Shown: positions 1 to 64,000, counted from the stretch's first letter. The stretch is DNA of 64,000 nucleotides from Octopus bimaculoides (GCF_001194135.2 NC_068989.1:95353283-95417282); one strand, 5' to 3'. Program-made: numbers and translations. The notes: a model not told the origin generated them from the sequence alone.

Positions 1-48
<48 letters not shown>
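1..48. repeat. (AG)n microsatellite
   Basis: Pure AG dinucleotide run at the window start. Confidence 0.98.
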
Positions 49-52
<4 letters not shown>

Positions 53-60
53 TGTTCGAG

Positions 61-720
61 ATGTTCGGAGATTATAAGGACAGAGCAATCTATCCGAAGG
101 GATCAAAACATTGTCGACGATAATCCCAGAAAATCAATGAGAGTCATTTCAAAGAACTCCAGGGTGGACTATAAGAAATATGGGCCACGAGATGGTTTGA
201 TACAATTCGTATGTACTGAGGGAAGGCCAATTCATGCCCGCAACGATTCAGAGAAACCATTTGACATGCTCCAGAAAGGTTAAAAGTCCTCATCAACATG
301 GCATGCGTTTTTCTTCTCTGATGGGAAAAATTTCGACCAAGACAATAAGTCTAACGGGAGAAATGATAGGTGGCTATGTGTCGATCCTTCTGATGTCCCC
401 TAATGTGATATGCACCAAGTTTCCAGCAACTGCGATGCTTTTAAGAGCGGTGAGTAACGAAGGTCATGTCACGACACTTCATACATTTCCGCGAGGTTTT
501 AGAATTAATGCTGCTGAATACGTTTAGATTCTAAGGATAGTTGTTAAGCCCTGAACGGATGAAAGACGTAGTGAAATGTTATGTATGTTTCAAGATCTAG
601 CACCATCAGACAATCTTTACAACCATGTAACATCGAACTTGTGGCCTCCAAATTCGCCAAATTTAAATCCCATGGACAACCACGTTTAGTACATTGGTGA
701 AAGGGAGACTAATCTTCCGA
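61..720 (+). mobile_element. Decayed Tc1/mariner-superfamily transposase fragment, maT/DD37D-like
   Basis: Frameshifted motifs in order: FFSDGKNF (first catalytic D); RNDRWLCVDPSDVP..TKFPATAMLLRAVSNEGHV..F..GFRINAAEY; a YVFQQDSAP-like segment near 585-605; WPPNSPNLNPMD at 642-677. Confidence 0.8.
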
Positions 721-854
721 GAACATGGGCACAATTTTTTATTAAAATACATTTGGTCTTAGCGAGATTATACTTGTTTTATTAAGTTACCAAACTGGTC
801 CTTAAATACTTATGTATATACAGAGAGAGAGAGAGAAGGTGATATATATATATA

Positions 855-1529
855 NNNNNNNNNNNNNNNNNNNNNNNNNNNNNNNNNNNNNNNNNNNNNN
901 NNNNNNNNNNNNNNNNNNNNNNNNNNNNNNNNNNNNNNNNNNNNNNNNNNNNNNNNNNNNNNNNNNNNNNNNNNNNNNNNNNNNNNNNNNNNNNNNNNNN
1001 NNNNNNNNNNNNNNNNNNNNNNNNNNNNNNNNNNNNNNNNNNNNNNNNNNNNNNNNNNNNNNNNNNNNNNNNNNNNNNNNNNNNNNNNNNNNNNNNNNNN
1101 NNNNNNNNNNNNNNNNNNNNNNNNNNNNNNNNNNNNNNNNNNNNNNNNNNNNNNNNNNNNNNNNNNNNNNNNNNNNNNNNNNNNNNNNNNNNNNNNNNNN
1201 NNNNNNNNNNNNNNNNNNNNNNNNNNNNNNNNNNNNNNNNNNNNNNNNNNNNNNNNNNNNNNNNNNNNNNNNNNNNNNNNNNNNNNNNNNNNNNNNNNNN
1301 NNNNNNNNNNNNNNNNNNNNNNNNNNNNNNNNNNNNNNNNNNNNNNNNNNNNNNNNNNNNNNNNNNNNNNNNNNNNNNNNNNNNNNNNNNNNNNNNNNNN
1401 NNNNNNNNNNNNNNNNNNNNNNNNNNNNNNNNNNNNNNNNNNNNNNNNNNNNNNNNNNNNNNNNNNNNNNNNNNNNNNNNNNNNNNNNNNNNNNNNNNNN
1501 NNNNNNNNNNNNNNNNNNNNNNNNNNNNN
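855..1529. other. Assembly gap flanked by (TA)n
   Basis: N run. Other gaps: 6437-6810, 13815-13834, 27943-28668, 41420-41532, 48472-48665, 49921-49942, 53722-54280, 62522-63235, mostly bounded by (TA)n or (TG)n. Confidence 0.99.
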
Positions 1530-2431
1530 ATATATATATATATATATATATATATATACTACACGGTAATTCACCAAACGTGTGAGTTCTGACAGTAAAT
1601 ACTTACCCCCATCGGACTTGAGAAGCAAAACTTAGGTTTCTCCCTCAAGAACCTACCAATGTCTAAACCGAAAACTCATACTACAGAGAACTTGTATTCT
1701 TATACAGAGGATGCGCTGGAGGGATAAAGATGAGCCATTCCAGGACTCAAGAAATTTTAGTTGTATCTACGAGCTACGCACCAACAGGAACCCCTCCCCA
1801 CAACCCATTACTAGAGTAATCTGAGAGAGAGTGGGGAAGAGAGATGTTGGACCTCATGAATGCAGGCATTTGATCGGTTAAAATTACATAAATTTAAAAG
1901 CTTGTAACTCCTTTATTAATTCCTCGAAAGAAAAAGAAATAAATGCAATTTTTCTTATCAACAAGCAAAACTGTATCAAAAGTACATTTCTGAAAATATT
2001 CAGGTGAAAATTTAAGAAAATTGTATTTGTTGGAAAAAAACTTAATGAGATCCATTTAATGTGATTTTAGATATTGTTGAATGCTCATATACCTGTCGAC
2101 CCGATTAAGGGCTAAACAACAACAAAGAGAACACCTTCAATTATAGCACAAACACATCTCTACCATAACTAATCACGTTTACTGTTAACACCACGACAAC
2201 TACAGCAACAACAATCACCTCCAAAGCTAGAAGTACCGCTACATATCTTCTACAATCACTACAATAGCAACCAGGACAACCTCTACATCAGAATGTCCGC
2301 CATTTTACTTCCCATACACCAGTTTTTAATGCTTCAGTTCTTAATCTGCCATTACAAATCTAGTGTTCCTCCTCACCACCCTCAACTTAGTTTTCTATAA
2401 AATATATTGTTAATAGACATAGCTAGGCATA

Positions 2432-2728
2432 GGCATGGCTGTCTGATTAAGAAGCTCCACTTTGGGATCAAGTAGCTCCGAGTTCAGTCCCACTGTGCGA
2501 CACCTTGGACAATTGTTTTCTATTTTAGTACCAGACCGACCAATGCCTGGTGAATAGATCTGGTAGACGGAAACTGTAGGGAAGCCTGTCTTGTGTCTGT
2601 TGGCGAAAATATTCGATAGAATAAGTACCAGACTTTATGAAAGTTAGTTGTGGAGTTGATTTGTTCGACTAAACCCTTCAGGGTGGTGCCCCAGCGTGGT
2701 CGCAATCCAGTGATTGAAACAAGTAAAA
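2432..2728 (+). mobile_element. tRNA-derived SINE, family A
   Basis: A-box-like TGGCTGTCTGATTAAG, B-box-like GAGTTCAGTCCC, core GGTAGACGGAAACTG and tail GGTGCCCCAGC..TGAAACAAGTAAAA shared with other copies in the window. Confidence 0.8.
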
Positions 2729-3762
2729 ATTGAAGTAAATGATGGATATATTAAGCATTTTTACATTATTTAATAAAATGATAATAAAATAAACCTAAAC
2801 AATTATTTAATATAAAAACAACATAAATATTACTTATTTTAACGAGACTCCTGACTGTTTTAATTTCGCATAGTTTTTAATGTTTCAATTAATGAGAATA
2901 ACAAAGAATTCTTCAGATTTGAATCATTCAGTTGTGAACTCGTTTTGTGCTTTATTACTTTTCGGAATGAAAATATTTATTCACATCTGTACGTCGTTCC
3001 GAAACGACAGATGTAATTTTGGATAAATTATCTTAGTTCTAAAATAATGTTTACTGAATAATGATTACCAGATATTATTCATGTCAAAAATAATTTGAAC
3101 GGAGAGAAACTTATTAAATTTCATTTTCAATAATGAATTTGTTTTCTAGTCAATAAGTTTCGTTTTTAAGTTACGAAGCATCTTCATGCTTTTTTTTTTT
3201 TTTTTTTTTTTGGTTCACTAAGTGAAAATAAGTTTCTAAATGCAAGAATGCAATTTTCCTTCTTTTTCCTTTCTTTTCTCCCCCAGCGAAATCACGAAAA
3301 TGACTTTCAAATGATTCTTGCAATAACCTGATTTTTTTTTTCTTTCAACATATTCTGCAAAATTGCCATTATCTTCAGCACATTCATTCTGATATTTAAG
3401 TGCAGAAACTGGTTCAAATTTTCATTTTCTCGTTAAAAGATGAACATTTTAAATTTCTCTTTCAATGCATTGATATCATTTACTGAGCGAGGAAACAATT
3501 CGTTCTTGCCCGCAGTCACAAATTTTGATTATTGAGATAACACATCATGTTAACTAAAAATACTAAACCAAATAGCTAACTATTATTATTTTTTTTAAAA
3601 AAGATTCTTTCTTTAGGCAGCTCACTCAGTTTTCACTTCAAGAAAATTAAGTATTTTTCAGTTCTAAAAATTTTCACAAAATCAGTTCTCTTGAAATGCA
3701 AAATATCTCACAACGGAAGACAAGGTAACCATATTCCAAATCTGACAGTTCGCAATATTCTT

Positions 3763-3973
3763 CTCTACTCTAGGCACAAGCCCGAAACTGAGGGGGGAGG
3801 GAGCAGTCAATTAGATCGACCCCAGTACCCAACTGGTACTTAATTTATCGATCCCGAAAGGATGAAAGGCAAAGTCGACCTCGGCGGAATTTGAACTCAG
3901 AACGTAGTGCCAGACGAAATGCCGCTAAGCATTTCGCCTGGCGTGCTAACGTTTCTGCCAATTCGCCGCCTTT
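3763..3973 (-). mobile_element. tRNA-derived SINE, family B, with 20-bp target-site duplication
   Basis: Core GGATGAAAGGCAAAGTCGACCTCGGCGGAATTTGAACTCAG. Identical TGACAGTTCGCAATATTCTT at 3743-3762 and 3974-3993. Confidence 0.92.
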
Positions 3974-4002
3974 TGACAGTTCGCAATATTCTTGGATTTC
4001 TA

Positions 4003-4215
4003 AGGCAGTGAGCTGGCAGACTCGTTAGCGCGCCGTTCAAAATGCTTAGCGTGATTTTGTCCGTCTCTATGTTCTTAGTTCAAATTCTGCAGATGTCGAC
4101 TTTACCTTTCATCCTTTCGGATTCGATAATCTAAGTACCAGTTGATCACTGGGGTCGAGGTAATCAGTTAGCATCTCCAATCAAATTTCCGGCCTTGTGC
4201 CTATCGTAGGAAGGA
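4003..4215 (+). mobile_element. SINE family B
   Basis: Head GGCAGTGAGCTGGCAGA, B-box GTTCAAATTC, core GTCGACTTTACCTTTCATCCTTTCG. Further partial copies follow at about 4230-4290, 4430-4530 and 4545-4680. Confidence 0.85.
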
Positions 4216-5837
4216 CATTTACTCCGACTCTTTACGTTTTGAGTTCAAATCCCACCGCGGTCAACTTTGCCTTTCAACCTTCACCAAATTTCTTGAGTCT
4301 GACGATTCACTGGGCCGGCAATGTTGTTGGAGGGGGGCAGTTGAGTTTCTGATTTAACAAAGAAAACCATGTTCCCACAGGTTTTGTCAAATGACTGATC
4401 CAAGTAGATGTATCATCTTTCTTTTTTTCTATGACAAGGCAGGATTTGAACTCAGGACGGAATGCACCAGAACATATTCTAGAAGCCATACACTCTGGCA
4501 CCCTAAGAATTCTACCAATTCATTGTCCTCAACTGTTGTTTTTTATTAGCCCCACAAAAGATGAAAGGCAAGGTTGACCTCGATTAGATTTGAACTCAGA
4601 GCACAGAAAGTCAGAATAAATATCAAACAGCAGGCATTCCATCGAAAACTATAATGACTCTTCCAATTTATTGCCTTCAACCCGTCTTGGAGGCAGTGAG
4701 AAAGGTCATCAGCTCTGCTGTTGCTTTTCCAACTCTGACATTAACAAAAACAAGGTCAGACTTGTATAATTCTTTCGTCTCCAACTAACACAAGAAAATT
4801 AACACCCAAAGCAATCAGCCAACAAAACATTTGCAAATATTCCAATCTTAATATCGTTTACAACACAGATTTTGTGTTATTGTAGTTGTTGTTGTTGTCC
4901 AAAGTCAGTCTACGACGGAACAATCCTTTGAAGAAAAATGATCCAGCTGCTGCCAATTCATTGCTACTATTGTTGTCGTTTAACACCAGGTCAGCTCTGA
5001 TGGAGCAGACCCACAATTGAAGACACTCCAATTGTGACTATCCTGCCTTTTATTTTCAGACATATTACCTACGAGTACAATATCTAATGCGTCCTTCCTT
5101 TCTATTAAGAGAGTACGATGTAATACGAGGGAAATTTCACTGCAATTTCTAGCAGATTGCGAAAACTCAAACAGACTTCTTCTTTGGCTGAGTTTCAGAA
5201 GAGAGTAGTGGAATGGTAAGTTGTGGGGTGGAACATCAAAGTAAATAACTTTAAATATTTAGGGTTGTGTTTCTAAATTCCAAGTTCAAATCTTGATTTG
5301 GCTCACTCCTCTGTTCACGAAGGCTTGGGTCTTTGAACATGGGATTCTATATTTACTCCCCACCTCTCTCTCTCTCTCTCGCTACTACTACTACTACTAC
5401 TACTACAGCCTGATATTGATCGATATCTTGCAGATGAAATTTAGGATGTGTGTGTGTGTTGATGTGTCTGAAATGCTCCTACCCCACAATAAAATAAATA
5501 AATAAATAAATAAATGATTATAAAATAAATATGAATAAAATTAATAAATGTAAAACACAATAAAACAACTATAAAATAAAGAAAGCTAAAAGGAAGCAAA
5601 ATAAATCTAAAGCAGCCATTCCAGCGAGTACCATTTCTCCTTCTTTTGCATTGCTTCCACTGAGTTTCATTCTTGCCTTCTGGTTATTCGAACCGATTTA
5701 AGCCATCGATATTGATCTCATTATTAAGACAAAAGGGATTTTTAACAGTTATTTCGTTTCATTTCATTTCCTTTTGTTTTATTTTGTGTCACTCTTTGCG
5801 TAAAACAACCTCATTGATTGCAACTTTACAACAGGTC

Positions 5838-5909
5838 AACCAATCACTCGCTCACTCTATCTCCAATGATGAAAGTGAATTAAGATTGGCTGTGACTAAC
5901 GATTGGTTG
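5838..5909. promoter_or_regulatory. Cluster of four CCAAT boxes (candidate NF-Y-type promoter)
   Basis: CCAAT at 5840 and 5863, ATTGG at 5885 and 5902. Three have the extended RCCAATC context. Confidence 0.3.
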
Positions 5910-5981
5910 TGACTTTATGGACATCATTCAAAGAGCATTTGTTTATTCTCTTTTCATTTTTCATTCTTTTGCTAATTTCAG

Positions 5982-6005
5982 CTCAAGTACAGTGGTCGTG
6001 CGAAG
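5982..6005 (+). other. Candidate 24-nt microexon
   Basis: Long pyrimidine tract ending TTTCAG, 24 nt open in all three frames, then AAG|GTACC. Confidence 0.2.
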
Positions 6006-6108
6006 GTACCACTATTATTTATTTATTTATTTTTTATTTTTATTTTTATTTTCTTCTTCTTATTTTTTTCTAATGTATATAGGCGAAAGTTGCAAACATA
6101 TCTATGCA

Positions 6109-6119
6109 TATATGCACAC

Positions 6120-6155
<36 letters not shown>

Positions 6156-6821
6156 ACACATATATATAACGGGGGTAGCTGATGAAGGAAAATGTTCTCT
6201 ATGTGGCTTGTGTGTTTTCTGTACTCTGGTTATTATTATTTTCTTGTCTACGTTTTGTTTGCAATGTCCTGTACCCAGATATGCACCTATATATACAGGT
6301 AGACGTAGGTATGCACATACCTGTGCGTATATATGCATATACTCATTTATTATTGTTTTACATGATCGAACGCCTGCGTCATCCCTGTTGTAAGTAGTTC
6401 TCAACTTTATATTTTCTGACGCGACTCTATCTCTTTNNNNNNNNNNNNNNNNNNNNNNNNNNNNNNNNNNNNNNNNNNNNNNNNNNNNNNNNNNNNNNNN
6501 NNNNNNNNNNNNNNNNNNNNNNNNNNNNNNNNNNNNNNNNNNNNNNNNNNNNNNNNNNNNNNNNNNNNNNNNNNNNNNNNNNNNNNNNNNNNNNNNNNNN
6601 NNNNNNNNNNNNNNNNNNNNNNNNNNNNNNNNNNNNNNNNNNNNNNNNNNNNNNNNNNNNNNNNNNNNNNNNNNNNNNNNNNNNNNNNNNNNNNNNNNNN
6701 NNNNNNNNNNNNNNNNNNNNNNNNNNNNNNNNNNNNNNNNNNNNNNNNNNNNNNNNNNNNNNNNNNNNNNNNNNNNNNNNNNNNNNNNNNNNNNNNNNNN
6801 NNNNNNNNNNTATATGCACAC

Positions 6822-6857
<36 letters not shown>

Positions 6858-7055
6858 ACACATATATATAACGGGGGTAGCTGATGAAGGAAAATGTTCT
6901 CTATGTGGCTTGTGTGTTTTCTGTACTCTGGTTATTATTATTTTCTTGTCTACGTTTTGTTTGCAATGTCCTGTACCCAGATATGCACCTATATATACAG
7001 GTAGACGTAGGTATGCACATACCTGTAGGTATATATGCATATACTCATTTATTAT

Positions 7056-7062
<7 letters not shown>
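6109..7062. repeat. ~250-bp direct duplication on both sides of a gap
   Basis: 6109-6360 recurs at 6811-7062 with one dinucleotide difference seen (TGTGCGT vs TGTAGGT). Probable haplotype or contig-overlap artefact. Confidence 0.85.
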
Positions 7063-7092
<30 letters not shown>

Positions 7093-7115
7093 CATACATA
7101 TACATCTGCATTAGC

Positions 7116-7545
7116 ATCATCATCATCATCGTTTAACATCTGCTTTCCATGCTGGCATGGGTTGGATGGTTTGATTGAAAACTGGTGATCCAGAAGGCTG
7201 CACCAGGCTCCAATCTGATCTTGCAAAGTTTCTACAGCTAGATGCCCTTCCTATCGCCAACTACTCTGAGAGTGTAGTGGGTAATTTTACATGCCAACGG
7301 CATGAGGGCCAGTCAGACGGTTCTGGCAACGACCACGCTCAAAAGGTGTTTTTACGTGCTACCTGGATGGGAGCCAGTCCGGTGGCACTGGCAACAGCCA
7401 CGCTTGAATGTTGTTTTTCACGTGCCACCAGCAAAGTGCCAGTAAGGCGACACTGGCAATGATTATGCTCAAATGGTGCTTTTCACATGTCACCAGCATG
7501 GGAGCCAATCCGTGGCCCTGTCAACGATTACACTCGGAGGTGCTT
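7116..7545 (-). mobile_element. RTE-tail-type repeat, family C, with an internal ~65-bp minisatellite
   Basis: (CAT)n then CGTTTAACATCTGCTTTCCATGCTGGCATGGGTTGGA (reverse of the family tail). Repeat units start near 7285, 7349, 7413, 7479 and 7543. Confidence 0.75.
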
Positions 7546-7735
7546 TTAACGTTCCATTCCACAAAATAAGAGGATACTGGGGAGCATCATAAGAGGGATG
7601 AATCTCTGAAACATATTTAAGGTTGTTATCTCGAGCACGAATGAGAATATCATGATTTTCATGGGGATCACCTACCATAAGGATGGCTACTTCATTAGTT
7701 GTGGGATCATTAAAATGGTGTAAACTGTCCGTTAC
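7545..7735 (-). mobile_element. Helitron Rep/helicase fragment
   Basis: Minus-strand HFNDPTTNEVAILMVGDPHENHDILIRARDNNLKYVSEIHPSYDAPQYPLILWNG matches the conserved Helitron segment FNAPT..EVA...VG....RDI......L..ISE.H..YD.LQYPL.F..G. Confidence 0.75.
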
Positions 7736-8934
7736 TATAGTTTACTACAGACATAATAGACACAGAAACACACACACACACTCACAGACACATAGACACT
7801 CATAGAATTGATATTGAAAACAGCAAAACGTACACACACAAAGTTCAAACGAAATGTGGTCAATATAGGTGCAAAACATACTTTCTGCAACATAATTATG
7901 CTATAAAATTTTCCTTTTGAGAATATTTCCAAAAGAAATATTCCAGCATCAGAAAGTCACCAATTTAGCAAAAATCATTATGCGTCACCAATGTAACATA
8001 GTACAGAAAGTCAACATTTCAGGATTGAATGAAGAAAGTCAAACTCTAAGAAAATTCTGGAGGTGTAATTCAATTTTTCATACAAAAATAATTTATTATT
8101 TTACAATTTTTAAACAAACGGTGAACAAAGTGAGTACAAAGGAATATGTTGCCATTGTGAACGTTAATTAATTAAAAACATTTGCTGAAGGATGTATGTG
8201 CAAGACATAAATTAATTTGACATCACTTGCTATATATTTTAACTGTGTAAGGTCATAGGTTGTGGAATAAATGCTGACTAATGCAGTAAAAAGGTTGCGT
8301 GGGGTTGAATATTGTTAAAGTAGCAAAGCAGGAATACAATAAAGACGCTAGGACTGTTAAAAAAGCATTATCTTCAAACTGGTTATAAGAACTGGAATAA
8401 CATTTCTGTAATTCTATTGAAAGAGCTGCTAAGGCTTTCTACGTCGCCAAGTTTCCAAATTTGTTGTATTAACCAGAATAACATTTTCTTTCAGATATAT
8501 TTGCAAGTGTTGTGAGTGCTGTCAAATCAGCCAAATCTCCATGTTGGTAATAAAAAGACAGAATAATATTTCAGCACATAAGTAGTGGTAATCATTACTG
8601 CAACACTCCATGATGTAAAAGAAAATCCAATCAGTGGAACTTCAAAGTGAACGCGGTTGTTCGTTTGACGTCCAGATCACAACTAAACTAAACTCTTTCA
8701 AATTCGGTGCATTTCACTGTTGGGTGGTACAGTCACATACATATACTAAGACAGACACACACAGACATACATTCACGCACACCTCGGGACTATCTTTGTC
8801 CCTTTGTTTGTCTGTCTCTGTCTTTAGTGACCTGAAGTCAGCTCTGATCAAACAGACCAATGATCAGAGGTATTCCAGCCATGACACTCCCATCTGTGTT
8901 TCCCCACTTTTATAGCAATATACCAACTATTGAA

Positions 8935-9138
8935 TGAACCATTTTGACTGGAACCCCACTGAGTTCTGATGCAACTTCCTGCATACAAAACTTTCTGCTT
9001 TAAACTCATCAAAATTAAAACTTTCTAAACATCAGCTTAATAATGGCAAAGTTATTCCAGCAAGTCCTTCATTAATTTCAAAATTAATTGAAACAGAGGC
9101 AGTGTGTTGCATCAGAAATATGGTAACAGAATGGTTAA
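8935..9138. mobile_element. piggyBac-type MITE (~200 bp)
   Basis: TGAA/TTAA flanks, terminal inverted AACCATTTTG / CAGAATGGTT, similar to the copy at 36952-37153. Confidence 0.6.
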
Positions 9139-9479
9139 GATGTATATGGAGGTTCTTGTTGCAGTTGTTGTTGCTGCTGCTTAGCCCCACAGCCACCACC
9201 ATCACCACCACCACCATCACCGCTTCCAGTTCGACTCTGATCGAGTTGAGCTTCTGCTTTTGTAAGATGGCAGGGTGTGTTTAAAGATAAATTTGGCTGC
9301 TATTATGGGCGTGGCTATATTGAAGGTCTTTCATTGCGAATGACTGGTAAAGAAGAAAAAATATATTCAGACCTTTATTACTTGTGACTAACGAGTTTGA
9401 CTAAAGAATCAGGAAGAAGATAAGAATGAGAAGATAAGTAGAAAGCACCTGTGAGTCACAAGTGCTTTCTACACACACA

Positions 9480-9670
9480 CACACACACACATACACTTGA
9501 CTCCTAGTGTTCATTTGTTTATGTCTTAATGACTTAGTAGTTTGGCAAAAGAGACCAATAGAATAAGTACTAGACTTTTTAAAAGTAAGTCCTGGAGTCA
9601 ATTTTTTTGACTAAAACCCTTCAAGATAGTGCCCCAGCTTGGCCACAGTTCATTGATTGAAATGAGTAAA
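9480..9670 (+). mobile_element. SINE family A, 3' half
   Basis: GAATAAGTACTAG..GTGCCCCAGCTTGGCCACAG..TGAAATGAGTAAAAG tail. Confidence 0.7.
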
Positions 9671-10104
9671 AGAGAGAAGATGACATTTCTATGACTGTCG
9701 TTGCTAGAATCCCAACATTTGGGTTTGTTTTTGTGGTTTTTGTCTTTTATTTGTTAGGTTCTGGAGGAAGGAACCATATCCATGGTTTCCACAGACATTC
9801 TAAGACCAGTGAGACATTCACTTTGAACAGTCGCATGTCAACAACTGTGAGAAAAACATGCAGAAGTGGTGGGTGGTGGGTGGGGGTGAAGAATTCCAGA
9901 GGGATGACATTCTTGAGAGAAAAGATTGGATGGGAAACCAGGAGTGAGGGAAGAGGGTTGTGAATTGAATAAGGTTGACAAAAAGAAGAGAAATGTGGGA
10001 GTCAGAAGTATCCGAATAGACTGTGGTATGAGATCAGTCAATTCTGAGGAACAGGGGCCATTGTTATTAGAAGCAACAAGCCCCAAAAGGACAGGATTTG
10101 GAGT

Positions 10105-10325
10105 GTGTTTGTGATTTCCATGCTGGGCACCATGTAAAAAGCACCCAATACCCTCAGTAAAGCTGTTGGTGTAAGGAAGGGCGTCCAGTTGTAGAAACCA
10201 TGCCAAACAGACGATTGGGACCTGCTGCAGCTCTTCAGCTGGCCAGCTCCTGTCAAACCATCCAACCCATGCCAGCATGGAAAATGGACATAAAATAATG
10301 ATGATGATGATGATGATGATGATGA
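10105..10325 (+). mobile_element. RTE-tail-type repeat, family C
   Basis: GGAAGGGCGTCCAGTTGTAGAAAC..TCCAACCCATGCCAGCATGGAAA followed by a (GAT)n tail. Confidence 0.8.
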
Positions 10326-11265
10326 TACAATTATCATCATTGCCCCCTTTTTGCTGTTTAGTTGTATTATTATCACCACAGTGATGTTACTGCTGTTGTT
10401 TTTGGCCCCTTTGCTGCTGTTATCCCTGTTGGTGCTGCTCCTATCACCATACCCCTGTTAACCTTCTACCATTACTTCTACACTTTAATGCTGTCACCAG
10501 ACCATTACTGCCACCAGACATTAAAAAAAAAATACTGCAGTTAACACTATACCATTGCTGCTGCATTTACCATTATAACCATTTTGGCCATTGCAGCTAT
10601 TTTTACACTACTACAGCTACTACTACTGCCATCACCATACCGTTACTACTACTGCTACTACTATTATAGTTATCATCAGACCATTGCTACTCTAGCAACT
10701 GCTACTGCCACTACTACTACTACTACTACTACTACTGGCATTATGCAGTAAAGGTAGGTGGGGATCATGTGCCAAATTATTCAATTAAATATCAAAAAAT
10801 AAAATAAAATAAAAGTTGACAGTTATATTTTAAAATTAAAAGTATTGTGGTTGTTTTTGTCTTTGTTTTGTAAATGTTATGGGTGATTTAATTTTAATTT
10901 AAACAACAGAGATGTCTTTTTATATTAAATTTTCATGTATCAGATATTAGGTTTTGAGTCTTTCATTGATGACAAGATGACCTTTTCATTCATAAATTAA
11001 CAACACTTGACAAACAATCTCTCATTTTTTTTTCTCCCTCTGTCTACAAAAAACGAAATCTCTCTAATCTCTGGAATCTGAAAATTTTGGCTTAAAACAA
11101 AGTGTGAAAATTGTTTCTAGGCGTAATTAGTGGTTTGAGTTTTATTTATTAGGCGTCAGGTAGCTGCTTCTTTGGTGACCCATTTTTACAGACAGTCTAA
11201 TGATATGTAAATATGTATATTCCAATAGGTTAATCTATGCAGCTTATTGCAAAGAGTTAATCTTT

Positions 11266-11590
11266 TACTTGTTTCAGTCATTTGCTTGTAGCCATACTGG
11301 GGCACCACCTTAAAAGGTTGAACAAATTTACCCCAGTTACTTATTTTAAGTTTAATTCTTATTCTACTAATATCTTTCAATGAGCCACTAAGTCACAGGG
11401 ATGTAAACAAACCAACACGCACACACACACAAAGGGCTTAACCACAGTTTCCATCTTCCAAACTCATTCAGAAGGCATCTGGTTGGCCTAAGGCTATTGC
11501 AAAAGACTTTTGTCCAAGATGCTTATCCTGTGGGACTGATTCCAGAACCATGTGGCTGCCAAGTGGACTTCTTAACCACAAGGCCATGCC
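11266..11590 (-). mobile_element. SINE family A
   Basis: TTTTACTTGTTTCAGTCATT..GGGCACCACC tail and reverse head GGGACTGATTCCAGAACCATGTGG..CTTAACCACA. Confidence 0.8.
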
Positions 11591-11616
11591 CCTACCTCAA
11601 TATATATTTATTTACA

Positions 11617-11808
11617 AGACAGCAAGCTGGCAGAAATATTAACACACTGGGCAAAATGCTTGTCTGAGTTCTAGCTCCACCGAGGTCGACTTTGCCTTTC
11701 ATCATTTCAGGGTCGATAAATCAAGTACCAGTTGTGTACCAAGATCGGTCTAATTGACTGGCCTCTTCCCTCAAAATTTCGGGCCTTGTGCCTAGAGTAG
11801 AAAAGAAT
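11617..11808 (+). mobile_element. SINE family B
   Basis: CAAGCTGGCAGAA head and CCGAGGTCGACTTTGCCTTTCATC core. Confidence 0.82.
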
Positions 11809-11904
11809 ATATATTTATTTATATATTTATTTTATTCCTCCACATCCTGTTTTTATTTCTTGTTGGTTGATGAAGCATCACAAGCACAAGAAGTGAACCA
11901 TGAA

Positions 11905-12256
11905 TTGGAACAACTAAGAATCCAAAAGCAGGGACTAAGCAAGGACCAGCTTCTGAAACCTGTTGCCAAACATTGGGCCTTTGAACACAAGGTGACACTC
12001 TGTAACTGGTGGAATTATGAGGAGATAATCCGTTATGAATTTGTAGTAGTTGGTGAAACCATTGATGTCAATCTGTAGTGGAACAAACAGCAGGAGTGGA
12101 TGTCTGCCATTGTGAGTCAAAAATACCCAGCAATGGTCAACCGAAAATAAGCTTTTCTTCAACAAGACATCACAGAATCTCATATCACTTGACTGACCCT
12201 GAATAAACTTCAAGAACTTAAGGGAATTGAACTGATGCCACACCCAGCATATAGTG
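11905..12256 (+). mobile_element. Decayed mariner transposase fragment
   Basis: KVTLCNWWNYEEIIRYEFVVVGETID, then KYPAMVNRK*AFLQQD (second catalytic D region) and TLNKLQELKGIELMPHPAYS (start of the PHPxYSPDL motif), with stop codons. Confidence 0.8.
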
Positions 12257-12262
12257 CAGGTA

Positions 12263-12462
12263 TAAGAAAACGAGATGACAAAGGAATAAACAATTGTGGC
12301 TTGTTTCTGCAATAAGATGCAGTGGACTTGTAGTTGAGTGCCTGAATAACGTCTTTGCTCAGGCATCTGACGATGAATCTATCGCATCCTAGAGCAGAAA
12401 CAGCTGTAAGCTAATGCAGTGCATAAAATAAATGTTTATTCCTTTGACATCTCATTTTCTTA
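12263..12462. mobile_element. 200-bp MITE with 30-bp terminal inverted repeats
   Basis: 12263-12292 and 12433-12462 are inverted with 28/30 identity, and both ends terminate in TA. Confidence 0.75.
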
Positions 12463-12537
12463 TTACCATTCTCTACTTGACTGATGCTTCACTCTGAAGT
12501 AGATGTATATTGAGTTCTATATGTAGACATAGATAGA

Positions 12538-12555
12538 TATACAGACAGACAGACG

Positions 12556-12610
<55 letters not shown>
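12538..12610. repeat. (GATA)n/(GACA)n tetranucleotide repeat
   Basis: Direct reading. Confidence 0.95.
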
Positions 12611-12611
<1 letters not shown>

Positions 12612-12959
12612 CATTCAACCTATACCATCCATTCTTCTTCCAGATATTACTGTTGTGCTTTTACTTTCTGCTCAGTCAAGCTGACACAACAATTCTCTTA
12701 AATATTTTTCTTCTGTTAGTACTTTAGATTTTGCACAATTTTCTCTTGTCAAATTTTTATTTATTCATATATTTCTCTTTCTGAAATTTTTTCTTTGAAT
12801 AAATTCTCGAAAATTCAATTCAACATTCAGATATGAAAATCTGATGAAACATTTGTCTTTTTTGGTTTTTTTTTCTTTAACTTATTTACTGTTGGGAATG
12901 GGTGGGTTTATTTTTTTTAATGTTTTCTATTATTTTTGTCTGCTTAGTTTTTCTCCCCA

Positions 12960-12965
12960 GTACAC

Positions 12966-13003
<38 letters not shown>

Positions 13004-13093
13004 CACACACACACAAACAATATATATATTGTTACACATATACACATATATATATATATATACATACATATATATATATACATATATATATAT

Positions 13094-13140
<47 letters not shown>

Positions 13141-13162
13141 TGTATGTATGTATGTATATATA
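12960..13162. repeat. Compound (CA)n/(TA)n microsatellite
   Basis: Direct reading. Similar tracts at about 15440-15540, 21140-21245, 25885-26030, 29015-29130, 37530-37637, 41640-41840, 49030-49220 and 58232-58400. Confidence 0.95.
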
Positions 13163-13550
13163 ATTTGTTTTGTTTAAGCTTTGAATATTGAGATAAATAC
13201 ATGTCTGTAATATGTCCCTTGTATGAAAAAGAAAACACAAACCCAAATAAAAGAAGAGCATAAGAAAAGAGAAGGAAATGTAATTCTCTCCCTTGTTTTG
13301 TCATTACCAAACACCTTTATTAAAAGCTTTGTTTCTTTTCATTTCTTTGTTTTTATAGCTGTGGAAAATGAAGAAATATATTTCTCTTAAACAATTTTTG
13401 GCATTGTTTTGTTTTGTTTCATTTTATTTTATTTTACATTGTTTTGTTTATGTAGCTTTTGTTTTTGCTTGTTTGTTTGTTTCCTTTTTTCTTTTCCTAA
13501 ACTTTATTTTTCCTCTGCTTACATAAATTTGTTGCTTGCATGCTTTGCAG

Positions 13551-13659
13551 GAAATTCAGACATTTGCACAGACTGTTGAAGCGTGTATTTTGCAACTTGG
13601 TGTTACATCATAGGCTTCACTTTGAGATGGCAGGAATTGTAAACAGAATCAGAACTGAG

Positions 13660-13662
<3 letters not shown>
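13551..13662 (+). other. Candidate exon
   Basis: Pyrimidine-rich acceptor GCTTTGCAG|G. One frame is open to a weak TTG|GTAAAA donor; another reads EIQTFAQTVEACILQLGVTS*. No protein recognised. Confidence 0.15.
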
Positions 13663-13704
<42 letters not shown>

Positions 13705-14242
13705 ATATCTGTTTAAGTTTAACTACTGTACAAACTTAGACACTAGAAGACATTGATTGACCTACAAACTAGACATTGCTCAAACTACAAAGACAATAAT
13801 ACATACATACAAATNNNNNNNNNNNNNNNNNNNNATATATATATATATGTTGTTATGTCCTGTTATTTGTATTTGTGTAACATTCTCTGTTTTTTTTTAT
13901 GTCCTTGTTTTTGTATACATTCACTGCTTTCTTCCAAGGAATCTAATGCTCTAAGCTTAGTTTTTCCTTGGGGCTGGCCAGATTGGAGCAATCTCAAGTA
14001 TAACCAACTAAAATTGCAAAGATAATCTGGAACTCGACTGAGGAAAGAAAACTCCGAATGACCCGTCCTTGTTTTCTTTGTATCGTCTGTCTGGATGTTT
14101 TGTTGTCCCTTTTTTGTATCATCTAACTGTCTGGATGTTTTGCGTTCTTGTCCCATTTTGTATTATATATATACATATATATATATATATATACATATGA
14201 ACATACATGCAAACTTATATATTCATATAGGTACAATATATG

Positions 14243-15110
14243 CATATATACAAGACCACAGGCACCAAACAATATCTAGTATTTAGTTCATGTCACCCAA
14301 GACATATCAAAACAAATGTCCCCTTCAACCTTGCAAGAAGGATGTGCACCATAGTGTCTAGAAAAAATACCAGAGTTCTAAGATTGCAAGAGCTTAAAAA
14401 CGTACTCCAGAACAGGCACTGCCCAACTCAACTCATAAATGAAGGCATTAAACGTACAAAATCGACTGATATTAAAACATTAAGAAAAGCCATACACAAC
14501 AATACACCTATCTTTAAAACAGTCTTATGTCTCCACATTCAACCCCAGAAACAAAGAAGCATTTAAAATCATTGTCCAATACTCCATAAGGACCCCAAAC
14601 TTAAGGAAATTTTGCATAACCAAAAGACCATTAAGAGCATCAAACAACCTAAGACATTAAAGAAGATCCTCACAGATGCCAAACTATTCTCTAGAACAAC
14701 AGATGCAAGAGTCAAAAAGTGTGGTCGCCCTAATTGCAGAATATGTCCCAATCTGTTAGAAGGATCAGAATTCCATTTCAGACAAGAGAAAATTTTCAAA
14801 ATCGAATCTTACTTCACTTGCACCTTCCAAGTATTTATGTAATCAGATGCTTGGGCTGCCATACACACTATGTTGATTCACCAGGAATGTTGCTCAGACA
14901 GAGATGTACGGTCCACAGACAACAAATATCCTCCCCACAATATCGCCAAATATATCTGTCAACACATTGACAAATGTGCAGAATGATTACAACCATAATT
15001 TGTAATTTTCCCATTTTATCAACTTGCTTTCTGGACCTCAATGCAAGTAAGACTGAATAAAGAAGGCCCATTTATTTCAAAATATAAACTAGAATTAAAT
15101 ATGGACCCAT
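14243..15110 (+). mobile_element. Penelope-like retroelement 3' part: RT C-terminus, Cys-rich linker and GIY-YIG endonuclease, frameshifted
   Basis: YKTTGTKQYLVFSSCHPRHIKTNVPFNLARRMCTIV (PLE RT C-terminus), KKCGRPNCRICP linker, IYVIRCLGCHTHY..LRQRCTVHRQQI (GIY-YIG-like). Confidence 0.88.
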
Positions 15111-15448
15111 ATTAAAAATAAAAGACTTACCCCTTCTATTGTAAGATATAAGCCAGAACAAAATACAGAACAAAAATAAAAATTGCAGATTTACCTCCCC
15201 TCTACTGTAGAATAAATGAGTGAACAATTATCTCCTCAAGTAATATGTCTTTCCCCTAGCAATATGTCTATTTTACTACCCTAAGCTTGATGAGCAATGC
15301 AAAACCAGTTCTTACTTTAATTATGTTAAAGAACAAAATCTTATTTTGTACAGGATTTTTTAATATCTTTATTATTATGACTGTAATATACTCCTTAATC
15401 CTGTAAAATAAATTTTCCTTGTTTTTTCATCTTTTCTCTTTCTGTGTG

Positions 15449-15507
<59 letters not shown>

Positions 15508-16087
15508 TCATGTGTGTGTGTGTGTGTATATATATATATTTTCTTTTTTACTTTATTTCTTTTCTGTGCATCATGTGGCTGCAATCATGCTGGAGCACCA
15601 CTTTGACATTGTATTCTTTCGTCCACAGCCCTCCCATGTGGTTGATTTCTTCTGCGTGCTGAGATTTCATATCTTAAACAAAATAACTTGTTGCTTGACT
15701 AGAATTTCACTCCTTCAATCCCAACAGAAACAGCACAAGTATAATATTTAAAATTGTTGCTCATACACAAAAGTGGTAACCAAGGAAACCAATTTTCAAA
15801 TAATGCCATCTGAAGGTGAAGAAAAGAATCTAAATATTTATACATATTGAGAAAGTAAAATTGAATTTTAAAAAAAACAGTTGTAAAACATTAAAAATAC
15901 TAATAAATATAAACTGATAAATATTAATAAGTTAAATAAATAAGTAAATACATTAAATATGCGCATAAATAATCATTGTTTATCAAACAGCTAAAATTCA
16001 ATTTGACATAAAGCAACACAATTGCATACACCACTGTTTTACACTAGAATACACAAATGAATGTGTGTATATATGTATGTGTATATA

Positions 16088-16792
16088 CAGGGGTTGAACA
16101 AAATAATGGAAACACCAAGCATCATAGCATCATAATTTTGAAATATCTATAAAACCATCAAAAGCTTGTTTATTTTTATGTATTTTTAATTTATTATTAG
16201 TTTTGCTTAATATAGTTTGCTAAAATTGCTGTTTCTTTTCAGATATCATCAGAAAAAGGTAATTAAATTCATTAAAACGACAGATCTATCGGACTTTCAA
16301 AGAGGTCAAATTGTTGGTGCTCGTATGGCAGGCGCTAGCATAATGAAAACAGCCAAAATGTTTGATGTATCATGAAGTACTGTCTCGAAAGTAATGACAG
16401 CCTTTGTGAAAGATGGAAAAAACATCCTCGTCAAAACAAAACTCCGGAAGAAAACCAAAACTTTCAGATCGGGCTCTTACGTGAATTGTTAGAATGTATC
16501 ACAACAGTACAGCTCCCAAAATTACTGCAGAGCTTAATGACCTCGAGAACCCAGTTTCCACAAAAACTGTTCACTAGGAGCTGCACAAAGCCAGATTTCA
16601 CAGGAGGGCTGCAATCAGAAAACCACTACTTTCAAAAACAAACATTGCAAAGCGTTTAGAGTGGAGTAAAAAACCTACAGAATTGGTCCCTACAGTAGTG
16701 GAATAATGTTATCTTCTCGGATGAGTCATCTTTTACCTTATTTCCAACCACTGGCTGAGTATATGTGTGGAGACAGCCAAAAGAAGCATTTG
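16088..16792 (+). mobile_element. 5' part of a Tc1-like transposon (left TIR and disrupted transposase)
   Basis: TA then CAGGGGTTGAACAAAATAATGGAAACACC. DLSDFQRGQIVGARMAGAS..TAKMFDVS*STVSKVM..SGRKPKLSDR, RKPLLSKTNIAKRLEW and a FSDESSF-type motif near 16715-16735. No right TIR seen. Confidence 0.9.
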
Positions 16793-17777
16793 AGTGAGTT
16801 GCTAGGCATGAGATTGAAACCAGAACAACACAGCATTTATTTTATATCAAATCCAACTACACGAAGAAGGACAAAAAGATAGAGGTGAGAGAGAAAAAGA
16901 GAGAGTTGTTCCTTGCTGTATTTGAACTCTGATTAATGTTTTTGAAACTGCACACCTCAGTAAACTATTTAGCTCACCACTCTGCCACCCATCCAAATCA
17001 ACTCACACCCTTTCACCCACACACTCACACATTCAGTCTTTCTGATGATGGAAATATAAAATTAATAGTTTTCAGATGTTAATCCCTATTGTTTAAGTAC
17101 ATCAGCCCTTCCATAGACACTAATTAGCTATTGTTTCACATTCACAATGATGACAGCCCTACATTGACTACTGTTTAGCAATTGTTGAGAATTTGTAAAC
17201 ATTCCATTCATTGAAGAAATCTCTGGAAACTGTGCAACACTTTTGAAGCAGCAAACTTAGTGTAAAATTTGAAGACAACCTGCAATTACATGTTATATTT
17301 CATTATTATTCTCTCTTTCACTTCATTCAATAATTTTTTTCACTTCTTCCCATTTTTTATTTCTAATTTTTTTTTCTCATTTCTTCCTTCATTTTTTTCA
17401 CCTTTTCTTTTCATTTTCGTTTTTCATTTCATTTTTTTTTAAATTTCGCTATTTTATTATTTTCTTGTTTTTCAAGTTCTATTTTTGGTAAATGGCATGT
17501 TGGCCACTCTTGGTTATAATAACATACAATTATTAATTCCGGCTTCACAAATAATAAGACTTAATTTAGTGTCTGTGCTGTCGTAGTACAATTTATTATC
17601 TTCTTTGAAGATGTCTCCCCACCCCCACCCCACCCCACCTTATAAACTTCTCTCACATTTTTATGGTCTTACTGTATGGTTATCAAACCAGTCTATTGAT
17701 GAGCCAGCTGCTTGGTTGGCAGGAGTTCTTTTGTTTAAATTTCCTGAAAATGATAATAATAATAATAATGTTAGTTT

Positions 17778-17982
17778 CACATTTTGGCACAAGGCCAGTA
17801 ACTTCAGGGGAGAGGAAAAGTCAATCACAACAACCCCAGTGTTCGACTGGTATTTATTGACTCTGAAAGAATGAAAGGCAAAGTGGACCTCAGCAGAATC
17901 TGAACTTAGAACATGAAGATGGATGAAATGTTACTAAGCAGTTTGCTGCCTGACGAGATAACGATTTTCCCAGCTCACCGCC

Positions 17983-17985
<3 letters not shown>
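17778..17985 (-). mobile_element. SINE family B with (AAT)n flanks
   Basis: GAATGAAAGGCAAAGTGGACCTCAGCAGAATCTGAAC core, ending CAGCTCACCGCCTT. Confidence 0.82.
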
Positions 17986-18025
<40 letters not shown>

Positions 18026-18159
18026 TATTGATTTCAAATTTTGGCACAAGGTCACCAATTTTGGGAGAGGGTTAAGTCGATTATATTGACATTTTATCAA
18101 CCATCATGACTACCTTGGCCTTGTGCTAAAATTTTAAACCATTATTATTATTATTATTT

Positions 18160-18800
18160 TCTCATTCTCACAGGTTTTGTTGGAACTCCTGGAGTTTTGC
18201 AGAGCAGGCTTGCTACCTGTAGCCTATTGTACCATACAATTTTGCTTGCAAGAACCACAAAAAATCTGATATGGCCCTCCCAGAGGTTGAGAACCAGTGA
18301 ACAAAATGAATTCAAAGCTGAACAATTTTCTGCCAGTTGCTTCTTGTGCTGATACACCAGTTATTTGGTTGACACCAGCAGAAAATACCATCCAAAATGC
18401 CCTCAAGTCATTCTTTACAATGCAACTTAGCTGAAAGACTCAACATCATCAACAGATAAACACATCTTATCTTCATCACCAACAAGCAAGTCTCCATCTT
18501 ACAATTTCTAACAAGTTGGTTCTCTTTATTTTCATGACAAACCTTGGAAAATTTCAGGACAAACCTTATCATGGTGCTTCTTAAATTGTCAGATGAAATA
18601 AAAACACAGCTAGAAATTTCCTGAACTTTACTTCAATTCTACAAACCATTGTAAAGCCATGATTAAGCTACAAGTTCATGTTTGCAATTCACCTTGACAT
18701 ATTCTGTCAGCCTGTCCACCATCATCACTGAAATTGTTGTCTTTCTACACTCACAGCAAATATACAACAACTGTCCAACACTTTTTGCGTGTTTTTCTTT
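18160..18800 (-). pseudogene. Highly decayed LINE (RTE-like) ORF2 fragment, endonuclease-RT linker
   Basis: Minus-strand DGDLLVGDEDKM and a later xEGP-like remnant resemble the RTE linker, with many stops. Confidence 0.3.
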
Positions 18801-18869
18801 CCAAATGTGACAGACTGATACTTCTCAATTTTTCTTCATAATGCACAGACTGTCACACACACAAAATAC

Positions 18870-18985
18870 CTTCACCACCAGCATCACCAGCATCACCAGC
18901 ACCAGCACCACCACCAACACCAACACCACCAGCATCACCAGCACCAGCACCACCACCAACACCAACACCACCACCACAGTCACCA
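18870..18985. repeat. Imperfect (CAC/CAG) trinucleotide array with an internal duplicated block
   Basis: Direct reading; CAGCATCACCAGCACCAGCACCACCACCAACACCAACACCAC occurs twice. Confidence 0.9.
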
Positions 18986-19207
18986 ATGTTCTCTCTAATG
19001 TTTTACTATGGATGTGTGCAGAAATGTGTATTGTTTGCAAATTTTGTCTTTCTTTACAAAGTATGAATACATCCATGTGAGTAACCCATTGCTCAAATTT
19101 CTTCTATTAAATTTATCTAATTTCATCTTGAAAACTGTTTTGCACATTTTTTTCTTAGTTTTTAAACATATATGCATGCACAAACACACAGCTTAGAAAG
19201 AACACTG

Positions 19208-19256
<49 letters not shown>

Positions 19257-20639
19257 GCACACACTCATACTCATGTACACATGCATGTATCGCTTTTCTT
19301 CTTCAATTTTTACTGGCTCCTTATAAATTCAAGAGCCTTTTTCAATATTTTATCAATTCATAACTGAACAATTTCACTGATAACATTCTTTAATACATTT
19401 TTCTACATTCACAGACATCTTATTGATTCCATAATTTTAATGACCAAGAACATCTTCCCAACAACAACTTATCAATTGAATTGAACAATTTCTCTTTTCT
19501 TTTCTAATTGTTTATTTAATTTGTATTGAATGTTTATTGTTTTATTTTATTACATTCACTTCCAGCATGAACATGCACGCGCTCTCACCCTGGGTGCTTC
19601 ATTTTGTTCATTTGTTTTACAACAAACATATAGTGAGGGGATTCTTGTAGCAGATATCTTCTTCAGTTTTGGACTTGGAATGCTTAAGTGCAAAGTTAGA
19701 TCTACTTGCCATTAGTGTTTCCACATTTGGTACTGTTGACTACCACTAGCTGTGCTACATCCTTGATTTTTATTAACACACCTACTGCCATTTTTTACAG
19801 TCAATCATTTTTAACATCCATTTTGATAGATGCTCACAGACTAAAGAAAAAAAATTAATTTTCACATCTAAAGGCCTAAAAGAAAAGTCTAGAATCTTTT
19901 AGCAAGACTATGTAACATATAAACTCTGGAATTTGATTCTCTTGAAAGAGTTTCTTTATTGCAGCAAAATTCTGTATGCTTTTAGACCCAAATTAATATG
20001 ACATTTCTTAACTTTCTCTGGCAACACATTCTCTTTTATTACACAATAAATTGACAAATTATGGATATTGTTATTTATTGTTATTTAAAAAGATTACTGA
20101 AGAATTTTCTTTTGTCTCTGCTTGTCATTACATCTTCCTCGGCAACATTTATAAACATCATAAACACTGATAAAAATTGGTGATGCCAAAGAAGAACAAT
20201 ATAAATTATGAAACATCACACAATAGATTTATAGTGTAGTTAATTTTGACAGGTTTTGACAAGCAAAAGAGAGTTTTAATTTCCATGCATAAGTGTCTAA
20301 AGGAACATGTTAGAACATTTTGCAACCCTTCTTTCATTCCTTGGAAGAAAGAATCAGTGTAAAAGGGTTCTGCATGATTTGTTCACAGTATGATGGAAGT
20401 AATTCTCAGAAAGAAAGTCAATTCTAGTTCTTACTTGGAACTTTATTGACCTTGGAAAAATAAAAGACAAAATTGCTTTTGGTGGGATTTGAACTCAAAA
20501 TTTAAAGAACTGGATCAATCACCATATTGTATGTCTTTAACCCTGAAATGCAGAGGTTCCCAAATTTTTCCTTCAAGCATACCCTTTCATCATGTGTAGC
20601 AGCGTTGCTGGTTAAATACTATAAAACATGCAATATCAT

Positions 20640-20850
20640 TTACAAGGCTGACACAGTCATTTGCACACTGGGAAAAATATTAAGTGGTATTTTATGTCTT
20701 CACATTCTGAGTTCAAATCCCACCAAGGTCAACTTTGTCTTTCGTCCTTTCTGAATCAATAAAATGAGTACCAGTCATGTACTGAGGACAATGTAATCAA
20801 TCTTCCCCTCCGCCAGAATTGTGACTTTGTGCCAAAATTTGAAATCAATC
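20640..20850 (+). mobile_element. SINE family B
   Basis: GAGTTCAAATCCCACCAAGGTCAACTTTGTCTTTC core. An inverted partial copy lies at about 20430-20520. Confidence 0.75.
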
Positions 20851-20984
20851 TAACATACAATATTAGACGCCATTTCACAGATTCCATAAACGAGTTGATG
20901 TATTATTATTCGTTAATTGTATTTAGAAGTTCGAATTTCATGCAGTTCTTTCTTTCTTTTTAATAAATACTGTTTAAGGTTTTG

Positions 20985-21140
20985 TGGTTTTGTGGTTGAG
21001 AAGTTCGCTTCCCAGCCAAATGGTTTTGAGTTCAGTCTCACTGTGTGACACCTTTGGGTAAGTGCTTTTACTTATAGCCCTGGGCTAAACAAAGCCTTAT
21101 AAGTGGATTTGGTAGACAGAAGCTGAAAGAAGCCATTTGA
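20985..21140 (+). mobile_element. SINE family A 5' half running into (TG)n and (GAT)n
   Basis: GAGTTCAGTCTCACTGTG..GGATTTGGTAGACAGAAGCTGAAAGAAGCC. Confidence 0.8.
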
Positions 21141-21261
21141 ATGTGTGTGTATGTATGTCTGTCTGTGTGTGTGTGCATGCATCTGTGTGTGTGTGTATGT
21201 GTGTATGTGTGTGTGTCTGTGTGTCTGTGTGTGTGTGTGCATGCTTCTGTGTATGATGCTG

Positions 21262-21316
21262 ACAATGACGACGACGACAATGGCGATAATGATGATGATG
21301 ATGATGATGGTGGTGG

Positions 21317-21376
<60 letters not shown>

Positions 21377-21392
21377 CGACAATGACAGCAAT
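21262..21392. repeat. Compound (GAT/GAC/GGT)n trinucleotide repeat
   Basis: Direct reading. A similar tract lies at 27622-27685. Confidence 0.95.
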
Positions 21393-22206
21393 GGTGATTT
21401 TGGTTATGATTGATTCACGGAATCCTTGTGTGTACCTACATCTGGTGTCTTATTATCTTGTCTGTTAATGTAGAAACACATTTATATATCCCAGTAACAC
21501 TTTTGATCCTGACAAACTGCAAGAGAAGCATATTTAAATGCTTTCAAGCGACTAGAAGCCTACGGGGCTACATAACAAAATTTTTTTGTGGTTTTTGTGA
21601 ATCCAGGAAAGATTGAGGAATTTCTGGGAAATATTGATTTTTGCTAATGGCATTGTATTACCTTTCAGTTTTGAGAAAAATGAAAATCTCTTTTAAATGT
21701 TTTGTAATCCTTAATGCCTTTTTTTTTTTAAAATCAGTAAACACTTTGTTTTCCTGTCGAGTTAATAGGCAAGATTGAGCTAGCTAAGGTTCGTTTGGTG
21801 AAAAGTGTGGAAGAGGTTTTCGTTTTTTCTTTATTGTCCTTGGTTTTTGTTTGATAGTGAAGAAAAGAGCAACAAATGATGGTATTCTTGGTTTGGTTAG
21901 GGGCAAATAAAAAGCCAAAAAAAAAAAGAAAGAAAAACGTGGTTCATAGTTTGTTAATTATAGTTTGAGTAAATGAAAGGAAATGGGAATCAACCGCTGG
22001 CTTACTGGAAAGCCAATGCCACTGCTGAGCTTTCATGGCAAAGAATTGATTAATCCTGGAAGAGGATCCAGTGATCCAGTATTTTAGAAGAACTTTGCAG
22101 AACTGCTGTTGTTTTTGATAGAAATACTTTTATCTTATTTGAATTCAAACTGTTTATCATTGTGTAAAATGTGACATGTTGTATGGAAGAGAAATTTGTC
22201 TGGTGA

Positions 22207-22249
<43 letters not shown>

Positions 22250-22823
22250 AATTCCTGAGATGTAAAATATTGCTGCTGTAGTGGCAGACGATTGTAACTT
22301 AGTTGAGATAATGCTAGAAATATTGGTTAATGCATGCAAATGTAATGAATGCATTGATAAGGATGACATGTAATTCAAACAAATGAGGCATGCTGAGAGG
22401 AAAACGTGCTTTTAGATGGCAGTAGAAGGTACCCAAGTGGATAGAGATGAAGTAAAGTTTGGGTGGCTGAAGTACTTACGTCCTTTTGTGACCATATGTC
22501 TAATGAAATGCACAGTCTATGAGTTTCAATTAACTTTGAAAATCATTAAGAGTTTAACGGGATTTAGTAAACTTTGTTACAATTAGAATCTTTTGGATCC
22601 ATTGCTTAACAAAACTTTCTTTCTCAAAATTTTGGCAAAAGGTTTTGTTTTTTTTTTAATCTTGTTTCATCAAAAAGGTAACTGCTTCAGGTGAGTTGAT
22701 GACAAAAGGATTGATCTGGGCCTGAGAAGTTCGAATTTCTCACAAGGAATGAAAAATATTTAGATTCACGCAAAAATGCTGCATCAAGACGGATGCAAAA
22801 CAATCTTACATCTTTTTTGTATA

Positions 22824-23125
22824 TTTACTTGTTTCAGTTTTTAAACTGTGGCTATGCTAGAGCACCAGCTTGAAGGGTTTAGTTGAATAAATTGGCCTCA
22901 ACCTTTATTTTTCAGTCTGGTGCTTATTCTGCAGGCTTCTTTGGCCAAACAGCTAAATTGCTGGGATGTAAACAAACTAACACCAGTTGTCAAGCAGTGG
23001 GAAGGAAGAAACATATAGGCATATATATTCATACATATATATTTATACATATATACAATCACACACATATACATACAATATGATAGGCTTCCACACAGTT
23101 TTCATCTACCGAATTCACTCAGTAA
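22824..23125 (-). mobile_element. SINE family A (partial)
   Basis: TTTACTTGTTTCAG..GGAGCACC-type tail and GGCTTCCACACAGTTTTCATCTACCGAATTCACTCA. Head halves also at about 23300-23440 and 26025-26160. Confidence 0.75.
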
Positions 23126-23928
23126 GTGCTAAAGAATGCTGAGTCTCCCAGATTCTCAATCCACAGCAAATGGGTGTTTAAACAAAACGCATTCACTATG
23201 TATGTGCAACCGGTAATGTCTACATTACTAGGGCTGCTTTTAATTTGTCATAGACAGACAGACAGGCAGATAAATTGACAGACAGATATGCATACATGCG
23301 TGACAGGCTTCTTACCGTTTCCATCTACCAAATTCACTCACAGCCCAGGTCTACAATAGAAAGCTCTAACCCAAAGATACCACCACACAGTGGGAGTGAA
23401 CCCTTAGTCATGTGATTCGGATAGGGACGTCTTAACCCCCACTACCAAGCCTGAACCGATTATCCTTGCCTGCACTTATCATAATATTTAAAATGTTGAA
23501 AAGAATTTTTAAAAATCAGCATCACATGATTCTAAATTCAGCCTGAGTTCATTATAAATGATTTTAATCTATAGATTCTGTTATTAAATAAAGCACATCT
23601 ACAAATAACTTTAATATCTAAAACAGGGATGGATACCTTTGTGTTTATGGAGAGAAAATAGTTTTCCAGTTTAAAGATTGTCAAGATATACTTGTTATTT
23701 GCCAGAATCTTACTTTTACCATTTCCACTGGTGTAAATAGAATTGCTATATTTCTATTTTGACCTTTGGGGTTTTGAAAATAAATATAAATAAAATATTC
23801 AAACCAAAATATATAAAAAGAAAATTCTTTGGTCTGTTTTGTGTCATCTAAATTGAAAATACTCAGGTGAATTGCTATTTTTATTGCAAGGAAGAATAAG
23901 TGAAAGTTAAAAAAAAGTTTACATCCAT

Positions 23929-23963
<35 letters not shown>

Positions 23964-24504
23964 GTGTGCGTGCATGCATGTGTGCTGGGTATATCTATAT
24001 ATGCTACAGAATAATATAGGATATTCAAATACTTTCCAGAACATAGTGAATACATAAATCACCTAATACCAAATCAACAACCTTACAAACCATGAACCGA
24101 GTCTCAAATCAGTCATTCGACCCACTAAAATTTTCAAACAGAAAAAAATTGAAGTCATTCCAAGACTTATTCTAAAATTCTGCCTTTCCTACATTTTCTT
24201 AAAGTCTTGAATATTCTATAAACAAACAGGAGTTGTACTGAAAGTAACGCCAAAGTGGTCAGAACTTTTTTATTTAGTGACAAAGAACATTCAAATTACA
24301 GATATTGGTAGAGTAACTTTTCCGCTACAGTAATTCTTCTTCCATTATCACTGAGTTTGCCAGAAAGGAGAGGCGCCAGTTGTCTGACATCCACAGAAGG
24401 CTGCAGATTGTTTACAGAGATTACACTGGAGCAAAAATTCTTCTCTCTTTGTTTTACTTCTGTGTATTGGGTTTCATTATGTAAAGTTTGTCTTTGAAAC
24501 ACTA

Positions 24505-24654
24505 GTATGGCTATGCGGTTAATAAGTTTATTCCCAACTACATGGTTTCAGGTTCAGTCTGGTGCAGCCATCTGGTTCGCCAGTCCTCAGTCAAATCGTC
24601 CAACCCATGCTAGCATGGGAAGCAGACGTTAAACGATGATGATGATGATGATGA

Positions 24655-24660
<6 letters not shown>
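24505..24660 (+). mobile_element. Internally deleted SINE: family A tRNA head joined to family C tail
   Basis: TATGGCTATGCGGTTAATAAG..GGTTCAGTC joined to TGGTGCAGCCATCTGG..TCCAACCCATGCTAGCATGG..AAACGATGATGAT. Confidence 0.75.
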
Positions 24661-24688
<28 letters not shown>

Positions 24689-25113
24689 CATATATATATA
24701 CATATATATTATTTTTAAGGTTGTTTCTACAGATAGTCTTTAGAAATTATAACCAGCACTGATTTTTGCTACGTTTTGTATTGAGACATGAGATGTAAAC
24801 AAGCAATGAGATCAGAGACAAATGTGGGTAATGAGTGTATATGCATATTTCGGGGGTTGTTGCCCATTCATCAGCACCCATCTAAACTGTGTCTATAGGA
24901 TGTGGTACTAACTTATAGAAACACTTGGTATACTTCATAGTATATTGTGTTTGCATAATGAAGTGCCACATACCTACAAACCGTTAATATGTATTTATGC
25001 GTGTGTGTCAAAACCATAATGATATCCGTGGGGCAGCTGATGATGGAGGTATGTTGGATTGCTGGTATGCCTGTTTTTGTATATGTAGAATAGAATTATA
25101 ACACAATCTTTTG

Positions 25114-25150
<37 letters not shown>

Positions 25151-25392
25151 TATGTATATGTATGTATGTCTAATGAACCTTATAAATTTATAAATCTTAA
25201 GGGCTATTTATATTTGTCATGCAATCACTAAAGATTTTTAAAGCAGGATCTGACATATGTCCTATATTATTTAATAACTGTGTTACCTTTAAGAAACATT
25301 TTAAAATTATCTAAATGAAAATTTTGCTTCTCTTAAGCTTTCTTTCACCTCTGAGTTATTTGCAATGAGTGGAGGACAACAAAATCATAGCA

Positions 25393-25463
25393 CTGGTGTG
25401 CCATCCTAGTGTGCCATTCTGGTGTGCCATCCTGGTGTGCCATCCTGGTGTGCCATCCTGGTG
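25393..25463. repeat. 13-bp minisatellite (CTGGTGTGCCATC), about 5.5 copies
   Basis: Direct reading. Confidence 0.92.
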
Positions 25464-25760
25464 TTGTTGATCACTGTGGCGCAAAACATAACAACCAAAA
25501 ATACAAGTTTTACATGCCATATGGCAAATCTCTTGACCAAAATATAAACAAACTGTACAAATGAAAGAAGATTAAATTCTTATAACGTAGTTTATTTATA
25601 ATAATTTTATATGTGTGTGAATAAATAGATATATCGCATATCATCATCATCATTTATATATACATATTACATCATGTATATATATGTATATATATATATA
25701 TCCGTTGACTGAACACTATTCAATTTTTTTTCTCCGTGTTTTTCTCCTTGTCTCCGTATT

Positions 25761-25795
25761 CTTTCTGTTGAAGAGCGTAGCTCGAAACGTCAAAG
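25761..25795 (+). ncRNA. Minimal type I hammerhead ribozyme motif with variant core (CUGUUGA)
   Basis: CTTT-CTGTTGA-A-GAGC-GTA-GCTC-GAAA-C-GTC-AAAG: perfect stems I and II, GUC cleavage triplet, palindromic ACGT stem III. Confidence 0.6.
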
Positions 25796-25884
25796 ACTTT
25801 CCGTATTCCCGAGCGTCATACTAATATATACTTTTGTTATTTACACCACCTGTCCTCGTCTGTTGTTATTATTTGTATATTCTC

Positions 25885-25972
<88 letters not shown>

Positions 25973-26647
25973 ACAAATACATATATGTGTGTGTACATAT
26001 GTGTGTGTGTGTGTGTTGTGTGTGTGTGATGGGCTTCCACACAATTTCAATCAAATTCAACCCTCAAGGCAGTGACTTTTGTCAACTAGAAGATATAGCA
26101 GAGATACTTGCTTAAGGTGCCACTGCAAAGAAATCAACCACGGGCCTACATGTTTGGGGATCAAATAATGTGAGCCATGAACCTGTTCAGGCCTCTAAAC
26201 ATTCATTTGTCAACTTTGCTGACATTTGAGCCATTAAATATTCATTCCTTATCACGTTTTGGGATCTACACTGTAGGTGAACTGGCTGAGGGTATCTCAG
26301 TGCCTTTACCTTGAGGACGACAGTTCAGTTGTAATTGATAAGGCATTATGAAAATCTAGATTTGCCAGAAAGGCCAACTAATACATCCATCTGCTGAGCA
26401 ATTCGTTCATAAAGAAACAGCATTTATTCATGACTATAGTATCTGTTACTATCTGGAATTACCAGACACACAGAGTGACAATAAAAATATCAACTAAGAA
26501 ATTAATGAGTGTACAACAAAAGAATTCAGTGTAGCTTGGGGTCATCTCAGCAAGACTATTTTACATTGGGCTGTCTGTCTCCCCATCACCACCACTTCAA
26601 TCTCTCCTGAAGAGAGAGGGAGAGAGAGACAGACAGTGTTTGGCAGA

Positions 26648-26686
<39 letters not shown>

Positions 26687-27449
26687 TAAATACACACTGT
26701 CTCTTTCTTTCACCAAGAGCAAATGTAATCTACTAGAGTAAATCTATACAATATCACTTCTATCAGTTTAATCTAAACTATTTTCTGCTAATATATTCTG
26801 ATCAGACCCAGATAACACCAGTTTCCCTGCTGTTTCACTATTTTGTCATTTTCTCAGACTTTCATATTTTGATTCCTGAAAAATCAAAAATGTGAGGCCA
26901 CACAGGTGTGGTTAAGAAATTTATTTCCTAAGGTCTACAGTTTTTGGTTCCATCCTCATTGTGCTGTATTATGGGCAAGTTCCTTCTTCTATTGCCCCAG
27001 GGTGGCTGAGTGTAGTTGGTGGACAGAGATTTGGTAGGAGTTCATCATACAAACATCCATTTGAAACTCTCTTGTTCAAGTTTGTGATCATGGAATCAAT
27101 AACATAATTAGGATAATTAATGAACTTGAGGAGAGAAATGAAATAAGAACTGATACAGATTTCTCCCTAACGAGCATTGCTAGAATTTATTCATCAGAAG
27201 GACAAAATAATTTTAAAAAATGAACCAGTTCACTGAGAAGACAGTACATGGGTACTTGGCATGAAAAACACAAACCATACAAGGGGTTGATCCTGTCAAA
27301 AGCTTGACATGGAGTACAGACAAGCTTATTGACATCCCATTTTGAAGGCTACATCCATGCAATCTAAAAACAAGAGATCCCCACCAAGTACTTACTGCAA
27401 ATGAGGCAGAAAATGTTCACAGACAACAAATGTTCTCTACATGATTAGA

Positions 27450-27620
27450 GATCAGCAATTCTTGATGCAACTCTTCTCATTCCTATGCATTCCATGACAA
27501 CACCAGTGCAGTCTTCTCTCTTGCATTCTACATTTGATGCTACGTTTACCCAATTTTGCCTTCAGATCACTTATACACACTGACATTACCCATCCAGCGA
27601 AGCATGCTGGCTTCATTTCT
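27450..27620 (-). mobile_element. RTE-like LINE 3' coding remnant
   Basis: MQERRLHWCCHGMHRNEKSCIKNC resembles the RTE C-terminal RRLRWYGHVMR motif. Confidence 0.55.
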
Positions 27621-29013
27621 TGTGATGATGACGATGACAACAACGACGCCGATGATGACGACGACGACGACAATGACATCGATGACAAATTTCTGTTGGT
27701 TTTCTTTTATTTGTAGCCTAACTTTCCCTCTAACTGCAAATTTGAAAGCCACCTCTTTATATGACACTTGTAATTAGTTCTTTAGAGTAATTACAGTTGT
27801 GTTTGGAACCTAGAAATAAACAAAAAAAAAATGGAAAAATCAAAAACAATAAAAAATAATGGTGAGAGAGCAAATTGTGGAAAATCTGCTTCTTTCACAT
27901 TTGATTAGAAGTTTTATGAATAATTGAAATAATACAGGCCTANNNNNNNNNNNNNNNNNNNNNNNNNNNNNNNNNNNNNNNNNNNNNNNNNNNNNNNNNN
28001 NNNNNNNNNNNNNNNNNNNNNNNNNNNNNNNNNNNNNNNNNNNNNNNNNNNNNNNNNNNNNNNNNNNNNNNNNNNNNNNNNNNNNNNNNNNNNNNNNNNN
28101 NNNNNNNNNNNNNNNNNNNNNNNNNNNNNNNNNNNNNNNNNNNNNNNNNNNNNNNNNNNNNNNNNNNNNNNNNNNNNNNNNNNNNNNNNNNNNNNNNNNN
28201 NNNNNNNNNNNNNNNNNNNNNNNNNNNNNNNNNNNNNNNNNNNNNNNNNNNNNNNNNNNNNNNNNNNNNNNNNNNNNNNNNNNNNNNNNNNNNNNNNNNN
28301 NNNNNNNNNNNNNNNNNNNNNNNNNNNNNNNNNNNNNNNNNNNNNNNNNNNNNNNNNNNNNNNNNNNNNNNNNNNNNNNNNNNNNNNNNNNNNNNNNNNN
28401 NNNNNNNNNNNNNNNNNNNNNNNNNNNNNNNNNNNNNNNNNNNNNNNNNNNNNNNNNNNNNNNNNNNNNNNNNNNNNNNNNNNNNNNNNNNNNNNNNNNN
28501 NNNNNNNNNNNNNNNNNNNNNNNNNNNNNNNNNNNNNNNNNNNNNNNNNNNNNNNNNNNNNNNNNNNNNNNNNNNNNNNNNNNNNNNNNNNNNNNNNNNN
28601 NNNNNNNNNNNNNNNNNNNNNNNNNNNNNNNNNNNNNNNNNNNNNNNNNNNNNNNNNNNNNNNNNNNNTATATATATATATATATATACATTACATACAT
28701 ACATGCATATATATATATATATATATATATATAATTGAATAAATGATTGCATAATGAAGTGCCTGCATGCCTGGATAACTACGTTGGATAGAAACAATTG
28801 TAGTGACTGAAAAATAATAAATGTCCGATCGTACTCCTTCTTGTTGAGTCCAAGTTTTTTAAAGTTATCTTTTCACACATGACAGACGTCCAGACACAAA
28901 TCTGGAATTATGCATAATACTACTACTGGTTAGCAGAGGGCAAATCTGATGTAAATCTGATGGTGGACGAGCTTTATAATGCACTCTATTACATTCTTAA
29001 CAGAATATACCAC

Positions 29014-29117
<104 letters not shown>

Positions 29118-29431
29118 CTGTGTCTGTGCGTGTGCAATTTATTTATGACAGAATTTAAAAACTACTCATTGGAATTTGACGACAACAGTTGTACATGTGT
29201 GGTGTTTAAAAAATGTAAGGTTTTAAGCAATTGTAAACAAACCACCACCATTTGCATGATTTTCACAAACTTTCAGGGTTTCAAATTATTAGGGAGTGGT
29301 TTGATAATCATGTAATTATGGGCCGTAAATGTGATTAAACTGCTTCGGAGAAATCTCTTGTTACTTCTGAACTTGCAGAAGGTAAATCAACATTAGAAAT
29401 ATCTAAAATAATTGGAAGATATCATCAATCT

Positions 29432-30100
29432 GTGAAAAGATTTGTTACAGCTCCTATGAAGATATGTAAGAGAGTCAACAGGGGTCAGTCAGGGGCTGTT
29501 TCTCAACCTTCTATGTCAAGAATTAAGCATGAAACTATAAAGAAGCCAAGTCTTACAAGGGAAGAACTTTGCAGGTACATTGGCGAAACAACCATTTGTA
29601 GAACTACGCAATGTTGTCTTTTGAAAATATTCAGTAAACCAGTGACATCAGTTAAAAAGCCTCCTTTAAACAAAAAAATACATGCAAATCATCAAAATTA
29701 TGCTGCTTTAGCCTTTGATGGTGCATGTACCATGAGTGGAAACATTTCAGGCATACAAAAGAGATTAAAAGACATGTTTCCTAGTATGCATTTTGTACAC
29801 TGTGGAAACCAGTCTCTGGACCTTGTCCTCGAAGAAGTTGGATCTATGGTTGCGATGGTCACTGATGCATTGAACTTTGTTCACCAAATCACCATTCTTC
29901 TGAGAAATGTTATCATGTTGCAAGTCTGTATCTGTTGCATCAAGCGAGAGAATGTCCATCCCACATGGAGTCATCATTGTGACTCCAAGCCACAATGATG
30001 CAGCATCGTCCAACTCACTGTGCTGTAATGCATGAACATAAAATTTTGTGCAACACAAACACTTTGGACATCCTCTTGAAAAACCTCATTGCCAAAACGA
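29432..30100 (+). mobile_element. Decayed hAT-superfamily transposase fragment
   Basis: ALAFDGACTMSGNISGIQKRLKDMFPSMHFVHCGNQSLDLVL matches the hAT YDGASNMSG...GVQ..I....P...YVHCxxHxLNL segment. Confidence 0.72.
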
Positions 30101-30149
30101 GCGAGTATAGAAACATTTTTGAAGTGATTTGAAGTATTACTTTTCCATG

Positions 30150-30208
<59 letters not shown>

Positions 30209-30683
30209 TTATTATACCTGTGTTTGTTTTGATATTAAGATTGAAAAAAAAATTGGCCTTGTTTGTAAAGAAATTTGGACCTGTGTTTGCTCCCCTTAAG
30301 CAGATTTCGTTCCCAGGCCATTGACTGCATGGTTTCAAAGTGAACTATTAAATCGCACAGCCACGTCTGTCAGAAACCTACCTCTTACGCTAACACCACT
30401 CGTTGCAGTCAGCGAAGCATTAATAACAGCCAAGCATTGCTAGCAGCTGTTGAAGATGATTGATACCTTTCACTTGTAATGTTTTCTGCATTTAGACATT
30501 AAACAAGAAGAAGAAAAAAGAAAAACAGGAAAAAAAATATATTTTTTAAAAAAATAGCAAACCAAGAAGTGTTTCTCCTTCTAAGACCTAATTGGAGCAA
30601 AATGAAGGTGTGGGAGATATTAATAGATGTGATTGCCAGGAATGGACTGGCAAAAGAATTCAAAGACACACATCTTCCTAATG

Positions 30684-30888
30684 TGGCAATACTACTACTA
30701 CCACCACCACCACCACCACCGCCACGAAGAAGAAGAAGAAGAAGAAGAAGAAGAAGAAGAAGAAGAAGAAGAAGAAGAAGAAGAAGAAGAAGAAGAATAG
30801 CAAGCTTCCTACGCATGCAAGACTCCAAGAGTTCCAACAAAACCTGTGACAAAAAGAAATAATTATAATAATGATAATAATAATAATG

Positions 30889-30936
<48 letters not shown>
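30684..30936. repeat. Compound (TAC)n-(CAC)n-(GAA)n ... (TAA)n trinucleotide tract
   Basis: Direct reading. Confidence 0.95.
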
Positions 30937-30938
<2 letters not shown>

Positions 30939-31268
30939 GTTAGCTTGGGAAGTTAAGCAGAAAAGTCGAGAGATATGAGAAGTTGGGAAGTGAAGCAGTT
31001 GTGGTCAATGAAAAGGATAGCAATAGTACCAAATAATTGTCGGAGTCCTGGGAACAGTGAGCAAAAATCTCGAGAAGTACGTGGAACAAATAGGGGCTGC
31101 AATAAGAGTGGAACACTTGTAAAGAACAGCACTGCTTGGAACCACTCGAATACTCCGGAAGGTGCTCGAAAATTAAGAGGTGTTACTTTAGTTCACTGGT
31201 AGGGAACAGCTGACACTGTAGTACATCTCCAGTGTCAGAAGCTATGCAAAGGCAATAATAATAATAAC
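30937..31268 (+). mobile_element. 5'-truncated R4/Dong-like RLE retrotransposon, 3' end with UTR
   Basis: WEVKQLWSMK..IVGVLGTVSKNLEKYVEQIGAAIRVEHL*RTALLGTTRILRKVLEN* plus UTR and AAT tail, bounded by (TAA)n on both sides. Confidence 0.82.
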
Positions 31269-31297
31269 AAAATCAATATTAACAAGAAAGATCCTTT

Positions 31298-31450
31298 TTT
31301 CCTATAGACACAAGGCCTGAAATCATAGGGGAAGGCATTGGCTGATTACATCTACCCCAGTACATGACCGGTACTTATTCTATCAGCATTGAAAAGATGA
31401 AAGGTAAAATCAACCTCGGCAGAATTTGAACTCAGAGTGTAAAGATGAAC
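31298..31450 (-). mobile_element. SINE family B (partial)
   Basis: GATGAAAGGTAAAATCAACCTCGGCAGAATTTGAACTCAG. Confidence 0.78.
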
Positions 31451-31511
31451 AACATGTCAATAAACATTTTTCTCTGTCACACTAACAACCCTCATGGCTT
31501 TTGCTGTCTTA

Positions 31512-31549
<38 letters not shown>

Positions 31550-31552
<3 letters not shown>

Positions 31553-32260
31553 GCACTGTACAAGCAATTGAAAACGAATGAAACTGAAAATAGGTGGGTA
31601 AAGAAAAGAATGCATGGACAATTTCATAGGGATGTTGAAGAGAAGACAGACAAAGAAAAAAGATGGTAATACTTGAAATCACTTCAAAAAGAACCAATTG
31701 CATCTAATACAGAATAGACAACACAGCAGAAAGTGGTAAGTGCAGAATCTGTGGACAAAATGGTGAAACTGTATGGCATATTACCAGTCAATGTATGCCA
31801 CTAGCCCAGAAGGAATATAAGAGATGCCATGACAATATAGTAAGGCACTTTGCAACAAGCATGGACTTGACAGAGCAAAAAATTGGTGCGACCACAAACC
31901 TGAAGGCAACGTCAAAAATAGAAATGCAAAGATCCTATGGGATTTCATGATTCAGTGTGACCATGAGATAGAGAATAGGAAGCCAGACATAGTCTTAATT
32001 GAGAAAGAAAACAAACGCTACTGGATCATAGATATAGCATGCCCAGCTGACAACATGGTATGCAATAAGGAAGAAAGAAAAGTCGAGAGATACGACAGGT
32101 TAGCTTGGGAAGTTAAGCAGTTGTGGTCGATGAAAAAGGTAGTAGTAGTAACAATAATTGTCGGAGTCCTGGGAACAGTGAATAAAAATCTAGAGAAGTA
32201 CATGGAACAAATAGGGGCTGCAATAAGGGTGGAGCACTTGCAGAAAACAGCACTGCCTGC
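31550..32260 (+). mobile_element. R4/Dong-like non-LTR retrotransposon C-terminal fragment (CCHC knuckle plus PD-(D/E)xK endonuclease)
   Basis: MHGQFHR, CRICGQNGETVWHITSQC (Cx2Cx7Hx4C), KRCHDNIVR, KILWDFMIQCDHEIENRKPDIVLIEK..IIDIACP..KEERKVERY. Begins at the edge of an (AAT)n tract. Confidence 0.88.
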
Positions 32261-32560
32261 ACCATATACATATATATGTTGATATATATATATGTATATA
32301 TATGTTGATATATACATGTATATATATATATGTATATATACATATATACTTACACATTCCAAAGGGAAACAATATATATATATGATATATACATATGATA
32401 CTCACAATTTTGGGGGTAGAAGGACATGTGACCACCTGGCCCAGCACCAGGAGAAAGCTAATTAGAAGACTATAAATACAAACCATCAATGGAATTGTAA
32501 AATGGTTTAATTATTTCCAAAGATTTAACGTATTTAACATGTAATGAAGCATTATAGAAA

Positions 32561-32616
<56 letters not shown>

Positions 32617-32850
32617 TGTGTGTGTGTGTGTAAAAGATTGTGTGTTTGTGTTTGAATAATGTCTTTAATAGTTGATATAAAATAGTTCTAAGAAGCCATA
32701 AAGTTGTCAATTAGCTCAAAGCCTACTCGAAAATGCTAACAGTAGCACTGGAGCAGTAAAAGATACTTTGCCAGTTTGTCTTGGTTGTTTATTGGTTGAC
32801 CTAATTTAGATAATTTCTACTGGAACAACAGAAAAACAAAAAGAAAAGTG

Positions 32851-32896
<46 letters not shown>

Positions 32897-32955
32897 AATG
32901 TGAATCGCTGGCGATTTTTTTTCCCTCCGTTTTCCCTTCCCATTGGACTTTTTCT

Positions 32956-32990
32956 GTTTCTGAAGAAGAGCTTTGATCGAAACGTTAGAC
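32956..32990 (+). ncRNA. Minimal type I hammerhead ribozyme motif with intact core, in a Penelope-UTR-like repeat (about 32905-33070)
   Basis: GTTT-CTGAAGA-A-GAGC-TTT-GATC-GAAA-C-GTT-AGAC: CUGANGA and GAAA intact, stem I with one G-U pair, stem II with one mismatch, GUU triplet. Confidence 0.65.
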
Positions 32991-33436
32991 CACCTTTCTT
33001 TCCTTCCCTGAGCGTCTGCTAATATTTCGCATGTACCACATACTCAAGTTGTTGTTTTTTGTGTTTGTTCTTGTTCTTTTTTTACTTGCTACATACATAT
33101 TATAAATTATGAATTATTATGTGAAATAAACAGGAAAACAGTTTTCGTGCTACACTGTAAGGGTGAAATCCATTGTTAAAATGGGGAACACTACAGTTAT
33201 CAGCTAAAATTGAAATTATGACAAATTGGCTACTTTATAAATAGAGATAATTTTACCTCCCAGTTTTGTGACAGTTTTTCTGTGTGACAGTTTTGTTCAA
33301 TTGGATTCTGGAAGATGTGATTGCCTGCTTGGTTCATGCACTTTAGGCTTTGTGTAGGGCATTTGTGGAATTGTTTATGCTCCAGGAGTTCGATAGAACT
33401 ATTGTCAAATTTAAGATAATTTGTGTCACATCTGGG

Positions 33437-36411
33437 TCCAAAGTATCTACATTCCAAGGATCGACATCCAAGGTTCGACATCTTAGGTTCCACATTCCAA
33501 GATTCGATATCCAAGGACTAAATTCCAAGGTTCGACATTCCACGGTTCGACACTCCAAGGTTCAACATTTCAAGGTTCGTCATTCCAAGGTTCGACATCC
33601 AAGTTTCGAAATCCAAGGTTCGACATTCCAAGGTTTGTAACCCAAGGTTGAGCACTGAATTGATAGCCGAATTTTATGACATTCCAAGGATCGACATCGT
33701 AGGTTCAACATCCAAGGTTCGACATACAATGTTCGACATTCCATGGCGCGACATTTCAAGGTACGACATTCCAAGGTTCGACATTCCAAGGTTCGGCATT
33801 CAAAGGTTCGACATTAAAATGTTCGACATACTAAGGTTCGACATTCCAAGGTTTGCAACCCAACGTCGAACTCTGAATTGATAGACAAATTTTATGATAT
33901 TCCAGCGTTCGACATTCCAAGGTTCGACATACCAAAGTTAGACATTCCAAGGTTCGACATTCCAAAGTTCGTAATCCAAGGAATGCATTCCAGGATTCGA
34001 CATTCCAAGGTTCAACATTCTAAGGTTTGAAAACCAAGGTTAAAACTGAAAGGCTAGTCAAATGTTATGAAATTCCAAGGTTCGTAATTCCAAAGTACGA
34101 CATCCAAGGATCGATATTCCAAGGTTCGACATTCCAAGGTTTGATATTCCAAGGTTTGAAACCAAAGGTTAAACACTGAATAGCGAGACAAATTTTATGA
34201 CATTACAAGGTTCGACATGGCAAGGTTTGACATCCAATGTTCGACATTCCCTGGTTTGAAATGCAAGGTTCGATATTCCAAGGTTCGACATTCCAAGGTT
34301 CGACATTCCAAGGTTCGACCTTTAAGGTTCGACATTTCAAGGTTGGACATTCAAAGGATCGACATTCCAAGGTTGGACATTCCAAGGTTGGACATTCCAA
34401 GGTTGGACATTCCAAGGTTTGAAACCCAAGGTTGAACACTGAATTGCTAAACAAATTTTATGACGTTCCAAGATTCGATCCTTTCCATGTCGAGCCTTGG
34501 AATGTCGTACCTTGTATGTCGAACCTTGGATGTCGATCCTTCGATGTCGAAATTTGGAATGTCGAACTGTGGAATGTCGAATCTTGGTATGTCGGACCTT
34601 GGAATGACGAACCTTGGAATGTCGGGCCTTGAAATATCGAACCCTGGAATGTCGATCACCGTATGTCGAACATTGGATGTCGAACCTTGAAATGTCGAAC
34701 CTTCGAATATCGATCTTTTAAATGTCGAACCTTGGAATGTCAAACCTTGGATTGCCGAACCTTGATATGTCGAACGTTGAAATGTCGAAATTTGGAATGT
34801 TGTACCTTGGAATGTCGATCCTTGGAATATCGATCATTGGAATGTTGTCCTTGGAATCAAACCTTTGAATGTCGCACATTGGAATGTCGAACCTGGGATG
34901 TCGAACCATGGATTGTCGAACCTTGTAATATCGAAACTTTGAATTTCGAACCTTGGAACGTCAAATCTTGAACTATCGAACCTTGAAATTTCTAACTTTG
35001 GAACATCAAACCTTGGAATGTCGACCCTTAGAATGTAGTCCTTGGAATCTCAAACCTTGGATTGCCGAAACTTTGAATGTCGAAACTTGGAATGTAGTCC
35101 TTGGAATGTCAAACCTTGGAATGTCAGTGCTTGGAATGTAGAATTTGGAATCTCAAACCTTGGGATGTCGAATCTTAGAATGTCGAACCTTGAACTGTCG
35201 AACCTTGGAACGACAAACCTTGAAATGTTAAACCTTGGAATGTCGAACCTTGGAATGTCGAACCTTGGAAAGTCGTACCTTGAAATATCGAACCTTGGAA
35301 CGTCAAACCTTTGAATGTCAAACTTTGGAACGTAGTCCTTGGAATGTCTAACTTGGATTGCCGATCCTTGGAATGGAATACCTCGGAATGTAGAACCTTG
35401 GAATGCCGAAACTTGGAACGTAAAATCCTGGAATGTCGGACATTGGAATGTCGAACCTTGCAACGTCAAACCTTGAAATGTCGAACCTTGGAGTGTCGAA
35501 CCTTGGAATGTAGTCCTTGGAATATCAATCCTTGGAATGTCGAACCTTGCAACGGCAAACCTTGAAATGTCAAACCTTGGAATGTCAGACCTTGGAATGT
35601 AGACTTTGGAATGTCGAACCTTAGAATGTCGAACCTTCGAATATCGATCCTTGGAATGTAGTCCTTGGGTATCAAACTTTGAAATGTCGAACCTTGAAAT
35701 ATCGAACCTTGGAATGTCGAATCTTGGAATGTCGAACCTGGGATGTCGAACCTTGGAATGTCGGGCCTTGGAATGTCGGACTTTGGAATGTCGAACCTTG
35801 GATGTCGAATCTTGGTTTGTCGGACCTTGGAATAACGAACCTTGGAATGTCGGGCCTTGGAATATCGAACCTTGGAATGTCGAACCTGGGATGTCGAACC
35901 TTGGAATGTCAAACCTTGAAATGTCGATCTTTGGAATGTCGAAACCTGGAATGTCGAATCTTGGAACGTCAAAAACTGGAATGTCCGACCTTGGAATGTC
36001 GAACCTTGGAATGTAGTCCTTGGAATGTCAAGCCTTGGAACGTGAAACCTTGAAATGTCAAACCTCGGAATGTCGAACCTCGGAATGTCGAACCTTGGAA
36101 TGTCGAATTTGGAACGTCAAACCCTGGATTGTCGGGCCCTGTATTGTCGAACCTTGGAATGCCGAACCTTGAAATGTCGAACCTTAAAATGTCGAACCTT
36201 GAAATGTCGAACCATGGAATGTCGAACCTTGGAATGTCGAAACTTGGAATATCGATCCTTGGAACATCGAACCTGAGATGTTGAACCTTTGAATGTCGAA
36301 CTTTGGAATATTGATCCATGGAATGTCAAACCTCAGAATGTCGAACCTTGGAATGTCGAACCTTGGAATGTCGAACCTTGGAATATCGATCCTTGGAATG
36401 TAGTCCTTGGA
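33437..36411. repeat. Palindromic tandem array of a 15-mer (TTCCAAGGTTCGACA); possible foldback-type element
   Basis: Plus-orientation units at 33437-34478, reverse-orientation units (TGTCGAACCTTGGAA) at 34487-36411, orientation switch over about 8 nt. Confidence 0.95.
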
Positions 36412-36951
36412 TATCAAACAGACAGTCAGTAGTACTATTGCTATTGTGGCTGCACATAAGTGAGCTATAATTTCTTATGACTATTTTGCTCTAATCCATG
36501 GTGAAATAGATATATAATGAATGACATTCCAGTGGTGACCATCCTGTTATTTTGCATACCTTCTTTTAAAAGATGGTTGAGTGCATTTTAGGGAATTTTA
36601 CTGTCATTTCTGGCAACTGAAGTGACCATGTGTAGGGTCCCCTATTGTCTCATCCCCTTTTGGTCGGTATCACAAGCAAGTAACGATTTACTGTAGCAGC
36701 AACATCTGCAGCAATATGTAAACGACAGGTAATTTGTTAGTTTTCTTTGTTACTGCATTTAATGGCATTTAAGGTGGACATTTTCACAAAAAAACATATT
36801 TGTCTCCAAAAACGTCCCATATGTGAAGCTGAGTGTCCCATAAACAAATTTTGTCCCTGATGCATTTTTCCTGAATATGTGTTGCTGAAATTGGATGGCA
36901 TCAAATACACCTGTGTGTCTTTTATGTCATCAAATACATTACTTTCTAAGT

Positions 36952-37153
36952 TTAACCCTTTTGATTCCAGCCTGCTTACGACCGACCCTCGTTGGGAACT
37001 AAATAAAAAAAAAATCTTCCTGCAAAATTTCATTAAGTTCAAGACACCAGGTTAATTAAGGACAAAGCTATTTCGTTAATTTTTCATTGCTTTTCAAATC
37101 AATTGAAAGAAAGGCAGAAAATTTCAATGGAAATGCAGCAATGAAAGGGTTAA
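36952..37153. mobile_element. piggyBac-type MITE
   Basis: TTAA at both ends with CCCTTT...AAAGGG termini. Confidence 0.75.
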
Positions 37154-37545
37154 TTGTTCTGGCTACTTTTAGCTTAGAGAATGGTGTAGTTATGTAAGTG
37201 TAGGGGATGCAGAAATAAATAATTCTAATAAATGAATTAATGAATTAATGAAGGAAGAACTGAGAAATAATTAAGGGAAATCATTTGAAATTTATCAAAA
37301 GGAAGCATTTTTGAGTTTAGACTGACTTCTTTATTACTTTTCTATTAATGACTTGTATATATGTGTTTGTGGGGGGTTGGGTGTTTGTGTGCGTGTGTGA
37401 GGGTGGGTGTTTATTGGAAAAGCTATTTGGAAGGTTTACTTAAACAATTTGGATCAAGACAGAAAAGAATAGTCAGGATTGGAAGCGAATTGTGACCGAC
37501 AGCATTTGATGGTCTGTTTGGTATTCTGATATGTATGTATGTATG

Positions 37546-37638
<93 letters not shown>

Positions 37639-37924
37639 AAGAGTTATGGAATGGAGTTTGGGAAATCTGGACTACATATTTAGCCCAGATTTCCCCTACT
37701 ATATTCCATAACTCTTTTCCACACACTCAGCAACCCCAGCTGCTTACCAAGGAATATAGAAAGAGATTTGTTTCTTCAGCTCATCATTCTTCGATAAAAG
37801 AGGAAATAATCCGCAATCTTTCTCTCTCAGTAAAGCACTATTGTCTCCTGAAAGTCGTTTTTTATATTTATTATGGATTGCTTGAAGCTAACCGTCTTCC
37901 TACACCTCGATCCTTGGATCTTAC

Positions 37925-38160
37925 ATTTATATATATTTCTTTATTGCCCACAGGAGGCTAAATATAGAGGGGACAAATGAGGACAGATAAAAGAGGTTAA
38001 GTCGATAACATCAATCCCAGTGTGTAATTAGTACTTAATTTATTGACCCCAAAAGGATGAAAGGCAAAGTCGACCTTGGTGGAATTTGAAGTCAGAACAT
38101 GAAGAAGGACAAAGAATCATCAAGTATTTCACCTGGTGTGCTAACGATTCTGCCACCTTA
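37925..38160 (-). mobile_element. SINE family B (longer tail variant)
   Basis: AAAGGATGAAAGGCAAAGTCGACCTTGGTGGAATTTGAA core. A second copy follows at about 38197-38340 and a partial at 39700-39775. Confidence 0.82.
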
Positions 38161-39177
38161 ATCTAAATAATAATTAGAAGAAGAATAGTAATAATAATCC
38201 TTTCTTTTATAGGGCACAGAACCCAAAATTTGGGGGAGGGGGATAGTCGAGTACATCAACCTCCAGTACTCAACTGGTACCAAAAAGAAGAAAAGCAAAG
38301 ACAACCATACCAGAATTTGAACTCAGAACATGAAGACAGAGATTGCACTGCCCTGCATTGTGGCCCTAACCCCTTTCTGTTGCTTGCACTTTAAAGTTCA
38401 CACCATGCAGAGTCAGAAAACATAGGAAAAGTGGCAACTCAGAACTCAGAATCTCTAAACCAGCAACAAGAAGGCATCACTTATTGATTATAGAGAATTG
38501 ATCTTTTTTTAGTTAATGCAAGGTTTCTTCCATCAACAGATAATTTCCTCCAGCCAGTTTTTATCAATAACATAACAAAAAAAAAAAGAAAAGAACAACA
38601 AAAAAAAAACAACTTGTGAATGAAATATTATAAATTGTTTAGAAAATTATAGCATATTGCAGTTCACCAATTTTCTATGTCGTGTATCAAAGTGAGCTGG
38701 CTTTGTGTCGTCACTTCTACATAAAAAGAAACTTTAATCTCTCATCTCTTCATCTATTACACTCTCACAGTCCTTTATCAATATTCCAGAGCATTGTTGT
38801 TGTTGTTGTTGTTGTTAATGTTAATATAGAAAACAATGCATTTAAAAAGTCCTTTTTTTTTTCTGAATGAATGAATTAAAATTTGGTTGCTGTAGTGTTG
38901 TTTGTTGTCCGAATATTATCAGAGAAAAGTGAAAAACAAGTGAAGCCATTTCAAAATTATCATTTACAATATTAGTTCTTCAAGATTGGGGGAGAAAAAG
39001 GAAGAAGAAGAAAAGATTTTTAAGCTTTAAGATGATGGAGCAAACATAGATGCTTTGTTGACATTGGTACAGGACAATCAGAAAGTTGGTGGAGAGAAGC
39101 CAATCCTGCCAAACCAGTCTGAACTCAAATATTTGCAAAGTTTAAAAGAAACAAAAAACCGCTGCATAAATAGATTT

Positions 39178-39393
39178 TATCTTTTACTTGCTTCAATTAC
39201 AGGTCTGTGGCCATGCTGGAGCACCACATATTGAACGATTCGGTCAAGCAAAGTGACCCCTGTACTTTTGATTTTTTTAAAGTCTGGTATTTATTTTAAC
39301 AGTTTCTTCTGCCAAACTACTAAGTCGCAGGGAATGAACATGAATCAGCATGAGTTGTCAAGTGGCAAACACAAGTACACAAGGCACACTCAA

Positions 39394-39395
<2 letters not shown>
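39178..39395 (-). mobile_element. SINE family A, 3' half
   Basis: TTTTACTTGCTTC..GGCCATGCTGGAGCACC. Confidence 0.72.
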
Positions 39396-39435
<40 letters not shown>

Positions 39436-40041
39436 AATTCAAACAAGTGGAAGAATAGAAGAAATGAAGTTGATGATGCACAGACAATATATTAAAATTT
39501 AATTATATTTTAAAATATAGGAATACACTTAACCGGTTTCACATTAGATTTTCAAACGTCTAAAGCATATAAATATATGGATTAAATCTGTCCCCAGGAG
39601 TGGTCCATAGTGGAATTTGAACCTAGAACACAAAGACTGAGAACAATACCACAAGCCACCTTGCCTGATGCTCCAACACTTTCACTAATCTTTTTTGTTT
39701 TTTTCATTTTATTGACCCTGGAAGGATGAAAGGCAAAGTTGACCTCAGTGGGATTTGAACTCACAGGGCAGAGAACTAGGATCAAATATCTTAGTCTTAT
39801 GAACGTGGTACTCCAGCATGGCCTTAGCTGTGATACTAAAATTAACTAAAGCACTAATGAAACTGCTTGGCCTCAGACCATGTAAACGTCTCAGTTGAAG
39901 TTTAATGGATTTTGAGATGAATGTGTGTGACTCAGTAGGTAGTGTTGACATCGTGTGATAGTTGTGTCACCATCGTAATACAACTGGTGCCATTCATATC
40001 CAGCCTTCCATGAAAACAGTTTGATCAAAGGAAAACTTAAG

Positions 40042-40043
<2 letters not shown>

Positions 40044-40104
<61 letters not shown>

Positions 40105-40118
40105 TATCATCATCATCG
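40044..40118. repeat. (CAT)n microsatellite (reverse tail of a family C remnant)
   Basis: Direct reading, followed by TTTCCATGCAAGCAT. Confidence 0.9.
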
Positions 40119-40733
40119 TTGCGACCGTCATCATCTGCCTTCTTTCCATGCAAGCATCATTGACCAAAGTCATCTCTTATCCTGAGTTACTGCTCGTTTG
40201 CATGGTCTTCCCATATTTCTACAGCTGAATGTTCTACATAAATACCAATCACTTTACAGATAGCATTTTAACACAATGCCTGCAACAGAAAAGTTGTCAT
40301 GTTTTTGATTTGAAAAAAAAAAAAGGATTTTTTACTTTGTCTCCATCGAGCACAAGAAAGAGTTGACTGGAAGCATTCTATTATGGAACGAACATCGGAG
40401 AGATTGTCTTGTCCTCTATAAGACTAAATAATCTTCTTTACTTCGCATATTATCTCTGTCATTTCAAAGTAGATACAGGCCAAGAGAGTGAAATAACAAA
40501 TGTAAAACAGTTACTATTCAATGGCTGAGACTATGTCGCAGTAGCTGTGACTAAATACCGAATCTAAAAGCTGATAAATCTCATCCTGTTAACCAGTGTG
40601 AAGCCTGTAGAGCAGGAATGGTGGCATTCTGATTACTTGGTCAAATTTAATTCTTATTTATTCACACTGTTTAGAATTAATCATAAAAATCTTGTAGCTT
40701 CAAGAATTTGAGGATGTGGTTGTTTATTTTTAG

Positions 40734-41022
40734 AATGATGTTGAAGGGTAGGTCTGAGAAGCCTGATGTGGCCAGTTTGAACTTATGTAAAATATTTGGG
40801 CCAGAGAATGATCAGTTTAGATGCTGCTACATCAGACCTTTTCTTAAATTCCCTGATCCAGCTAAGCCACTGGATCAGCTGGATCAGGGAGCTAAACAAC
40901 AAAATGGGACAGTCACAGTTCAAACAGCTTTGATCACTGATCGATTTGATCAAATTGGAGCAGAGTCTTCAACAAAAGCAACAAGAACAATTAGAACAAC
41001 ATCAACAGTATACAACTTCTGA
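40734..41022 (+). other. Candidate terminal exon or short ORF of unknown product
   Basis: TTATTTTTAG acceptor, 96-codon non-repetitive open frame, AATAAA at about 41070 and 41295. No recognisable domain. Confidence 0.2.
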
Positions 41023-41358
41023 AAAAAATTAATTTCCTCCAATAACTCAGTATTTCACATCCATGGCAAAATAAATTCAACCAATGAAATATGGCTCTCA
41101 AAAACGAAAAGAAAGAAAATAATATCAATTATGTTTTGTTATTTTTACTCTTTATTATTTTTTTTCTTTTGTTTTGTTTTGCAACATGTTCTATTTTTTA
41201 ATTTTTTATGCTTCATGTTTTAAAATTTTATTTTGTTGTTTTATTGTTTTATTATTCCAGCATGAATGTCAGTCATGAACTATTTCTTTTATGGAATAAA
41301 AGAGCCACACTTTACTTAACAACGCAACTCAAACAATTCTGGTTCTGGAAAAAAATAT

Positions 41359-41410
<52 letters not shown>

Positions 41411-41544
41411 TTCTTATAANNNNNNNNNNNNNNNNNNNNNNNNNNNNNNNNNNNNNNNNNNNNNNNNNNNNNNNNNNNNNNNNNNNNNNNNNNNNNNNNN
41501 NNNNNNNNNNNNNNNNNNNNNNNNNNNNNNNNGGAAAAAAATAT

Positions 41545-41596
<52 letters not shown>

Positions 41597-41732
41597 TTCT
41601 TATAAAGCTGCATACAAACTGTAAAACAAAAAGTACCTGTTACATATATATGTATAAATGAGTATATATATATGTATGTATACATATATATATGTATGTA
41701 TATATATGTATACATATACATATGTGTGTGTA

Positions 41733-41764
<32 letters not shown>

Positions 41765-42700
41765 AATGTGTATGTGTATGTATATATATATGTGTATGCA
41801 TGAATGTGTGCATGTACATTTATGTATACACGCACACACATGTAATGAACAAAAGAAATTTTAAAAAAAACTATTAAGCCCTCAAATCTATAAACTAATT
41901 AATTAAATGCTAAGGAATACGAGAGATGACTTAAGAAGTGAGAGAATTAGTTTTGTATTGAACCCCCTCCCTCTACCGTCACTTTTCTTTTTTAAATCCA
42001 CAATTATAATAATTAACATCCTATTTCAACAAAAATACAATGTGAGGGTAGAAAGGAAACACAGGAGGACATAAATAAGGCAAAACAGAAATTCCGTTTA
42101 ATGTATACGAGACAGGAATTCTTTAAATGCCAAAGACTATGAAAGAGAGTGCAGACACTAGAGCTGGTTTGTGTGTGTGTGTGTGCATGTGTGTGTGTGT
42201 GCATGTGTATGTGTGTGCATGTGTGTGTGTGTGCATGTGTGTGTGTGTGTGTGCATGTGTGTGTGTGTATTACTTGAATTACTTCCAAGGTAAATCCCAT
42301 ATTGTTTTGGATACACTGAATGAAATATATAACAATTGAAGATAAAGCTGTTCTGTTCTGGCAGAAATTTTAACAAAGACCTTTCTTTTGTTTTCTTTCT
42401 CTATTTTTGGGAGGGACCATATTGTCTGATATCTTCTCCATAACACTTCAATGAATTCTACTTCTATCTTTTATTTTGTTTTGGTGTAAGATTTTTTTTT
42501 TTTTTTTGTCTTCTCTGGTGTGGATGAAGATTCTCGCTTTATCACAGGACTTAGAAAAATAGGGAACCTCAACTTCTGAAATAAAGTTCCCCCAAAATTT
42601 AAACTTTTATATATCTATCTTTCACTCATAATAAACTCTTCATTTCTGATCAAAAAGAATGTAAAAACAAGAAACAAAAATAAAAACAATAACAATAACA

Positions 42701-42732
<32 letters not shown>

Positions 42733-43614
42733 AATAACTGAAAGATTAAATCAAAAAGAAATCATTAATTATAATTCCACCTTGAAGAAGGGAAAAGTTT
42801 TCCAATGCTTATAAGATGCAATAATAACAACACTAATGTTTTGAAATACCTGGCATAAACTGAGTTTTCTACAAACAATATTGGTTGCTAAGAATTATTT
42901 CTAAAGTTTGACGATTCTTTGACTTTTCAGCCATAATGTAGCTGGAGTTTAACAAACCTTTTAAAATTGGTGGAATTTTTTAATCTACGTCTTTGAAAAT
43001 AAATCAACTTTTAATTTTTTTTCTTTTTTGTATCTCTAAGACCACTCGATGGTTTAAGGGCTGTTTCAAAACCTCTAGTTTCTGTACTCAGATGAAAGAA
43101 AAAAGGAATTCCCGTTTATATCAATAATAATTCATTTTGTTTTGTAAGTAAACGTTTAAGTGACAATTTGGATAAGCTGGGGTTTCGTGTGTAGATTGCA
43201 ATTGTGATGTCTGCCAGTAGTTTTGGCACATTGGATGCAGAGTTCATGGTTTTGAGTTTTGCTCTACCGTCTGTCATTTTGAGTGTCTTCTACAATAGCC
43301 ATTGGCTGACCAATGCCGTGTGAATGGAAGCTGTTAAAGAGAAACTAGAAGGAAGCTCATCATGATGGTGATGTCATGCTTACATTTCCTGTCAACAACT
43401 CATGGAAAAACAAAAATAAAATAAACAACAAATGAATGACTACTGAACTGCTGCAAACTAAAAAGCTTGGCACAGAACAACACTGCTTAGGTATACCCGT
43501 CCAACTTAAACCAGAATGGGAAAATGGGTGTCAAATGAAACTAATAAGGGTGACATTTATTTTTGTTGAGTTTTGATAGTTTAGTATGTTCAGATGAGTT
43601 GGTATGAGCTAGTG

Positions 43615-43820
43615 CCACATGGTGCTGGTACCATGTAAAAAGTACCTAGTGCACTCTCTAAAATGGTTGGCATTGGGAAGAACATCCAACTGTGAAAACC
43701 ATGCCAAGACAAACAATAGAACCTGGTGTGGCTCTCCATCCTTGCCAGCTTGTCAAACTATCCAACCCCTGCCAGCATTGAATAGAGACATTCAGTGATG
43801 ATGATGATGATGATGATGTG
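43615..43820 (+). mobile_element. RTE-tail-type repeat, family C
   Basis: GCTGGTACCATGTAAAAAG..TCCAACCCCTGCCAGCATTGAA then (GAT)n. A shorter copy lies at 47030-47095. Confidence 0.75.
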
Positions 43821-44039
43821 AGGAATTTGTTGTTTTAAGGTTGTCTATTCGTACAGAAGAGGAAAAATGTTAAAGAGCATGTATATCTTTCTCAGATGAA
43901 GGGACAAGTCCCAAAACGTCAAACTCCTCCCATCCTCCTCATGATGTCAAGTCTTATTCAAACTCATAAATTTCATTGCATTGCATTTTGTGTAATTATT
44001 TAATCCTTTACGACAAAAACCTGAAATGTATTAAAAACT

Positions 44040-44600
44040 TCACATTTCTAGGAAACAGTGAAAACTCCGATGTTTCTCCTGAGGATAAAACAATCAACCA
44101 CATCACTAAAGCTACAAGTACATTGAGCAAACTTCCTCGCTAACCGTGGGTTGAACAAGGAAGTTCATCAGAAATAAAAATTAACATCTACCAAGTTGTA
44201 GTCCTTCCTACTCTCCAGTATGGATTGGAATCTGGGTGCCCCATCAATCAAATATCAGCCAGTTTGATATCTTTCATAAGCGATGGCTTTGGACCATTTG
44301 GGGATACAGCCTGAACGATAGTCTTTCAAATATTGACCTATTCTCTAAATGTAACATTGGTGATCGGTATTGAATTCTTTCTTTTGTAATCTCTGTTAAG
44401 ATGGATTGGTGATGTCATTGGAATGAGTAACAAGAGAACTCCGAAAGTCCTTCTGTATAAACCAACTTCATGATGGAAGGAGAAGCATAGAAAGACCATG
44501 AATTAAGTAGAAGGATAAGCTTAAAGCTAATCTGAGACTGATAAAGACACTGTCAGAAACACTTGAAAAAACTACATTGAATCTCAGTGAATGGTGGTTA
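44040..44600 (+). mobile_element. Decayed RTE (BovB-like) LINE RT C-terminal fragment
   Basis: FTFLG, KINIYQVVVLPTLQYGLES, FDIFHKRWL, LRWIGDVIGM..RTPKVLLY, KDKLKANL correspond to RTE motifs F.YLGS, VY.AVVL.TLLYG.E, LRW.GHV.RM..R.PK..LY. Confidence 0.8.
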
Positions 44601-45102
44601 ACATGCCATGAAACTAGAAGAAACTATGAATGAAGTTACCTGAATCATATCACAGAGCTGAGAGCAAAGATGGTGTTAATGAAACACTTTAGCTGCTTTG
44701 GATAACGATCTTCGTTTGTGAATCTTTGGCTAGATTAAAGTCTCTTACGTAACTTAGACATCAAAAATAAGGTTATTGGACCCTCATCCATAGAAATCAG
44801 GGAGAGAAACCATCATCATCATCATCATATACATATATATTCACATTTATTTAAATGATGAACCTGTGCCAGCAGGGAATGGAAGACAAATGTCAAATGA
44901 TGTCGATGATGATGTGGTTAGGTGAATAGATTACAATGGTATTGTTTTACATCCAGACACCTTTCTTGTTGCTAAATCTTGTACCAGATCAAAAATCTAA
45001 TCAATAAATTCCATTTTCTTTAATTCTCATCTTCCATCCTATTCCACTTTATAATTTCTTTCTGAAAAACACAAAATATTTATGAATCCTGCCATTAAAA
45101 AC

Positions 45103-45480
45103 ATGGCCGTGTGGTCAAGAATCTTTCTTTGCAACCATACGGTTTCAGGTTCAGTCCTACTGTACGGCACTTTGGGCAAGTGGCTTCTACCATAACTTCA
45201 GAACAACTAATGCTTTGTTGGTGAATTTGGGATGTGGAAACTGTGAGGAATCCCATTGTCTATATATGTATGTGTGTGTGTTGGTCTCCACCATTACTGT
45301 TTCAATTGGTGTTTGTTTACATTCTCTCTAACTTGAATGGTTTGGCAAAAGAGGTCGACAGACTAAGTACCAGAGTGAAAAACTAAGCCCCGGGGTTGAT
45401 TTGTTTGTCTAAACCCTTTAAGGTGGTGCTGCTCCAGCATTGCCACAGTCCAATGATTGGAAAAAGTGAAAAATAAAAGT
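45103..45480 (+). mobile_element. SINE family A (near full length)
   Basis: CATGGCCGTGTGGTCAAG head, GGTTCAGTCC B-box, central TG tract, GGTGCTGCTCCAGCATTGCCACAG tail. Confidence 0.82.
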
Positions 45481-46676
45481 TATTCTTAGAAAACACCAAT
45501 TTTACAATTAATGAACTTCAGAAATCCACAAGACTCAACAACCGTTGAGATACCAATCTTCCTTCAGGAGTCGGGTGGGAATCATTTATCTTGAATTCTA
45601 TCTATTCCTTGACATATTAGTAAAATGAAGAATTTTCTAGAGTAATTTATCCTATCCACAGATTCAAAGGAGGGTTTTGTAGTTGAGATGAGCTGAGAGT
45701 TCAACATTTCACCAATTGGTCAAATCATCTGCGCTATCTTTACTTTCTTTTTTTGAGAGAGAGAGAGAGAGAGACACACACACACATACAGAGAAAGAGA
45801 GAGAGAGGTCCTCTTCTTTCCAGAGAGATGAATTTTTACGTCTGCTGCAATGGACCCTACTCTGAACATGCAAAATACTTTTCCGATAGTAGAAGAGCTG
45901 GATTCCAAAAGTCAAATCTCCTGGAACTTCGTATACTGAGTTCTATGCACCTGAGAGAAGGGAACCAAGTCCACTTGTTTTCGGTTGAGAAATTCTTTCT
46001 GGAATTCTTTGCATTTCACACAATGTGGGGCATACATTTTATTTTTACTGACCAATGAAACGGACCCTGCAGAATTGATTTGCATATTACATAACCAGCA
46101 AAAATTTAATCAGTGTGTTGAGGCTAATGATAGAAAATAATTGAACTCCCATTATCTCTCTTCTTGTCAAAATTTGTATTAAACACTTGATCTAATCCTC
46201 CATTCAATTCAGTTTTGAATTCTTTCCTAATGCTCCCCACCCCAAACTAAGCTGAAACATAATTCACATCAACATCACCAATTTTGGAGGTTTATATTTT
46301 GTGTCATGACAACTTCCTCTTCTTCTTGACTAAATCATAAAAACAACTTAAAATGACCCCTAAAGGTATAGAAACTGCAGCTTAACTCTAATCTTCTTTC
46401 ATGTAAAAATATAATTATCTTATCTATAAACCCAGAAATAATTTAATTGTTTTTGTTTGTTTATTGTTTATACTATCCTCCTCCTATCTACTACAAAAAT
46501 TAGAATAAAAAAACACAAACAAAATTTGAATTGAATTTGTTTCAACAATCTTCTAAATATTATACTAATTATACTAATGTTATTGATATTTTGGTTAATA
46601 AGTTTAGAGCAGCTGTTAGTGTTATTATTATTATTATTGTTATACATTATTATTATTATTATCATCATTATTATTA

Positions 46677-46847
46677 CAGTAATCCCTTGACTGTTGCAGG
46701 TGTTATGCTCCAAAATCTCCCGCAATAGGTGAAAATCCGTATATTTTTATTGTTATTTTTATAATTTGTATATATTTATTTTATTACAAATGCTAAACAA
46801 CACCACGGAGGAATCGACATAAGCTTAAATATGGCATGGGGTTACTG
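46677..46847. mobile_element. Tigger/pogo-type MITE
   Basis: TA then CAGTAATCCC at the left end; GGGGTTACTG at the right end (9/10 inverted). Confidence 0.55.
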
Positions 46848-47330
46848 CATAATTATTATTATTATTATCACTTTTTATAGCCAGGGATAGAATAAGAAAT
46901 AAGGAAAGAAATTGTAAATATAAAGTTTATACACTGTTTGTCAAGGTTCCATGATGTAATGCTTATCACATCTGCTTAACATGCAGAAGATTGTGAGTCT
47001 GAAACTTGCTGGAACCGTAGCTGACATTTTAAACCATCTGACCCATGCCAGCATGGAAACGGATGCTAAATGATGATGATGATGATGATGATGACTTCAT
47101 TAAAAAGAATTTGAATATATTAGTTTGTGTGTCTTTCTTTATCTGGAGGTGTGGTTTACTTCCCTGGCTTAATATTGATTAAGTTATAGATTGGATTGTT
47201 GTTGCAGTGGTTTTACAGCTTCAAAACAATGTGAAATATTTATAGAACAATTGCCCTAACGACAATTCACATTTGGCACACTGACTCCACTAATTAATTC
47301 ATTATGAAACTTCAACTACAACTTACACCT

Positions 47331-47361
<31 letters not shown>

Positions 47362-47827
47362 CATATTACACAAACTTAATTATACAATTACTAGTTGTTT
47401 AGTTCATGTCAGCCTTGATTGAATGAACCAATAATGAAAGGAAGTAGTTCAACCAGGACTATCCTGTTGGTTTCAATGGCATTCTTGGTTCAAGACAGTG
47501 AGAGTGTAATTTGAGAGGAATTTAGTCATTATTTCTAGCAAGCCCAGCAACCAAGTAGAAGTTCCCCTTTGGGTTTTGTTATGCTTTATGTCCATTTTCC
47601 TATGTTAGCATGGATCAAATAAATATCTTAACAAAGAATTGTTGTACAACTATATGTGCTTTCTGATGCTGACCATTTCCAGTACATACACACACACACA
47701 TATATAGATATACGTGTGTACATAAATATATACACACAAACATGTGTGTGTGTGTATATATATTTTTGCATATGTACATATACATGTATGTATACATAGA
47801 TGTAGATATGTGTATTTACAGATATTC

Positions 47828-48185
47828 TTTTATTTGTTTGTCATTTGACTGTGGCCATACTGGAGCACCACTTTAAGCAGTTTTAGTCGAACAAATCGAC
47901 TCCAGAACTTATTATTTGTAAGCCTAGTACTTATTCTATAGGTCTCTTTTGCTGAACCACTAAGTTATGGGGACATAAACAACATTGGTTGTCAAGTGAT
48001 AGTTGGAGGACAAACACAGACACAAATATATACATATATACATATATACACATATGTATACGACAGGCTCCTTTCAGTTCCTTCAGTCTACCAAATCCAC
48101 TCGCAAGGCTTTCGTCGACCCGAGACTATAGTAGAAGACACTTTCCCAAGGCACCATGCAGTGGGACTGAACCTGGAACCACATA
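47828..48185 (-). mobile_element. SINE family A (near full length)
   Basis: CATTTGACTGTGGCCATACTGGAGCACC..GTCTACCAAATCCACTCGCAAGGCTTT..GGGACTGAACCTGGAACC. Confidence 0.88.
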
Positions 48186-49028
48186 TAATGCATTTACATG
48201 CATATATACATCTACCCACATACATACATACACACATATACACATAAAACTAGTTCTCAGAGAAACTCAAAGCAAATGTGAAAGAGTGAGGGCAAGTCAT
48301 TGATGAAGTAAATAGGAATGAAAGGACTCTGACAACCGATTGATTGTTCAAACAACACATTAAACAAATCATTGAATAGTTTGTTAATGAAATAAAGAAA
48401 TGGTACTGGACCAGTCCATGTGTTTATTTTAATTTTCATTGACACAATGATCCTCCCTAGACACAATAATANNNNNNNNNNNNNNNNNNNNNNNNNNNNN
48501 NNNNNNNNNNNNNNNNNNNNNNNNNNNNNNNNNNNNNNNNNNNNNNNNNNNNNNNNNNNNNNNNNNNNNNNNNNNNNNNNNNNNNNNNNNNNNNNNNNNN
48601 NNNNNNNNNNNNNNNNNNNNNNNNNNNNNNNNNNNNNNNNNNNNNNNNNNNNNNNNNNNNNNNNNTATATATATATGATGTGTGTATATAAGTAAATAAG
48701 TGTGTGTTTAATTTTAAACAAATTTTACAATTTGTGAATATATCAAATTTAATTATGAAAAGATTATATTTAAATCTTAAAAATGAGATTTAGTTTTATG
48801 GTTTTTGGGTGGACAACTGTAAATGAATTCATAAATATTTTACATATGTTGCTTTTAATTGTAATTAACCTATTTGAGAGATAAAAGAGGTTGTGTATAT
48901 TTCTAATATTTTGAGATTACAGATAATTTGTGGACAATGAATGTCATCGTATCAATTGTGAATTGCTGAACACATCAGGTGTGAGATAGAAAACCATACA
49001 TATGGAATGTGTGTGCATATTTGCATGA

Positions 49029-49117
<89 letters not shown>

Positions 49118-49417
49118 TATATATGTGTGTGTGTATGTATATATATATATATATATATACAGACATATACATGAATATATAAATATAGATATATATGTGT
49201 GTCTATGTCTACACACACATACATATATACATGCACAAATATATATTACACTTTCCATTAGAATTAGCAGAAATTTCCAAACGTGACACAGGAACCAAGG
49301 GTTTAGTGCAGAGCACTTATCAAACTCCCATATTGAGTTTTATTTCTCATTTGTTTTGCGGAACCTATATACATAAACACCCCCCCATAATATATATATT
49401 GTCTGGTTTTATAATAG

Positions 49418-49600
49418 TCCTTTCTACTATAGGCACAAGGCCAGCAATGGGGGGAAGTGTGCAAGTCAGTTATGTCGGCCCTAATGCCCAGCTGGCACTT
49501 ATTTTGTCACCCCTGAAAGGATGAAAAGCAAAGGTGACCTTGGCAGAATTTGAACTCAGAACGTAGAGGAGAATGAAATGCCACGAAGCATTTTGCTCAG
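49418..49600 (-). mobile_element. SINE family B
   Basis: CCTTTCTACTATAGGCACAAGG..GAAAGGATGAAAAGCAAAGGTGACCTTGGCAGAATTTGAACTCAG. Confidence 0.8.
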
Positions 49601-49883
49601 TTTTGATTCTCCCAGCTGTCTTCACGTTGAGATTTTGAGTTATTAATAAAAACAGCTTTACACTAAACTGAAGGATTACTTGATGCTATTTGCAGAGTAC
49701 AGATTCATTATTCCTTAACGAGGATAATGTTGACACTGACTTTTGGCTTTCTTAGCCTTCATCAGACAGTCTCACCAAGTCTAAGCAAACTAACACTTCA
49801 AAGTCACTGTCAACACTATTCTTGTCAAAGAATAATATATATATATATATTACACACACACACATCTATAAATGTTTAATTAA

Positions 49884-49920
<37 letters not shown>

Positions 49921-51567
49921 NNNNNNNNNNNNNNNNNNNNNNGTGTGTATATGTGTGTGTATATATGTGTGTGTGGGTGTGTCATGAAAGACACATAAAT
50001 TACTGCTAAACTAATTCAGTGAAACCTCGCAACTGATTTCTGCTCAACATGGTGGCCATTATTGAAACATCAAACATAGATGTCATAAAAACGTATTAGA
50101 AATTTATTAGACGAGTATTGCTGGTATTCTTTATTTAGGAAGAGGACATCTAACGGTTGATGACTGAACCAATTAAATATAAACATGAGATGAGGTTAAT
50201 AAACCAGAAAGCTTTAATTAAATCAATTTCTTCTTTTTTTTTTATTATTTGAACAAACAAAGCAAAAACACTTTGTAAAATTGATGTGAAGCGTTTGAAA
50301 TTCAGTTGTCAATCTTGTTTTCATGAAGGATGAAGAAGACAAGGGTTTAAAGGGATCTATCAACTGTATTTGTTGCAAAAATATACTTAAGAGATAAACT
50401 TTTGATTAATGAGGATAAATTGCCAAAGACAAATCAATTTTTTTTTTCTTAAGAAGTTAGTATGTGTTTAATTGTAACCAGTCTTAACCAAGACATCTGC
50501 TGTAAATGTGCCAGATGCTGTGAATAAATAATAATAATAAAAGAAGGTGTTGCATTAAAATGTAGCTAAAATATCAGGCAATATAGAAAGAAAGAATTTT
50601 GGATGGAAATGCAATCATGTGTTTTGTGAATGAAATGTTTTCTGGAAAAAAACAAGAAAAAACTTTTGAAATTTATCTACGATAAAAGTAACAAAATAGA
50701 AATGAAGAAATGAAACAAAATAAGTTATTAATTTTTTGTTAATAAGCAAGAACTTTAACATGATTTTTAAAAACTTTATTTATAATTTTTACTATAAAAT
50801 ATCTCTTTAGTTTCTGTTTTTTATTGTTTTTTTTTTTTACACAAAACTGTAACATTTGTATAGTTAAACAAATGGGAATAAACAAAATAATAATAATAAT
50901 AAAACCCAAATAAAATAAAAACCAAGCCTTGACCAAAACTATTCAAGTTAAATACAAATTAGCCATCACCCCTACGTGATGATTTTCATCCCTTTCAATG
51001 TTTTTTCTGTTGCTGTTTAATGAGGTTAAATATTTCAAGTTTGGAAAGAAATGGATGCAACTAAACAACAAAATGTACCCTGAATAAACTGTCAATTCGA
51101 ATTGTAGGTCAACCATTTCACAGATGAAAAAAAGATTTATTAGAGTTCTACAATAGCATTAAATCATTTTAACAGAATCAGTTTTTATAACATACGGAAA
51201 TTACTTTTACCTTTTTTATGTCCAGAAATGTGAATGTCATTTGATTTCCTTTGCATGGTTCTATCACTTTTTTTATTGATTACATTTTTAATTTATTCCT
51301 AGTTTTAGTCTTCCTATGTTCCATTACACTCACTTAATTGGTTTCTGATACTGACTCCCCTCACCCCATCTCCCTTCCCCTGATCAACTTTTACTGTTTC
51401 TGTTGACAACTAATGTAGATTGTCAGAATAATCAAGAACTGCTAAGTCAATACAGTAATAGACACAATATTTTCTGGGGTTTTTTTTGGTCTGCTATTGT
51501 TGCTAACCTCACAAGGAAACCAGGAGAAGAATGAAAAGTGAGAGAATGATATAACACACAAAATACA

Positions 51568-51613
<46 letters not shown>

Positions 51614-52737
51614 ACCAGTGAATCCAAACTAACAAGAAAAAAATAACAATAAAAAACAAAACAAAAAAAGAGAAAAAAACCCAAAAGGCCCCCTCCCCTA
51701 CATTGTCACATTATTTGGACTAAATGAAAGTCTGAACAGTTTTTATTTGTTATGATTTTTTAATTCATTTGATTTTTTTTATAAACTTAATCAATAATTT
51801 TCTTTTCTTTCTATCTATAAACTGTATTGACATTAGGTTCAAAGCTATAATTAAATTTGTAATTAATTCCATTATTTTTCTTTAAAGTTAAACTTTTTAA
51901 TAAAGTAATTAAAATACATGTTGTAAATGTAACAACGACAAAAAGAAGAGAAAAAAACAATAAACAAAATGATAAAATTTTGTACTTATTTAGCTTGCAG
52001 AGGAAATAACATAATTAATGCTGAGAAAAAAAGAAAGAAAAAAGCTCTTTTACTCTTCACCTCTCACTAAAATCTAAACATTAAGTAGAGATTAAACTGA
52101 GCTAAAACATCATGATGTTCATTAAAAAGGTTAAATGCTTTTAAAAAAACACACAGCAGCAGAAATGGAATCATAGAATCCAGAAGCTATTCAAAATCTG
52201 TAAAATGTAGACTTTAACTTTTTCCATAAAATACTATTTCATATAATAACAGCCATTTAATGTTGCAGGTGAATTAAAAGATGGGATGAATGTGTGTGCG
52301 TGCACGCGTATGTGTGTGTATGCACGTGTGATGTCTAGAAAGCATAGTTTAGCTAAACAATATGGTTAGATGAATTAGAATATCTGAACAATTTTTATAC
52401 CCAACTAAAGTAAAACAAATTTAATAATAATAATAATCGAATGACAACAACATCTTCCAACACATACTGACTGCCAGGAGAATGATAAATATAGGTTCGG
52501 ACAGAGCTTTTCTATCCAATAGCTGCACTCTTGACTGGAGGGAAACATAGGCTGTAGTTAGCTGATAATCTGTGTGGAACATGTGTTTGTACCTTTCTCA
52601 TTGTGTGTGTGTGTGTAAGCATAGAAAATAAGTCAACAGCATTATATATATGCGCATGTGTGTGTGTTTTAACATCAGTTTGACTCAGCCCAAGATTACT
52701 TAAGGTTTCATGAGTGTAGGACATGTCCACTTCATCA

Positions 52738-52810
52738 GAGAGAGAGAGAGAGATGGGGGAGAGGAAGAGAGACAGAGAGATGGGGGAGAGGAAGAGAGAC
52801 AGAGAGATGG
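52738..52810. repeat. Purine-rich 27-bp tandem repeat (about 2.5 copies)
   Basis: GAGATGGGGGAGAGGAAGAGAGACAGA repeated. Confidence 0.85.
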
Positions 52811-54280
52811 ATGAATGAAGTTTTTAGCTATTTCTTTTATGACAGTAAGAATAAGAAGTGCAAATTGTTTATAGTTAAATCTTGCCAAACACCCCCATCA
52901 GATACAGACAAGCATGGTACCACTCACGTGTGTACAAAGACACTTCAGTTTTCAACTTACAACAAATTTCTCCCAACTTCATTATTCTCATTAACACTGT
53001 TTTCTACACACCCAACATTATATATGTGAGAGTGTATATATGCATATACCAATGTTTAGTATTAACATTCATACAAATTCACAATCATAAGAAGAGAGCA
53101 AAAACTGATTGGTGCCCTTACAACAAATTTAGCAGTAATTTATCTTAGGATGGCTTCATATAAAGGACGGATTTTATATACTGATACTGAATCAGCAGCT
53201 GTATATAACCACAAGTAAAAAAAAATACCGAGTTAACTGAGTTTGACTTAAACCATAAACTTTTAACTAAATGTCTGGGATGATTTGTTAAAATTTTCCA
53301 CTAAAATGGGTCGAAAATGTCTTTGAAAATATTTTACATCTTTCTATATTTTGCTTGATTTGATCTCCAGAAATGAACTGATGTGCTACTGTTTTTTCCT
53401 TGGATATGTACCAAATATCATCCCCTGCTTAACCCCAGGCAGAGAAGGTTTCAACCATTTGGAGTTCAGTGATCTCTTTTATCAAATTGTGTTTTACAAA
53501 TGAAGCCTTTACAAGTTTTTCAAAACTAAGAGAACAACCAATGACATAATTAAACAGAAGCTAATTAAGTGCAGTGGTTTGCTAATTGTATGCCATCTAA
53601 CACATTCCATTTTTTTTTTAGATATTTGTGCACATTAATAACCCTAAAGTTAAATTTTGGTGAAAATTATTAAAGAACGAGAAGTCTTATATCATGGAAA
53701 TATATTGGAGACTGTATGTTTNNNNNNNNNNNNNNNNNNNNNNNNNNNNNNNNNNNNNNNNNNNNNNNNNNNNNNNNNNNNNNNNNNNNNNNNNNNNNNN
53801 NNNNNNNNNNNNNNNNNNNNNNNNNNNNNNNNNNNNNNNNNNNNNNNNNNNNNNNNNNNNNNNNNNNNNNNNNNNNNNNNNNNNNNNNNNNNNNNNNNNN
53901 NNNNNNNNNNNNNNNNNNNNNNNNNNNNNNNNNNNNNNNNNNNNNNNNNNNNNNNNNNNNNNNNNNNNNNNNNNNNNNNNNNNNNNNNNNNNNNNNNNNN
54001 NNNNNNNNNNNNNNNNNNNNNNNNNNNNNNNNNNNNNNNNNNNNNNNNNNNNNNNNNNNNNNNNNNNNNNNNNNNNNNNNNNNNNNNNNNNNNNNNNNNN
54101 NNNNNNNNNNNNNNNNNNNNNNNNNNNNNNNNNNNNNNNNNNNNNNNNNNNNNNNNNNNNNNNNNNNNNNNNNNNNNNNNNNNNNNNNNNNNNNNNNNNN
54201 NNNNNNNNNNNNNNNNNNNNNNNNNNNNNNNNNNNNNNNNNNNNNNNNNNNNNNNNNNNNNNNNNNNNNNNNNNNNNNNN

Positions 54281-54336
<56 letters not shown>

Positions 54337-56543
54337 TGTACATATGTATGTATATAAAACAGTTGAAGAGTTTTGCCTTGCTGTTGACTGGTCTTTCATC
54401 AACTATGACCCACACCTCAGCAAAAAGCAACTAAATGAAGTGTCTGATCAACATTTATGGTTGTGGCAAACTCAAGGAATGTTTTCCTACGATTTACAAC
54501 TCAAAATAATATATGGTCCCTGTTGAAAAGCAAACACTGTGTTTTTAACTTTAATTTGATTAGATTTGGCTGTTATGGTGGTGGTAGTGTAGTTACTTTT
54601 GCTAATTGGGCTAAGATTATTTGTTAATGACTTTTTTTTTACCTTTTCTAAAAGAATTATAGGAGTTATTTTCATAAAGATTATCTAATTTGATATTATT
54701 ATCTTAATAAGAAGACATGCACAAAAGACAAAAAAAAAAAAAAATGATTGTCCCATCTTAATGTAAATATTTCATAGAGTTTGAAATTTTTACTAAACAT
54801 ATTAGAAAAAGCAAGAAAAAAAAGAATGAAAATAAAAAAGATTTGTTATAAGGAAATATAAAAGAAAATTAAATGAGAAAACCAAATGACCAAAATAGGC
54901 AAAAATGAAACTGTTTTTTTTTGTTTTTTTTTGCTTCAGAAGTATATCTATATCAAAAATATACAACGCCATTTCAGTGCATGGACAGGAATAATTGAAA
55001 ATAAGAGCAGTTCAAAGCTTTGCAAAAGAAAGATATCATTAAATGTTTTCTGCCAATATTCATTAATTTTTAGAAATAATTTTTTAAGCAATAAAATCAA
55101 TCAACTGCCAGAAACATTTATAAAATAGTGAAGTGGGTGAAACTGTCAGAAAGTTTTCAGTTATGTCATTTTGAAAAATGTTGAGAAAAGTAAAAACAAT
55201 TGTTGAAATGAAAATGCCACAGCAACTAAACAATATGGAATAGGAAATAAGTTTTAAGGAACTAAGTTTTAGGTTTCGCTATAATTTTGTTGTGAGTGAA
55301 GAAAGGAAAAGAAAAACAGGGAAAACTGTTTGCATATATTACACATAGATGTATGTAAATTTATGCAGAATATACGAATTATGCTATTATTTGTCTTATG
55401 ACAAGAAACCTTGCTTCTATGCTTAAAATAACAGCAACATAAAAGCTGAGTTATTTCTGGTGCACTCAATATTGGCAAGATTTTCAGAATCTAGTTAGCC
55501 TTGATCTTCCTCATTTCCAACTATCTTAACATTAACTAAACTGAAAAAATCACCATCAAAATTAGGAACAAGAATAATTAAATCTGAATATTTGGCAGAC
55601 TTTATAGTTTAATAGTTTGTTGTATTTTTGTAAAAAGATGGAAATATTTTTGTTATGACACATTTCATCCCTCCCACCACCACTGCATTTCACTATTTTA
55701 CTTTTTAATTCTTTGCTAAAATTTATTTAACTAACTGATAAGACCTGACAAGTCTTTTAACAAAATTATGTATTTTTAAGATTCCTACCAAAATATTTTA
55801 GCAGAAAACTTATGTAAGCAAGCAAACAATGTCATTCAAATAATTGAAAAAAATATTTATACTTTCTTAGTGTTAATGAGGATACCAAAAAAAGAAAAAT
55901 CAAAAATAAAATAAAAAAATTAAAAACAATCTTTTAAACAATAGCGTGACAATAAAAATGAGAAGAAAGGGGGGAAAAAATCAATAAAGTCATAAATAAC
56001 AGTTACTAATGAAATCTTTTGTAGTAAATCAATGATTTTAAGATATATAATCATAAGTGGGGAGTGGGGAATCCAACTTGAAAAAGAAGAGTAAAAATAA
56101 AACTGATGATAGAGAAAAGGAAGATAAATTGATGCATGGCAATTAAACAAATATAAGTGAGACACATGACTGGCCGACCAACTGGTATCAAAGATAGAAA
56201 TAGTCAATTTCTAAATTTAGTTTCTGGAATGATGATAATTCTCCTCTCGCCAAATAAAACAAACAACACGTCCAGATATCAGATTGCTATTCAATGATAT
56301 TTAATAGATGTTAATAAATGAGATGTGACTCTCAAGGCAGAAAGCAAGCACAAAAGTTCAGCAGAGAACTCTATTGGTTTGTAAATTACTGCTTAGTTGG
56401 CTGATAACTAGGGAAAGTTGAGAATTGGCACAGGGGACAAAAAAAAAATTGTACATATCCCTTGTGAGATTAAATTGCAAAAGAAAGTGATAAAGTAGAT
56501 AATAATAACAACAATAACAATAATAATAATAATAATAATAATT

Positions 56544-56755
56544 CTTTCTACTAAAGGCACAAAGCCTGCAATTTTTTAGGAGGGGGATAAGTCAATTACA
56601 TCAACCCCAGTGACTCACTGGTACTTATTTCACTGACCCCAGAAGGATGAAAGGCAAAGTCAACCTTGGTGGAATTCGAACTCAGAATGTAGAGACAGAC
56701 AAAATGCTGATAAGCATTTCATTTGACGTGCTAACGACTCTGCCAGCTTGCTGCC

Positions 56756-56757
<2 letters not shown>
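56544..56757 (-). mobile_element. SINE family B between (AAT)n tracts
   Basis: GAAGGATGAAAGGCAAAGTCAACCTTGGTGGAATTCGAACTCAG..CTGCCAGCTTGCTGCCTT. Confidence 0.85.
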
Positions 56758-56801
<44 letters not shown>

Positions 56802-58231
56802 CAACAATAATAATAATAATAACAACTATAACAATAATATATAAGCTGAAGAGGCTCTGCTGTGTTCACTATTGCTCTTGAAATAGAGACTGGTTAATAA
56901 CATAATTTGAAGAAGAAATTTATTTGAATAAAACCTTTTATAAACATAATGCAATAAAGGAATCGGGGTGGGGGGTGGGGGATGGAACATTTCTACAAAC
57001 ATTCACTCTTGCTATTCAGTTTTGTAAGTCCTTTGCAGAAGACATCCTTATATCCTAACATATCTCAGAGAATTTTTATATCATATTTTCTTGTACATTT
57101 CATAAAAACTAATATCTGCTGAAACAACATCTTCAAGATTTTTTTTTTTTTTTTTTTAGATGGAAATTTGATATTTCAGAACAAGAGATTCTTTAATGGA
57201 TATTCTGGTACTTTGCAATTAAATGACCAGTTTAAACAGGAATAATTAACAGAAAAATAGTGGACTTTTTGGAATTTCAAAAATAAACAATGATCAACAA
57301 GAACAATAATTCATGTAAGAGAGAGAAATGAAATTTGCCTTTCATATTTTTCCTATCAAAGATGGATTTAATCTATAATCTTTGACAGTGGCTGGAATGG
57401 TTGCCTAAAAAAGGTCACTGCTCAATACTGGCATTACTGAAGGAGGAGGTGCTGCATAAGATTGTTCAAAAGTTCTCTGATTCTAAGACATATTCCAAGG
57501 TTTTGCATTGTTTTGTCTTCTAAACATTTTTTTTACACTTATTCAGTGTATTCTTTCTTATTTCTAGAGAAAGAGATTAGTTCCAGCTAATTAAATGGCT
57601 TATAGTTAATTAACATAGATATGTATTAAAATATGAAAATACAGGAGTTAAAAAAAAAAACAACCTTTATGCATTATTTCAGCAAACAAGATAAACAAAT
57701 AAAAGAGAAAAAGAAAAAAAAAATAGAATTTAATCCAATAAAAGATATATGAGAAGAACAGGATTAACTATTTAGGTTAAGTTCAGAAACAAGAGACATT
57801 TTGTGGAAGATGATACAACTGCATCAGTTTATAACAGTAACAGATCCTAACCTAGTAAGGTAGGTCATGGAAAAAGAAGATCAAATCTTCAGTCCATAAG
57901 CAACAGAATATTATAAGATTATTTCCTCTCAGCCAATATTTCCCTTCCAGATTTGATTATTTTAACATTAATCTGTTCAAAACTTGCTTCTATTAAAGTA
58001 TTCAAATTTTAAATTTAAATCTTGAACTGAAATATTATTATGATATAAAATATAATTAGATTATTATGATATAAAACAATTAGATTTTCATAGTTACATG
58101 TTAGTTTCTGTTAATTCGAAAGTGAGTTATTTCACTAAACCTCTCGTAATTCATGATTCTTTTAAAAAATTAACACACAAAGGCAGAATGTATTTTTGTT
58201 AGAGACACTGTCGCAAAAGGGTTAACAAGAC

Positions 58232-58336
<105 letters not shown>

Positions 58337-59954
58337 CATATATATATACATACATATATATATACAGACATACATACACACACACACATATATATATGAA
58401 AATGTTCATGTTTCTTTGCCAAAGATATGCTTTTAATTGATAATGACAAAGTTATTTAACTTTTTATTCATTTATTTGTTTATTTTTTTTGCTCTCTGTC
58501 AAAAATCTCTGGAACGCATCACCCAACAAAAATTATTTTGCTAACAAATGCCTGCCACTAACAATGTGCCAGACTGAACACTAGATGGTGCTAAAAACAA
58601 AAAATAAAACAATTTTTTCTTTATTTAGAATATTTTAACATTTGTTATCAACTGTCCTTAAGGAAGATTTTAAAATAAGCTTCATGAGAGAGACTGAAAA
58701 TGAAAAAGAAAAAATTTCTAAACAAGGAAAGAAGAAATAGAAGTTTCAGAAAATATAAATAAATAAATAAAGTAACATTTGAACTATAAGTTCCTTTTTT
58801 CTAAACCTTTTATGAAAAGCAAAATTTATAAAATACAAAAGACATTTCTGGTTTTGGACTTTATATATATATTTTTTCTTTCTTTTTTTCTTTTCTTTTT
58901 TTTTTTTGCAACAAGAAAAATATTCATATTCAAAATCATTTCAAGCATTCTAATGATTAACATAAAAGATATCACATCAACTTGCAGAAATGATTTTGGA
59001 ACAAATAAATATGGAATGGACCGAACTGCAATCTTCAAAGTGTCAGAAGATATCACAATAGAAGTTTTATTGTCAAAGAAATGAATTTTTTAATGCCTGG
59101 GTGAGTGTGATGGTTGATCTCTGTCATTTGATGAGGAGAATTCAGTTGTTTGGTCAACTGAGTTATCAGCTCTTGAACTAACATGCGTACGGTTGAACAT
59201 TCTGCAGGCACATGTACCCTTCATGTAATCGTCAGGCAAAGTCTGCATGACATGCTGTGTGACCTTTCTGATACAATCCATCCATCTGATGGCACTAAGT
59301 GACACTAAGTGGGATTACTACCAGAGAATGCTAAGAACATTTTCAAAAGACTCGGAAACAAATGCAAAAAAGTTTAGAGCTTGTGAAAGTTTTAAAACTG
59401 AATTTCTTAAAAAGGAATTATGCTTTATATGTTTGGAAAAATAAAGGGAAAATTCAATGAAAATAATAAAACAAAAATGCTTAAATGTATCAACAGTGAT
59501 CTTACCTGCCAAAAACCCAACATATAAATGCATATATAAACCCAATCCTTTACACACACACACACACACACATGCACTAACAATATGTTAAATATCGTTT
59601 TTGTTAATATTGAGGGACAAAATTACAAAAGTACTAAATACAATATGGTGTTAGAAGTATGTTAATTCTAGAAGATCTATTGCATAGATCAAGACAGATC
59701 AATGTAATTCTTTCTCTCTATATATATGTATATATAAATATGTATGTATGTCTGTATGTATGCATGCATGTACACAATATATATATATTTTATATGATGA
59801 TGATGATGATATAATATATATATATATTTATATAAGTGCTGGGGGTTGATTCATTCTACTAAAACTTCTTCAAGGCAGTGCTGCCCCAGCATGGCTGCAA
59901 TCTAATGGGTGAAACAAGTGGAAAATAAAAGAAAAAAATACAATATATATGATA

Positions 59955-60014
<60 letters not shown>

Positions 60015-62489
60015 TGTGTGTGTGTGTGTATATTATATATAATAAATATATAACACTGCCAAGTTTTAAATAAAAATAAACATCCACAGTTACACCAACA
60101 CTTATATATGTGCATAGATTTAAACATATATAAGTCAGTTCACTATATACACATTTTTGTATGCCAGTATATCTGTAAGTACACAGACATGTACATGCAC
60201 ACACATACACACATATTTATATATTTATTAGAACACAATATTTTTTGTCAGGAATTGATAAAATAAAATTTTTTTTTGAGAAGGCAGTGAAGCCATATTT
60301 CATTATTTAAAATTGTTGTTGTATAATTTGATCTAATCGTTTAGAAATCCTGAAATCTATTAAATTAATTTTTAACTTTTGAACCAACTGTTTATAAAGC
60401 TTCTTTACAAAAACCTTTCTCTATTTGCTTTTTACATGTGCACAGTCTGTTGAATGAAGATGCTCTACTAAACACTACACCAACTGAAGAATATATTGGT
60501 CTGGTATGAGGAAACAGAAGAGTGTAACATTCTGAGCAGAATTCTTTAAGAAAGAAAGGGAGAGAGAGAGAGAGAGATCTTATAATACTTGGTACTTGTA
60601 CCTGATGGTACATGTTCTGCCACCATTTTTTCATTTTGTAACCATCTATACTCACTAATTACCAATGCAGACTGTCACTCGTTATCTCAGATCCTCGTCT
60701 TCACAGAAATAATTTCATTAAGTGGAAGAAATAATTCCTTTTAAATTTGTTGATTGATGCATGTCATGCTACAGCAGCAAAGCACAACACTTGTAACGGC
60801 AGCACCAGAGGTTCAATAGCAAGTATAATTCTCTTTGTTTTTAGAATTAAAACTTTAAAAAAAAAAAACATTTTAAACTGGAAAATGTTGAGTTTTAGAG
60901 AAATATCAATAACTGAACTGATACTTATCAAAACATAAGTGATGCCTTCAGACAATTCGGGTCATTAAGTGGTTTCCATTTAATGTTTTTTGCTAGATGT
61001 GTGTGTGTGTATGTAGAGGTGCACACAAATTTATATACAATATATACATATATATATATGCAAGTATGTATGTGTGTGTATATATATACACACACACATA
61101 ATGTATATGCAATGTATATAAAATATGTATACACAAGCATGTGTGTGTATGTATATATTGACAGATGGATAGATAGAAATAGATTTATAGTCCCTATATT
61201 TAAACAGAATACAAATTAATTTTTGTGTTTATTGTATAATGAAAATTATATTTCATAGCAACACCTGCTAACATGTGTAAAAGGAAGAAACAGTTTACTG
61301 TTATAATTATGGAGATCTCTGTTATACTTGCATTGAAGCCAAGGAAGATTTGTCTGCAAACATTCAAACACCAGACCCAACACATAAGAAAAGCAATTTC
61401 TATTAGGAATATATATGTTATTTTGAAAGATGCATTAATTAGAAATGAAATGAGCTAAACTAACAACTTAACAGTGTTTCTGAATCCAACAAGAGACAAG
61501 ACCTCACACATTTCATAACAAATTAGATTAGAGAGGAATATTTTGAAAATAAAATAGTATTCTTTGTAATAATTCTGAAGATGAAAAGCAAGAATTTTTC
61601 AAATGGTAATTTATCTTTAAAAGCAGCAGTCATGAAAGAGAAAATTTGTAAGGCCTGCATTCAGTTTATGGCACTTCTGTTTCCACAAGTTCATAATACT
61701 TACGTTTCATTGAAACTCAATGATAATAACTATTATTCATTTTGCTGCTACAATGTTTTAAAGAGAAGGAAAACAACAAACATCATCAACAAATTAGAAA
61801 TATTTTGATCTGAATATTAAAAAAATTATAGGCTGAATTGTATTTTGTGATCTGATCTTCAAAGAAAATAAGATACCCTGGGGGAGCTTCAAATGTAGTT
61901 TTTTTGCAGTTATTCATAATAATACAGCAGTTTAAAAAATATCTTCTCAGTCAGCACAAGATGAAAAATAAATAAAAGGACAACTTGATACTGCCTGGTT
62001 GTATTTAATTGATGTTTCCTGTTGCATTTTATGAATATTAAGGAATAGGAACAGGAAAAATTAGTAGACATAAAAGTACATATTTTATAAGTGAACTATG
62101 GATGCTATTAATGTAAAGCATTAATATTCTGTCCATTTATTTTAAGAGATCTAAGAAAACTTTTGGAATTTCACAGCATACGAGCATTAAGTTCTCAAGA
62201 AATTCAATCTAAATATCCTCCATAGATTATTAATTTCCAAAGTTCAAAAGATGCAATATAATTTAACTAAATTTCTAACTAATGCTGTTTAATAAATTTT
62301 AATACTTGACAGACTTATTAGAATGTGAAAAAGAAATTAAGAAAAACCAAATGGCTTAAGTCAATCTGAACCTGGCAAAGATTAGAAGAATGAGCATTTT
62401 GAGTTGCTGAAGGAGTGGGAATCTCTGAAGGATAGATTTTGGGAGGAGGGGTAAGAGGGGGAGTGCTGGCTAATGTACTTATACATATA

Positions 62490-62521
<32 letters not shown>

Positions 62522-63235
62522 NNNNNNNNNNNNNNNNNNNNNNNNNNNNNNNNNNNNNNNNNNNNNNNNNNNNNNNNNNNNNNNNNNNNNNNNNNNNNNN
62601 NNNNNNNNNNNNNNNNNNNNNNNNNNNNNNNNNNNNNNNNNNNNNNNNNNNNNNNNNNNNNNNNNNNNNNNNNNNNNNNNNNNNNNNNNNNNNNNNNNNN
62701 NNNNNNNNNNNNNNNNNNNNNNNNNNNNNNNNNNNNNNNNNNNNNNNNNNNNNNNNNNNNNNNNNNNNNNNNNNNNNNNNNNNNNNNNNNNNNNNNNNNN
62801 NNNNNNNNNNNNNNNNNNNNNNNNNNNNNNNNNNNNNNNNNNNNNNNNNNNNNNNNNNNNNNNNNNNNNNNNNNNNNNNNNNNNNNNNNNNNNNNNNNNN
62901 NNNNNNNNNNNNNNNNNNNNNNNNNNNNNNNNNNNNNNNNNNNNNNNNNNNNNNNNNNNNNNNNNNNNNNNNNNNNNNNNNNNNNNNNNNNNNNNNNNNN
63001 NNNNNNNNNNNNNNNNNNNNNNNNNNNNNNNNNNNNNNNNNNNNNNNNNNNNNNNNNNNNNNNNNNNNNNNNNNNNNNNNNNNNNNNNNNNNNNNNNNNN
63101 NNNNNNNNNNNNNNNNNNNNNNNNNNNNNNNNNNNNNNNNNNNNNNNNNNNNNNNNNNNNNNNNNNNNNNNNNNNNNNNNNNNNNNNNNNNNNNNNNNNN
63201 NNNNNNNNNNNNNNNNNNNNNNNNNNNNNNNNNNN

Positions 63236-63273
<38 letters not shown>

Positions 63274-64000
63274 TATACTTATATAAAGAAAAAGAGACAA
63301 AGAAAAAGAAATGGTATGTTTATTGTAAGTTTCCAGTATGGAAGTGATCTACTGTATATGTTTAGCTTTTATCAAAAAATATTGAATGAATCTCTAAATA
63401 AAACAATGAAATGAGCAAGAAAAGAAAAGAAATGAAGTGTATTAAGGAGAAAGGGTGATGATTGTTTTTCAAGGATTTAAAACATTGAACAGAAAGCCTT
63501 AGTTATACGTTTAGCTAAATCAAACCAGAAGAAAAGGGTAAGCAGCAAAATGGAAATCATTTTGGACTTACTATAACAGTTTTGATATCACAAATGTTAT
63601 GATTTACTTAAAAATAAAAATCTTTGTAATTTACTAACGCAGTAATCACTTGCTGTTTTGTATTTTGTTAAAAGTGCCATCTAGTGTTCATTATGCCAAC
63701 AAAGGGCACCCATCAAGGCCAAAAAAAGGCCATTCTTTAAAAGAAAAAAAAAAATTAAAAAAACAAAACAAAACGTCCCTTGGAACAGAGACTACATTTA
63801 ATGAAAGGATCCATACAAAATACCTTAAAACAGGTGTATATATTATTGAATTTTATTTATTTTATTATAAAAAAATTTTTCTTGTAACGTCCGAACTAAA
63901 ACATCTCTCATTTTTGATTTAAAATCTTCATACCATTGAATGAAATGCCTTCGACGATTTGCTTTCTGTACTTGGCTCATTGCTGCCTCTTTTTCTAAAA

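What the first reader, a model, noticed from the sequence alone, without database searches (positions are those of the whole stretch)
33437..36411. 3-kb head-to-head palindrome built from a 15-bp unit, with matching termini: candidate foldback-type element or long hairpin RNA locus
Seen: about 1.04 kb of (TTCCAAGGTTCGACA)n switches over about 8 nt (34479-34486) into about 1.92 kb of its reverse complement. The outer ends carry the same rare variant units in inverted orientation: left TCCAAAGTATCTACATTCCAAGGATCGA, right reverse-complemented TCCAAGGA-CTACATTCCAAGGATCGA. Diagnostic variants are shared across the axis: CGACATCGTAGGTTCAACATCCAAGGTTCGACATAC near 33690-33727 vs the reverse complement near 34515-34550. 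Established: Drosophila FB-type foldback transposons have long inverted arms made of short tandem repeats, and coleoid cephalopods show very extensive ADAR editing of dsRNA. Inference: this is either a non-autonomous foldback-like element or a satellite inversion. If transcribed, it would fold into about 1 kb of dsRNA feeding editing or small-RNA pathways. I found no target-site duplication.
Basis: partly seen in the sequence, partly recalled or inferred. Interest (0 to 1): 0.8.

Follow-up and report, generated by a model that had tools for sequence, protein, structure and literature searches.

The report
Two back-to-back inverted minisatellite arrays
A 3-kb stretch of a decayed 15-base tandem repeat flips orientation once in the middle; this is an ordinary satellite arrangement, with no sign here that it is a mobile foldback element and no data on whether it makes hairpin RNA.

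Summary
The core observation holds. A 15-bp unit (TTCCAAGGTTCGACA) fills 33437-34486 in + orientation and 34487-36411 in - orientation, and the switch takes 7 nt. 122 of the 123 near-matches in the window lie in this block, against 0.1 expected by chance.

It is not a true palindrome. The mirror register through the axis matches at chance level (23-33%). Every register between the arms gives about 73-74% identity, below the within-arm values (76-77% right, about 80% left).

The arms also differ in build. The left arm carries five copies of a 46-47-nt spacer, which gives a higher-order repeat of variable length. The right arm has none.

The "matching rare termini" are recurrent internal variants; the right-end motif recurs 29/30 inside its own arm. 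The "shared diagnostic variants" score within the background range and are not mirror-placed. There is no target-site duplication, no inverted similarity in the unique flanks, and no other copy in the window.

Searches of metagenome, prokaryote and viral contigs, 5.8 billion proteins and the paper library found no relative.

Best reading: an old local minisatellite with one orientation switch, the kind described as "macro-dyad" satellite arrays. The foldback-transposon reading fails its defining tests. A single transcript would fold into a long, imperfect hairpin, but transcription cannot be tested here. Interest is low.

The parts
33437..34486 (+). Left sub-array. About 57-68 units of TTCCAAGGTTCGACA in + orientation, interrupted by five spacers, which gives a higher-order repeat of variable length (128-263 nt between spacer cores).
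   Evidence: TRF period 15, 67.6 copies, 70% matches, plus a period-303 row at 33768-34329. Unit parsing. Higher-order copies are 80-84% identical.
33634..33680 (+). Spacer S1 (TTTGTAACCCAAGGTTGAGCACTGAATTGATAGCCGAATTTTATGAC).
   Evidence: Spacer core found at 33655-33679. Read.
33852..33898 (+). Spacer S2.
   Evidence: Core at 33873-33897, 0 mismatches to the probe.
34026..34071 (+). Spacer S3, the most diverged copy.
   Evidence: Seen in the unit parse and in the aligned spacer contexts. Too diverged for the 3-mismatch scan.
34155..34201 (+). Spacer S4.
   Evidence: Core at 34176-34200.
34418..34464 (+). Spacer S5. It lies one unit from the axis and has no counterpart on the other side of it.
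   Evidence: Core at 34439-34463. The spacer probe gave no minus-strand match anywhere in the window.
34465..34501 (.). Orientation-switch junction. Last + unit 34465-34479, 7-nt CCTTTCC at 34480-34486, first - unit 34487-34501. The only perfect palindrome here is TCGA at 34475-34478, present in every unit.
   Evidence: Sequence. Palindrome scan: at most 2 bp per side. The 31-mer across the junction is unique in the window.
34487..36411 (-). Right sub-array. About 121-129 units of the same 15-mer in - orientation, with no spacers and no regular higher-order period.
   Evidence: TRF period 15, 129.3 copies, 75% matches. Parse. Self-alignments at all shifts give 76-77%.

Best explanation
This is a single-locus, old and degenerate 15-bp minisatellite made of two abutting sub-arrays in opposite orientation: an asymmetric 'macro-dyad' satellite arrangement.

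**Likely history (inferred).** An array of TTCCAAGGTTCGACA units underwent one local rearrangement that put part of it in reverse orientation. That was either a fold-back or template-switch inverted duplication, for which the TCGA palindrome in every unit offers microhomology, or an inversion with breakpoints in and at the edge of the array. Each arm then evolved on its own by slippage and unequal exchange. The left arm fixed a higher-order unit containing a 46-47-nt spacer. The right arm expanded as plain 15-mers with its own variant set. Any original mirror symmetry was erased.

**Function.** Nothing indicates that it moves or has a function. As DNA, arms that are about 74% alike are too diverged to extrude a cruciform easily, which would explain why it is tolerated. 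If something transcribes through it, the RNA would form a long imperfect hairpin as a by-product.
For: **Shown**
- Unit, orientation and boundaries.
- No mirror register: 19-33% on the axis antidiagonals, and 73-74% in every gapped register.
- Within-arm identity exceeds between-arm identity: right 76-77%, left higher-order copies 80-84%.
- Five spacers in the left arm only.
- Arm-specific variants. GGTCCGACA-type changes (T>C at unit position 10) occur in 10/103 right-arm units against 0/46 on the left. GGTTGGACA occurs in 4/46 left-arm units against 1/103 on the right.
- About 11-12% substitutions per site from the consensus in both arms, so the array is old or fast-decaying.
- Terminal motifs recur internally.
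- No TSD and no flank similarity, direct or inverted: Smith-Waterman scores do not exceed the shuffles (at or below the shuffle mean for inverted, within one sd of it for direct).
- No unit or spacer relic elsewhere in the 64 kb.
- Every 51-mer of the array is unique and the junction 31-mer is unique, so the layout can be resolved by reads and is not forced by graph ambiguity.

**Literature**
- Satellite arrays made of two inversely oriented, unequal sub-arrays are frequent in Tribolium freemani, at 71.8% of TfSat01 arrays (PMC12581902).
Against: - Only one locus and one assembly could be examined. The source genome and its relatives are not in any collection I could search by DNA, so dispersed copies cannot be excluded.
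- The rearrangement mechanism is inferred, not shown.
- The window is a gap-rich short-read scaffold: nine N runs, and a 252-nt 99.2% duplicate flanking one gap. The junction has no independent confirmation.
Confidence: 0.7

Rival explanations
1. It is a non-autonomous foldback-type DNA transposon. Its long inverted arms are built of 15-bp subrepeats that serve as transposase binding sites, and it is mobilised in trans.
For: - Two inverted arms of short tandem repeats resemble the tandem-repeat domain of foldback TIRs (PMC4079207).
- Arms of unequal length are known in such elements.
- Transposon debris, including a weak hAT-type match, lies nearby in the window.
Against: - No terminal flanking domain. 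The ends are ordinary repeat variants that recur internally.
- No TSD.
- No middle domain; the arms abut over 7 nt.
- No inverted similarity in the adjoining unique DNA.
- The arms are no closer to each other than random registers of the family, and they differ in architecture.
- No second copy in 64 kb.
- No match in any searchable collection.
Confidence: 0.07
2. It is an assembly or library artefact. Two arrays of the same satellite, or the two strands of one array, were joined head-to-head by a chimeric read or a scaffolding error.
For: - The window is a short-read scaffold with nine N gaps of variable size.
- At least one gap is flanked by a 99.2% duplicate, a sign of local redundancy.
- The arms share exact inverted words of up to 50 nt.
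Against: - The arms are not mirror images, so this is not a missed-adapter or strand-fold-back read artefact.
- All 51-mers are unique, and only 4.1% of 31-mers are repeated.
- The junction is a unique sequence whose only palindrome is TCGA, so a graph cannot create it without a read containing it.
- Both outer flanks are unique and there is no gap inside the block.
Confidence: 0.13
3. It is a functional long-hairpin RNA locus. The block is transcribed as one RNA whose arms pair, feeding ADAR editing or small-RNA production.
For: - In silico, the whole block folds at -1401 kcal/mol with 851 inter-arm pairs, and 81% of the left arm is paired.
- The central 1 kb has z = -30 against shuffles.
- Pairing of nearby inverted repeats is the conventional source of ADAR substrates in Metazoa (PMC9989829).
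Against: - Any inverted tandem array folds this way by construction.
- The duplex is poor: 108 helices, mean 7.9 bp, and only 6 of at least 20 bp.
- No promoter, host gene or exon could be tied to it, and the surrounding ORF fragments gave no Pfam hit passing a curated cut-off.
- The arms drift apart rather than co-vary.
- The taxon is unverified.
Confidence: 0.06

Closest known systems
Satellite arrays with inversely oriented sub-arrays ('macro-dyad symmetry'), e.g. TfSat01/TfSat03 of Tribolium freemani (PMC12581902)
   Same: Both have tandem units of one family in two adjacent sub-arrays of opposite orientation. In both, the arms are unequal and a short inversion segment joins them.
   Different: - Unit size: the Tribolium repeats are satellite monomers; here the unit is a 15-bp minisatellite.
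- Scale: there, thousands of arrays share a few conserved inversion-segment types in centromeric regions. Here there is a single 3-kb locus in TE-rich, non-coding DNA.
- Whether the junction recurs elsewhere cannot be tested.
Foldback transposons (Drosophila FB, Tetris, Galileo; PMC4079207)
   Same: Both have long inverted arms containing tandem subrepeats, and neither has coding capacity.
   Different: Foldback elements have a conserved outermost flanking domain, a middle domain, 8-10 bp TSDs and multiple copies. None of these was found here.
Hairpin-RNA (hpRNA) and inverted-repeat dsRNA loci edited by ADAR or diced into endo-siRNAs
   Same: The locus has the potential to form a long intramolecular duplex.
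   Different: Known loci are defined by transcripts, small RNAs or editing clusters. Here there is only a predicted, heavily mismatched fold.

Membership tests
Foldback (FB-type) transposon | Long inverted arms containing tandem subrepeats | tested here: met
   Arms of 1.05 kb (+) and 1.92 kb (-) built from the same 15-bp unit.
Foldback (FB-type) transposon | A conserved terminal (flanking-domain) sequence present in inverted orientation at both outer ends and specific to the ends | tested here: not met
   The terminal 30-mers match each other no better than they match 10 or more internal sites. The right-end motif recurs 29/30 internally. The unique flanks show no inverted similarity.
Foldback (FB-type) transposon | Target-site duplication (8-10 bp in Tetris and FB) | tested here: not met
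   No direct repeat at the boundaries. The longest shared word is a 4-mer, off the boundaries.
Foldback (FB-type) transposon | Middle domain between the arms | tested here: not met
   The arms are separated by 7 nt.
Foldback (FB-type) transposon | Multiple dispersed copies sharing ends and structure, and empty sites | tested here: inconclusive
   None in the 64-kb window. None in metagenome, prokaryote-genome or viral contigs or as predicted peptides. The source genome itself could not be searched.
Satellite/minisatellite with inversely oriented sub-arrays | Head-to-tail tandem units of one family far above chance | tested here: met
   123 matches against 0.10 expected. TRF scores 687 and 1940.
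Satellite/minisatellite with inversely oriented sub-arrays | Adjacent sub-arrays of the same unit in opposite orientation, joined by a short inversion segment | tested here: met
   Strand of the hits flips between 34424 and 34488. Junction read.
Satellite/minisatellite with inversely oriented sub-arrays | Independent homogenisation of each sub-array (within-arm identity above between-arm identity) | tested here: met
   76-84% within arms against 73-74% between arms. Arm-specific variants and spacers.
Hairpin-RNA / ADAR-substrate locus | Ability of one transcript to form a long duplex | tested here: met
   851 inter-arm pairs at -1401 kcal/mol, but mean helix length is 7.9 bp. z = -30 for the central 1 kb.
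Hairpin-RNA / ADAR-substrate locus | Transcription across both arms, with small RNAs or clustered A-to-G changes | not testable with these tools
   No expression data are available, and no gene or Pfam-supported exon was found around the block.

The most novel reading that the evidence does not exclude
The block is transcribed through both arms, for example as part of an intron or a non-coding RNA. Its roughly 850-bp imperfect hairpin would then be a hyper-editing or endo-siRNA source built from a minisatellite rather than from paired transposons. The orientation switch would be kept because of that RNA.
Probability: 0.06. Interest if true: 0.45.

Novelty: new member of a known kind. Interest (0 to 1): 0.15.

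Why it matters
It matters little beyond annotation. It records a previously undescribed 15-bp minisatellite family; the unit appears in no paper I could search. It also gives a clean example of how an inverted tandem array can look like a transposon to the eye: terminal "signature" variants and cross-axis "diagnostic" variants are expected by chance inside a higher-order repeat. If expression data later showed a hairpin transcript, it would be one more repeat-derived dsRNA source, a class that is already well documented.

Tried and rejected
- **True palindrome or mirror duplication.** Rejected: the axis antidiagonals are at chance, and every register gives about 74%.
- **Terminal inverted signature.** Rejected: the motifs recur internally.
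- **Diverged TIR in the unique flanks.** Rejected: Smith-Waterman scores do not exceed the shuffles for 150, 400 and 800 nt.
- **Array as the 3' tail or internal repeat of a neighbouring transposon.** The nearest transposon ORF ends at 32282, 1.15 kb upstream. The flanks 32300-33436 and 36412-37990 are unique in the window, and the spacer matches no dispersed repeat.
- **Coding pentapeptide repeat.** The consensus has no stop codon in any of the six frames. About a quarter of unit spacings are 14 nt, so the frame breaks, and the longest ORF is 168 aa. Array peptides have no relatives among 5.8 billion proteins.
- **tRNA or SINE origin of the unit.** The unit's GGTTCGA resembles a pol III B-box core (from memory). 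There is no tRNA or Rfam hit in the block.
- **Public relatives.** A 30-mer found nothing. A 20-mer found 4 isolated chance hits in GC-rich metagenome contigs, with no arrays.
- **Organism identification.** The neighbouring transposon ORF has relatives only in unnamed ENA contigs. The best locus shares only a transposon piece at 75% identity.
- **Pfam on surrounding ORF fragments.** No hit passed a curated cut-off; the only matches were two weak ones below cut-off (DUF659, E 0.0034; DUF3997, E 0.043).

Full report
**What is there**

The sequence at 33437-36411 consists of a 15-bp unit, consensus TTCCAAGGTTCGACA. TRF reports a period-15 array at 33437-34419 (67.6 copies, 70% matches). It reports the reverse-complement unit at 34487-36401 (129.3 copies, 75% matches).

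A scan for the unit with up to two mismatches gives 123 hits in the window, against 0.10 expected from shuffles. Of these, 122 lie in the block. All hits up to 34424 are on the + strand and all from 34488 on are on the - strand.

The switch is abrupt. The last + unit is 34465-34479, followed by CCTTTCC at 34480-34486, and the first - unit is 34487-34501.

**It is not a palindrome in the strict sense**

If the arms were mirror copies, the antidiagonal through the axis (position sum about 68973) would stand out. It matches at 19-33%, which is chance level.

With gaps allowed, the left arm aligns to the right arm in every register at 73-74% identity, and no register is favoured. Within-arm similarity is higher: 76-77% at all shifts in the right arm, and 80-84% between higher-order copies in the left arm.

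The arms also differ in architecture. The left arm contains five copies of a 46-47-nt spacer, of the form TTTGAAACCCAAGGTTGAACACTGAATTGCTAAACAAATTTTATGAC. They lie at 33634-33680, 33852-33898, 34026-34071, 34155-34201 and 34418-34464. This gives a higher-order repeat of variable length; TRF also reports a period of 303.

The spacer has no minus-strand match anywhere, so the right arm lacks it entirely. The last spacer sits one unit from the axis and has no partner across it.

Each arm has its own preferred variants:
- T>C at unit position 10 occurs in 10/103 right-arm units and 0/46 left-arm units.
- GGTTGGACA occurs in 4/46 left-arm units and 1/103 right-arm units.

Units differ from the consensus at about 11-12% of sites in both arms.

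**The two arguments for a mobile element do not hold**

- *Termini.* The quoted terminal strings are real, but the variants are neither rare nor end-specific.
  - The left terminal 30-mer scores 20 against the right end and 20-21 against at least ten internal sites of the right arm.
  - The right terminal 30-mer recurs 29/30 inside its own arm (near 35640-35668).
  - It also fits an internal site of the left arm (33510) better than the left end.
  - These are position-specific variants of the higher-order repeat.
- *Shared diagnostic variants.* The stretch (33678-33755 against 34487-34566) aligns 66/77. Its score of 47.5-52 lies within the background for 75-nt probes (mean 43.5, sd 6.2, max 61.5). 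The two copies are not mirror-placed.
- *Target-site duplication.* There is none.
- *Flanks.* There is no inverted or direct similarity between the unique flanks at 150, 400 or 800 nt; scores do not exceed the shuffles.
- *Other copies.* There is no other unit cluster or spacer copy in the window.

Foldback elements as described for Tetris have an outermost flanking domain, a tandem-repeat domain, an inner domain, a middle domain and 8-10-bp TSDs (PMC4079207). Only the tandem-repeat feature is present here.

**Is it an artefact?**

The window is a short-read-type scaffold. It has nine N runs of variable size, and one gap (6437-6810) is flanked by a 252-nt, 99.2% direct duplicate. Caution is therefore warranted.

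Several points argue against an artefact:
- The arms are not mirror images, which excludes a read that folded back on itself.
- Every 51-mer in the block is unique, and only 4.1% of 31-mers are repeated.
- The 31-mer across the junction is unique, and the only palindrome at the junction is TCGA. I infer that an assembler could not have produced this junction without a read that contains it.

I put the artefact reading at about 0.13. Long reads would settle it.

**Relatives elsewhere**

- A two-unit 30-mer has no exact match in the JGI metagenome, GTDB genome or IMG/VR collections.
- A 20-mer that occurs ten times in the block gives four isolated hits in GC-rich metagenome contigs, with no arrays, so these are chance hits.
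- The array is open in many frames, so I used its translations as probes for arrays in other assemblies. The 168-aa ORF gave nothing at E<=0.001, and a six-frame consensus of the pentapeptides found no candidate at all.
- No paper in the searchable library contains the unit.
- The source organism could not be identified. A neighbouring transposon ORF has relatives only in unnamed ENA contigs. None of these collections holds the source genome, so dispersed copies in it remain untested.

**Surroundings**

The immediate flanks (32300-33436 and 36412-37990) are unique in the window. Around them lie decayed transposon fragments, a dispersed SINE-like repeat, and many microsatellites.

The ORF fragments I scanned gave no Pfam hit passing a curated cut-off, and no gene could be tied to the block. 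Rfam and ARAGORN find nothing in it.

**Most likely mechanism (inferred)**

One array of the 15-mer suffered a single rearrangement that reversed part of it. Two routes are plausible:
- a fold-back or template-switch inverted duplication, for which the TCGA palindrome in each unit (34475-34478 at the junction) offers microhomology;
- an inversion with one breakpoint inside the array and one at its edge.

Slippage and unequal exchange then reshaped each arm separately. This explains the lost mirror symmetry, the unequal lengths, the arm-specific variants, and the spacer-bearing higher-order repeat on one side only.

This layout is a known kind. In Tribolium freemani, 71.8% of TfSat01 arrays consist of two inversely oriented sub-arrays of unequal length (PMC12581902).

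**RNA reading**

Folded as one RNA, the block gives:
- -1401 kcal/mol;
- 851 inter-arm pairs, covering 81% of the left arm;
- 108 helices with a mean of 7.9 bp;
- only six helices of at least 20 bp (longest 37).

The central 1 kb has z = -30 against shuffles. This follows from the construction of any inverted array and says nothing about expression.

Pairing of nearby inverted repeats is in any case the conventional source of ADAR substrates across animals (PMC9989829). So even if the block were transcribed, it would be a routine case.

**Verdict**

This is an ordinary, previously undescribed minisatellite with one orientation switch. The foldback-transposon reading fails its defining tests at this locus, and the hairpin-RNA reading is untested and has low prior probability.

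- Confidence in the satellite reading: 0.7.
- Interest: 0.15.
- Novelty: a new member of a known kind.

Noticed in passing
window 6109-6360 and 6811-7062 (either side of the N run 6437-6810): A 252-nt direct duplicate at 99.2% identity flanks an assembly gap. It is probably unmerged contig ends, meaning local redundancy in the scaffold rather than a real tandem duplication.
   Followed up: partly
window 31708-32282 (+), with a partial second copy at 30959-31135: ORF fragments of a retroelement tail. By eye they show a Cys/His knuckle (CRICG...H...C) followed by KPDIVL...IIDIA...K, which resembles the C-terminal restriction-like endonuclease of R2-type LINEs. There are 19 relatives (50-78% identity) in unnamed ENA contigs. 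There is no meaningful Pfam hit. The two copies are 87-88% alike.
   Followed up: partly
window 14231-14967 (+): Overlapping ORF fragments that by eye resemble the C-terminal part of a Penelope-like element (a Cys motif, then an IYVIRC...YV GIY-YIG-like stretch). Pfam gave no hit, so this is unverified.
   Followed up: partly
window 38031-38198, 31342-31445, 3810-3960, 4011-4167, 11663-11728, 17852-17923, 20697-20799, 39708-39763, 49494-49562, 56585-56790: A dispersed SINE-like repeat of about 70-200 nt, 76-86% identical between copies, in both orientations. Two copies lie about 2 kb on either side of the array in the same orientation and do not touch its ends.
   Followed up: no
window 46945-47017 (+): Rfam tRNA match (40.3 bits, E 4.6e-5) that ARAGORN does not call. 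It may be a tRNA-derived repeat or a degenerate tRNA gene.
   Followed up: no
window 33437-36411 compared with the rest of the window: CpG observed/expected is 1.04 (left arm) and 1.18 (right arm), against 0.35 for the rest of the window. At the unit's CpG, TG variants far outnumber CA variants in both arms when read in unit orientation (21 against 3, and 8 against 2). This fits amplification of pre-existing variant units better than symmetric deamination after the switch.
   Followed up: partly
window 33437-36411, all six frames: The consensus unit has no stop codon in any frame, so the block yields overlapping ORFs of up to 168 aa on both strands (FQGST/SKVRH/PRFDI and CRTLE/VEPWN/SNLGM repeats). 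These are artefacts that a gene caller could mistake for genes.
   Followed up: yes
window 29432-29998 (+): A 188-aa ORF with a weak DUF659 match (E 0.0034, 17.5 bits, below the 34.7-bit cut-off). It may be a decayed hAT-type transposase fragment.
   Followed up: no
window 7285-7507 and 25393-25464: Other minisatellites: a 65-bp unit x3.4 (70% matches) and a 13-bp unit CTGGTGTGCCATC x5.5 (93% matches). Both are unrelated to the 15-mer.
   Followed up: no
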